A stretch of 63,706 nucleotides of DNA, the filler included, from Reticulomyxa filosa (lineage: Eukaryota; Protista; Foraminifera), in NCBI GenBank assembly GCA_000512085.1. It is 26 parts of 26 records of this genome, joined end to end, with 100 filler letters (N's around TTAATTAATTAA, not from the genome) between each part and the next. Parts side by side here need not be neighbours in the genome. Positions count along the whole stretch, not along the records: positions 56,231 to 58,771 come from ASPP01009069.1; 25 more parts are not named here. One strand, given 5' to 3'. The notes beneath the pieces were generated by a model, which was given only the letters and a program-made list of their open reading frames with translations, was not told the DNA's origin and did no database searches. A program made the translations under genes and the position numbers. The stretch's first letter is position 1. Each line of letters begins with the position of its first letter. Positions 1 through 63,706 of this stretch are shown one piece after another.

Positions 1-3000
1 TGCAACTTTAAATTTTCAGCAAAGAATTCTTTCATCCACTTAATTGCAAACTGTGCTTCTGGACCGAATACGTATGGATTAGTCTCTTTGGATACTTTAA
101 TAATGGGAAGCTTTGACAAAGAGAATATCGAGTGCAACACCTTTTTGTAATCGCTATCACTTCCATTCAATTTGAAAGGCATTTCAATAAAAAATGCCAT
201 GTTTGTATTGACGTGGAAACACTGCGACGCCGGCACATTCAATGTGGTATTGATATGTTGCAAAAATAATAGCTCAAATAAAAACATGTTCATTGAAGCT
301 GAAACGCAAGAGGAAATATCCAAATGATATACTATCAGGTTATCGACGCTGTAATTGAGGGTGGCACATTTGCTCGCAATGCCAATTAAATTTTCTTGCA
401 CCTGCTCCTCATTTGTGCAAGGATGATGCCTCCAAAACCCTTCCATTATACTTTTCCAGTCCATGGTATTACTATTGAATGCGATGCGCACTGCTTGCAT
501 TTTTGGATTAATCTTTCGGATTGAAGCAATATCTTGTTCAATCTTGAAGCTCTTGCCCATGCCAATTTGATCAGAGATATACAGCTGTACAAATGGTTTG
601 CGATTGACTGAGGAATTTGGTGAAGCAAATGCTTCTAATTCGTTACAATACAATTGCTCAATCAAGTGATTTGGAGTCTGGTCATTCATGACAATGCGTT
701 GAGACAAGCGAAAGGGATTTAGTTTTTGAGATAACATGTTATTGGGTGAATTTGACATCACAGCCAATAAATACGGAGTTTTCTTCAATTCATTCAACGC
801 ATTTTCACTCAACAGCAAAGTATGGAACAACTTAAGCACTCGCTCCAATGTTTCCAATGGTAACATTTCTGGCCACATTAAGCAATATAATGGAGGCTGC
901 AAAGCAATTTGTTTTGAAGGGATGGGAGGAGGGGGAGTTGCGGCAAGCTTCTGTTCTTGTTTATCTTGGTAATCTGTTTCTTCGTGGACTTTGGCTGACG
1001 TGATGGCTCGGAACAATAAGCATTCAATTTCCTCTTCTGTCGTATTTTCTTTGCATATCAAAATATGCTCGCTATGAGGAGTGACTCCAACACTTTTGAA
1101 CAACTCCAAAATATTCAGCATTTTATTAGCATTTTGAATTATTAAATTAGGTTTACCATATTCAAGCCCACGTAAGGATACATTACGAGCTACGTCATTC
1201 GAATGTTTCAAATTGGTCCAAATATCGGAAAACACGATCCCAAACTGATCCAATGCTTTATCTCCTTCTGCAGCTTCAAACTTCCATTTTTCGACAAAAG
1301 GTAACGCGTCAGAAAGATTGGAGTCAATACGTTGCAAAAATGGTAAAATAAATTTGGAGCAAAGTAGTGCTCGATGTTCTTGGCCGCAATTTACAATATC
1401 GTTTAACTTTTTGGAAAGACAACGTACTTCGTTGAATGTAAAGTAATTCAATATCGGGTATCTTATTCTCAATTGTGCACATTCTTTTTGCCACTCTTCT
1501 AATCTATTCTTCCATTCACTTTGCAAATCTTTAAACACTTCCAATGGCTCTGTCGCGGACAAATGCAATTTTTTTATCTCTTGCCGACCACCTTTCCTCC
1601 AAAACATCACTCGTAATGTTTCAATATCCTTGCACATGCCAAACTGCTTAATCAGTGACTCCACTTCTTTCAACTCTTTTTCTTTGGAAAATCCTAGCAA
1701 CACACGATCAATAGCCTGCTCGATTTGATCGCAGTTGAGTTTGTCTGATCCAATTTGCAAGACGAGCCACTCATTTGTCTGTTTTTTCTCTTCGCTATTG
1801 TCAATAACAATGGAACTGGCTTGTAATACTTGGTCACATCCAGCAAAATTCCATTGGCCAATTTGGTTTGCTTTTTCCAACAAACTAAAGCTTTGGACAG
1901 CTTGTAATCGACCGGCTTCTTCGACGAGAAAAGAGACACGACTCAGGTCCTCGTCGCAGCACTTTTTGAATTTAACAGTGAAATCATTGTCGCGTTTGTG
2001 AATCGTTAAAATCGCTTTTGCGACCTGGCTTGTCTCTTGTAAATTGGCGTCCCAAATATGCTCGCGAATATTTCCATTGACTGCACGCAATGCGCTCACC
2101 AATTGCTGGAACTGGACTTCCTTGCAATTGTCCAGTGTCTCCATAGTGTTTGCAAAATGCTCTTTGTTTGCAAAGTTTTCGCTAGTCGCCAGCTGTTCGA
2201 TCAGCTGTTTTTTATTTTTCACAATCAAATCTAACAATTCCACACATTGAAAAGCTTCATTTCCAAAGCAGCTGATACATTCATCATAACATTTGGACAA
2301 GTGTTGGATTGAAGGTTCTCGTTCGTTAAGTGCTTTAGAGCTGTTCTCCAATGACTGAACAAAGCAATGCCAATTGTTATCAGTTCTTATTGTGTGACTT
2401 GATTTGTGATATTCTTTTAAAATTTCGGTGGCATCTCTCAGCTTTGTCCAAGGAGTCACCATTTCTCTTAATTGTTTAATCTTTTCACGTTTTTCATGAA
2501 TGCCTTTTGCCATTGCCTCACTTCTTTGCTGAGACCAGTTTGGAAATAGGAATTTCAATTCCAAATTTAAATTACTCGCTTCAAACCATTTCAAATCTTC
2601 CATAGAAAATGACTCCTTTTCTATTGTCTGTCTCAACTCCATCCATTTTTTGCTCACTCGAGTATAGAGTTCGTCCATACTCGTCTCAAACGTCAACTTT
2701 CCTTGCTCTTTCATTTCTGCTCGGTACATGCTCCATAGCTTTTTAAATGCAAAGCTATCCTTGATATCTGCCAAATATTTCATTGTTCCTTCTCGTTTTT
2801 GAAACATCTTTTGTTCAGTCTGATAGCTTTGACATGCTTTTGGAAATGGCTCCAACTCCCAATTGGCACAGAAATTACCAAACTCTTGTAACCGTTCCGA
2901 GAGATCATCAGGAATCATATAATTTGTCGATACCACTGTGTATAACTGTTTCAATCGCACAAATTCTTTGTACTTTTTTAATACGTCCAATAATGCATTG

Positions 3001-4760
3001 ACTTTGTTTTGAATATTGTTGTCTTTCCATTTGGGCAAAGATTTGCTGATCAATTGAATGTTGTTCTTGTTGTTATCACGTTCGAGAAACTCGCACACAC
3101 AAAATGCAATTGACTCATCTTCAGTCATTGTAAATAAATTATTCAATGCCATTTCCATAAAGGTTTGCAAGTGTTTCAATCGTTCCACTTTCGTTGATTC
3201 ACCTTGAATCAATGGCACCACGGGATACACAAAAAGCAATACTCCAAATAATATATTGACAATTTTGGTTTATCTTTGTCTACTTTTTCTTCTTTAGATA
3301 CTGCTTGTTTCTTTTCTTCATCTTCGGGTATTTCTTTATTGTCTTCGTTTTCTTCATTATCTTCGTTTTCTTCATCTTGATTTTCTTTTTTTTCCTCGAT
3401 TGCGTCCTTGTCTTTGTTAACATCTTCTTTATTTACAATCGGTTCCACTTGTACGGGAATATCCACAATAACTTCAAATATTTTGTTCAACAATTTCAAA
3501 TCAACAGATATGGACTTTGTCCCCAAAAGTTTTTTCATTCCCTCCAAAGATTTATCACTCCATTTTTTTCTGCTCAGCAATATTGCCTCTTTTTTCTTTT
3601 CAATTTCAGTTAGAAATATGTTTTGGTATTCACTAAGAAGATTCCAAAATTCGGGATGAGACATCAAAAGCACAAGTTGTTGAGGAGAATCCATGTTTTT
3701 TCCAATCATCTTGTTGTTTATCCAGTCAATCAATCTTTGCGATAAAAAGTCTTTCAAAGTATGCTTTCTTTCCTCTTGCGCTTCATATGTGAACAATTTC
3801 AACCATAATGCAAGCGATTTCTCTTCCATTAGAAGTCTTTTCAGCAATTTTTCAGAGGCATCTTTGACTTGTCTTTCAATAGATCTTTGGTCAAATGAGC
3901 AGTGTTTCCAAAGCATACCAAAAATAGCCATTAATGTATCGACATGATAGACCATCTCCGTTTTGTCAATGTAATGGTCCAATGTTTGCAACACATTTCC
4001 CCAATTTTGCCAAATCATATCTTTATGTTTTAGCATAAAAGAAATGAAAGCAATGAAAGTGTTATTGGACGAAACCACTTCATCTTGAAAGTGTTTTTCA
4101 TTGAATATGCCCAACAATTTTTTACGAACTTGCTCACTCTTTAATGCCCCAATAATTTGGGGTTTCTCCACAAACTGACTCCATTTTTCAAAGTTGCACT
4201 TGTACACATTGCCAATGACATCAGCACATTTCGAACTTTGAGTTGTCCACAGCTTAGCCCACGTCTCTGCCGTCATGAGTTCTTTGTTGGATATCAAAGC
4301 ATTCAATACTTCTTGGGATAAATCATTATCATTTTGCAAATGCAATATGTGCATCAAATGTACTTCTGCGCATAAGTTTGGATTGACACTGGGCAGACGT
4401 CGAATTTTTAGATCCGTTTCGACAACGTCTATACACCGTGCGGCCATTTGTGGCGCTTTCCTAACATTTTTGAAGTCGAACCGTCTCAAAAGCTCGCTGT
4501 TTGCTTGCATGTTTTGTCTACTTGTCAAAAGATTGAAACAAGGGACCAACATAAACTGTTGGAAGCCTTCCGCTTTAGCACACGGCTTCTCTCCACGTAT
4601 GTTGCGTTCTAAGTCACTCAAGAACGCTTTTCTTATAATGTCGATTGTATTGCTTGTTGATGCTGTTATCACACATTTCACTGCAGCAAATAGCTGTGGC
4701 GGAGACAAATATCCTCGTTGTTCTCTGAGTTGTTCGTTTGCAAATATAATTTGATAAATC
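1..4760 (-). CDS. RNF213/mysterin-like giant AAA+ ATPase (partial; runs off window start; one frameshift near 3214)
   Basis: ORF 3209..4708 continues after a 1-nt shift (TGG TGC CA TTG ATT) into a stop-free frame to base 1, which the ORF track does not list. Manual translation gives WQKECAQLRIRYPILNYFT, GKPNLII, HILICKENTTEEEIECLLFRA, PLYCLMWPE, P-loop LYISDQIGMGKS (~549-585) and YHLDISSCVSASMNMFLFELLFL, in the motif order I recall for RNF213. Confidence 0.75.
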
Positions 4761-4774
4761 TATTTTTTTTTTTT

Positions 4775-4874
4775 NNNNNNNNNNNNNNNNNNNNNNNNNN
4801 NNNNNNNNNNNNNNNNNNTTAATTAATTAANNNNNNNNNNNNNNNNNNNNNNNNNNNNNNNNNNNNNNNNNNNN
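4775..4874. other. Artificial contig spacer N44-TTAATTAATTAA-N44 (first of 25; others start at 7175, 10009, 15075, 20306, 22033, 23644, 26153, 31775, 33926, 35937, 37603, 38808, 40018, 41476, 42710, 45701, 49210, 51404, 52666, 53963, 56131, 58772, 60295, 62415)
   Basis: Identical 100-nt blocks with a 12-mer giving stops in all six frames. Composition and gene content change abruptly across them. Confidence 0.99.
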
Positions 4875-4889
4875 TATCTTATGCATTCA

Positions 4890-5410
4890 CTTTCTTTACA
4901 AACTAATGTAGGAAAATAAGCTTACTGACTGAACAGCACTATATCATGCAAATTAAAAGAATATTTTTCCGTTTTTGTTATATTGACGATTATCACAAAG
5001 CCTCGGAAAAATACTACTATCATTCAGATTATTTAAATAGAGCGTTATTTTTACCTAGATGATTCTAAACTTATGTCATGTTCAGGTGATAAAATAATTA
5101 GGATATGGAATGTATAATCAGGAAAACAAAGTTAATTATTAGATAGGTCATTCTAATGTTGTAGTTGAAGCAAAATTTTTATAGAATTATATCTTGTTCA
5201 TAGGATAATACAATTAGATTATTTAGAAAACAAATTCAGATATTTGAAAGACATAAAGATTCTGTTTAAATTTTTTTATTTGAAGACAATTCGTTGTATT
5301 CTAGTGATAAAATTGTCGATATTTGGAAAGTGAAAGATAGTATTTGGAAGAATATAAAAGGTTTAAAAGATGAACAAAAATTGTTTATAAAACAATGTGC
5401 ATTCTTTGAA
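4890..5410 (+). pseudogene. Decayed WD40-repeat gene fragment
   Basis: Fragments such as DDSKLMSCSGDKIIRIWNV, interrupted by stops and frameshifts. Confidence 0.6.
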
Positions 5411-5458
5411 ATGTTGTATATTTTGAAATATTTAATACAAGAAAATAAATTATTTTAA

Positions 5459-6511
5459 TTACCCCCAAATATGAATATTACCATTGCTTAAACCATAACA
5501 TAAAACAATATCATAATTATGATCATTTCTATTTTTTCGTTTATATTCTTGTTTTTTTAATGGTAAAAATTTAACACTATATATTCCATTAGTATTCACA
5601 ATATTATATAATTCATCTTTATTTTTTCGAATATCCCAAAAACGAATTGTACCATCTAATGATCCAGAACATATTACATTAGAATTAAAAGTTTCATTAA
5701 TATTTTTTATTATAAATGGTGAATATTCAACAGATGATATAAAATTTGTATGACCATTAAATAATTGAATTTGTTGATAAGATCGAATATCCCATAAACG
5801 AATAGTATTATCACCAGATCCAGAACATAAATATCGACCATTATTAAATTGTGAAAATTCGATACCTCCAACCCAACTAGTATGTTCATTTAATATTTGT
5901 AATTGTTTATTATGCTTAACATCCCAAAAACGAATTGTATTATCATCTGAAGAAGAGCAAATAATATGACGACGTTGATTATAATAATAATAATGTGAAA
6001 ATTTTACACAATATACAAAAGATGAATGTCCATTAAATAATTTAATTTGTTTATTATCTTCAATATTCCATATATGAATTGTTTTATCAGTTGATCCAGA
6101 ATAAATAAATTGATTACTATTAAATGTTGAATAATCAATACTATTTACACAATGATTATGTCCATTGAATGATTTAAGTAATTTGGATGATGAACGAAAT
6201 ATATCAAATATGAAGAAAGTATTTACCTGTATTAAATAGTAATTAATAATGCAAAATATATTGATTACAATTAAATAAATAAAAAAACTTAACATAATCA
6301 ACAATAAGTTTGTCAAAATCATTGATCCATCCAAATTTGATATGTAATATTCGGATCCAATATTGTATAATTACTTGAATATCTTTTTCTTCTTTTTCTG
6401 ACTAATTCAAAAATAGAATAAAATACAAGATAGTTCGTTTTTAAAAGTTGAAAGAAAGCTTACCAATGCTGAGTACGCTGATGTTTGCTTTTCATTGTAA
6501 AAAGTTGTCAT
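5459..6511 (-). CDS. WD40-repeat protein (expanded family, 2 introns near 5' end)
   Basis: Repeats GH..(V)..(FS)..SGS.D.TIR.WD in ORF 5459..6334. Likely ATG at 6511 followed by a GTAAGC donor, and an N-terminal motif IQYWIRILHIKFGWINDFDKLIVDY. Confidence 0.85.
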
Positions 6512-7069
6512 TCTTTCGATGATGTAAAATGGAAAAGGATTTTTTTTTTTGAACAGTAGTGAAAGATGGTAAAATGTACAATCTTTTGTTTTAATTTTAA
6601 TCTAGCTTTTCTGGGTTGGGTTTTATTAGAAAAGGACAAAACTGGAGTGGAAAACAGAACCATAATTGCAGATAACTTTTTAAAATAGAATGGAATTTGC
6701 TTGCCTTGTGTTTTGATTTGAAATATTTGAAAGATTTGGAAGAAAAAAAAAGGATGATTAAATCAACATGTAATAAAGTGCAACTTGATTGTATTAACTT
6801 TTCTCAATAGTTAACAATCAAATATATGTCAAACATAGACAAATGAGATATAGCATAATTTCAAAACCAACAAGAAATATTTGAGTATACATGATAATCA
6901 ACTTTCATCCCTTTTTCGTGATCTATTGCAAATTGAAAATTCTCTTTAAAAAGACCTCTTTGCGGATGGAATGATGTTTTCCGAAAATAAAAAAATTAAA
7001 GATTATCAATCTTCTTTTGAATCAAACATAATTTTTTTTGAAAAATCATAGTTCATTGACATTAACAAC

Positions 7070-7174
7070 ATGAGCAACCAAACCTTTCAAGCTTTGAAGG
7101 AATTACCCATTCCACTTTCTCGCTCTCAATGTGTGTTACACAAACACGAACTCCTCATTTGTGGAGGTTTTAAT
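7070..7174 (+). CDS. Kelch-like beta-propeller family protein, N-terminal fragment
   Basis: MSNQTFQALKELPIPLSRSQCVLHKHELLICGGFN, nearly the same as the family member at 60395-60852. Confidence 0.65.
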
Positions 7175-7647
7175 NNNNNNNNNNNNNNNNNNNNNNNNNN
7201 NNNNNNNNNNNNNNNNNNTTAATTAATTAANNNNNNNNNNNNNNNNNNNNNNNNNNNNNNNNNNNNNNNNNNNNTAGTTTCCAAATTGAACTTTTCAAAA
7301 TAGTTCAACATTGAATCAGCTCAAAGATCAAACACTGCGAAACTGACATTTAAAAAGATTTGAAAAGGATGAGAAAGCCTTTTAAAAGTTACATTGAAAG
7401 TTTATTTTTGTTTTATTTTAACAAAGATTGGTTGAGTAGCCAAAGGAACCGAAAAACTAAGTTAATTTGTGATTTAAACAATAACTCGCTGAACACGGAA
7501 ATGCATAACAAAGATTTGTCTAGTGAAATAAATTTTGTTATAATTTTTAAATAAGCTTAACATTTGCTGACCTTTCTGGGATGTACTCTATCCACCCAAA
7601 AGGGGGTCTAAAGAATTTTACTCTTGATCTAAAAAAGATAATAACAA

Positions 7648-9981
7648 ATGACATCAACTTCAGCATTTTCAAATATTTTGACATCATTTGCATCATTATC
7701 CCCGTTAATAAATGATTGTGATTCAGGTAAATTGGATGGCAGTTTACGAAAGAATCCGTTACTTGTGAAGAGTTTAGTGGAGTATGTGGAGCAGCGTTTG
7801 GTGAGCGAGATAATAGCGGCAACGGAAGATAGCACTAGCCACACTTTCGGAAATGACATGAAGAGTGTGTATCAAGACTTTGTCAGTATCATAGTGCACT
7901 TGTGCAGCATCCTTGGAAACATGAAGCTTGTGCAAAGAGAGCCTGGCATAAAGCAAATAATATTACCAGTTTTGTCCTTTCCATGTATTATTCTTTTTTT
8001 TTTTTTTCAACAAAAAAAAAAAAAAAAGAGATCATTAGATTGCCATAAATCAGTTCGAGAGACGATATGCGGTAAGACAGGAGTGAAGAATGAGAAAATG
8101 GCCAAAAAATGGCCAGAATACTTTAGCTGTGGAAAGAGCGCCAAGTCGAGTCCTCGACTCATCCGCAGCTTTTATCATTGCAATGTGCTGTATGAGATCT
8201 TGAATCGGAAACACCCCACTCCAGACCAAGGGCAGGACGCATCCAAGACCACTGAACGCTTCCTCGAGTATGAAATGTGGCCGCGGTTGATACAGCAATG
8301 GACAGAAGAGTTTAGTCACGTGGAGGCCTTTGAAGGATTGTCGCCCATTGCAAAGTTGTATTGGGTTCGCCACGTGGCATTGGTTTGCAAGTTGCTTACG
8401 CATACGCAAATCCCAGCGTCCAAGAGCATTCGCACAAGTTCTGGCTTGTACAAAGTCACGCCATTGCAACGCTATGTGCTGTACTTCAACAACGACACGT
8501 CCATTAAAAACACCACCGACGTCTTGGTTACCAATTTTTGGTTGATTTTGACTGATTGTTATGCCGACACGACACAACCTATATACGAAGTTTTGAATTT
8601 TTTTTTTTTTTTTTTTTTTTTTTGGCTTTGCGTATTTTGATTATATAACTTTTTGTGAATCAACAGCTGACGGCGATCGATGAAATTGATCACGTGCTGA
8701 CCCAAGCGTTGCAAGAAGTGGTTGACACGTATGTGTCAATTCTTACTTGGCTGGCGGGCAGTGAATCTGGCGCTGAACAATATTGGGACGCGTTTTTTGA
8801 TACGTTCGCCGCTCGAGATGCCCTCGTGCTGAAAGAACTCTTCTTAGGAGAAAAAATCCAATTGCGCAGAGCATTTCGCCAACAAATTGCGAAATTCCGG
8901 GCTGGTGATGATTTTTATTCCGTCAAAGTTGAGAAGTCCAATTTGAACACTTATAAAAGACAAATTTGCAATCAATAAAAAATTGACATCTTGCAAAAAG
9001 GATACATTTTTTTATTATTATTATTATTTATTATTATTGTTATAAAAAAAAAAAAATGCTAACTAGCGCAATAACGGCATTCCTGACAGATACGGACGTA
9101 ACGCAAAACCCTGACTTGAACATATCCAAAGATTATTATGAATTGTGTTGGGAGTTGGCGTCTCACACCAACGACAGCGGACTAAAGCATCGTTTATGCG
9201 ATGCCATTTTCCAAACGTTACGAGTGACCAACCAAAGCGAGACTAGTAAATATACCAATCGTCCTTTGGATTGCATTTTGTTACGTAAAAAAAAAAAAAG
9301 CAACGTATACAACACACAAACATAAAAAAAAAAAGAAATAAATTGGAGTGAGGAAAATAAATAAATGAAAATATTAGATATCTGTTGCAAATCCTATTGA
9401 GTTTGGTGAAGCAATGCGAAGTGAAGGACGAGTACATTGAAATCATGTTCGAAGATTGCCTGTTTGGCCGACAGTTGGCATTGTCGAAATGGAATGCAGC
9501 CAGTCAAAGCGCAGATCGCAAAAACTTGGCGTCGTCGTCGTCGTCGTCGTCGTCTTCCTCATGTGGACTGCCGAACCAGTTTTTATGCGGAGAGGAGTCA
9601 CTTCGAGGGAAGGCGTTTGAATTGCTCTCCGCGTTGCTCACCACCAAAGACAAAAAGACGACGGAATGCTTCCTTCACAAAGTATCCGAACACTTGGACA
9701 TACATCCGCACGTCCAGGAAAAGTGGGAAGACTTGAGCCGCTGTCAAAGACGAAGACATTTTGTCGGGTTGGAGAACTTGGGAAGCACCTGTTATTTGAA
9801 CTGCATCATTCAAACTCTATTCATGATCCCATCGTTTAGCAATCGCATTTTGCAATTCCCTTACGCCATTAAAAAAGTGCCTTTGTTGTGTCAAATGCAA
9901 AAGCTGTTTTTGATGTTGTCCAAGTCTCAACGACAAATGTTAAATCCAAAGCCTTTCATCGACACCGTTCGCACACCTACT
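7648..9981 (+). CDS. Ubiquitin-specific protease (USP/peptidase C19), large N-terminal region, multi-exon, 3' truncated
   Basis: USP Cys-box FVGLENLGSTCYLNCIIQTLF at ~9760-9822 followed by QMQKLF..L..S. Upstream exon-like ORFs are separated by poly-T/A introns. Start uncertain. Confidence 0.85.
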
Positions 9982-10230
9982 GTTTCGTGTGTATCTATGT
10001 GTGTGTGTNNNNNNNNNNNNNNNNNNNNNNNNNNNNNNNNNNNNNNNNNNNNTTAATTAATTAANNNNNNNNNNNNNNNNNNNNNNNNNNNNNNNNNNNN
10101 NNNNNNNNAAAAAAAAAAAAAAAAATTTGATTACCCTGGGAAGACGACGAAGACCCACTCACAAGTTTGTTCATCCTCTCCCCTCCTCCCCCCCCCTTTG
10201 TTTTTTTTTAAAATTTTTATTACGTAAAAG

Positions 10231-14891
<4,661 letters not shown>

Positions 14892-16219
14892 ACCAAGCTT
14901 TTTGATTTTCAAAGGTTGTTGGTGCTTTTTTTTTTATAGCTGTGACTTATATTTTTTAATCAGTTTTTGTTATTTGTTTATGTTTTTTTGTTTTTCTTCT
15001 CCAACAATTACACTACGTATGCTCTTTGCACTTTTTGGAAATTTTCAGTGAACAACTATTACAAAGGGACGTACNNNNNNNNNNNNNNNNNNNNNNNNNN
15101 NNNNNNNNNNNNNNNNNNTTAATTAATTAANNNNNNNNNNNNNNNNNNNNNNNNNNNNNNNNNNNNNNNNNNNNTTTTTTGCATTACAGCTGCAGCCCTC
15201 TTTCAAAAAAAAAAAAAATTATACGTCTACTTCCAAAGAAAAACCGGGGTTGAAGCCACCCCCATGTCAAAAAAAAGATGAAAAGGTTTATTTATTTTTC
15301 ATTTTTTATTTTTTATTTTTTATGAAAAGTATGTTTGTATTTGAATAGGCATACCCCCGTCCAAAAAAAAAATTTGTGTCCTCCTTCATTCATCGCACAA
15401 AAGAAAAAAAGTATATGAGATTGGAATTAGAGCTTAGAGCTCCAAGTCAAAAGTATGATTTTTTTTTTTAAAAAAATGAAAAACATTTGATTTGTGAATG
15501 TGCCAATAGGAGTAGAGCGCAATGATATTGGGAAGTTTTTTTTTTTATTTTGTATTTTTATTTGAGAGGGAAAACTTGTGGGAAAAGAAAAAGGGATGGG
15601 AAAAAATTGTTGGAAAAAAGGGGTGGGTAAAAATGGAAAAAAAGGGATGGGAAAAAATTATTGGAAAAAGGGATTGGGGAAAATGGAAAAAAAGGGAATG
15701 GGAAAAATTTTATTTGAGAAAAAAAAAAAATGAGAAATGAAATAAAAAGAATGAGAAAATTTAAAAAATGAAAAAAAATTTGGAAAATGAAAAAATAAAA
15801 TAAAAAAAATGGCAATGTGAAAAATGAAAAAGAAAAGATTAAAATGAGAAAAAAAAAAGAGAAAAAAATGAAAAGGGAAAAGGGGATGAATGAAGAAGAG
15901 TAAAGGAGAATGAAAAAAAATAAGAAGAATAAGAAGAAAAAGAAGAGAAGAACAACGCCAACGACAACAACAGCAACAGCTTATACGTGGATATGGATCG
16001 CTAGTATAGAAATGATCGTGTTAGTGCGCGCATGCGCAACTTGTGGCAAAGACATCGAAGCGAACAAGTCAAACTCATCAATGGAAAATGCAGAACGAGT
16101 GTGATAATATGAAACATTTGTAAAATTTGTTTGCCATAACATATGCACACAAGTCTCTTCTAAGAATGAAAAATAAATAAATAAAAATTATACCACTCTT
16201 TAGACTGTCAATGAAACAT

Positions 16220-19200
16220 TGGATGTCAGGAATGCCCGCTGAAAGTAGAAAGATACTGACATTATGATGTCACAACGGCTGCAGAGAAGAAGTGGAATGC
16301 GAGTTGGATCTGTTTAAAAAAACTCGTCGCAAGATTTACTGATTGTGGCTCTTCACACTCGCGAATGGAGACTTTGCGTGTTCCAGACACGCACTACCTA
16401 TCAATGAACGAGTGTAGTAACTCGAACAAATTAGAAAGAAATTGTTCGCAATCAACGTAGGCGCGAACAAGTGTCTGCAGATAATTGTTGACTTGGCACA
16501 GCGCCAAAGGTAGCATCAAACTGTGGTCTACAGGTGCCAACGAACAATGGAAACTCGGTCCTTATGAAAAGTGCGGTTCGGTTGTTGTTATGTGTTGATA
16601 AAGTTGGCACCGAGATTAGAAACTCGTGTCGAAACTGGTTGTGTGCGTACGCACACCCGCAACTTTGGATTTTACTCAGTGTATATGCTGGTGTGAGGAA
16701 TTGTCAGCAACAAATACCCCAAGAATGAAAAAAAATGAATAAAAGTGATAATCCATCCACAATCAAATCGCCAATCAAAACATTGAATGTACTGGAAATA
16801 CCGGCGCAAAGTGTGTCTCTCATCAAAAGGGAGACTATTTTTTTCAAGTACAAAGTCCATCTGCTCTTGTGGAACAGTTGGACAAGATTTTCACATACCA
16901 GTCCCTGAAAGTTGGATCTTGGTGCAGCCAGTCGACGAAAGAAAGTTCATCAAGAAGAAAAAAAGATGTTATGATACGCGAAGTAGAAAAGATACATTGT
17001 GGTGTCGCAACAGCTGCAGAGAAGGAGTGAAAGGCGATGAAGAAAAGAGCGCGGAACTTGAAGAAACACTTAATCATCACAATTGAGAAAACCACTACAT
17101 TGGGAGAATATTCCATGTGAGAGTGGTTCAACTTGGTGGAGGAATTGTGCGAAACTCCGCAAGATATCGGCAAGTAAGAAGATAAACAAATTATGATGAG
17201 AATGAGGATGATTAAGAGAAAAAAGGGGATATCGAAACCATATCGCGTTGGACCTGTTAAAAAAAAACAAATAAAACTGTCTTCTAGATTTACTTAGTGT
17301 TGTTATGTACTGGCTCTTCACGTTCGCGAGTGTAGACTTGCATATTTCCAAACACGCGTCAAAGAATGAATAAGTGTGTGAAAATATCTTGCAGTGGTAG
17401 CTCAGTTCGGCAACGTTCATCGGCGCTTATTCAACAGACGAAAGGCACACGACTCTTGCGGTGATAGTCTCTAAGATCGCGACTATGGGCTACAGACAGC
17501 ATGTTAGATGCGACGCAATATTTTGTATTGGTCGCATTATCCCAGTATTTGGAGAACATTAAAGTGCAAGTCGCCAATTTGAGTCGGATTCGAGTCGACG
17601 TGGTTTTAAATTGTGAGCTCAAAAATCGTTGAACCATGGCAACCAAGAACGACTAGAACGAATATGTCAAATAATGAAAAAGGAAATATGAATTGTACCA
17701 TTCCTCCGTCATTGAATTGCCAATCAAAATATTATCGAATGGACGCATGGTGATGGATGCAAAAATTTCTAAGAGCGACCATTATCAAATGCAAATATGT
17801 GTCCCCTCATCATAAGGGCGATGATAGTGGACGAACGTCGTATTTAGAAAATATCCATCATATGATGGCACTTAAATAGTTGAAAAAAGCTGTCCCAGTC
17901 CAATCGCGGGCAATCCTTCTTTTTGGTAAGTTTGCTTTCGTAGTTGGGTAGCACCAAGATCCAGAAAGAAAAACTTAAAAATAACGCGCAAAATAAAAAC
18001 GAGATCGATATCACGGTATCCCCACAGCAGCAGCGACTGGATTAATCGAAAAAATAGAAAAAAAATGGAAGGTAAAGAAAAAGTGGATGCGGACGTCGTA
18101 TGAAATAATCACATATGGCTTTCGAGTAAGCCACTCTCACATGGAACTATTCTCCCGGTGTTGTTGTTCTCCAATTCGTGGATGAGTTTTGCGATACTCA
18201 ATTTCATTAACAAATAAGAAGATGATGTAAAAAAAGAGGATTCCAAGGCCATACAGTCATTGGATTTGTTTTTTTAAAAAAAAGATCGTCTGTCAATGTT
18301 CAGTTATGGTCCTTCACTCACAAGTAGCGATTTTGCTTGTTCTTAACGTGGACTATTTCACATAGTGCACCCATCAATGGAAGCTGCTGGATGGATGTGG
18401 CAATGTCAAGCGCAGTGCCAACAATGATGGCGAAGACAACGGTAACGTAGTCCATGTTCATTCTACTCGTTTGTCAATTACTTCAATACATTGGACTTAG
18501 TGTTGTGTGCTTCAATATTTGGATGCCAATGCTGTTGGTGTGTGCGCAAGAGAGCAAATGTTGTTGCGCATTATTACAAAAAGCAACAAGGCAGTGCCAA
18601 TCGATAACAGATCGACGATTTAATAATCGCTCCATATTTACTGAAAGAAACAAAGGCTTGGATATTGGCAATGTGTTGGTGACGTTGGGCCCTGCTGAGG
18701 ATATTTAAACAATATTTTATGTTAGCAGTGGAGCATCTCAAATCTCAAAAACGCCGTCGCTGTGGATACGAACGAATTGTTTGGTTATCAAAACCGAATC
18801 ACTCGGATTCAAAAAGTGGAATGGTCTTTGTAGCTCTAGGGAAGAGCCTTTCAGTGATACTATCTTCCTTCAAGTCACAGTTCAATTGTTCCAAATAACG
18901 GAATACTTGATGGGAAGCATTATCATTGAAACCAGCGTGCATTCCAACACAAGGGTTCAAGGTATTTCGTTGGTCATTTGTGCGCCTGTCTCTTTCCTGT
19001 TACATGCTATAATTCGTGCTTGAGTCCATTGCCTGAAAAAGTTTTTGTTTTATGTGTACATATTTGATATATAACATCTTTATAACGTATACTAATTATT
19101 TATTTATATGTGTGTTATGTGTTGCTTAAACTTTTTGAGTAGATCTTTAAAGATGTGCAAATGGAAATGGGCAAGTTGCTGTTAATATTGCCATTGGTGC

Positions 19201-19275
19201 TGAAGTAAATCCACAGCAAAAATGGTTATGCCAATAGCAACGGTGCATTGATTATGGATCATGGTATTATGCTTT
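16220..19275. repeat. Degenerate multicopy repeat or pseudogene family with internally repeated units
   Basis: Related units at ~16230-16420, ~16975-17380 and ~18125-18370. 18140-19275 is colinear with the reverse complement of contig 52766-53962. No intact ORF. Confidence 0.75.
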
Positions 19276-20405
19276 AAAAAACGTATAATTTGGAAAAAAA
19301 ATTTGAAGGTCCATGTCCGTGCAATGTGCTCATGATTGATTGAAGATGGTGAGCTTTGCAACCTTGTTCCAAGTTATAATATTTTCTTTATAATGTGATT
19401 GGAGAAAACTTGAACAATGTATGATGAATACACGCATATATAACATAGGTCTCAAAGAATACAAACATGTCAATCGAACATTGGAAAGTGGTAGTTGCGG
19501 TGCTGGCAAGCAAGGCAAAGTGAAGTCAACTGATGCCAAGTGTATGGCATATCCAGCTGCAAGTATTCTTGCTTCCATTTTGTCTGTTTGTCCCAATTGT
19601 AATTTCTTTGTTTTTTTTAATAATAATTGAAGTTTCTTCTCCAGCTCGCCTGATATCGTCATCAATTATGTTCATTGTAAAAAATTTTAGTATTTAAATC
19701 TAAAAGAAAGTCAAATATGCAGATAGATCCGATTTATGTCTTTGAAAAAACAATAACTGGAATTAATTGCATGTAATAATATGCAATAGACTCTTATATT
19801 GTTAGAGTTGGTGCTAGAAAAAAAAAACATTAGATAGTTCAATTCATATCAAGTGCTCCAAAAGAGCTACGCTTAAGCTCTCGTTGTTGTCGCTTAATCC
19901 ACAACCAATCAAACAAACAATGTCAAACTCCGTCGCTTTTTTTTTTTTTTTTTTAAAGTTCAAAAGCGAACAACTGTAATACGAGAGGAAATTTAAAAAA
20001 AAAAAAGGGTAAATTAGAAAAAACAAAACCAACAAAAAAATTTTTTTCCAAAAAAAAAAAAATCGAAATGCGACGTTGCGTCACCCCAAACCCTCTTACA
20101 CAAAAAAAGTAAGAGGAAAAAAAAACAAAACAAATTGATTGGCTACGTTATAGCCAGTCGGGGCAAATGAATCAGAAAAAGCAGTCTTGACATTGGCAGT
20201 ATCTTCTGAAGTATGCAATATGGGATTTGATTGCGTTACATTGGCCGCAGCATCGTCAGTATGAATGATATTGGGGGTATCTGCGATTGGAGGAGGTGAA
20301 ATCAGNNNNNNNNNNNNNNNNNNNNNNNNNNNNNNNNNNNNNNNNNNNNTTAATTAATTAANNNNNNNNNNNNNNNNNNNNNNNNNNNNNNNNNNNNNNN
20401 NNNNN

Positions 20406-20533
20406 TATGTTAAAGCGTTTTAAGATTATTGCTGATCGGTATCGCAATAGAAGAAAGAGGTTTGGCCTACGTTTTAATCTTATTACTGCTTTTTATAATT
20501 GGGAGCTGAAGTTATGAGTTTCGAAAGAAGTCT
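20406..20533 (+). mobile_element. IS5-family (ISL2/IS702-like) transposase C-terminus and right terminal inverted repeat
   Basis: 20407-20517 encodes MLKRFKIIADRYRNRRKRFGLRFNLITAFYNWELKL*, followed by IR-like AGTTTCGAAAGAAGTCT and then A. Confidence 0.8.
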
Positions 20534-20995
20534 AATATTTAATCTTCCTAAGAGATGGTCACACTCATGTTGAAATACCTTAGCTGCAAATCCTTCTAAA
20601 ATTTTCTTAATTATTTTTCCCTTAACATTTAAATACTTAACCTCAATTTTTTCAAAACGCCCAATATACGCTATTTTTATTATACTAGTCCTTATTGTTG
20701 AGTAACAAGCCTCCCAACCAAATATTTTTTTATCTTCAATCGGCAAATACTTTGGATTAATAACTGGTTCTAAATTGTCATACTTGCGATCAAAACTATA
20801 GACAAAAACAGCCTTATTGATTCCTATTTGAGGGGCAGCAAGCCCAGCGCTTGGACCATTGATTTCTTTTAATGCAGCTAGTAATTTCTTCACAATTTCT
20901 TCAGCTTCTACAAATTGATCTTTTTTAATCAAACTAGCTTTTTGATATAAATGTTTATTATTTGAATCTTCGATGGTTACTATCTTTAATGACAT
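20483..20995 (-). CDS. def: Peptide deformylase (bacterial), C-terminus replaced by IS-derived sequence
   Basis: Motifs GLAAPQIG, EACYS (EGCLS-like) and QHECDHLLG. Confidence 0.93.
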   Translation of the reverse strand: MSLKIVTIEDSNNKHLYQKASLIKKDQFVEAEEIVKKLLAALKEINGPSAGLAAPQIGINKAVFVYSFDRKYDNLEPVINPKYLPIEDKKIFGWEACYSTIRTSIIKIAYIGRFEKIEVKYLNVKGKIIKKILEGFAAKVFQHECDHLLGRLNIRLLSKLITSAPNYKKQ

Positions 20996-21022
20996 GGGAT
21001 AAACATATATATGATCAATAAG

Positions 21023-21648
21023 TTAAGGTGTAATAAAGGATATGAATTTCCAATACTGTTGGTCAAAGTCATCAACAAAATTATTAAATAACGTCGCAAG
21101 ATATTTATTGTATTCCACGAAGGCAAGGCCTAATGCAAAGATTGAACTATATCTATATTCTTGATGGAAATTATTGGAAAAAACTGGCACCGCATTTATT
21201 TCTATATTAGGCATAAGCCTTTCAAATATTAATTTGCTTCTCGGCGTATGGTAGCTGGAGGTGACTAAATACAAACTTTTATAATTATGTAATTCCATAA
21301 ATATTTTAGCTTCCAAAGCATTTTCTAAGGTATTTTGGGCAATTGAACCTAATACTACCTGGTCTTTTTCTATTTCATATTTATCCATCAATTTAGTAAA
21401 ATCTTCGATTTTAACCCCCATACCTACCCCAGATATAAGGAGCTTCTTTGCATTATTATTTTTAAAAAGGCTAAAACCATTTTCAATCCGATTTTTTCCT
21501 CCAGTTAGTATTATAATCGCATCAGTGTATTGTTTTTTATCAAAGCTTGTTGGTAATTCAATAAAGAAAAACAAAAACCGAATACCCAGAGAACCAATAA
21601 ACAAGCTAGCGTATAGAGGAGAAAGGTAAATCTTCTTTTTAAATTCAT
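21023..21648 (-). CDS. YdcF/ElyC/SanA (DUF218) family membrane-anchored protein
   Basis: DAIIILTGG, LLISG, NTLENA, LVTSSYHTPRS, EYNKY. Likely ATG at 21648 with an N-terminal TM helix and a homopolymer frameshift near 21570. Confidence 0.88.
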
Positions 21649-21696
21649 TTTTCTAATCAAAGAATAAAGGAAGCAAAGTTACCACTATTTAAATAA

Positions 21697-21773
21697 TGGC
21701 GGGGATGACGAGACTCGAACTCGCGACCTCCGGCGTGACAGGCCGGCACTCTAACCAACTGAGCTACATCCCC
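21697..21773 (-). tRNA. tRNA-Asp(GTC)
   Basis: Reverse complement GGGGATGTAGCTCAGTTGGTTAGAGTGCCGGCCTGTCACGCCGG...GTTCGAG...CATCCCCGCCA; 77 nt, encoded CCA. Confidence 0.96.
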
Positions 21774-21833
21774 GTTATTCATCTTAAAGATGCAGAATAA
21801 ATAACTAGAAGCAAATTGCAACGGATTTTTATA

Positions 21834-21909
21834 TGGTGGGCGGTGACAGGGTCGAACTGCCGACCTACTGGGTGTAAACCAGTTGCTCTACCAGCTGAGC
21901 TAACCGCCC
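21834..21909 (-). tRNA. tRNA-Val(TAC)
   Basis: Reverse complement GGGCGGTTAGCTCAGCTGGTAGAGCAACTGGTTTACACCCAGT...GTTCGA...ACCGCCCACCA; 76 nt, anticodon stem ACTGG/CCAGT. Confidence 0.95.
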
Positions 21910-22132
21910 CTACTAATAATATCCGTGTTAGTTTAAATATAGATATTTTAGGTAAAAATCAAGCAAGAATATCAAAATTAAATATCTTCAGCAGGGCGAT
22001 CGGATGAAATAAATACAAAATAGTTGAGAAAANNNNNNNNNNNNNNNNNNNNNNNNNNNNNNNNNNNNNNNNNNNNTTAATTAATTAANNNNNNNNNNNN
22101 NNNNNNNNNNNNNNNNNNNNNNNNNNNNNNNN

Positions 22133-22471
22133 CGCCGCGGACGAGGAACGGTGGAGGTTACAACCTTGCAGGTCGCCGACTTGGAGTTGGATCTGTTACG
22201 CCGCCGTGTTAGTCGTGATGGAAGACGTATCACACTGACCGCCAAGGAATTTGGTCTGCTGGAACTGCTGATGCGCCGCCAGGGCGAGGTGCTGCCGCGC
22301 TCGCTAATTGCCTCGCAGGTATGGGACATGAACTTCGATAGCGACACCAATGTAATCGACGTGGCCATGCGGCGATTACGTGCCAAGGTAGACGATGATT
22401 TTGACCTTAAGCTGATCCATACCGTACGCGGCATGGGCTATGTGCTCGAAGTATCGGAGGAGAAAGCGTGA
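22133..22471 (+). CDS. cusR: Heavy-metal response regulator CusR/CopR/CzcR family (C-terminal OmpR-type DNA-binding half)
   Basis: [56 protein letters not shown]. Confidence 0.9.
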
Positions 22472-23643
22472 AGCGAAGGTTTTCGCTGACGACACGACTG
22501 ACTATGTTCTATGCCGCAGTGTCAGTACTGTTATTGGCAGGTCTCGGTATATTGGTCAGCGTGATGATCGACCAGCATTTTGCGGAACAGGATGCTGATG
22601 ATCTGCGCGATAAACTAGGATTGATCCGCGAAGTGATGAGCACATCATCCAGCATTCCCGCGTTGGCCTCTCGGCTGGATGATGTGGTACACAATCACCG
22701 TGACCTTTATGTCCAACTACAAAGACTGGACTATCCTGTTTACGCCTCCCAATCGCCCGCAGCATTTCACTTTCCGTCTCCAGGCACCAATACAAGCCAA
22801 CAGATGGTAAGTTGGCGGCATAGCGGCATTGACTATCACGGGATGTGTGGCAGCGGGCAGCTCTCCGATACTGAAAGCACGACGTTGACTATCTGCGCAG
22901 CAATTGATACCCGACGACACCAACATTTCATTGGCATGATTGGTCAATCACTGGCTGTGTATATCTTACTGTCGGCACTAGTTGGAGGCTTGTTAGCCTG
23001 GTGGGTGGCACGCAATGGCCTGGCTCCGTTGCGTGCCATGAAAGCGAGGGCACAGGCAATCACTGGCCAGCGCTTGGAAGCCCAAATGCCAGTAGAGTCT
23101 GTACCGGTGGAAATGGCAGATCTAGCAGAGTCCCTGAATGCCATGCTTCGCCGACTACAGGGGGAATTTCGCAAGCTGTCGGAATTTTCATCCGACCTTG
23201 CGCACGAGTTGCGTACCCCCATCAGCAACTTGCTCACCGAAACACAAGTAGCTATTTCCATGCCACGCTCTGCGGCTGAGTACCGCGACATTTTGGCATC
23301 GAATGCCGAGGAATTTCAGCGTTTGGCCCGTATGGTGTCTGACATGTTGTTTCTGGCCAAGGCCGAGCATGGTCTGGTACTGCCAAGCCGGGAGCGGATT
23401 ACCATCGAGGATGAAGTGGCGGCGTTGCTGGAGTTTTATGAGGCACTGGCGGAAGAGAAAAACATCCGTTTACAGCAAACCGGTCATGGCATCATTTGGG
23501 GCGATCGCTTGATGTTGCGCCGAGCCCTCAGCAATCTACTGTCCAATGCACTGCGTTACACACCGACTGATAGTGTGGTTAGTATTCTTATTCAGCAGGA
23601 TCAGCAAGGAACCACCGTCAGTATCAGCAACCCCGGCCCCACC
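22468..23643 (+). CDS. cusS: Heavy-metal sensor histidine kinase CusS/CopS family (3' truncated)
   Basis: Two TM helices, HAMP, H-box [13 protein letters not shown]-box [13 protein letters not shown]; GTGA overlap with the regulator. Confidence 0.9.
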
Positions 23644-25382
23644 NNNNNNNNNNNNNNNNNNNNNNNNNNNNNNNNNNNNNNNNNNNNTTAATTAATTAAN
23701 NNNNNNNNNNNNNNNNNNNNNNNNNNNNNNNNNNNNNNNNNNNAAGGTTTATCACATGCGTTAGAAATCAGTCATACAATATTTGTAATAAATCAAGACC
23801 AAACACTCATTTGAATTATATTTCATGTAATGCAATTGATTAAATAATTCAACAAACATTATTGCAGAAATTGAATCAATTAATCTGCGCTACCTTTCAA
23901 ATCTGGCCTCTCCATGCCTTTCCCAACAATTCGGACTTATTGCACAAATTTCCAATAACAAAATTTAATCACTAATTCCAATGCTATCATAAAAAAATCC
24001 ACTAAATCACAAAGTTATTTCTTCTAACCAATCTTCAATGACATTGAAAACCATTTCCTACTTGAGCTTTTTCTTCCTTATTTCAATAGTTAATCTCCAG
24101 ATATTTTGTTCTTTCAGCTTAACTTGAATAGATACTTTAAGATCTTGAGATTTAGCCGATAATCGATATAAACAAGATTAAAATGATGTATAATTTTTCT
24201 ACATATTCTGGCCCGTTTAGTTAACAGATATCTGATATTTTTAACTAGAAAAAACTTTTTATATTACTATAAAAAAATTTACTATTTTGCAATTTTAGAA
24301 GAAATTCTGGATTTTGAAATATGATAAATTTACAAGCTATATTTTTTGCAATTTTTAAGAACGTTTTCCATACTATGTTACTTTGTGCTTATGTCACTTT
24401 TTTCAATAAAAATTTAATCTCAATAACTTTCTATTCATAAGTACCACAATTAATCAATATACATCAGTCAAAGCAATACTCGTACACGATTCGTATACTG
24501 CTACAAATATAGATAAGACAAAGCATAATGTAAATAACAGTTGTTCCCGAACCAGAAAATAATGTATCTTTAATGTTGCTTGTGCAAATTGAGATCGTAA
24601 ATGTTTAGTGGATCATATCATCATATATCAAAATAATATCAATGTTAGAACAAAGTTTATATTATAAGTACTTCACACTTGCTTAAGAAAGATTTCGATT
24701 AAATTAGAATTTTTTTTTAGTTGAAACCAGTAATTTATTCTAACTGAAAAGAGCAAATTACCTCAAAGAAAACAAAGATTAATTTCGAATTTATCAGTTT
24801 CTACTACAATGCTTTGAAATGGAATCAGTATGTTGATTTAATCGTTTGAAATGGTTTTCTTATCTTTTAAAATTTGTGTTCTGTTGAACGTCTTGATCAA
24901 ATACTTTTGTGTCTTTTTTGAAAAAATAATCCTGTTTTATTGTCACCATCAAGTAGTTTTTCAGTGTCTGCTCCTTATGATGGGATAGCTATTTTATAGG
25001 ATTAATTTTTGTTATAATATTGAGTTTGCTTGCTACTATAAAAATATTTTATGTCCACAACAAGCGCATTGGTCAGTCTTAGTATGTGTACCGCACTATT
25101 AAAAGCTTATAAAAACAACAAAAACGAATTAATGCTTCAAGTTATTGATATTTACTCATTGAAAGATAAATATAGTGCAAAAAATTTGACAATAGTATCC
25201 GCAAGTTGCATAGTCTAATTCTTCACTTTGTTGTAAAGATTTTATTCTTGGTTTCTCCTTATGCAGAACGTTTGCATTGTTATGAGAATATTCGTACAAA
25301 AAATGAATTTTACAAATTTGTAAAAAAATTGAATTTGTTTTTTCGCAAAGAGTTGGAAAAAACGAGTGTGGCTAATGTTCAA

Positions 25383-26003
25383 CTAAGCACTGGACAATGA
25401 CATTTCTAGCAAAATGTTATTTTTTTCGGGGATATATTGAATGAATTCAACCCCGGCCATCGCAAGCAATCGCTTGGAAGCAATAAATTTTTTGTCGTTT
25501 GCATACTTGTCACTTAGATAGTAGATTTTAGTGATACCGGCTTGAATAATTAATTTGGCACAATCATTGCAAGGGAACAATAACACGTACATCGTGCAAT
25601 TTTTTAAATCGGTGTTTCGGTTTAAAATTGCATTCATTTCTGCATGACAAACATATGGATACTTGGTGTCGTTTTCATTTCCAGTTGATGATATTCGATT
25701 CCATGGAAGTAGATCGTCGCTGCATCCCCATGGAAATCCGTTGTATCCAATACCTTTAAAATATATTATAATAAAAGCAAGTCCATTTTAGTTACACAAT
25801 TCTCATGAACAAATTGCAAATAGGTATAAACGACTGTTTAAGTTAATGAGTTATTACCAACAATTTTTTTGTCGCTGTTGACAATGCAAGCTCCCACTTG
25901 CGTATTTGGGTCTTTGCTTCGGTAGCTGCTCAATTTTGCAACTGCCATAAAATATTCATCCCAGCTCAAGTAATCCTTTCTTTTGCTAACCTTCAACTCG
26001 GTC
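25383..26003 (-). CDS. dCMP deaminase (eukaryotic, intron ~25754-25856; start not resolved)
   Basis: [26 protein letters not shown] / [38 protein letters not shown] (HAE and PCxxC Zn motifs). Confidence 0.92.
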
Positions 26004-27122
26004 TTTTTTAAAAAATATTAGATTGTAAGTATTTTTCCCGAATTAATCAAAGTTTTGTTTTATTTTTCTAAGAGTGTTTTTCTTTTGTTTCTCGGATTTT
26101 TTGAGGTTGGTCACAAGATTTTAACATGAAAATAAATTCATTTTTTTTTTTTNNNNNNNNNNNNNNNNNNNNNNNNNNNNNNNNNNNNNNNNNNNNTTAA
26201 TTAATTAANNNNNNNNNNNNNNNNNNNNNNNNNNNNNNNNNNNNNNNNNNNNACATACATACATACAACCATGCCGTTAAATAAATGGTACATTGTTCAC
26301 TTGTTTTTTTTTCATTTTATCTTTGTGTTTGTGTTTGCTTTTTTTTTTTTTTATTTTTTATTTGCTTTGCGTTTCCCTTTGCGTCAATCACAAAATATTG
26401 CACGCGCACATGGTAATACATGTTCTTAACCGAATTGCAAACGGGGCCGCTTGAAACACAGTAGGGCGTAGGTAATGTGATGCTGTGAACTGGGAAATTT
26501 ATTGCGCACGCAAAGGGTGGAGCCAAAAAATTAGAAAACCCTTGCAATAACAAAGGACGACCTGGAGAAGGAGCACTCTGATCAAAAAAAATACCCTTCG
26601 TCTCGTTTCTGATTGCGCTGCGCTCCATCATATGCTTTTTTTGTCGTTCAAGTCATGTTTGCTCAAAGACAAATTGTCTTCACTATCACACACTCTTTGG
26701 CATTCATGCACAGAAATACAAACCTTTACAACGGAAGTATAACTTTGATGAAAAGTGAATGACCCCAAAAAGGCTAAATGAATTTTTGTGAACACATTCA
26801 AAGGAAAGGGGTGTGTTACTTCCATTTCCAAAATTTTATCCTGAAAATGTTAGATGTTTGAGTTGCAAGGAAAGCTGATCTAGTTTTTTTTTTTTGCAAT
26901 TTAAAGGAAAAAAAAAATATTTACAAAGCAATTGTGCATGAAGAATCACAACAATTTAGTGTGATATTGAAGAAGGGGACTATTTTAAACTAAATAAAAA
27001 ATCAATGCAAAAAAAATTGGTCATTACATAAAAATAAGTCTTTCAATCGACCTGTCAATATGAAACGCAAACAAATTGCAATTGTATATGCATTATCACT
27101 ATTTTTTTGTTGTTGGATGTTT

Positions 27123-28397
27123 TCAGTACGTATCCATAGTTTTCCACGTATGAGTGTGATGGATACTTTGTAGCTGAGACGATGGTAACCATTCAAAGAA
27201 GGCACCAACAGGTAGGTGATCACTAACAAAATTGTCGTCGGGCAACATGAGATCGAGAGAAGAAACTACATTACTGGGCAAGGAATCCATAACAGCAATA
27301 GTTTTTAAGCAATTTTCGGAGAAAAAAATAAAGTCGAGAACGCATTGTTCTCCAAGATTGCGAAACGTACTTCGCCTTTTTTTGGAACTTAACGAATAAG
27401 CGTCCTGAAAGTTCCAGAAATGTTTCAGGACCAATTTGATTTCATTTTCAGTGTTATGCTTGGAGCATTCTGTGAAGTTGAGATTGAGATGGAATTTTTT
27501 GTGGATCAAAGTTTGGTAGATGACCCCGTTGAAGTCAGAGTTGAAATCGCCACACATGACCACAGAGACATTGGGAATATATAAGTTTTGAGTGAAGCAA
27601 TGAAAAAGTATGCGATGCAGTATGGAATTGATTTCAGAAACTTGGACGACGTCACTATTTTTTGTGCCATAGCCACTGGACAAATGGCAATTACAAACCA
27701 ATACAAATTTTTTGTGTTGTCGTTGTGATGATGATAATGATGATTGTTCATTATTCGACTGGTTTTCTATTTTTTGTTTATTTACTTTTTTTTCCGAACA
27801 TTTGCCAAAAATTTGTTCCAATTGCTTATACAATTCCTCCGAAATTCCCATTGAATTTTCACTACTTTGTGACATTGACAGTGTTTGTGGACAATGTACT
27901 GATACTGTTTTATTCTCTTCTTTCGACACATCTTCGCTCTGACAACACTGCCGCATTTCCAACAACAAAATCAATGCTCGCGATCGATGGTCCGTTGCAA
28001 TGCATTCGAATTTCTCTGAGTTGAATAACACTGCTGTGCTCATTTCTTTCTTTTGTGAATTCACTACTGAACCATATGCAAATGGCATCCCCTCTTTGCT
28101 TTTTTTTTGCTCTTCCCGAAAGTACTCACCAAAATCTGTTGGAAATGAATTTCCGTCAATTTCTTGCAGACATACGATATCTGCTTGTGCACTTTCTATC
28201 GACTCGCGGATTCGATCTCTTCGGTAATCCCATTTCCTATGGGACTCCTTTTTGATGTTTGGATACATTTGCTTTTCGTTTTCGACGAAAGAGGAATACA
28301 AACAGTTCCAAGACAAAATAGAAAATTGATTCAGCTTTGGTGTTGGCGTTCTTGAAAACGGTGGATAATTCTGACAATCATTTTCAGCATTTCTCAT
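27123..28397 (-). CDS. Endonuclease/exonuclease/phosphatase, CCR4/Angel/PDE12-like
   Basis: ILSWNCL, ADIVCLQEID, CNCHL, MCGDFNS, LDFIFF, SDHLPV. Confidence 0.9.
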   Translation of the reverse strand: MRNAENDCQNYPPFSRTPTPKLNQFSILSWNCLYSSFVENEKQMYPNIKKESHRKWDYRRDRIRESIESAQADIVCLQEIDGNSFPTDFGEYFREEQKKSKEGMPFAYGSVVNSQKKEMSTAVLFNSEKFECIATDHRSRALILLLEMRQCCQSEDVSKEENKTVSVHCPQTLSMSQSSENSMGISEELYKQLEQIFGKCSEKKVNKQKIENQSNNEQSSLSSSQRQHKKFVLVCNCHLSSGYGTKNSDVVQVSEINSILHRILFHCFTQNLYIPNVSVVMCGDFNSDFNGVIYQTLIHKKFHLNLNFTECSKHNTENEIKLVLKHFWNFQDAYSLSSKKRRSTFRNLGEQCVLDFIFFSENCLKTIAVMDSLPSNVVSSLDLMLPDDNFVSDHLPVGAFFEWLPSSQLQSIHHTHTWKTMDTY

Positions 28398-29149
28398 TCA
28401 AAATCTTCGATCCTATCTCGACCGTAACTACAACCAAATAAATCTATCAAAAACGTCCTGATTTCTCTTTACCTGAATATTCAAGGATAATTCGCAATTG
28501 TAGGAAGCTTTTTCCCCCTTTGACGCGTTGCACAAACAATTGTGCGCAAACAAAGTTTGTGCTACCTCAGAGCAGATTCCTCAACACCCTGCTTTTTGTT
28601 CAACTGGAAGTTTCGTTCTTTTTTTACACTGCTGTTGTCTTGTATTACTCTGTGTAAAAAGTTTCTCTTAACTTTAAAATCCATTTGTATCAACAAATCT
28701 TTATTTGTTGACATGTTTTTTGTAATTATTTGTCTTTTCTACTGTTCTAGTAGTTGTCAGTCCGTCACGTTTTTGTTTTAACAAAAGTAAGGGGCTGTCA
28801 TTATTCTTTTGATAGATTAATTAACTTATTGTTCGTGCCCAGAAATGAATCCTCGAAACCCCTCGTTTGTCTTGAATCCAATGAACAACAAAATCGATCA
28901 AGAGTTAGAGTTTGACAGTGACGCAGACTCGCTGGCGCTACGAACAAGTACGCCGTCACTTGTGGCAGTAAATCCACAAAGCAAAGACGGTAGACAACTG
29001 AGCCAGTCGCAAGTGCAACTTCAGCCCTAAAAATTGTAGAGGTACAAAAACGTTCGTCGCTGTCCTTCTCTCACACATTCGATGATTATTCAAAAAATGA
29101 GACATGTTGCAAGTATTTTTCATTACGAAAAGGGTTACTTGCGTTATGC

Positions 29150-29572
29150 ATGTTGCTGTTGGTCGATACAATCATTGAATTTATCATATGTTTACTTTTT
29201 TCAATGGGAAAAGACAAAAAGATTGGTAATGGCTATGATATAAGCTCTGCCAATTTTGATGCTGGTCTTGTGATCCCATTTTTGTACGTAGCGTTTTTAC
29301 TTTGGATGGGAATTATTGGGATTATTGCCATTGGTCGAAACATCTTATTATTGGTCAGAATATTTTTATTTGGTTGTTTGGGTAACATTGTCATTCAATT
29401 AGTATTATCCGTTTGGATTTGTATCCTTTATGCACCAACAAACGAGGTCTATATGTTGGTGATTTTGGTTCTTGATGTTTTTATTACCATTTTGTTGTGG
29501 CTTTATCTTGCCAAGATCGTTCATAAGTATGAACGTCTGTTGAAACAGCATTACGTTGCTTTGGAACTTTAA
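29150..29572 (+). CDS. Small multi-pass membrane protein of unknown function
   Basis: About four hydrophobic segments in a 140-aa ORF; may have an upstream exon near 28845. Confidence 0.5.
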   Translation: MLLLVDTIIEFIICLLFSMGKDKKIGNGYDISSANFDAGLVIPFLYVAFLLWMGIIGIIAIGRNILLLVRIFLFGCLGNIVIQLVLSVWICILYAPTNEVYMLVILVLDVFITILLWLYLAKIVHKYERLLKQHYVALEL

Positions 29573-29916
29573 CACCAACACGATCAACCCAAAAAAGAAA
29601 ATTAAAATAATTTGTTTCACATCCCCTTTTTCCCGTCTTTTCAAATGACAAACAAAATTCACGGTTTTTCTACCGTTACTTGTAATTTTTTTTTTTTAAG
29701 TTGTCATTATTATTATCTTTTTTTTCTTAGTTGTTTGTTTTATTGTATCCCCTTATTTGTTGTGGTATTCACTTTTTTTTTCCTCCCTTTCGGAAGGTAA
29801 AGGTTGTTACGCTGCTCAGAACATCAAAACAGTTGAGAGAAGGAAAGTTTGCAGTACGCAAAAAGGGTTTCTTAAAAAAAAAAAAAGCAACCACTTTCAT
29901 AGAAAATCTGTTTAAC

Positions 29917-31720
29917 ATGTCCTCAGTTATCAATCCTGTGAAAGAAGGATTTCTGGAAAAAAAGAGTTTGAAATAGTTTATCTTCACTTGACTTTTTATT
30001 TACATATGAAGCAAGAAGCTTATCAAAACGGGTGACCACTGAAAAAATGATCTATCTATGTATGCATATGTGTATATATAGGCAGCATTTTTGAAAAATA
30101 TCGAAAAAAATGGATGGTATTAGCAGGGTCTAATTTATATAGTTTCAAAGACGATCATGTTGGTGCATTTTATTTTTTTTTTGGTCTTTGAAAACAGAAA
30201 ATACCAAAAAGGAAAAACAACAATAACTCGAAATGAGAAAAAAGATTAAATCAAGTGGCTTGTGTGTATGTGTGATTGTGATTGTATGAGAAAGAGTCGA
30301 GAACAGATAGATGAAGTGATCGATTTGACTCGATATGGGAACGTAAAAGAAGTGGAGAACGAATCGTCGAATCGCACAAGCATTGAATTTGAACTGTCGA
30401 TCTCAAATTCAAATGGGAAGGGGTCAAATTGCGAAAAATATTATTTCATGGCATCGAGTGCAATGGAGCGAAAAGATTGGACAAATCGTTTGAGACAGCA
30501 AATTGGCCAAAGCCAATCGAAAAAAGCAAAGAAAAAAAATAGCGACGGGTCGAATCGCCCGAGTTTGGTAGCAACGACGTCAGCCACATTGACCACATCG
30601 ACATCAATACCTTCAAATACTGCAAGTTTTGTTTCCAAGTGTATTTCACATTTTTTTTTTTTTTTTTTTAATAAAAAGGAATAATAATAATAATAATAAA
30701 TAAATAAAATTGAAAATGATGACAGAAAAGCAACAGGAGAAAATACAAAACGAAACAAAGAAAAAGGGGAACGACAACGACAACAGTGAAAAAAAAGGGG
30801 CAAAGGCGACGCCAGGTGGTGATGGCAAGGCTGTGAAATCTCACAAAAATAAGAAAAAACCAAAGGCGGGGGATAAAGCCCATGGCAATAGCGGCAATGC
30901 CGACGCCAATTTGGACATGACCAAATCTTTTACCGAAAAAAAAGAGGCGAAACGTCCGACACGCACTGTGCACAAAAAGGAAAGCAATGGGAACAATCTC
31001 AAAATTGCTGATGACAGTTCCATTGTGACCAGTTGTTCCAGTCAGAAAAAAAAGAAGAAAAAGAAGTTGTCGTCCAAATCTGAAAAGGACTGTGAATCGT
31101 TTGACCCTCCTGCCATTGATTTAGCACCTGCATCATTCAAGTTTGTTTATTTGTTTTTAAAAATAAAAAAAATTGTATTTTGTATTTAAAAAGAAATAAA
31201 CACATAAAAGTGCTAATATAAAAAAAAAAAAAATGATATTCCAAATAAACGTACATGTGCATATAAAGACCTAATCATCTCAAAAAAATCAATACACACT
31301 TGTCGTTTTCATTGGCCAATCATGCGGCAATGGCAGGCAAGCCGTCGAAACCTATCAAACATGCCACGGCACATAGTGAAGAAGGCAATGACAACGATGA
31401 AAGCGAGGATGAACGGAGAGCATCGGAACGTCTGTCATCGAAATCCGAAAAAGCCCCCGTGCTCAAGTCTGTGGCTGGCAGGCTCCAATCTTCCTCCTCT
31501 TCCTTCACTTTGACTGTCTCGTCCAAATGTACTGACAAGGAGGGACTCGCGCTGCCAACCGCTTCGCCTGTGTCCACATTACAACCCAAAGGCCTTCCTG
31601 CAAAGTTTGAAAAATATCGCTCCAAAAGCATCACCATTCAGTCCCCGAAAACACCCCAAAAAAATAACTCCAATTCCCAACTTCCAAAAAGTGAAGATTC
31701 GAATGTTAATCCAATGTCCA
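29917..31720 (+). CDS. PH-domain protein with Lys/Ser-rich disordered tail (multi-exon, 3' truncated)
   Basis: Spliced: KEGFLEKK..KYRKKWMVLAGSNLYSFKD..EVIDL..YYFMASSAMERKDWTNRL. Confidence 0.8.
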
Positions 31721-31734
31721 TGTGTGTATCTCTT

Positions 31735-31774
<40 letters not shown>

Positions 31775-33386
31775 NNNNNNNNNNNNNNNNNNNNNNNNNN
31801 NNNNNNNNNNNNNNNNNNTTAATTAATTAANNNNNNNNNNNNNNNNNNNNNNNNNNNNNNNNNNNNNNNNNNNNTTTTTAAAATCTTTATCTCGCTCATT
31901 ACTGGCTCATTCTTCAATATTCATACCACGTTAGGCACATCAAATGTTACTTACGTTTCAGGAGGAAAATTTAGTTTGCCAAAAAAACTGATGAAAACGC
32001 GAAACATTAAAAGTTATTTTTTTTTGTTTGTGGGAGTATGTTGCCGATGAAATATTACACTAAATGTAATACGAAAGGTTAACTAGCTCTTTTGAGCAAG
32101 TATCAACGAAAAAAGATTAAATAAAGAAAAGGAAAACAAATGTGTGGAAATGAGTACACCGAAACACCAGATTAAAACGAGAAAAGAAAACACTGGTGAG
32201 CGAAAAGTGTTAGGAAAAGTTTAACCCACCGGGAGCTCGTCAGCCCCTTTAACGGTTCTCTATATAGTAGGAGCTTTTCCTACATGTTCAATGTTTTCGT
32301 CAAGTTTTTTTGTCTAAATTTTAAATTGGCATTTGTTTTTTTTTAGATTTTCATTTGATAAATTTATCCCAGTGATTCGTGGAGAATATTACAAGTGTTG
32401 AAGTGTTACTACTACTTTACTATAGTTTTATGATATAAGAACAAGATACTTGAAATTTGAAAATTATCTTAAAAGTATATACATTGTATTCTTTTGCACT
32501 GAAGATGAATTTAGTATGAGAAAAATTACAGCTTCACTCAGTCAATTAACGAATAGATAGCTTTTTAAAATGAAATTTTGATATTATACTTAAAATTGCT
32601 GTTTAGTGATTATTGAATTGTGTTATTTGTAAGTTGAACATTTAAGTAAATATTTTTTGATCATGCAAACAAAAACATCTTTTGAGATGATCATTTCATA
32701 ATATAACATTTTAGGCGTCCAGTTTTTTCTGTAATCTACTACAATTCAAACTGAAAAATGACTCACTCCCTTTTTTTTTGTTGCTTTTTCAGAGCTGTTG
32801 TTTATTGAATGCATTAGATCTATAAATAACAATCATTTCAACAGTTGGGGTAAGTTTCTCTTATGTTTCGTTTTCCATCTAAATTGTGTTTATTTTGTAT
32901 ATCGGTTATGTTTGCTAGTTACACTTATCATAGCTAAACTTGTACATGTTCCTTGTGATGTTTTTGCAAAATATTATGTATAAAACTGTAGTAATTTTTT
33001 GTGACTTGTTTTTTTATTTAATTTGTATGGAGATTCTTTTATTGAAACCATTTCAGTAACAAGCTCTTTCGTATTACATTTAAGTCATCAAAACTCTTCA
33101 CAAAACTTAAATTTGCTATCAATTATGCAAGAAATACGAGAATACAAGCATAACAACTAACACGATAATATCTTAAAACTTTTTGTAACAACACTGCAAA
33201 ATTGTCTCATTTAAGAAAAATATATGAACAAATAAAATGTAAATTAAATATTATTCTTTATACTTTTCTACCTTCAATTGATGAAATATATCAAATTCTT
33301 ACTTGTTTTGTTCAAGATATTTGTATTCTCTGAGTAATAAATACTCAAGTCCTTTTTTTTTTGCTAAGAAGGAGATTAACAACATA

Positions 33387-33691
33387 ATGGGTGCTTGTTT
33401 TGGAAATACAGCACCAGTTCCAGATACCACTGGAGAAAGTGCCTTCAAATCATATTTAGCAGCAAGGGAATCAAAAGTTACATTGAAGAATTCACATGAA
33501 AAACAAAAAACAGCAAAAGAAAAGAGGACATAATATTGCAAAACTGTACACACAAAAGAATGGTTCTGAAGTTGGGCTTCCACCGGAGAATAAAACAAAT
33601 CAAGAAAAAACATCATCGGACGATAAGACACTCGCGTACAAATCTTCTTACGCATCTCGAACAGGATCCGGGAAGGTACAAGCCCAAGGAG
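33387..33691 (+). CDS. Small protein with putative N-terminal acylation motif (MGACFG), frameshift in poly-A
   Basis: MGxC start typical of myristoylation/palmitoylation; continues in ORF 33496 to a GTATAG donor. Confidence 0.35.
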
Positions 33692-34025
33692 GTATAGTCT
33701 ACTATGTTACTCTTACTAGTTTTTTTTTGGCAACTGTAAAAGGAGGGTGCAGCAAGGTGTTCATTACATATTTTGTTGTGTCAGCAAATGAGTCACAATG
33801 ATGCATTTTTTTTGGTGTTTTGTTCTGTTTTGATGATGTTGGTGAAATTAGCTACTGAAAATGCAAACCGAACAGATGCGAAGTTGAATTAATTTTTTTT
33901 TGTTTTTGGATATATATATATATATNNNNNNNNNNNNNNNNNNNNNNNNNNNNNNNNNNNNNNNNNNNNTTAATTAATTAANNNNNNNNNNNNNNNNNNN
34001 NNNNNNNNNNNNNNNNNNNNNNNNN

Positions 34026-34988
34026 AGCGTCTTACAGAACAAGGAGATCTCTGCAGTGAAGAACAATGAGCTGAATGGCAATACGATTAATAATAATAAT
34101 AATAATAATAATAGTATATTTGATGATGACCTGTTTGCAGATCTTCCAAAGGAACCTATTATCCCGGCGAACAACAAGGCTAGTGACACCGTGGGCGAGA
34201 CAAAAGAATGGGAGGAGGTGACGGTAGAATACGAAAGCGAGGTGGAGGAAAAGTTTGGACAAGAGTTCGAACAGGACGTTTGGTACTTGGGTCCTGATGA
34301 CAAGGACAAATATGATCCTTTGTTCAAACAGGCCGATTTGAACCAAGATGGCATCATCGATGGCAATGAGGCCCATCGCTTCTTTGGCAAGTCCAAATTG
34401 GACAGACAGATGCTCGGACAGATTTGGAGCGTTGTCGACTTCGAAAAACGTGGACACTTGGTTCGCGAACAGTTCTATGCTATGTTCCATATCATTCTGA
34501 AAATCATGAAAAATGATACCAAACCCCCGGCTGTTCTCCCCGCTTGCTTGTATCCTGATATCATTCGACAAATCGGAACCACTGTCAAAAAGCGCGTCAA
34601 AAAAACAAAAACTGAAAAAAAACTGAGCCAAAAGCCTGTTGCACAAACTGTCCAACCTATTGCTCAACCCGTCCAACCTATTGCCCAACCCCTTTCTCAA
34701 CCATCTGTTGTTCAACCTGTTGATGACTTTGATTTTCCAGGTTTGTCATTATATACATTTATATTTATTTATTTATTTTTTATGTCCCATTGTGATGGTT
34801 ACGTATATACATGTGTATATGTACGTATATATGATGTGTGCATATGAATATTCGCATTGATCCAATTTATAGGTTCCACCGACTGGGATGACAGTTCTCA
34901 GGTGACAAAAGAACCACCCAAACCTGCTGAGCCAACTACCACAGCTCCTGGAGAACAGGTTGATGACTGGGCCAATTTTGATTTTTAA
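34026..34988 (+). CDS. EH (Eps15-homology) domain endocytic adaptor, 5' truncated, intron 34741-34872
   Basis: KYDPLFKQADLNQDGIIDGNEA..FGKSKL...LGQIWSVVD..GHL..EQFYAMFH; C-terminal acidic DDFDF, DWDD, DDWANFDF*. Confidence 0.88.
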
Positions 34989-37900
34989 TAGCTGAAGAAG
35001 AAAAAGGCCATTTTTCCACTGAGAGAGGAGAAAAAAAAAAAAAACTACTACAAAAAAAAAAATTTGTACATTCAAGTTGTGCTCAATTTTTTTAGACTTT
35101 TGTTTTGTTTCGTCTGTTTTGTTGTTACTTTCCAATTTTTGCTGGGTTGTTTAGGCAAACCTCCTGTGCACACTACAAATGGGGAGCTTGTAAAGGCTTT
35201 GAAACTCACTACTACTTTAGACACACATACACCATCCTTGGTTTTTTTCAATATCATTGGGTGGGTTTTTGGAAAGAATTGTTGATTAAAATACTGTCGT
35301 ACTTTTGGTCTCGAAAACTTTAATAGAAAAAATTAATTTGGATTTGAAAAATCAAACTGTCAATTTATATATTTTTTAAACATTTATGAAGCAGAAAACC
35401 AAGTAAGGAGTGTGATGTTAGAAGTTTAGTTGAAATAAGGTCGTTAAGAGGGGTTCTTTACGCTAATTCAGGTTAGTTATAAAACACATTATCTATCTAC
35501 TATATTATATGACAATCACAGAGACATTTTGTTAGCAATTAGCTGGTCTGAAAGATAATAGGAAAAACTGTGGAAAGAAGAACATGGAAAAAAAGTTGGA
35601 AGAAAAGAAAGTAGAGAAAGAGGAGGATGTGTTACGTAAGAAGGAACGGAAGGGATCGATAGTGGACAATTTCGTCGAGATGATAAAAAAGGAGAGTGCG
35701 CAGCACAGTATAGAAAAGGAGTTATTGGTGAGTGTGTGGCGAATTTTCTATAAGGAGATTGAGAGTTGTCGTCAAAATGTGCGTAAAAAAGATGGCAACG
35801 CCAAAGCAGCATTGGAGCGGATGGCGGATTGTATATCTAAAGCAAAGCAAGTGTATGAAGAGATGATTGAAGTGCATATGAAACGAGCCAAGTTATTGCT
35901 TTGTATTGACAGCAACAGCAACAGCAACAGCAACAGNNNNNNNNNNNNNNNNNNNNNNNNNNNNNNNNNNNNNNNNNNNNTTAATTAATTAANNNNNNNN
36001 NNNNNNNNNNNNNNNNNNNNNNNNNNNNNNNNNNNNTTTAATATTTCAATTATTAAATAATAGAACTAACCTGTTTTGTCTTGTATTGATTATATTTTAA
36101 ACCATGATATTTCTTATTTTGACAGATAATCAAATTTTTCAAATTTACTTTATTAGGAAGGAATTCAAAAGAATTACATTCAAATTTTGTCTTTCCATAT
36201 AAAAAAGAACTGTATCATTGCAGTTTCCAAATTTATAATATTTTATATTTTAACTGTTCATGCAATATTATTATTGCGTGCCTTTTTAATAATAAAAAAA
36301 TTATTAGAGAAGGTTTCAAATTTCTCAGACAAATGCATTCAAATAAATATTAAACGCAAAACTTTTGAGCAAACTAAAAATGCTTGCTACAATATTCTCT
36401 CCCTTTCATTACAGTCCAAGTGTCACAACTTTGACAAACACATAAACAAGACCGCCACAGTTTTAAAATTGAAACAACAAATACAGTAAAAAAAAATCAT
36501 GGATAAAACTATTCTTTTCTTAAACTTCGATATGGAAATACTTTGTATACAAATTTTTTTTCAAAAAAATATGTTTGCAATCAAGTATGGAATAAATTTG
36601 AAAGGACAACAAGAGTTCTTCTTTCCAGCTTTTAAACCTTTGTTTAGTTTTTGTTGAGAACATCTTTCAGGAGGCCTTTCAAGAGTTGCCACATTTGAAC
36701 AAAAACTTTGTGGCTACTCAACATGTGCTGTTAAAAGACGAAATTCTTATTTTCGGAGGCGAAAACAACAACGAGTGTTATTCGTGTCACATTGAAAAAA
36801 AGAAGAGTTTCTTGAACGACGTGGAAAATTTGCAATCGAAATGACATATTAAAAAGTAACAAGAGCCAAATTAAAAATTTTATTGAGATGCAATCACTTA
36901 TAACTGCGAATCAATTGTGTCCAAATTCACAAACTTGCTAATGCTTCAGCTCTCTTTGAAAATGGAGAGTTGAAATTGATACCAAACCTTGCTTTGTGAC
37001 ACAAGATTAAATTTTTAAAGTCAAAGCAGTAACCACATTGACAGGTGGTCTCACAAAATGTTAGTTGTTAAATTTGCGGTCCACTAATTATTGCATTGAA
37101 AATAGTGCCAGTTTCATTCAAAAATGTGAATGTTACACGGTTTGATTTTGTTTGGTTTCGATCAAGTGTTAAAAAGCGACAAAGCAACTTATTTGATCTA
37201 TAGTATGAAATAAAATATTGCATTTGCTTTTTTTTTCATTTCAAATGGTGTAATTAAAAATTATCTCTACTTAATTAAAAAAAAGTCAAAGAATGCACTC
37301 TGAATTGTCTTTAGTGCCACTCTTTTTATCAAAAACGTAAGGTGTACAATTTTAATCATAAAGTAAATGTTTTTCTTCACGCAATCTGACAATGACAAAG
37401 CCACAAATGGTAACACATATATTCAATCCAAGACAAAACTTGAAAACAAAAAACGAAAATCATTTCGAATTTTGAAAAAATTGTTGGATTTTTTGTCGCA
37501 AAGCATGATCAGGATAAAGTTCTAACTTTCCATCAATCATCAAAGAATAATAATCTGGAATATTTTGATATTGATCCATAATTGATGATCGATCATATGT
37601 TANNNNNNNNNNNNNNNNNNNNNNNNNNNNNNNNNNNNNNNNNNNNTTAATTAATTAANNNNNNNNNNNNNNNNNNNNNNNNNNNNNNNNNNNNNNNNNN
37701 NNTTTTTTGATTGTAAAGTTTTTTTGCTTTTATCAAACATTTTTTTCAAGCTTTGACTTGGATTGAATTAACATGTTGTATTTCAAAGGCAAAAGTATTA
37801 TTGCATGTGTCAATTGACATTTATATTTGAAATTCGAATTATTATTTTAATTTTGTTGTTGCTAATTCAAGACATTCAAATTGTTTTCATTATTCTGAAT

Positions 37901-38907
37901 TCCTTTCTTTATTCATTCAAAATTAGAAAAATGTAATAGTCGGTAATTTATTTTAACTGTTTACTAAATATGAAATTAAATTTAGATGGATTAAAGATAA
38001 TTGTGAAATAGATATATTTTTCTTTTCTTTTTAACAACAAATGATAATATCACTTTGATGATTGCAAAAAATTTTGAATTTTTTGTTGCAAAAGAGAATC
38101 AGGAAAAAGATTTAACTCTCCATCAATTGTTAAAGAAGAATGCGGAAGATTAATCATGATTAATAATTAATGATCGATCACAAGTAATAATCCAAAACAG
38201 TAACAAGATCAATTATTACATGTTTGGATAAATATTCTTTTGGAAGTTTGACATAACAGATTCATCTTGGATTTTTGCATTTCAGAGTATAACAAATGAA
38301 AATATCAATTTCTTGTGAATCCCATTTGTGTCATTTTTGTTGCAATTCCTTCCAATGTTCATGAGTCCATTTTTGATTGTCTTGTGTCAATTTTTGTAAA
38401 TTTACCAAAACCTTTGATGAGTGTATCATTATATGCAATTAATTCTTTTGCGTGGTATTGACATCAATTTATACAATTCAAACTGACTCGATTTTTTTCT
38501 ATTAATAAAAAACTTTGATTGATGAAATACAATTTGATCGAATAAAATCATTATTTCTGAACTGCTCAAAACTCCAAATGTCATCCCAATTCATTTCATT
38601 CAATTTCGCTCTTTTTTCTTCATTCCATTCTTTCAATTGTTTGTTCAATGATTCCACTCATATTTTTCTGCTTTCCCATTCTGGTGGGATATTAAAATTC
38701 TTTTAATTCTCTCCTTTTTAATTGGAATTACATATAATTAAATTCTTGTTGTCACTTTTTTTAATGAATTTGTATTCTTTTTTCAGAGTGTGATACGAAT
38801 AACAGTCNNNNNNNNNNNNNNNNNNNNNNNNNNNNNNNNNNNNNNNNNNNNTTAATTAATTAANNNNNNNNNNNNNNNNNNNNNNNNNNNNNNNNNNNNN
38901 NNNNNNN

Positions 38908-38947
<40 letters not shown>

Positions 38948-38954
38948 ATTTGAA

Positions 38955-40004
38955 ATGGGTAATTTTTTACATTGTCAAAAGTTGCGAATGGACATAACGG
39001 CAGACGCCTGGATAAATCAAGAAGAGTTTAAGAAGAAAGATAAAGAGTGGCTCCAAGTGACGCCAACGACAGTGAGTGCAAAAGATGGAGGGTGTATCCC
39101 AACGTACTACGAAGATCAAAAACAATTGAAGCTAATCCAACAGTATTCCACAGTGAACCAGCAAAAACGCTATCAAATCATCAAATTGAGCCATCTCGAC
39201 TTAGACCCGTATTACTTGTTGGATGCCGCCAGTATACGTGTCGCGAGGATCTTGCACGTGACAAACCGCACGGATGGGCTCTATTTGGACATGTGCAGTA
39301 GTCCCGGTGGAAAAGCTCTGGTTATTGCCGGCGGCATGTTGAAGGATGGACATAGATACAAAGTTGGAGTCGATGCGAAAGATAGAGCCAGTGATCATGA
39401 TGCGACCAGAAACAGAGGAGGCAGAGAAAAAGAAGAGAGTGAAGAAAGCACTCTTTCCTATTGTAATTATGATAACAATACCAAACTTGTTTGTAATGAG
39501 TTCTCAATTAAACGAATCAAAAATTTAAAAGAGGTTTTGCGTTGTTTCGTTCCTCAAAACACCCTCGATAAACATTTGATTGTTACAAATTTCGATGCCA
39601 AAGTTTGGGGATTGGCGGAACAGTCCAAGTATGACGCCATTTTGTTAGATGTGCCTTGCACTGGGGAGAGGCACTTACTGAAAGAAAAAAAGCTAATTCA
39701 ACAGTGGTCTTTGCAACGATGTTTGGAGAATAGTAAGGCACAGTTTAATTTGTTACGAAGTGCTTTGCAATGTGTGAAAATTGGAGGACACGTTGTTTAT
39801 GCTACTTGTGCACTCAGCGACGTTGAAAATGATGGAGTCATTGCACAAGTACTCAAAAAATATCACCGAAATTACCAGGTCGCAGATTTACATCTGCGAC
39901 CACCTTTTGAAAAAACTGAATACGGCTGGCGTGTGTTGCCAGATATGTCTCCTACTTATTCTGAAGGGCCTCTCTATGTGTGCAAGATTGACAGGCACAA
40001 CTGA
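38955..40004 (+). CDS. NOL1/NOP2/Sun (NSUN3/4-like) RNA m5C methyltransferase
   Basis: YYLLDAAS, LDMCSSPGGK, ILLDVPCTGE (motif IV), VVYATCAL..ENDGVI (motif VI). Confidence 0.9.
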   Translation: MGNFLHCQKLRMDITADAWINQEEFKKKDKEWLQVTPTTVSAKDGGCIPTYYEDQKQLKLIQQYSTVNQQKRYQIIKLSHLDLDPYYLLDAASIRVARILHVTNRTDGLYLDMCSSPGGKALVIAGGMLKDGHRYKVGVDAKDRASDHDATRNRGGREKEESEESTLSYCNYDNNTKLVCNEFSIKRIKNLKEVLRCFVPQNTLDKHLIVTNFDAKVWGLAEQSKYDAILLDVPCTGERHLLKEKKLIQQWSLQRCLENSKAQFNLLRSALQCVKIGGHVVYATCALSDVENDGVIAQVLKKYHRNYQVADLHLRPPFEKTEYGWRVLPDMSPTYSEGPLYVCKIDRHN

Positions 40005-41575
40005 TTTTTTTTTTTAANNNNNNNNNNNNNNNNNNNNNNNNNNNNNNNNNNNNNNNNNNNNTTAATTAATTAANNNNNNNNNNNNNNNNNNNNNNNNNNN
40101 NNNNNNNNNNNNNNNNNAAAAAAAAAAAAAAAAAACAAAAAAAAAAAGGGGGAAAAAAAATTCTTCATACTTTCTGCCAAAACAAAGTGACTCCAAAAAT
40201 AAGTAAATAAATAAATAATAAATAAAAAAAAAAAAAAAGAGGCAGCTGACTTGTAAACAGAATTTATGTAAAACAAAGCTTTTTCCTCATGTTGCTTTGG
40301 CTATGTTTTATTCGTTGCATCTTTTTTTCTTTTTTTCCCCCACTTGTTTTTTGATCGTTATTCTGATCTTTGTTCTGTTCTTTTACGTGTGTGTGTGGCG
40401 TACTTTTTCCGATTTGACAAGAACCCTCATTTCCACTGGCTTTCATTTTGATTTGCAAATTCAAAAAAAAAAAAAGTAGCATCTCAAAGAAATGTTTAAG
40501 AATTTTGCTCAAAATTAAGTTGGATTTATCTCAAAAAAATAAAATATACAATCCAATTTTGGGGTATTCAGTCAAATAAAAATGGATTATATACAATCAA
40601 AGAATAAAAACGCAGTGAAATAATATGTCTTAAATTTCTGCAAAAAATAGAAAAAGCAATAATAGTTGCAATTGTTCAAAATTGATTTTGACAGTAATTA
40701 GAAATCAGTCTTGATCAAGTCTTTTCTATTATTTTTAATTTGGATATTTTTTTTGCATAAGAACATTTATGGAAATTAATTTGTATTCAAGTGCTTGTAA
40801 CATTGGTGCATCTTCTTCTAATTCCTGTTTTCTTGATTTTTTCAATATCGATATGACATTAGTACCACTTGCCGGATTCGTTCATCCATAATATATCACT
40901 TGAAATATTCAAATAAAATTAATAAGTAGCCTTTCCTTTGGATTGAATTCACAAAGCTGATCATAAATAAATTGTTTTATTGCAAGGAAGACAAATGTGT
41001 AAGATCTAATAAAAAATTCACAGACATAAGTAAAATTATATGCTATTCTATACTGAATATTTTAATTTGAAAATTTTTGCATTGTAGAATTGTTGTTACT
41101 GACTATTGTGATGCACAAATATTTTACAAAACATAACATTTCTTTTTCATCTAATTTGGTTAAACTTTTAATATATCTTTTTTAGTTCTTATTTGGAGCA
41201 ATATTTAAACCATTACATTGAAAATATGCAACTAAATATGAATGCATCAAATCACTTCTATTTTTTGGATAAAAAGTATTTAATAATATCGTTTTCATCC
41301 ATCAACTATTCACTCTCACCAAAATAAAAAACATCTTTACATAAACATAAACGAAGACAATAATCACTATAACTAACTCCAAATTCAACAAAAAAAAATC
41401 AAAAAATCACGAACAAATAAAAAATAAAAAAAAAATAAACAATGAGCCAGGCGGCACGGAGTGCCGCATGGCCCANNNNNNNNNNNNNNNNNNNNNNNNN
41501 NNNNNNNNNNNNNNNNNNNTTAATTAATTAANNNNNNNNNNNNNNNNNNNNNNNNNNNNNNNNNNNNNNNNNNNN

Positions 41576-41915
41576 CAACAACAACATAGAGAGCAACGAG
41601 AACGCAACAACAATAACAACACAACGACAAGACAAATACAACAACAGAGAGAACGACAACTCCAACAGCAACAGCAACTGCAACAGCAACTGCAGCAGCA
41701 ACAAGAGCAACAACAACATCAACAACAAGAATTACGACGAGAAAAACAAAGACGACAGCAACAACAACAGCAACAACAATTAATATGGCCACAGCCACGG
41801 TCACGGCCAAATCAACAACAACAAAAGCAGCATTGGCTGTCACAACAGGAATTGTTGCCAATGCAACAACAACAACAACAACGGCGAAAACTACAAGAGC
41901 AACAGCAACAGCAGC
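41576..41915. repeat. CAA/CAG-rich low-complexity microsatellite region
   Basis: Imperfect (CAA/GCA/ACA)n run. Confidence 0.85.
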
Positions 41916-42128
41916 AAAGTATGTTAAAAAAAGATATAGAGATAAATTGTAATTGAATTTTTTGTGTGTGTATGTGTGTATTTGTTTTTTTTATTTATAG
42001 AAATGGCGCAATGGTTGGTGCAGTTGCAAATCATTTTTGCAATCATTTTTTATTTGGTGGTGATGTTGGTGGCAATTTATGTTGGTTATATAGTTATAAC
42101 TAACATAAATAATTGGTGGCAATCAGTG

Positions 42129-42212
42129 CCAAATGAAAATTGGAGTTGCTGTGGGCGCATATACGCCCCAAATGAAAATTGGAGTCGCTGTGGGCGCATA
42201 TACGGCCCAAAT
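42129..42212 (+). repeat. 39-bp tandem duplication (2 copies plus a partial)
   Basis: CCAAATGAAAATTGGAGT(T/C)GCTGTGGGCGCATATACG.. repeated; encodes PNENWSxCGRIY. Confidence 0.9.
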
Positions 42213-42809
42213 GGCGACGAATCAAATCTCAAAGCATTCTACAAGTATTGGCTGGATTTTATGCATCAAACGTTTGGATTAGCCATGGGAAAATTAAACA
42301 AAATACAAACACCTTCATTAACGCTGCTGCAATAACAAATATCCGTTTGATGGATAAGACATCAAAAGAAGCATCGAAAGTTTATCGCACCTGAACATAG
42401 TCGAAACATGCATAGACACAAATACAAAAAAAAATGACACTGCAGGTAATGGACAGTTTACGTATGCATTATGGAATTTATTTAGAACAAGATGATACCA
42501 GCATTTAAAAATCAAACAATTAATGCGATAATAATGGACAATGTTTTTAAAGAATTATCCACATCGTCATTATTCTTTCATCAAATAATAAAACAACAAC
42601 AATGATTGGAAATTGGTATAGTGATAAAAATTATAAAGATAATAATGCATCACTATTTTTAATTTAATTAACTGCAAATGGAAATCCAGTGACATTTTTA
42701 TTAAATAATNNNNNNNNNNNNNNNNNNNNNNNNNNNNNNNNNNNNNNNNNNNNTTAATTAATTAANNNNNNNNNNNNNNNNNNNNNNNNNNNNNNNNNNN
42801 NNNNNNNNN

Positions 42810-43083
42810 TGCTCCCTGTTGTAGGTTGAACAATTATATACACGCAAAAATTGTAGATTGTACTACAATCCATATATATTGAACTTACTGCGGTGTCCCA
42901 CAATTCAAGTTGATACGTTGTGTCTTGCCACATTATACCAATAGAGTTACGATCAAGTACGGTGGGAATATATTCGTCTGGAAAGTTTCCTGTTACATAA
43001 GTGATCAGAAAACAGGTTTTGCCCACTGCTCCATCACCTATTGTTACTAATTTTATGCGTCTTGTTGATTGATACTCTGTCAT
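42810..43083 (-). CDS. Rho/Rac family small GTPase, 5' part
   Basis: IKLVTIGDGAVGKTC, FPDEYIPTV, LELWDTA, then a GTAAGT donor at 42888. Confidence 0.9.
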
Positions 43084-43249
43084 TATTTACAAAGAAGCTA
43101 CTTTGATACGGAGTCCCTTTTTGATTCATTACTATTTCAGTGAGCCAGCATTGGTAAACTTTCTTTTAATCTTTCTTTTTACTTTTCTTTATTGTATGTT
43201 GTTTGTGATTGAATCAGCTAGAAAGAGAAGAGTTCCAAACTGTTATTGT

Positions 43250-43830
43250 AAATGGATTCGAAAATTAACAATTAAATTAGGATGGATACATGAATTTGAC
43301 AAACTTGTTATCAAATATGTTACGTTTTTTTTAAATCAATTATGTAAATATTTATTCACTATTTAATATAATTAGAAACTCCTTTTATGCTTGTCACATT
43401 TCGTTCATCATTTAAATTACTCAAACCATTCATTGGACATAATGGAAAATGTAAATAGTATCGATTATTCAACATTCAATGGTAGTCAATTTCTTTGTTC
43501 TGAATCACATGATGAAACAGTTCGTGTATGGAATATAAAAAGAAATAAACAAATACAAATATTAAATGGAAATTCTTATATATATATTGTCCATATCATA
43601 ATCAAAATTATCTTCGTAATGTTATTTGTTTTTTATCATTTGATAATACAATTCGATTTTGTGATATTCGATCAAATAAGAAAGAATCAACTGTAATCAA
43701 AGGAGATAAAAAAGATTATGGAATATTATGTTTTAAATTTCTACAGTTAAAAAAGAAAAACAATCATAATAGTCTTCGTGGTATTAATCTGTGTTATGGT
43801 ACTGGAAAAGGTACTATTCGATTCTGGGTG
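43250..43830 (+). pseudogene. Decayed WD40-repeat gene (same family as 5459-6511)
   Basis: WIRKLTIKLGWIHEFDKLVIKY and VNSIDYSTFNGSQFLCS..DETVRVWNI, with frameshifts. Confidence 0.75.
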
Positions 43831-44877
43831 AAATATCGTTTTCCCTACAAAAATAAAGTTGTTAATTGATTTGATACTTTTTTGATTATCAACTTTTCGC
43901 TAAAAAGAAAAGATAAATAATTATCTACAAATATCGTCAATTATTCTTATCTACAAAATAAATAAATTATATGTTTGCAGTCATTTTGTTTCAATACTAA
44001 ACTTGAATGTGAGAAAAAAAGGTCATAAAAATACAAAAATATTTTCCGTTCGGTGCTATAAAAAAGACGAAATAATCACAATGCTATTCCTTTCAAATGT
44101 TACATCAGCAACAATAGTTCAAAATTGCAAAATAAAAACAATTGAGAAAGTAAAATAGAAGGAAGATCATTATTCCTGACATGAGTGTCTGGGAACGTTC
44201 CCAGAACAGTTGTTACGGTCCTGGCACGTAGTGTTGATTGGTAATCGAATACCTGTGACCGATAACAATAACAATGAAAACAAGATATTAGAAATAGTTT
44301 GTCAAACTCGAGCATATATACAACTATATGAACGCAAGCGTCGTGAAGACGATGACCAAAGATGAAAATATGTTCGTCAACGTAACAAAAGTACAATTTT
44401 GTGAATATTGCCGACGTGACAGTAAAAAAGTCTACGAATTTGTGAATGTCATTGGCATTAAGAGTTGTGTATTTTTCCCTATTATTTATTTTTACATTGC
44501 ATCGTCAAGCTTCTTAAACGGATCTTCTCTGCATTTTTTTATATGCTAATAGATTTGTCTTTCTCAACTGACTCTATTTTTTGAAACTGTAATCTAATCT
44601 GATTCGGCTTAGTTGTTTGCCAATCCGGTTTCTCAATGTTGGGATAGCAACTTGTTCATCTTTAAAAAGTTTTTGCATACAAAGAAGCTATTTTTTTCCG
44701 ATTAGCTCATTCTGGTCTCTTGTGTATGTACATAAATTATTCATATCCAACGTTTTTGAAGGATAAAAAAAAATAGAGTAAACATTCCATCCTCAGAAAA
44801 AAGCTTACCATTCCAATCCGAAATATAAAAAAGATTGTTCGTCATAAGTTAAGCTAAAAAATATACAAAAAGAAAGG

Positions 44878-45582
44878 ATGGAAGAAAAAGGACCAAAGTA
44901 TGTAATGACTCCGCTTTCATTTGGCCAGTCGTGTCACGACATAAACTGGATTTCGAAAACGAATGCAACTGAAAAAATCAAGCCATATATTTGTTTAATT
45001 TGCAAACAAGTGACAAATAATTTTTTGGAATTAGATTGTGATGAGCACGAGGACGAAAAAGAAGTATTTGTCGTAGGTGAATCTTGTTTAAAGAGACATT
45101 TAAAGGAAAATGACCACCTATGTCCCATTCAACAGCATAAAGAGTGCAGTTCTAAAACGAGTAAAACAGTGCAGCGACAAATTGATAACTTGCAAGTTAT
45201 CTGTCCATTACAGTACGAACGCACTCAACGAATGCAAGTTGAAAAGATGGAAATTATCAAAGCTTGTGAATTCGAAGGGAAGATTAAGGATGTGCGTGAT
45301 CACTTGGACAAGTGCCCTTTGAAATCGAATTGTTATTTCGAACAGGTTGGGTGTGCTCATGTTTGCATTGAACAAGATTTAATTGGCCATTTGATTTCGA
45401 GTCATCAATTTCATTGTGATTTGATCAAGCAATTTATCCAACGTCATCAAGTTATTATTACTGGTTTTTTGAAACACCACTTTTTTTTTTTTGCAAATCA
45501 AGCCAGTAATAATAACAATGGGATAGGAGGAAAAAAAAGAATTACAATTGGAAATAGACAATTTAAAGCAGATAAAGGATGA
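44878..45582 (+). CDS. RING/TRAF-type zinc-finger protein (3' part incomplete)
   Basis: YICLICKQV, GESCLK..CPIQQH, VICPLQY, CEFEGKIKDVRDHLDKCPLK, CYFEQVGC..HL. Confidence 0.8.
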   Translation: MEEKGPKYVMTPLSFGQSCHDINWISKTNATEKIKPYICLICKQVTNNFLELDCDEHEDEKEVFVVGESCLKRHLKENDHLCPIQQHKECSSKTSKTVQRQIDNLQVICPLQYERTQRMQVEKMEIIKACEFEGKIKDVRDHLDKCPLKSNCYFEQVGCAHVCIEQDLIGHLISSHQFHCDLIKQFIQRHQVIITGFLKHHFFFFANQASNNNNGIGGKKRITIGNRQFKADKG

Positions 45583-45800
45583 AATAAAGTATGAAGAGAT
45601 CTCAGTGATATCGGCAGGAAAGACCACTTCGTCCTTCTCTCAAACTCAATCGTCTCATCCTACTCTGGTTTTTTAAGTATATATATATATATATATAACT
45701 NNNNNNNNNNNNNNNNNNNNNNNNNNNNNNNNNNNNNNNNNNNNTTAATTAATTAANNNNNNNNNNNNNNNNNNNNNNNNNNNNNNNNNNNNNNNNNNNN

Positions 45801-46370
45801 CTTGTTCCATATTTAACATTTCAAATGGTTTTGATTTATGTAATGATAAATGTAATTGTCTTAATGCTTCTTCTTCATAAATATAATTTAATGTTGTTAT
45901 TGTATTATTTGATTGATTGATTTGATTTTGAATATGATTTTGAATTTGAATTAAATTAGATAAAGATTGTTCAATTTGATTAGATCCTTTATATCCATTC
46001 CATTTAAAAAAACAACTATTTCCATAACTTGAAATAGGTAATATACATAATGATTTAATAATATTTTTTATTAAAATATTTGTTTGTATTTTATCTATTA
46101 ATAATATTTCATATTTTGTTTTTTTCCATAAATAAAGTCCATATAATAAATCTAATATTAATAAAATAATATTTATATAACTAATCATATCAATTAATAT
46201 AATAAATGATGATGTTCGAAGATAACGTGCAATTAAAAATGCTGTCATTGCAGTAGGTTGATTTACACGTAAATCTCTTTTACCTATTATCACTCGTAAT
46301 AAATAAGGATTTACACGAAATGCTGACATTATTACTGTAAATAATGTCAATATAAATATTCGATTCACAA
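45801..46370 (-). CDS. Hypothetical membrane protein fragment, with a degraded duplicate at 48168-48495
   Basis: ORF 45745..46368; near-identical DNA recurs 2.37 kb downstream with deletions. Confidence 0.45.
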
Positions 46371-48733
46371 ATGCTTCCAGTATTCCTTTACTTTTGTACT
46401 TAGTTCTTCGAGTTGTTTCAAGGTTAGTTTAGTTCTGTTGAAGTGTTTTGCATACACTTTTCCCAAGACATCACTGGACACGAGACTCTGCCAACTTGGA
46501 AAAAACATTGTTCGTATGACAAAGAAAATTTTTTTAAAAAAAAATTACGCAACCCTTCTAAGCGTTTTCTAAACGAAAACAACTTTTTATCAAAATAATC
46601 AATATGTCATATACGTAATCTTTTCCATTTTAATAATTATTCCATTTGAATGCGCAATTGCAAAAAAACATTCTTTTTTTTTTAATTGTAGGTCATTTTT
46701 ATTTTTTAAAAAAATGACTAGTTTTATTCAAAAATATTTTTTTAATCAAATATTCAATACTTAAGTCAGGTATTATATTATTTATCTGTTTTTGTCAAAT
46801 CCAAAAAATATATATAAAATGAATTAAATCAACAAGTGACAAGAGGGAACTTAGTTCCAGTTTTTTTTTATTTTTTATTTTTGTCATGGTGCTGTAAAGC
46901 AAAGTAAAGCAAATGGCAATAAGTAAATGTTTAAAACATTTAGAAGTAACAGCAATTACAAAAGCATCTACATTGTTTTTGTCACGTTTGGTCTTAATTG
47001 TTTAAGAAAAATCTGATTTTATTTCAAATAATAGAAGTTCTATTGTATTTGTCTCTTGATCACTGCACATGAAAAAGGAAAATTTGGAATATGTTTATTT
47101 AATTCAGCATCATGATTAATGTATTTTGATGTTAAAGTAATATCATTTTATCAGAATTTATATAATTTAGCTTCAATATTTTTAAGGAAAAAAAACAACT
47201 TTAGAAGATGGCTGTAAGAAAAGAACAACACAGGCAACCACTTCAACAAAGATATTTACAAAGCAAATGGGTATGTCTAAACGATTTCTATTCAAAGACA
47301 AAACAAACTGTATTATCAAAAATTAAAAAAAAAAAATGAAACCTTTGAAAAATATGTCAGATTATTATTTAATCATGTTTTCATTGGCAGCATTTTTTTC
47401 ATCATTAACAATGCATAAAGTATACAAGATAAAATTTTTAACTTTTTTTTTTTAAAAAGCGGTGCAATTTTTTTACTTGCGAAAATTCTAACAACAAGTA
47501 AACAAATTTCTATTGCACGCTTCAACAAAAAACAAATACCTGTGTTTCATACGCACAGGACAGAAAAAACGAACAAGAAAAACAAAACAAAACAAAAAAA
47601 AGCTTTCGCTTTGACAAAAAAAAAAGAGTTTTTTAAAAGGTGAAGTCAAACTACAGTATGACGCTATATTAATAATAGATCATGAGATATTTGATGAACT
47701 TATTTAGTATCAAAAAGTAATTAAATATTTTATGAAAATATATTTCTAATTTGTCAAATATTTTCTTAAATCATCAACAACAAGAAAGTGTTGAAAAGAA
47801 AACGACACATGTTTTCAAATTATTGTGAGATTAATCATTATTTTTTGATTGAGAAGAAGATTGAGATTAATATTGTTGTCGATTCCAAAATAAAGATAAA
47901 ATAATGACAACATTAATAGGAACAACAATAAAAGAGAAATAATTATCAGTCCAATGATATAAAGTATAAATGGAAGCAACAAAAATAAAAGTGATAACTT
48001 CAATTAAGACAATTATCAAAGGAATTAAAACAAGAGTAAGTAAACCAACATTAGAACTTAATCTCCACCAAAGTACTATAATAGTTGCAATAATAAATAA
48101 TCCTCCAAAAATATATAAAGCATACCAACCAACAAATAATGATAAATTAGAACAATTAAATCTAATACTTGTTCCATATTTAACATTTCAAATGGTTTTG
48201 ATTTATGTAATGATAAATGTAATTGTCTTAATGCTTCTTCTTCATAAATATAATTTAATGTTGTTATATTATTTGATTAATTGATTTGATTTTGAATATG
48301 ATTTTGAATTTGAATTAAATCAGATAAAGATTGTTTAATTTGATTAGATCCTTTATATCCATTCCATTTAAAAAAACAACTATTTCCATAACTTGAAATA
48401 GGTAATATACATAATGATTTAATAATATTTCATATTTTGTTTTTTTTCCCATAAATAAAGTTCATATAACAAATTTAATATTAATAAAATAATATAAATG
48501 AATATATGATATTATTACTTGTCACTTGATCATTGCAAATGAAAAAGGAATATTTCAAAGATATGTATTTTCTTGTTCCACAAAACAATTTGTCATATCA
48601 ATTGTCCGCACAGTTAACTATTCGGCTGCAACAACTTAAAAAAAAAAGTTACGACTATAATGATTGTGTTATCTTCAGGAAACGGATAATGTGCAACGTG
48701 AAAATATTATAATTGCAAAAAAGGAATATTATT

Positions 48734-49195
48734 TTAGATAGAATAAGGTTTACTAAAACTGGATTTGGTATGACTGTCGTCAACATTAGAAAAAAAGAAA
48801 TCCCAAAAAAAAGCGAGTAAACAACCAAGAGATAAAAGAAAAAAAGAATATTTGATTCGTTTATATTTGAGAGAGTTAGTAGAATATTGTTGCATGAATT
48901 GATCCTGAAAATCTTCTTCCCAAGAAGAAAAAGGTCTATTATGTTTGACTCTGTCTCTCCATTTAGATATAGTTTCTTGTGATATTTGATGATGACGCCA
49001 CCATGCATGTGCTTCTTCTTCTGTTTCAAATTCAGGTTGTGTTTTATTTTTATTGACAATATCACGATAAAATTTTTTGCGATATTCTTCTACATCATAT
49101 TCTTTTCCCTTCAAATTTTTCATTGATTCTATTTTTTCATTATAAGTCTTTCGTAATTCTTTGTCTGATAATATTTCATACGCTTGTGATATCAA
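48734..49195 (-). CDS. DnaJ (J-domain) protein, 3' part with C-terminal TM helix
   Basis: ISQAYEILSDKELRKTYN matches the end of a J domain; the HPD part lies beyond the contig edge. Confidence 0.7.
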   Translation of the reverse strand: MISQAYEILSDKELRKTYNEKIESMKNLKGKEYDVEEYRKKFYRDIVNKNKTQPEFETEEEAHAWWRHHQISQETISKWRDRVKHNRPFSSWEEDFQDQFMQQYSTNSLKYKRIKYSFFLLSLGCLLAFFWDFFFSNVDDSHTKSSFSKPYSI

Positions 49196-49429
49196 ACTTT
49201 TTTTTTTTTNNNNNNNNNNNNNNNNNNNNNNNNNNNNNNNNNNNNNNNNNNNNTTAATTAATTAANNNNNNNNNNNNNNNNNNNNNNNNNNNNNNNNNNN
49301 NNNNNNNNNGTCTGTTTATTAGTTATCTATCGATAAAATCAGGTCAGGATTAGCTTTTCAGTAGCTTCTTTAAAAATGTACAAATAATGACGATAAATAT
49401 GAACACTGTTACAATAAGAGAAACGATCG

Positions 49430-50110
49430 TATTTGCGGAAAGTATGACTGTTACATCCGAATAGTAATTTACACTTTTTAACATGTCGTCTTCTAATACT
49501 TCTTTATAAATTTCAGAGTTCATACAACCTTCTATCTTGCGGGCATTATCAACACCTTTTGCACCAAAGTAAGCCCGAATCATGATAATTCATCCACCAA
49601 ACATAGATCTTTTAATTATACAAATGTCTACTAAATCTTAATTTGGTTTTTTCCATACATATTTTATTATATCACTTTTACTCAAATTAGTTTTTGCTTC
49701 GTCTGAAAAATGGCTTTTTTCCAATAATATACAGTCTAGTGTTTATATAAATTTGCAAATTCTAACATTGCTTTGATATGACTATAATCTAAATCTGGCT
49801 TTTTCTTCTTAGTTACTGCTATCAAATCGTTTCTCTTTAGAGTTCTTGTTACAGTTTCATAAGAAACTTTGATTTCAAAATCATCATCTGACTCTTTTTT
49901 GACGTCTTTTGCAGTTTCGCACTTTCCAGAAACAATCTATATTACAATTTTACGCTGAACTAGCAAAGTAATATTCTATGACTGCAAAATCTAGCTTTTC
50001 TTTTTAAGGTTCCATTACACTTATATGACGACAGCCAAAATCGAAGCGAATACATACTTACATTAAATTTTTTTGCTACAGAACGAATGCTCGCTCCACA
50101 AACCAGCATA
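49430..50110 (-). mobile_element. Degenerate Tc1/mariner (IS630-Tc1) DDE transposase relic
   Basis: Minus-strand fragments LEFANL..WKKAIFSDEAK and GG..MIRAYFGAKGV..KIEGCMNSEIYKEVLEDDML, with many stops. Confidence 0.75.
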
Positions 50111-50364
50111 CCAACAGCAACTTAAAAGCAATCAAATGTTTCAATATTTTAAATATCAAAATTTAAAATGTCAATTAAAAATATTAACAATTAAAAAAAT
50201 TATCAGAAAAAAGAATTAATATTTAAAAACTACAAGATTAGTTGATATTTTTTTAAAAAAATTAAGTTTAAATCTTTATTTTTCATGGAGAAAATCGATT
50301 CTCTTCATATAGTGCCATTTAGGTATGTTAGTTTTTTTTGCAATATACTGTATTTCATTTTCAT

Positions 50365-50654
50365 AGGACAAAACTATTCGAATATGGGATGTGTCTTCAG
50401 GAAAACAACTTCAAGTATTAGAAGGACATAATACACATATCAACAGTATTCATTTATCAACTGACGATTCAAAACTAGTCTCATGTTCTAACGATAAATT
50501 AATGCAACTATGGGGTAGTGATAATGGTAAAATTGTTGATGTAACTGAGACTAGTGTGGTAGATTACATTTGGAGAGGTATTCAAAGTGGTTTGTCAATG
50601 AAAGATAGTATTTTGAAAGATGAACAAAAATTGCTTGTGAAACAACGTGTTTAA
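50365..50654 (+). pseudogene. WD40-repeat gene 3' fragment
   Basis: DKTIRIWDVSSGKQLQVLEGHNTHINSI..SKLVSCSNDK. Confidence 0.7.
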
Positions 50655-51659
50655 ATATTTTGGATATTTTTTAAAATTTTTTTACAGTGAAGATAATCGA
50701 TTTGCTTCATGAAAACAGACATTTAATTTTTAAACACTATCACAGAATTTTTTGCAATTTTGGAACTTTATTGCTTTTTTTCCCATTTTATTTGTTTTGA
50801 TACTATTTCAATTTTAAATTTTTTTTTGTTGCTTTCAAAGATTGGAATTCGTATTATAATTTTTTATGTTGGAATTGGGCTTACGTTGTAATAAACATTT
50901 TTTTGTTCTTTGAATATTTTAACAACTGTTTTGACTTGACGCGTTGGATGCGTCTGCGTAGTAAAAAAAAAGAAAATATCTTTTAAAAACACAAAAAACT
51001 GAACATACAAAGATTTTAAGGATACATAAATTTTTGGAAAATGGGTCATTTTCATAAGATGGCATTTTAGGCGGAAGTTTTTGCGATCTCTCGCTCATGA
51101 AATGTACTAAAATTTTTTTTTAAAAGTAAAATGTAAAAAGATTGGAATTTTGAAACTATTAGAAAAGCATAAACATTAGGACCTATTTGAAAACTACGTA
51201 ATTTTTTAACAAAAAAACGGGTTAAATATTGTTTTTTCGTGAAGAAAATCAGTTATCTCAATGAGGCGTCATTTTAGATAGAGAGTTTTTTTGATATTAA
51301 TTGCATCTATCATTAACGATGTAATGTTGTCCGAAATATAGAAAAAAGAAGTGTTGTGCGGAAAGTCGAATTTGGAATTGTTTTTCTAAAACTTTTTTTT
51401 TTTNNNNNNNNNNNNNNNNNNNNNNNNNNNNNNNNNNNNNNNNNNNNTTAATTAATTAANNNNNNNNNNNNNNNNNNNNNNNNNNNNNNNNNNNNNNNNN
51501 NNNTGGGGGCAGGTTGAAACGCACAACATTGACGAATTAACCGACTATAAAACCTATCATCAGGAGTTTTTACGGTTATTCGGCTTTGGTTATGCGGAAA
51601 TTGACTACAATGCCGACGTTTCGCCAATGGTGACATTAGCCAATTTAGCTTAAGATGAT

Positions 51660-51683
51660 AAAGCCGCCGGTTTGGCGGCTTTT
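51660..51683 (+). terminator. Putative rho-independent terminator
   Basis: AAAGCCGCC-GGTTT-GGCGGCTTTT hairpin upstream of nqrA. Confidence 0.5.
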
Positions 51684-51994
51684 GTTTGCGCAAAAAGGGG
51701 TATTCGGCAAAAAAACAGCCAGTGTTGAGTGGAAGCGGTTTTTTCAGAAGTTTTTGCCTGAAAATTGAACATTTTGGGCAACATTGACTACAATTGCCAA
51801 CAGTCAAATTCCTGACTGCAGAATTTTGTCTTTTATCATAGCTGGACTGGTGCTTTAGTGCTAAAATCGCCGCCCGGTACGTGTATCTGTTGAAATCTGG
51901 TTGATTTATAGCCGGTTTTCGCCAGATGCGCTGCGAGGCGAACAGCCAAAATCACCAGGCCCTGTTTCTTCCCGTTAAAGTAGTGCAAGTACGT

Positions 51995-52665
<671 letters not shown>

Positions 52666-52765
52666 NNNNNNNNNNNNNNNNNNNNNNNNNNNNNNNNNNN
52701 NNNNNNNNNTTAATTAATTAANNNNNNNNNNNNNNNNNNNNNNNNNNNNNNNNNNNNNNNNNNNN

Positions 52766-53962
52766 TATTCAAAGAATAACACCATGATCCATAACCAATG
52801 CACTGTTGCTATTAGCATAACCATTTTTGCTGGGGATTCACTTCAGCACCAATAGTAATATTAACAGCAACTTGCCCATTTCCATTTGCACATCTTCAAA
52901 GATCTATTCAAAAAGTTTAAGCAGCACATAACACACATATAAATAAATAATAAATATACGTTACAAAGGTGTTTTATTTTAAATATGTACACATAAAACA
53001 AAAACTTTTTCAGGCAATGGACCCAATCACGAATTATAGCGTCAGGTAACGGAAAGAGACAGGCGCACAAATAACCAACGAAATACCTTGAAGTCTTGTG
53101 TTGGAATGCGCGCACTGGTTTCAATGATAATAGTTCCATCAACCATCCCGTTATTTGGAACAATTGGGGGAAGCTAATATCATTGAAAGGCTCTTCCCCT
53201 GGAGCTAATATTTTTTTGGGTGGTCTTGTCAATGGCAGACCGTTCCACTTTTCGAATTTGAATGGCTCGGTTTTTGATAACCGAACAATTCACTCATATC
53301 CACAGCGACGGCGTCTTTAAGATAAGAGAGGTGAGATGATAGAAGAGAGAGAGGGGGAGGCTTGACCGCTGACATAAATATTGCACTCAGCAGAGCCCAG
53401 CGCCACCAACACATTGCAAATATGCAGCTTTTGTTTTGTTCGGCAAATAACAGAGCGACTTTTGAATCGTCGACTCATTATCGATTGGCACGACTTGTTG
53501 CTTTTTGTAATAAATAGTGCAACAACACTACCTCTCTTCCGCGACACCAATAGCAGTGGATCAAATATCGGCGCACACAATACCAGTCCAATATATTGAA
53601 GTAATTGACAAATGTGTAGAATGAACATGGATTGCGTTATCTTTATCGTCGTTGTCATTATCATTGGACTGCGCTTGACATTGTTACACACCGTGTAGTA
53701 GTTTCTATTGAGGGGGCGCACTATGTGAAATCAGTCCATGTTAAGATTCGCAAAGTTGCTACTGTGGGTATGAAGAGCTATTCCTAATCAAAGTAAAGTC
53801 GACAGATTGTTTTTTTTTAAAAATACATCCAACAACGGTATGGCCTTGAATAATCTTCTTCCACATCATCTCCTTCTTATTTGCTAATGACCTTGACTTG
53901 AGTATCGCAAAACACATGTACCAAATTGGAGCCACAACAATATCGGGAGAATGATTCCATGT
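52766..53962. repeat. Second copy of the degenerate repeat family at 18140-19275 (opposite orientation)
   Basis: For example 52860-52906 is the near-exact reverse complement of 19140-19187; similarity spans the whole contig. Confidence 0.85.
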
Positions 53963-56311
53963 NNNNNNNNNNNNNNNNNNNNNNNNNNNNNNNNNNNNNN
54001 NNNNNNTTAATTAATTAANNNNNNNNNNNNNNNNNNNNNNNNNNNNNNNNNNNNNNNNNNNNTTTTTTTTAATAGAAAAAATGTTGACAAAATTGGACTA
54101 AAAAATTGTATTATGCGAACAAAGCTTTACAAAGTTTATGCAGTCTATAGATAAATTGTATATATGTACCAACAAATCGAAAAAGTTTTATAACAGTTAT
54201 AACAAAGCAGTCGCTAAGCTACTAGTGCATATATAGTCATTATACACAAAACATAGTTATCAGTCTGCCGAGTTTCATGACGGACTTTCAAAAAGAAAAA
54301 AAAGATTGTACGTATGAAGACTACAAAGAAGACCATGAAGATTATGACCCAAAAGAAAATTCTTCAATTTGAAGACTATGATTCTTAATTCGAACAAACA
54401 TCAGTTTCTGTCGTGAATACAAGTGGAATATACAAAATTTTTTGCCTTTGGACGTCGTATATCGCAAGAATTGAAAAAAATGATAAAATTAATTTGATAA
54501 ATGTTGGCAATTGATCGATTAAAACATAATGTTTTACAACATAACTTTAGTGTATTTTTTTTTTTTTTTTGATGTTTTAATTGAATTTTTTTTGAATCAG
54601 GTGCTTTGTAACAAAAGGCATTTGGTATATTGATGCAGATATTACAAACAACTGATCAAATTGAAAATGAAGTACGCTCATTACTGTAGCTCTTACAATG
54701 AAAACTCTTGATGAAATCTAAAAGACTTTCGCTTAGTTCATCGAAAGTTGAAGAAACTCAAGAAAGGGGCGTTGGAACATTGAGACAAATCTGCAGACAA
54801 AACCAGGAAAGAGCTTGTCGAAACATTCATTCAAGCTGACAATATTCGCGACATGCGCACAACAATTAGAAACAAATGCTGCACGTTCAAAATATTCAGC
54901 CAAAAGGATATACTGCATTCTATCAGTAGAAATGGACTTGTTCTAAGATACATAAGTCTATAATAGACTCGATCCGTATTTGCGAATGTTCAGGCGAACA
55001 CAATTAACAAGACCAAATATTTGGACGATAATACATACAGTGTCTCGCATTAACATCAATATCACTATTCTGCAGTAGAAAATATACTTTGCACAGTACA
55101 TGCACATCGACAGCAAGATTCCCAAATGTCATCGTCGTCAATCCAAATGTCACCACACAACAACAATTTACATATTGGTTGAATTAGATTATGACATCGT
55201 CTAGTAATCAATTATTGAGTCTAAAATATCATTATACTGTTTTGACCATATGATAGCATTTTTCAATCTTTTTTTTTAGTTGCTACATATATATATTTAT
55301 TGTTATAATATGATTTTAGTTTTGCGTAATAAATCTAATAAAAAACTACAATAAAACTTATACCATTTGACGTTAAAATAAAAACTAACGATTATACAAA
55401 AGATAGATCATTGACAGAAAAGTCTGCATAAGAAAAAAAAGAATAAGAAGACATTTGCGCAAACACAACGACCGTTGCCTGTATAATTGAAAAAAATCGA
55501 AATAGACTTACATACACCAACTAATGGTGGTGGTTGTAAATAAGTGGAAATTGTCGTTTAAAAAAAAAAATTTACTAACAAATTATTACGTAATAATAAT
55601 GACCATACACTTAAATGCTAATTTTTGTACTTACATCTTCCAACATTCGTTTGAATGGACAACAGCTTTATATCATTAAATGACAAAAAATTAATATTCC
55701 TGTTTGCAACGAATGAAGTTTAAGCAAAACGAATTTTTGATGAAATAGTATTAACTATGATATGTTTCTAACCAAAAAGCAAAGCGATAATATTATAACA
55801 ACTTCGGTGCAATAATATAATTGAATCAATGCAATATTTTTGAATTTGAATTTGGTTTTAAATTGATCGCACAATAATTGATGAGAATTGATTTTGAAGC
55901 AATATAGCAAAAAAAAGAAGTACAGAAGGTTTAGCAACACTTTGGAGCGAAAAAGGAATCTACACATCCACGCAAAATAGAGAGCTATTGTACATGGCTA
56001 TCAAACACTAGCTGATAATAAACTAGGCTTCGAAGATAAAAGCGTGGATGTTGTAAAACTATTGAAAAAGCAACAATACAAAAATCAAATCCGAATAAAC
56101 AATTTATCACTATCTTTCTTCAAACTTTCANNNNNNNNNNNNNNNNNNNNNNNNNNNNNNNNNNNNNNNNNNNNTTAATTAATTAANNNNNNNNNNNNNN
56201 NNNNNNNNNNNNNNNNNNNNNNNNNNNNNNTTTTTTTTTTTTAAAGTGTATTATAACGTATACGTGGGTTTATAGCAACATTTTTTTGTATTGTATTGGA
56301 TCACTAAATAG

Positions 56312-58740
56312 CAAAGACACGAGTCCACGTGCTGATGACACATTTTGTCCCAGCCTTTGATGTGATACAAAAACTGAACGCACTGAACGCAGAGAATTTG
56401 AAATCGACGTTTTTGACGCAACCGAAGAATGCGTATTTGAAACAACGCGCCATTGGCGAGGAGTATCGGTACATTTTGGAGAGACAAAAGGAACCGCATT
56501 TTGTTGGCAACAGTTTGCAACGACCGTCGTTGTTGATAAAGCCGTTGGAAGTGAAATCCACCAGGACTGCGATCAAGCATGCCAAAACAGGTGGTTCGGT
56601 CCAGCAACAGTCGCTGCCATCGGGTTCGAAAGCGTTCACGTCAACCAATTATGCGAGTCGTTTCGCGAGTGCGAGAAATTTATCGGATAGGGACAGAGAT
56701 GACAACTGCTTGGACTTTTTGATTGCAGAGGCGACAGTCTTGTGCAATTTGAAACCAAACGCAAGCGGAGTGGTTCAAATCGACGCGTCCGAGATTCACA
56801 ACAGCCACACGTTGGTGCGCTGTGTGGCGGCGGACCAAGACCGGGTGGTGTTGTCGTCGCTCGTGTTGTCGTCCAAGAAGAGCACGGAAAAGAGCGATCA
56901 CAAGTCGGAAGAACAGGACAAGGAAGTATCGAAATTCGAGTATGGCGATTTGAGACTGTATCCTGGCTTGGATCCCACCAAGCGATTTACCGAGGCGAGG
57001 GACATTGAACTGTTGGCAGCCAAAGGTGATACGTACCAAGTAACCGATTTCAAATCGTCAGAAGTGGTGACCTTCGACACGGTGGGCGATGCATTCAATT
57101 ATTATGCTTCATTGTCCTCGTCGACCAAAATCGAACTGAAGAAAAGCTGGAAGTTTTTAACGAACTGGCACAACTTGAAGGAGAGCAAACGATTGAGTTA
57201 TTTGGAAGAATACTTTTCGCACGAATTGAACCTGTTTTGTTCAAGAAAGATGCACCGTTTTTCAACGAGGTGTGCAAACCGTTGATCCAATCCAAGCTGC
57301 GCAAAGACATTGTGGATTTGTATTTGCTCGGCCATTTCGACGCTTTGGAAGAATATGCCAATGTAAATGCCTTTGACAAGATGAATGCCTTGGAAAAAAT
57401 ATTAGTGGCACACGCTACCAAAGACAAAGACTTCCGTGCCATGGTGAAAAAACACTTTGTGAAAAAACAGGAAATGATCGAGGAAAACTTGAAACGCTTG
57501 GACGAGTTGTTCACGACGGCCATCAAATGTAAGCAAATGCAAAGTCAAAGTTCTGATTATCGACCAAGCACTCCTTCAAAGAACAGAGAAAAGGAAAAGG
57601 ACAAGAGCAAGAGCAAGAGCAAGAAGTCCGATTCGGACGAAGACGACGATGATGATGAAAGCAGTGAAGCCAGCCAAAGAGGTGGTGGTGGTGGTGATGG
57701 CAGAGCTGTTGGTACCGGCTCAATGACAATCTTTTTGAGGACGTTGACTGGCAAAGTGGTGAACATCAATGTCAACCCAACCGATTCCGTCTCCATTTTA
57801 AAAATGAAAATACAAGACTCAGAAGGAATACCGCCAGATCAGCAGAGACTCATATATAGTGGCAAACAAATGGACGACGATAAAACCTTGCAAGATTATT
57901 CCATTGGTCCCAATGCTACAATACATTTGGTACTGCGCTTGAGAGGAGGGTGCTTTGTTGCCGGCACTTTGGTACGAATGAGCGATGGAACACTGAAGAA
58001 AATTGAAGATATTGCCAGTGGGGATATCGTGTACTCCATGATGGTTGAGAAAACTCAGGTGCTTGCTTGTTTGTAGCAATTGTTGTTGTGTGTACATTTT
58101 TTGTAAAAAAAAAAAAAAAGGGGGGGGTAATATTTTGTGACGTATACGAAAGAGAATTTTTTTTTTCCCCCCGATAGTCTGTGACCACCTGTGCTGTAAG
58201 AAATGTACATCAATTCTTTGTTTCGGAATTGTGCGAAATTGAATTTAGTGATGGCAGCAAAATGATGACGACCCCACAACACCCTATTTATGTCGTAAAT
58301 AAAGGCTGGAGTTGCGTCGACCCGTTTGTCGAAAATGCCAAACACGATAAGGTGTTACAAAAGGGAGATGAAGTGTTCAAATTTGATAATTTAAGCCAAG
58401 GAACTGAACAGTGCCCAAAATTTTCATCAGTGTCTGTGTCCAGTATTCGACATGTATATGCGATCAAGACAATCAAGAGGTCCTTGTCTATACCTTGCAT
58501 TTGGATGATGGTTGCCATACGTACTTTGCCCAAGATATTTTGGTGCACAATACTTTGAGGCTGACCATTCAAACCTCAGACGACAGCTTTATATTAAACG
58601 TGGAATCGGAAATGACCGTGGCACAAATTAAACAGCTGATCGGATTACGCACCGGCCAAGATGTTGCCAACATCCCATTGACTCATCGTGGAGAAATCTT
58701 AGAAAATACTGAAACATTATCGTCTCGTGGAATTTTCAAA
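56312..58740 (+). CDS. Large protein (AbpF-like segment) - ubiquitin - Hint - ubiquitin-like fusion; both ends truncated
   Basis: ORFs 56329, 57237, 58181 and 58411 join through a homopolymer -1 shift at ~57237 (restores ELNLFLFKKD), a phase-0 GT-AG intron 58059-58177, and a -1 shift at ~58460. Confidence 0.8.
57723..57950 (+). other. Internal ubiquitin domain (76 aa, ends LRLRGG)
   Basis: 46/76 identical to canonical ubiquitin by manual alignment. L8, I44, V70, K48, R72 and G75-G76 are kept; K6, K33 and K63 are lost. Confidence 0.95.
57951..58551 (+). other. Hint (intein-like/BIL-like) autoprocessing domain, ~160 aa, no homing endonuclease
   Basis: Block [30 protein letters not shown]; block B TTPQHPIY; GW; LQKGD; block [16 protein letters not shown]; block G ILVHN followed by Thr. 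Confidence 0.92.
58552..58740 (+). other. Second, divergent ubiquitin-like domain (C-terminus lost at intron/contig end)
   Basis: [26 protein letters not shown]...G....[21 protein letters not shown] follows the beta-grasp pattern. Confidence 0.75.
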
Positions 58741-59096
58741 GTTGGTTTAATTTTTTTTTTTTTTTTTTTTTNNNNNNNNNNNNNNNNNNNNNNNNNNNNN
58801 NNNNNNNNNNNNNNNTTAATTAATTAANNNNNNNNNNNNNNNNNNNNNNNNNNNNNNNNNNNNNNNNNNNNAAAAAAAAAAAAGGCCATTTTGACAACGT
58901 ATCAAAAGAAGATAAGGACTACAAAATATACATTGCAAAAATAAAAAAGCTGCTTTTATTAAAATGAAAACACTTAGCATAAAAATGTTTGAATGATAAA
59001 AAAAAAATCGGATATCCACCCCAACTTGTTCAACTGACAGAATGGAGCCAGAATTGAACAACAGCGTGTACCTCTTTTTTTGTCCACTATACAATG

Positions 59097-60162
59097 TCAA
59101 CAAACAAAAGGCAATTTGAGAGCAGCTTGCAAAATTTCACAAAAAAGAAAAAGAGTAACTCCAATAATGTCTTTGCAATGAACGACAGAATGGTTGGTCT
59201 TGTCAATGTAGCCACCAATGAGATGAACAACCGAAGAGGTCTCGCAAAGGACAGCACAACAACTAGCCAGTGGCAATGACAGAGAAATGGAGGACTGTGT
59301 CCAAGTCTCACTATTGATATCAAAAATGAGAATTTGATCTCGACACTTGGTAGAAACTCCGTCATAACCGCCAAACAAAATGATGTAATGATACCAATAA
59401 ACCGATCCGTATCGCCAACACTTGTGCAAGGATGACAAGGACGGTAGTTTTTTAATACAAAGTTCTTTTTATGTTCGTGGTATTCGATAAAAAGCTTTCG
59501 TCTTCGCTTATCAAAACAAACGTGTTGGTTTTCAAAAGAACGAAGCAATGAAATGAGGCTCGGTTTTCATTGGACACTGGCAATACTGCGTTTTGAACGT
59601 CGGAAATATAGCGGTACGATTTCATGTCGATCACTTTGATATGACACCGGTTATGCGTTACAAACAACAAATCCTTGTTTGTTCCACTAATCAAGGCACG
59701 TGCTCCTTGTAGATCGTCGTTATCTCTTCCAATTATCTCCCCATTTGCCAATGGCAGCCATCTGTTTTCCACCTTTTTGCTTGACTCACCACTCCATACG
59801 CTTTGATACCTCATCATCAGGGTGTGGCGTCCATGATATGGACTCCCACCAAAGGAAAGTAGTGTTACTATGTTTTTGTCTTCGCCTGTTCCGGCTTCCA
59901 CATCACACTTAATTACACTATGTCCTTGCAATTCTACATTCCACGGATACTCTGCTGTTTTTTTATACTCCTCCTTCACTACGTGGTACGAGTAACAGTC
60001 ACCGGTTGATATACTTCCACATATCAATACTTCAGCATCGAAAGCCACACACTGACTATCAATCATGTGTGAAGGCAAAGAGACACATGATCTCATTGTT
60101 CTTCTTTTTTTATGAACGAAGTTACACCCTGACAACAGTTTTATATCTCTACTGTTATCCAA
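59097..60162 (-). CDS. Kelch-like beta-propeller protein (frameshifted; possibly a pseudogene)
   Basis: SQCV..EVLICGS..DCYSYH, GHSVIK, LLSFGG, GARALISG, FHCFV, IILFGG, VHLIGG. Confidence 0.7.
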
Positions 60163-60394
60163 GCTCGCTTCTGTATTTCAATCTTGAAATGCAATAACTT
60201 TGAAAAAGCAATTATTTTTGATAAAGAAAATGAACTGGATTTTGATAATTATAAAAAGTAAATATGGATAGAATCATATGTCGTTTTTTTTTTTNNNNNN
60301 NNNNNNNNNNNNNNNNNNNNNNNNNNNNNNNNNNNNNNTTAATTAATTAANNNNNNNNNNNNNNNNNNNNNNNNNNNNNNNNNNNNNNNNNNNN

Positions 60395-60852
60395 ACACTT
60401 ACATATTTCATCACCAATGTATGTTTATTGTTTCCATCATAATCAGATCCAAAAGACAACAAAGTGATTTGATTGTTGTATTTGTCGTTGTTACTGTTTC
60501 TATCTACCAGTTTCACTACACAGTGTCCAGTTAATTCGACATCACTTGGATACTCACAGATAAACTTGTATTCGTTTTTGAGTGTATGATAAGAATAACA
60601 AGCTCTTGTTTTAAGACCTCCACAAATGAGGAGTTCGTGTTTGTGTTGCACACATTGAGAAAGAGAAAGTGGAGTGGGCAACTTCTTAAAAGTTTGAAAG
60701 TGGGTATTAATCTGTTGACTTGGTACAGTTTCTGTTTCAGGAGAGTTTTGTGTTGTAGACAACTCCTTCAAAGTTTGAGAGTGTGTAGTAAGTTGTCGAT
60801 TTTGTTCCGTTTCTTTTTTAGTATCGTTTTGTGTTATAGTTTGATTGTCCAT
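60395..60852 (-). CDS. Kelch-like family protein, 5' part
   Basis: MDNQ..LPTPLSLSQCVQHKHELLICGG..CYSYHTLKNEYKFICEYPSDVELTGHCVVKL..ITLLSFG. Confidence 0.75.
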
Positions 60853-60919
60853 GTTGTTGATGTTTAGGAAGTTTTTAGTATAATTTTTTTTAAAAAAAAG
60901 GGGCTGTGACCTAACCCAT

Positions 60920-62414
60920 TGAGCTGTCACACAATTTGAATTTCCTTCCAATTTAATTAATTGTAATTCGGATTGCACATCCCATAATCGAATTGTTTTA
61001 TCATATGAAGATGAAATAATCTTACTACCATCAGGTGAAAATTGAGCTTTTGAAACGTGTTCTGAATGTCCTTTTAATATTTTCAATTCTTTTCCAGAAG
61101 ATTTGTCCCAAATTCGAATTGTTGCATCACTAGAAGATGAAATAAGTTTAGAATTATCTGGAGAAAAAGAAACACTTGTTACTGATCCAAAATGTCCACG
61201 GTATTCTTTTATTAGTTTGAAATATTTCATCTATATTATAAAATGCAAAAAAAAAAAAAAAAATGATAATAATAATAATAAATAATAATAATAAAATAAA
61301 ATTACCAGAATATATCGTGCAACAATTTTATTTAAATCATCAGGCCAAATCATTTTAACAAATTCTAATCGAATCCAATGTGTAATTATTATTTCAATTT
61401 CTTCCATTCTCTTTTTTTTTTTTTAAAAAAATAATAATAGAATAAATGTTATTATAACCCATTTCAACAGATATCAATTCTTAACTTTCAATTTTTGAAT
61501 TTTATTTTCATGTTCCTTCATTTCTATATCCATCTTTACTTGTTCAAATTCTCTTCTTTCTTTTTCGTTTTCCATCCATTGCATTTCTTCTTTTGTTTCT
61601 GCTTTAAACCATTCATCCACTTTTGTCATTATATGTGTACCTGAAGAATTTGATTTACGTCCTCCAAGAATATGCACATACATATTATCTTCACTTAATA
61701 TTGCAATACAATTATCTGAAATTTGAGGCAAAGTCTTGTCAAATTTCATCCATTTATCTTCGATAATAAAATATTTATGAATTTTCTTGTGAAATAAACT
61801 TATGATTATCTGTTCCACCAAAAAATAAAATAGCATCATTAACATAAACAAATACAGATGGATTAAATGATCTAATTGTTGAACAAACCCATAATTTTTG
61901 AAATTGAAATGTGTTATTAATTTCATTATATTGAATGGAAAATCCTATATCTTTACAAAATAATATCATTTCATTTATATTTTTTAAAATAAAGCAATGA
62001 TAACACATATTATTAGCATAATTATTGCTATGATTATCAATTGGTAGAGTAGTTTCATTTATAAATTTAAACTTATTCAAATCAAATACAAGAATATTCT
62101 TTGGACGATAAGTAATAAATAATAAATTATTATTACTACCACTAATTAATGCACAAGCTCCAAGATAACTATCTTGATTTCCTGCAAAAATTTTTGATTG
62201 TCGACTTTTAGAAACAAAAGGTAACCATTTATTTTTATTTTCTTTTTTTGTCCAAACACTTACATAATTCATAATTAACATATACTTAGATGTTAATCCA
62301 CCAAATGATAATAATCTAATTGAATCTATATTTTTATTACTATTTTCAATTTTTGTTACAACTTGTCCAGATAATGTAATATCATCTGGATATGAACAAA
62401 TAAGTTTATATTCT
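60920..62414 (-). pseudogene. Kelch-like + linker + WD40 gene, truncated after ~2.5 WD repeats
   Basis: Kelch-like ORFs 61775..62281 and 61474..61926, linker exon HWIRLEFVKMIWPDDLNKIVARY, WD40 repeats in 60920-61230. Confidence 0.65.
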
Positions 62415-63706
62415 NNNNNNNNNNNNNNNNNNNNNNNNNNNNNNNNNNNNNNNNNNNNTTAATTAATTAANNNNNNNNNNNNNNNNNNNNNNNNNNNNNN
62501 NNNNNNNNNNNNNNATAATAAAACATTTATCATCTTCTAAGTCGAGATCATCGTGTTAAAATTGGCCTTTGAAAAGCAGTAACTTTACCCCTTCTTTTTA
62601 CTAAAGCGACTTTTCACTTCCAACAAACTTGATCAAAAAATACTTTTCTACTGACAATGTACGAGTGATTTTATCATTTCTATAAATGCATAAAACAAAA
62701 AAAGAACTCCAGTTTTTGAACATTTTTACAAAGAACAATTCATAAAAATTATATCTTGGTTTGCAAAAATATTTTGTGAAGACAAAAGATATTAAATCAT
62801 CGTTTTTGCTTCTTGCAAGTTGTTGGTTCAAAATTCCGAGAGTTTATTTACATTTGTTGTGGACTCAATCAAAGATATTTCATAATTAATGTCTTACATC
62901 TATAATCTGACGACTTCTTTTTTATCGTTATCCAATACAATGTTGTTCACTTGATTAACTAATTCTATCACATAACAAATACCCAATTTAATGAACAATA
63001 AAGTATATTCTTTTGTTTACATTTTGACAAATACATTTGCAATGCGTCACTAGAACAAAAAAATTTGCAATTTAGATGAGTAAAGAACACATAATTATAT
63101 TCTTAAAAAAATCGGATTTATTTGAAATTGAGTGAGATGTGTATTCCATATTTTTAAAGACATTTATTTAAATGGAATGAATGTATAAATGAAAGGTATA
63201 CAAGGTAATGTAATAAAAATAATAAAATTTTGAATAAATATAAATTGAAACAAAATCGTGTTATATTGAAACAAGATTTTATGGATTTCACCAGTATTGC
63301 CTTTTGTGTCGCCTTATGTCATCGCTTTTCCTTCTTCATCAAAATTAATATTTTTATAAACTTTTTTAAAATCGGACATTGACACAAAAATTAAAAACAA
63401 TATCCGCAAAGAGAGTAAATACTTTTTACCCTTCTTCAAAAAAATTGGACATAAAGCTTTGAATTTTTCTTGTTGGATGGTCATTATTACTATAAACTAT
63501 CCTAATGATAACAACGCGAAAATGATATGTTTTGTTGGATGATACAGTAGGTTGCAAAAAAAACTGAACACCTAAAATGCCACCTTATGAGGATGATAAA
63601 TTTTCTTAATGAAAAATAAACATTTAAAGCTAATTTTTTTAAAAAAATATCTACAAGCCTTTTAGTTTTTAAATATGATATTGATTTTTGAATAACTTTT
63701 TTTTAG

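What the first reader, a model, noticed from the sequence alone, without database searches (positions are those of the whole stretch)
57723..58740. Ubiquitin-GG|Hint|ubiquitin-like cassette: candidate self-activating (E1/ATP-independent) ubiquitin conjugation or splicing module
Seen: a 76-aa ubiquitin (46/76 identical to canonical Ub; I44 patch, K48, R72, GG intact) ends at 57950. The very next codon is Cys1 of a Hint domain (CFVAGTLV...TTPQHP...VYTL...HTYFA..ILVHN). After the terminal Asn comes Thr and a second Ubl. A GT-AG intron (58059-58177) inside the Hint shows this is a eukaryotic nuclear gene, not bacterial contamination. Established: Hint/intein Cys1 performs an N-S acyl shift on the preceding peptide bond; TxxH, His-Asn and a +1 Cys/Ser/Thr are the canonical splicing residues; ubiquitin/BIL-Hint fusions (BUBL) are known from the ciliate Tetrahymena. 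Inference: the shift makes a Gly76 thioester, chemically the same as an E1/E2~Ub intermediate but without ATP. It could resolve by cis-splicing to the Ubl, by hydrolysis, or by transfer to a target Lys/Ser/Thr. I do not know of this architecture in a rhizarian-like genome or inside a large carrier protein.
Basis: partly seen in the sequence, partly recalled or inferred. Interest (0 to 1): 0.92.

Follow-up and report, generated by a model that had tools for sequence, protein, structure and literature searches.

The report
Foraminiferan ubiquitin–Hint–ubiquitin-like (BUBL) cassette
This Reticulomyxa filosa contig carries a ubiquitin, a self-cleaving Hint domain and a second ubiquitin-like domain set inside a large host gene; this design is already known and tested in the ciliate Tetrahymena, so it is a new, mis-annotated member of that kind and not a new mechanism.

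Summary
The piece is Reticulomyxa filosa contig ASPP01009069.1 (gene RFI_12495). It encodes a 76-aa ubiquitin ending LRLRGG (57723-57950), followed directly by Cys1 of a Hint domain. A 119-nt GT-AG intron (58059-58177) splits the Hint, which ends His-Asn (58546-58551). Thr+1 and a second ubiquitin-like domain follow, up to the exon end at 58740. An intact R. filosa paralogue (ETO18620.1, 760 aa) is colinear with it. Its Hint passes Pfam thresholds, and its best solved relative by sequence and by fold is Tetrahymena BIL2 of the BUBL1 locus. BIL2 has been shown experimentally to conjugate ubiquitin-like domains without ATP. New here: the foraminiferan lineage, a public gene model that stops inside the intron and misses the Hint, and strong evidence from the paralogue that the cassette is inserted in a linker of a giant uncharacterised host protein with bacterial homologues. 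No RNA or read data confirm the intron, the frame or activity. Verdict: new member of a known kind, moderate interest.

The parts
56231..56311 (+). 3' part of an upstream intron (contig starts in poly-T); acceptor AG at 56310-56311, phase 1
   Evidence: Homology to bacterial host-family proteins and to the paralogue starts upstream of the annotated ATG ([10 protein letters not shown]). The paralogue has the same ..atag|ca.. junction.
56312..57237 (+). Host protein segment, first reading frame (annotated ATG at 56335 is probably internal)
   Evidence: tblastn with P0046 residues 176-462, E 6e-32. 51% identical to the paralogue P0001. No Pfam or NCBIfam family.
57235..57238 (+). Frameshift 1: T4 run where the paralogue's reading (..NLFLFKKD..) needs one more base
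   Evidence: Frame change seen. The public model P0045 bridges it with an invented intron.
57240..57722 (+). Rest of the host segment (to about 57530), then a K/E/D/G-rich low-complexity linker
   Evidence: linker only 29% identical to the paralogue; 100% identical to P0045.
57723..57950 (+). Ubiquitin domain, 76 aa, ending LRLRGG
   Evidence: Pfam PF00240 E 1.3e-28; PDB ubiquitin E about 1e-28.
57951..58058 (+). Hint/BIL domain N-terminal exon part: Cys1, block A ([14 protein letters not shown]..)
   Evidence: Hint-clan profiles start at their first positions right after GG. Aligns to the family junction LRLRGG|CF..GT. 79% identical to the paralogue.
58059..58177 (+). Spliceosomal intron, 119 nt, GT..AG, phase 0, homopolymer-rich
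   Evidence: Same position and phase as the 82-nt intron of the paralogue (L001 4656-4737). Transcript-derived foraminiferan homologues are continuous across this point. In-frame stop if read through.
58178..58459 (+). Hint middle part with block B T-x-x-H (58271-58282) and [15 protein letters not shown]
   Evidence: phmmer against 1.84 billion proteins: 43 hits, best P0001 at E 8e-31, then Ub-Hint-Ub proteins of Nonionella. Pho RadA intein E 0.0026 with block B aligned.
58460..58461 (+). Frameshift 2: two leftover bases where the paralogue has a full codon (one base missing)
   Evidence: Frames. tblastn frame switch. Piece tiling in alignment A1.
58462..58551 (+). Hint C-terminal part: [18 protein letters not shown]; terminal His-Asn at 58546-58551
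   Evidence: 83% identical to the paralogue, pN 0.08. Family C-junction ..LVHN|.
58552..58740 (+). Thr+1 and second ubiquitin-like domain (63 aa, lacks its last strand and tail)
   Evidence: Pfam PF00240 E 1.5e-7, 31.5 bits against cutoff 25.4. Aligns to the downstream Ubl of BUBL units. A 196-nt contig of another run is 96% identical at 58532-58727.
58741..58771 (+). 5' part of the next intron (donor GT at 58741-58742), running into the poly-T at the contig end
   Evidence: The paralogue has the same ..aaa|gtt.. boundary at L001 5298/5299.

Best explanation
The piece is a fragment of a nuclear gene of the foraminiferan Reticulomyxa filosa (contig ASPP01009069.1, RFI_12495). A BUBL-type cassette, made of ubiquitin, a bacterial-intein-like (BIL) Hint domain and a ubiquitin-like domain, sits in a low-complexity linker of a very large, uncharacterised host protein that has bacterial homologues. 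Inferred mechanism, by homology with Tetrahymena BIL2: Cys1 attacks the Gly76-Cys1 peptide bond (N-S acyl shift), helped by the block B His. This gives a [host N-part-ubiquitin]-Gly76 thioester without E1 or ATP. The thioester can resolve in three ways: (a) transfer to Thr+1 followed by Asn cyclisation, which is cis-splicing and leaves host-Ub-Ubl-host; (b) attack by a lysine, giving an isopeptide-linked conjugate as reported for BIL2; (c) hydrolysis, which with Asn cyclisation splits the host into two ubiquitin-tagged halves. Shown here: the domain order, the junction residues, the intron, homology, purifying selection and the host context. Inferred only: any chemistry, which of the three outcomes dominates, and whether this copy (two 1-nt frameshifts) is expressed.
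For: Identity of the piece: P0045 (RFI_12495) is 100% identical to the window translation and lies on a 2541-nt contig of GCA_000512085.1. Domains: ubiquitin E 1.3e-28 and Ubl2 E 1.5e-7. The three Hint pieces tile the whole Hint of intact homologues, with C1, TxxH, His-Asn and Thr+1 all present. The intact paralogue P0001 (ETO18620.1) has the same order. Its Hint passes the Pfam cutoffs for Intein_splicing (37.0 against 35.8) and Hint (30.7 against 29.7). Its best PDB match by sequence is 6Y75/6TMM BIL2 (E 5e-7). Its AlphaFold model (pLDDT 82.6) superposes on BIL2 at TM 0.88-0.90 and rmsd 2.2 A. BIL2 is reported to form Lys isopeptide bonds without ATP (PMC8616854). Selection: against the paralogue, synonymous sites are saturated (pS 0.64-1.0) while pN is 0.08-0.21 in the Hint and 0.27 in ubiquitin, and there are no in-frame stops. 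Host context: bacterial homologues P0046 and P0047 align colinearly with L001 on both sides of the cassette, and the cassette has no counterpart in them. Other Ub-Hint-Ub(l) proteins occur in Nonionella stella and Bolivina argentea transcriptomes.
Against: There are two 1-nt frameshifts in 2.4 kb of coding sequence. No RNA run holds the stretch, and the laid contigs do not cover the intron or the frameshifts. The window's own Hint pieces are individually below Pfam cutoffs. The +1 residue is not conserved in the wider family (A, S, K, G, D, T), so splicing through +1 is not a family rule. The ubiquitin's N-terminus stays fused to the host part, unlike in poly-BUBL proteins, so a free 'dispensed' ubiquitin is not expected. 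The link from Ubl2 to the downstream host part is inferred from the paralogue only and there needs a 1-base correction or a 9-nt micro-exon.
Confidence: 0.78

Rival explanations
1. This copy is a recently inactivated pseudogene paralogue of a functional BUBL-carrying host gene. The two frameshifts are real, and only the other copy (ETO18620.1 on ASPP01014659.1) works.
For: Two independent 1-nt frameshifts. The second is not in a long homopolymer. This ubiquitin is much more diverged (46/76 to canonical) than the paralogue's near-canonical one (81-84% identical to human ubiquitin). No RNA holder was found.
Against: No in-frame stop in about 2.3 kb of coding sequence despite saturated synonymous divergence, and pN is low in the Hint (0.08-0.21). 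All catalytic residues are intact. Frameshift 1 is a T4/T5 homopolymer miscount, typical of an assembly error. The contig is a short fragment of a draft assembly, ending in homopolymers at both ends.
Confidence: 0.25
2. The Hint is only a self-cleaving protease that cuts the host protein in two at the Ub-GG and Asn|Thr junctions. No transfer of the thioester to Thr+1 or to lysines has any biological role.
For: A-type BIL domains often only cleave (review PMC5874633). The +1 residue varies in the family, including Ala, Gly, Lys and Asp. Bolivina P0035 ends ..LVHI without the Asn.
Against: Thr+1 is kept in both R. filosa paralogues. The nearest characterised relative, BIL2, does form conjugates. 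The strict conservation of a ubiquitin LRLRGG tail directly before Cys1 across the family suggests the acyl donor matters.
Confidence: 0.2
3. It is a canonical mobile intein that happens to lie between two ubiquitin-like domains.
For: Cys1, TxxH, His-Asn and a +1 Thr are the full class-1 splicing set. Weak sequence matches to archaeal inteins.
Against: It has no homing endonuclease (about 160 aa in total). It is not inserted in a conserved motif of the host but in a linker. It is flanked by Ub and Ubl exactly as in BUBL units. Its best sequence and fold match is BIL2, not an intein.
Confidence: 0.04
4. Assembly chimera or contamination: the ubiquitin, Hint and host parts do not belong to one gene.
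For: Short draft contig bounded by homopolymers. The host part has mainly bacterial homologues.
Against: The same order, the same two intron positions and the same junctions occur on an independent 7-kb contig (L001). Spliceosomal introns interrupt both the host part and the Hint.
Confidence: 0.02

Closest known systems
BUBL proteins of ciliates (BIL-ubiquitin-like; Dassa, Yanai and Pietrokovski 2004), in particular BIL2 of the Tetrahymena thermophila BUBL1 locus (PDB 6Y75, 6TMM; Chiarini et al. 2021, cited in PMC8616854)
   Same: A BIL-type Hint flanked by ubiquitin-like domains. The upstream Ub(l) tail abuts Cys1. Terminal His-Asn is present. BIL2 is the best sequence (E 5e-7) and fold (TM 0.88-0.90) match of the paralogue's Hint. 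It is embedded in a larger protein (the Tetrahymena chains are named as an ADP-ribosyltransferase polyprotein).
   Different: Foraminifera, not ciliates. A single cassette, not a Ubl/BIL array. About 26-28% identity to BIL2. Inserted mid-way in an unrelated giant host protein, so the ubiquitin's N-terminus is not freed by an upstream BIL. Thr at +1. Activity untested.
Reticulomyxa filosa ETO18620.1 / X6MX68 'Ubiquitin family protein' (P0001)
   Same: Paralogue with the same host segment, linker, Ub, Hint, intron positions, Thr+1 and Ubl2. It is 51-83% identical by segment.
   Different: Intact reading frame, near-canonical ubiquitin, and a 7-kb contig that also shows the host parts before and after the cassette.
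Ub-Hint-Ub(l) proteins of Nonionella stella and Bolivina argentea transcriptomes and of metagenomes (P0002, P0006/P0044, P0035, P0027, P0032, P0033)
   Same: The same LRLRGG|CF..GT and ..LVHN| junctions. Several are inserted in host proteins whose sequence continues after a last Ubl that lacks GG.
   Different: Other host families (an FQRTLR[IL]P...AAGG.IKQKIY family; a PUB-domain protein). Often two or three cassettes in tandem. The +1 residue is A, S, K, G or D.
Canonical mini-inteins and bacterial A-type BIL domains (for example Clostridium thermocellum BIL, 2LWY; Ssp DnaB mini-intein)
   Same: Hint fold and the Cys1 / TxxH / His-Asn chemistry (fold TM 0.77-0.85).
   Different: No ubiquitin flanks. 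Inteins sit in conserved host motifs and restore the host protein.
Hedgehog/Hog Hint domains
   Same: A Gly-Cys N-junction and a thioester that is resolved by an external nucleophile.
   Different: No sterol-recognition region after the Hint. A terminal His-Asn plus a C-extein is present here.

Membership tests
BUBL (BIL-ubiquitin-like) cassette | Hint/BIL domain flanked on both sides by ubiquitin-fold domains | tested here: met
   Pfam ubiquitin E 1.3e-28 upstream and E 1.5e-7 downstream. Tiling on BUBL units in alignment A1.
BUBL (BIL-ubiquitin-like) cassette | The upstream ubiquitin(-like) C-terminal tail (..RGG) directly abuts Cys1 of the Hint | tested here: met
   LRLRGG|CFVAGT at 57933-57968. 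The same junction occurs in 15 or more family units.
BUBL (BIL-ubiquitin-like) cassette | Hint catalytic set: Cys1, block B TxxH, C-terminal His-Asn | tested here: met
   Cys at 57951-57953, TPQH at 58271-58282, HN at 58546-58551.
BUBL (BIL-ubiquitin-like) cassette | Hint domain closest to the characterised BUBL BIL2, not to inteins or Hog | tested here: met
   Tested on the intact paralogue, which is 66-83% identical to the window's Hint pieces. 6Y75/6TMM is the best PDB sequence hit (E 5e-7) and the best non-ubiquitin fold hit (TM 0.88-0.90). The window pieces alone do not reach 6Y75.
BUBL (BIL-ubiquitin-like) cassette | Uninterrupted, expressed reading frame | tested here: inconclusive
   Two 1-nt frameshifts (57235-57238, 58460-58461). 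No RNA holder, and the laid contigs do not cover these sites. Strong purifying selection argues for error or very recent damage.
BUBL (BIL-ubiquitin-like) cassette | Autocatalytic cleavage, splicing or ATP-independent conjugation | not testable with these tools
   Known only for Tetrahymena BIL2 (PMC8616854).
Canonical intein | Inserted in a conserved site of the host protein, with exteins that are host sequence restored by splicing | tested here: not met
   The flanks are Ub and Ubl, and the cassette lies in a low-complexity linker that is short and non-conserved in bacterial homologues.
Canonical intein | +1 Cys/Ser/Thr nucleophile | tested here: met
   Thr at 58552-58554, also Thr in the paralogue.
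Hedgehog/Hog | Sterol/adduct recognition region after the Hint, with no C-extein | tested here: not met
   The Hint ends His-Asn and is followed directly by a Ubl.
Alpha-2-macroglobulin-like proteins (candidate family for the host protein) | MG domains, bait region, thioester domain | tested here: inconclusive
   Only weak leads: Atlas feature score 0.78 and Salmonella A2M as top fold match at Z 4.9 on a model of pLDDT 67.5. No Pfam or NCBIfam match.

The most novel reading that the evidence does not exclude
In Foraminifera the Ub-BIL-Ubl cassette behaves as an insertable module that has entered the linkers of at least three unrelated large host proteins. These are the giant bacterial-type protein here, the FQRTLR[IL]P family, and a PUB-domain protein. 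Translation would then yield a host protein that either re-stitches itself with a Ub-Ubl scar, or breaks into two halves. In the second case the N-half carries a self-activated ubiquitin thioester and can attach itself covalently to lysines of the C-half or of other proteins. That would be E1-independent 'protein-ubiquitin-protein' ligation of whole host fragments, not dispensing of free ubiquitin.
Probability: 0.4. Interest if true: 0.7.

Novelty: new member of a known kind. Interest (0 to 1): 0.45.

Why it matters
BUBL cassettes are the only natural case in which a ubiquitin C-terminus is activated by a Hint thioester and not by E1 and ATP. So far they are described, and tested, only in ciliates. 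Their presence in Foraminifera, under long-term purifying selection and set inside large host proteins, widens the range of this chemistry. It also offers single-cassette versions that are simpler to test than the ciliate arrays. In practical terms, the public R. filosa annotation is wrong at both loci. RFI_12495 stops inside the Hint intron, and on ASPP01014659.1 one gene appears to be split into three models, so the architecture is hidden from domain databases for this copy.

Tried and rejected
- The look-up of sequencing runs found one run, with 4% of the sampled words. Its contigs cover only short low-complexity or ubiquitin stretches plus 58532-58727 at 96% identity, so they say nothing about the intron, the frameshifts or expression.
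- Pfam and PDB searches with single Hint pieces of the window gave only sub-threshold Hint-clan, intein and AXH hits. I used the intact paralogue as a proxy and did not join the pieces.
- The two primary BUBL papers (PMID 15475112 and 33444728) are not held. Their content is cited only through PMC8616854.
- Paper searches for Reticulomyxa with intein, and for BIL with ubiquitin and Tetrahymena, found no description of foraminiferan BUBL.
- Host protein function: no Pfam or NCBIfam family. The AlphaFold model is poor (pLDDT 67.5). The best fold hit, Salmonella alpha-2-macroglobulin at Z 4.9, does not stand out from generic beta-sandwiches, so I rejected it as an identification.
- A word-indexed search with the paralogue's Hint region added only tandem-BIL proteins.
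- The canonical-intein, Hedgehog-type and contamination readings were considered and rejected (see the rival explanations and the membership test).
Full report
**What the piece is**

Only places 56231-58771 are genome. The translated piece is 100% identical to Reticulomyxa filosa protein RFI_12495 (P0045, 561 aa). That protein is encoded on the 2541-nt contig ASPP01009069.1 of assembly GCA_000512085.1. The contig begins and ends in poly-T.

**Checking the observation**

- **Ubiquitin.** Places 57723-57950 encode a 76-aa ubiquitin (Pfam PF00240 E 1.3e-28). It is 46/76 identical to canonical ubiquitin by the alignment. It keeps L8, I44, H68, V70, K11, K27, K29, K48 and the LRLRGG tail. K6, K33 and K63 are replaced.
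- **Hint start.** The next codon is Cys (57951), opening [14 protein letters not shown]. Several Hint-clan profiles (Hint, Hom_end_hint, Hint_2, Vint) start to align there, each below its cutoff because only 36 residues precede the intron.
- **Intron.** Reading on from 58058 meets a stop. The stretch 58059-58177 is 119 nt, GT..AG, phase 0.
- **Hint middle.** The frame resumes at 58178 with block B (T-P-Q-H at 58271-58282) and [15 protein letters not shown].
- **Frameshift in the Hint.** At 58460-58461 one base is missing relative to the paralogue.
- **Hint end and Ubl2.** The last Hint part (58462-58551) reads [18 protein letters not shown]. Thr+1 (58552-58554) follows, then a second ubiquitin-fold domain (Pfam E 1.5e-7, above cutoff).
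- **End of the piece.** That exon ends at 58740 with a GT donor at 58741, and the contig stops in the intron's poly-T. The C-terminal strand and tail of Ubl2 are therefore not in the piece.
- **Upstream frameshift.** A second 1-nt frameshift lies in a T4 run at 57235-57238 in the upstream host part.

The intact paralogue served as the full-length proxy.

**The paralogue and the intron**

A phmmer scan of 1.84 billion representatives with the middle Hint exon found 43 proteins. The best is P0001 (E 8e-31), which is R. filosa ETO18620.1 / X6MX68, "Ubiquitin family protein", 760 aa, on the 7-kb contig ASPP01014659.1 (L001). P0001 aligns with the window over its whole length in four frame segments at 49-66% identity.

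Its Hint intron (L001 4656-4737, 82 nt) lies at the same codon boundary and in the same phase as the window's, with unrelated intron sequence. The upstream acceptor (..atag|ca..) and the donor after ..K of Ubl2 are shared as well. Transcript-derived homologues from Nonionella stella are continuous across the intron site. Together with the in-frame stop, this supports the intron without RNA data.

The public model RFI_12495 bridges frameshift 1 with an invented intron. It then reads into the Hint intron and stops (..[10 protein letters not shown]). It therefore lacks most of the Hint and all of Ubl2, and carries only ubiquitin Pfam hits.

**Family assignment**

- The paralogue's Hint (P0001:515-672) passes the Pfam gathering scores for Intein_splicing and Hint.
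- Its best match among all PDB sequences is 6Y75/6TMM, the BIL2 domain of the Tetrahymena thermophila BUBL1 locus (E 5e-7).
- An AlphaFold model of Ub-Hint-Ubl (pLDDT 82.6) superposes on BIL2 at TM 0.88-0.90 and rmsd 2.2 A. This is ahead of a bacterial BIL (0.85) and of mini-inteins.
- In a 16-row alignment (A1) the three window pieces tile the complete unit and carry every conserved motif.
- A survey of junctions shows the family signature LRLRGG|CF..GT ... F[FY]A...LVHN|X. The +1 residue varies (A, S, K, G, D, T); both R. filosa copies have Thr.

According to the depositors (PMC8616854), BIL2 is flanked by two Ubl domains. It splices by an unusual route that forms a Lys isopeptide bond, and it conjugates the upstream Ubl to other proteins without ATP.

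**Is this copy alive?**

Against the paralogue, synonymous sites are saturated (pS 0.64-1.0). Non-synonymous differences are few: pN 0.08-0.21 in the Hint, 0.27 in ubiquitin and 0.35 in Ubl2. There is no in-frame stop in about 2.3 kb. Both copies have therefore been under purifying selection for nearly all of their divergence.

Frameshift 1 is a homopolymer miscount, typical of an assembly error. Frameshift 2 is not in a long run. The only run that holds related sequence has no contig over either site or over the intron. I put a real, recent pseudogene at about 0.25.

**Context: the carrier protein**

The sequence upstream of the ubiquitin has no Pfam or NCBIfam family. It does belong to a large family of giant hypothetical proteins of Verrucomicrobiota, Planctomycetota, Myxococcota and other bacteria (90 hits, E down to 1e-282 for the bacterial query).

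On L001 these bacterial proteins align colinearly with three consecutive annotated genes:

| Bacterial protein, residues | L001 places | What lies there |
|---|---|---|
| P0047 413-786 | 1149-2412 | upstream annotated gene |
| P0046 1-168 | 2341-2868 | upstream annotated gene |
| P0046 158-554 | 2919-4169 | host part of P0001 |
| none | about 4320-5300 | Ub-Hint-Ubl cassette |
| P0046 601-758 | 5628-6140 | downstream annotated gene |

Homology also runs upstream of both annotated start codons (TRVHVL.THF) and upstream of the downstream gene's ATG. The cassette is therefore an insertion into a poorly conserved linker of one very long host gene, which the annotation split into three.

How Ubl2 connects to the downstream part is not settled. 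A candidate exon (L001 5440-5494) supplies the missing Ubl strand (DATFDLII..) but ends in a stop. It would join the next exon in frame only if an A7 run is off by one base, or through the annotated 9-nt micro-exon.

In another host family the continuity is directly visible. Nonionella P0044 and metagenomic P0027, P0032 and P0033 run from the last Ubl, which lacks GG, straight into conserved host sequence. Bolivina P0035 carries the cassette after a PUB domain.

What the host does remains unknown. An alpha-2-macroglobulin likeness is only a weak lead.

**Mechanism**

Shown: the residues needed for the N-S acyl shift (Cys1, block B His), for Asn cyclisation (His-Asn) and for transesterification (Thr+1) are present and conserved between the paralogues.

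Inferred: translation gives host-N-Ub-GG|Hint|T-Ubl(-host-C). Cys1 forms a Gly76 thioester. This resolves in one of three ways:
- Cis-splicing, which keeps the host continuous with a Ub-Ubl insert. Deubiquitinases could later cut that insert after GG.
- Lysine attack, giving a branched conjugate as reported for BIL2.
- Hydrolysis, which cuts the host in two.

The ubiquitin's N-terminus stays attached to the host part. The transferable unit would therefore be "host fragment-ubiquitin", not free ubiquitin, which differs from the tandem ciliate and Nonionella arrays. I cannot rank the three outcomes from sequence.

**Novelty and verdict**

The kind is known (BUBL, 2004; structure and ATP-independent conjugation, 2019-2021). 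I found no paper describing it in Foraminifera, but the paralogue and other foraminiferan proteins are already in public databases with Hint-family hits.

This is a new, mis-annotated member of a known kind, with one architectural twist worth following up: a single cassette inserted in large host proteins. I rate interest at 0.45. The more novel reading, an insertable module that makes host proteins self-ligating or self-splitting, is not excluded (about 0.4).

Noticed in passing
L001 (ASPP01014659.1) 54-6932: Three consecutive annotated R. filosa genes (826, 760 and 390 aa) are colinear with single giant bacterial proteins (P0046, P0047). They are probably one gene split by the annotation, and homology extends upstream of two of the annotated ATGs.
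   Followed up: partly
window 56312-57530; P0046-P0134: The host segment belongs to a large family of very long hypothetical proteins, without any Pfam family, in Verrucomicrobiota, Planctomycetota, Myxococcota and others. A conserved core motif is [10 protein letters not shown]. Its presence in a foraminiferan raises the question of gene transfer. Alpha-2-macroglobulin likeness is only a weak lead (Atlas 0.78; fold Z 4.9).
   Followed up: partly
P0044, P0032, P0027, P0033, P0023, P0028: A second, unrelated host family (N-side FQRTLR[IL]P..PLPP.LG, C-side AAGG.IKQKIY..) carries one to three Ub-Hint units. The last Ubl lacks GG and runs directly into host sequence. It is seen in the Nonionella stella transcriptome and in several metagenomes.
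   Followed up: partly
P0035 (Bolivina argentea): A PUB-domain protein followed by Ub and a Hint that has a roughly 25-aa insertion after block A and ends ..LVHI in place of His-Asn. This points to N-terminal cleavage or transfer only.
   Followed up: no
P0004, P0015, P0021, P0040 and others among the 43 hits: Proteins made of two to seven head-to-tail BIL/Hint domains with only 0-3 residues between ..LVHN and the next CF..GT, and no ubiquitin. Such arrays would excise themselves into free Hint domains. Their source organisms are unknown.
   Followed up: no
P0001:515-672; window 57951-58058 and 58178-58459: The Pfam AXH family (Ataxin-1/HBP1 module) matches these Hint domains above its own gathering score (35.3 against 33), and Ataxin-1 structures are the top PDB hits of the 36-aa Hint N-terminal exon (E 0.003). 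This suggests AXH is a Hint derivative, or that the profiles overlap.
   Followed up: no
window 58532-58727: A 196-nt contig from an unrelated public run (coded X1, 2015) is 96% identical across the Hint/Ubl2 junction. Of five internal differences, two are synonymous and three are replacements, so it is a close allele, paralogue or related strain.
   Followed up: partly
window 58093-58136 and contig ends: Introns of this gene are full of long homopolymers (A14, G8, T10, C6), and the contig breaks at poly-T at both ends. This probably explains why the assembly is fragmented exactly at introns.
   Followed up: no
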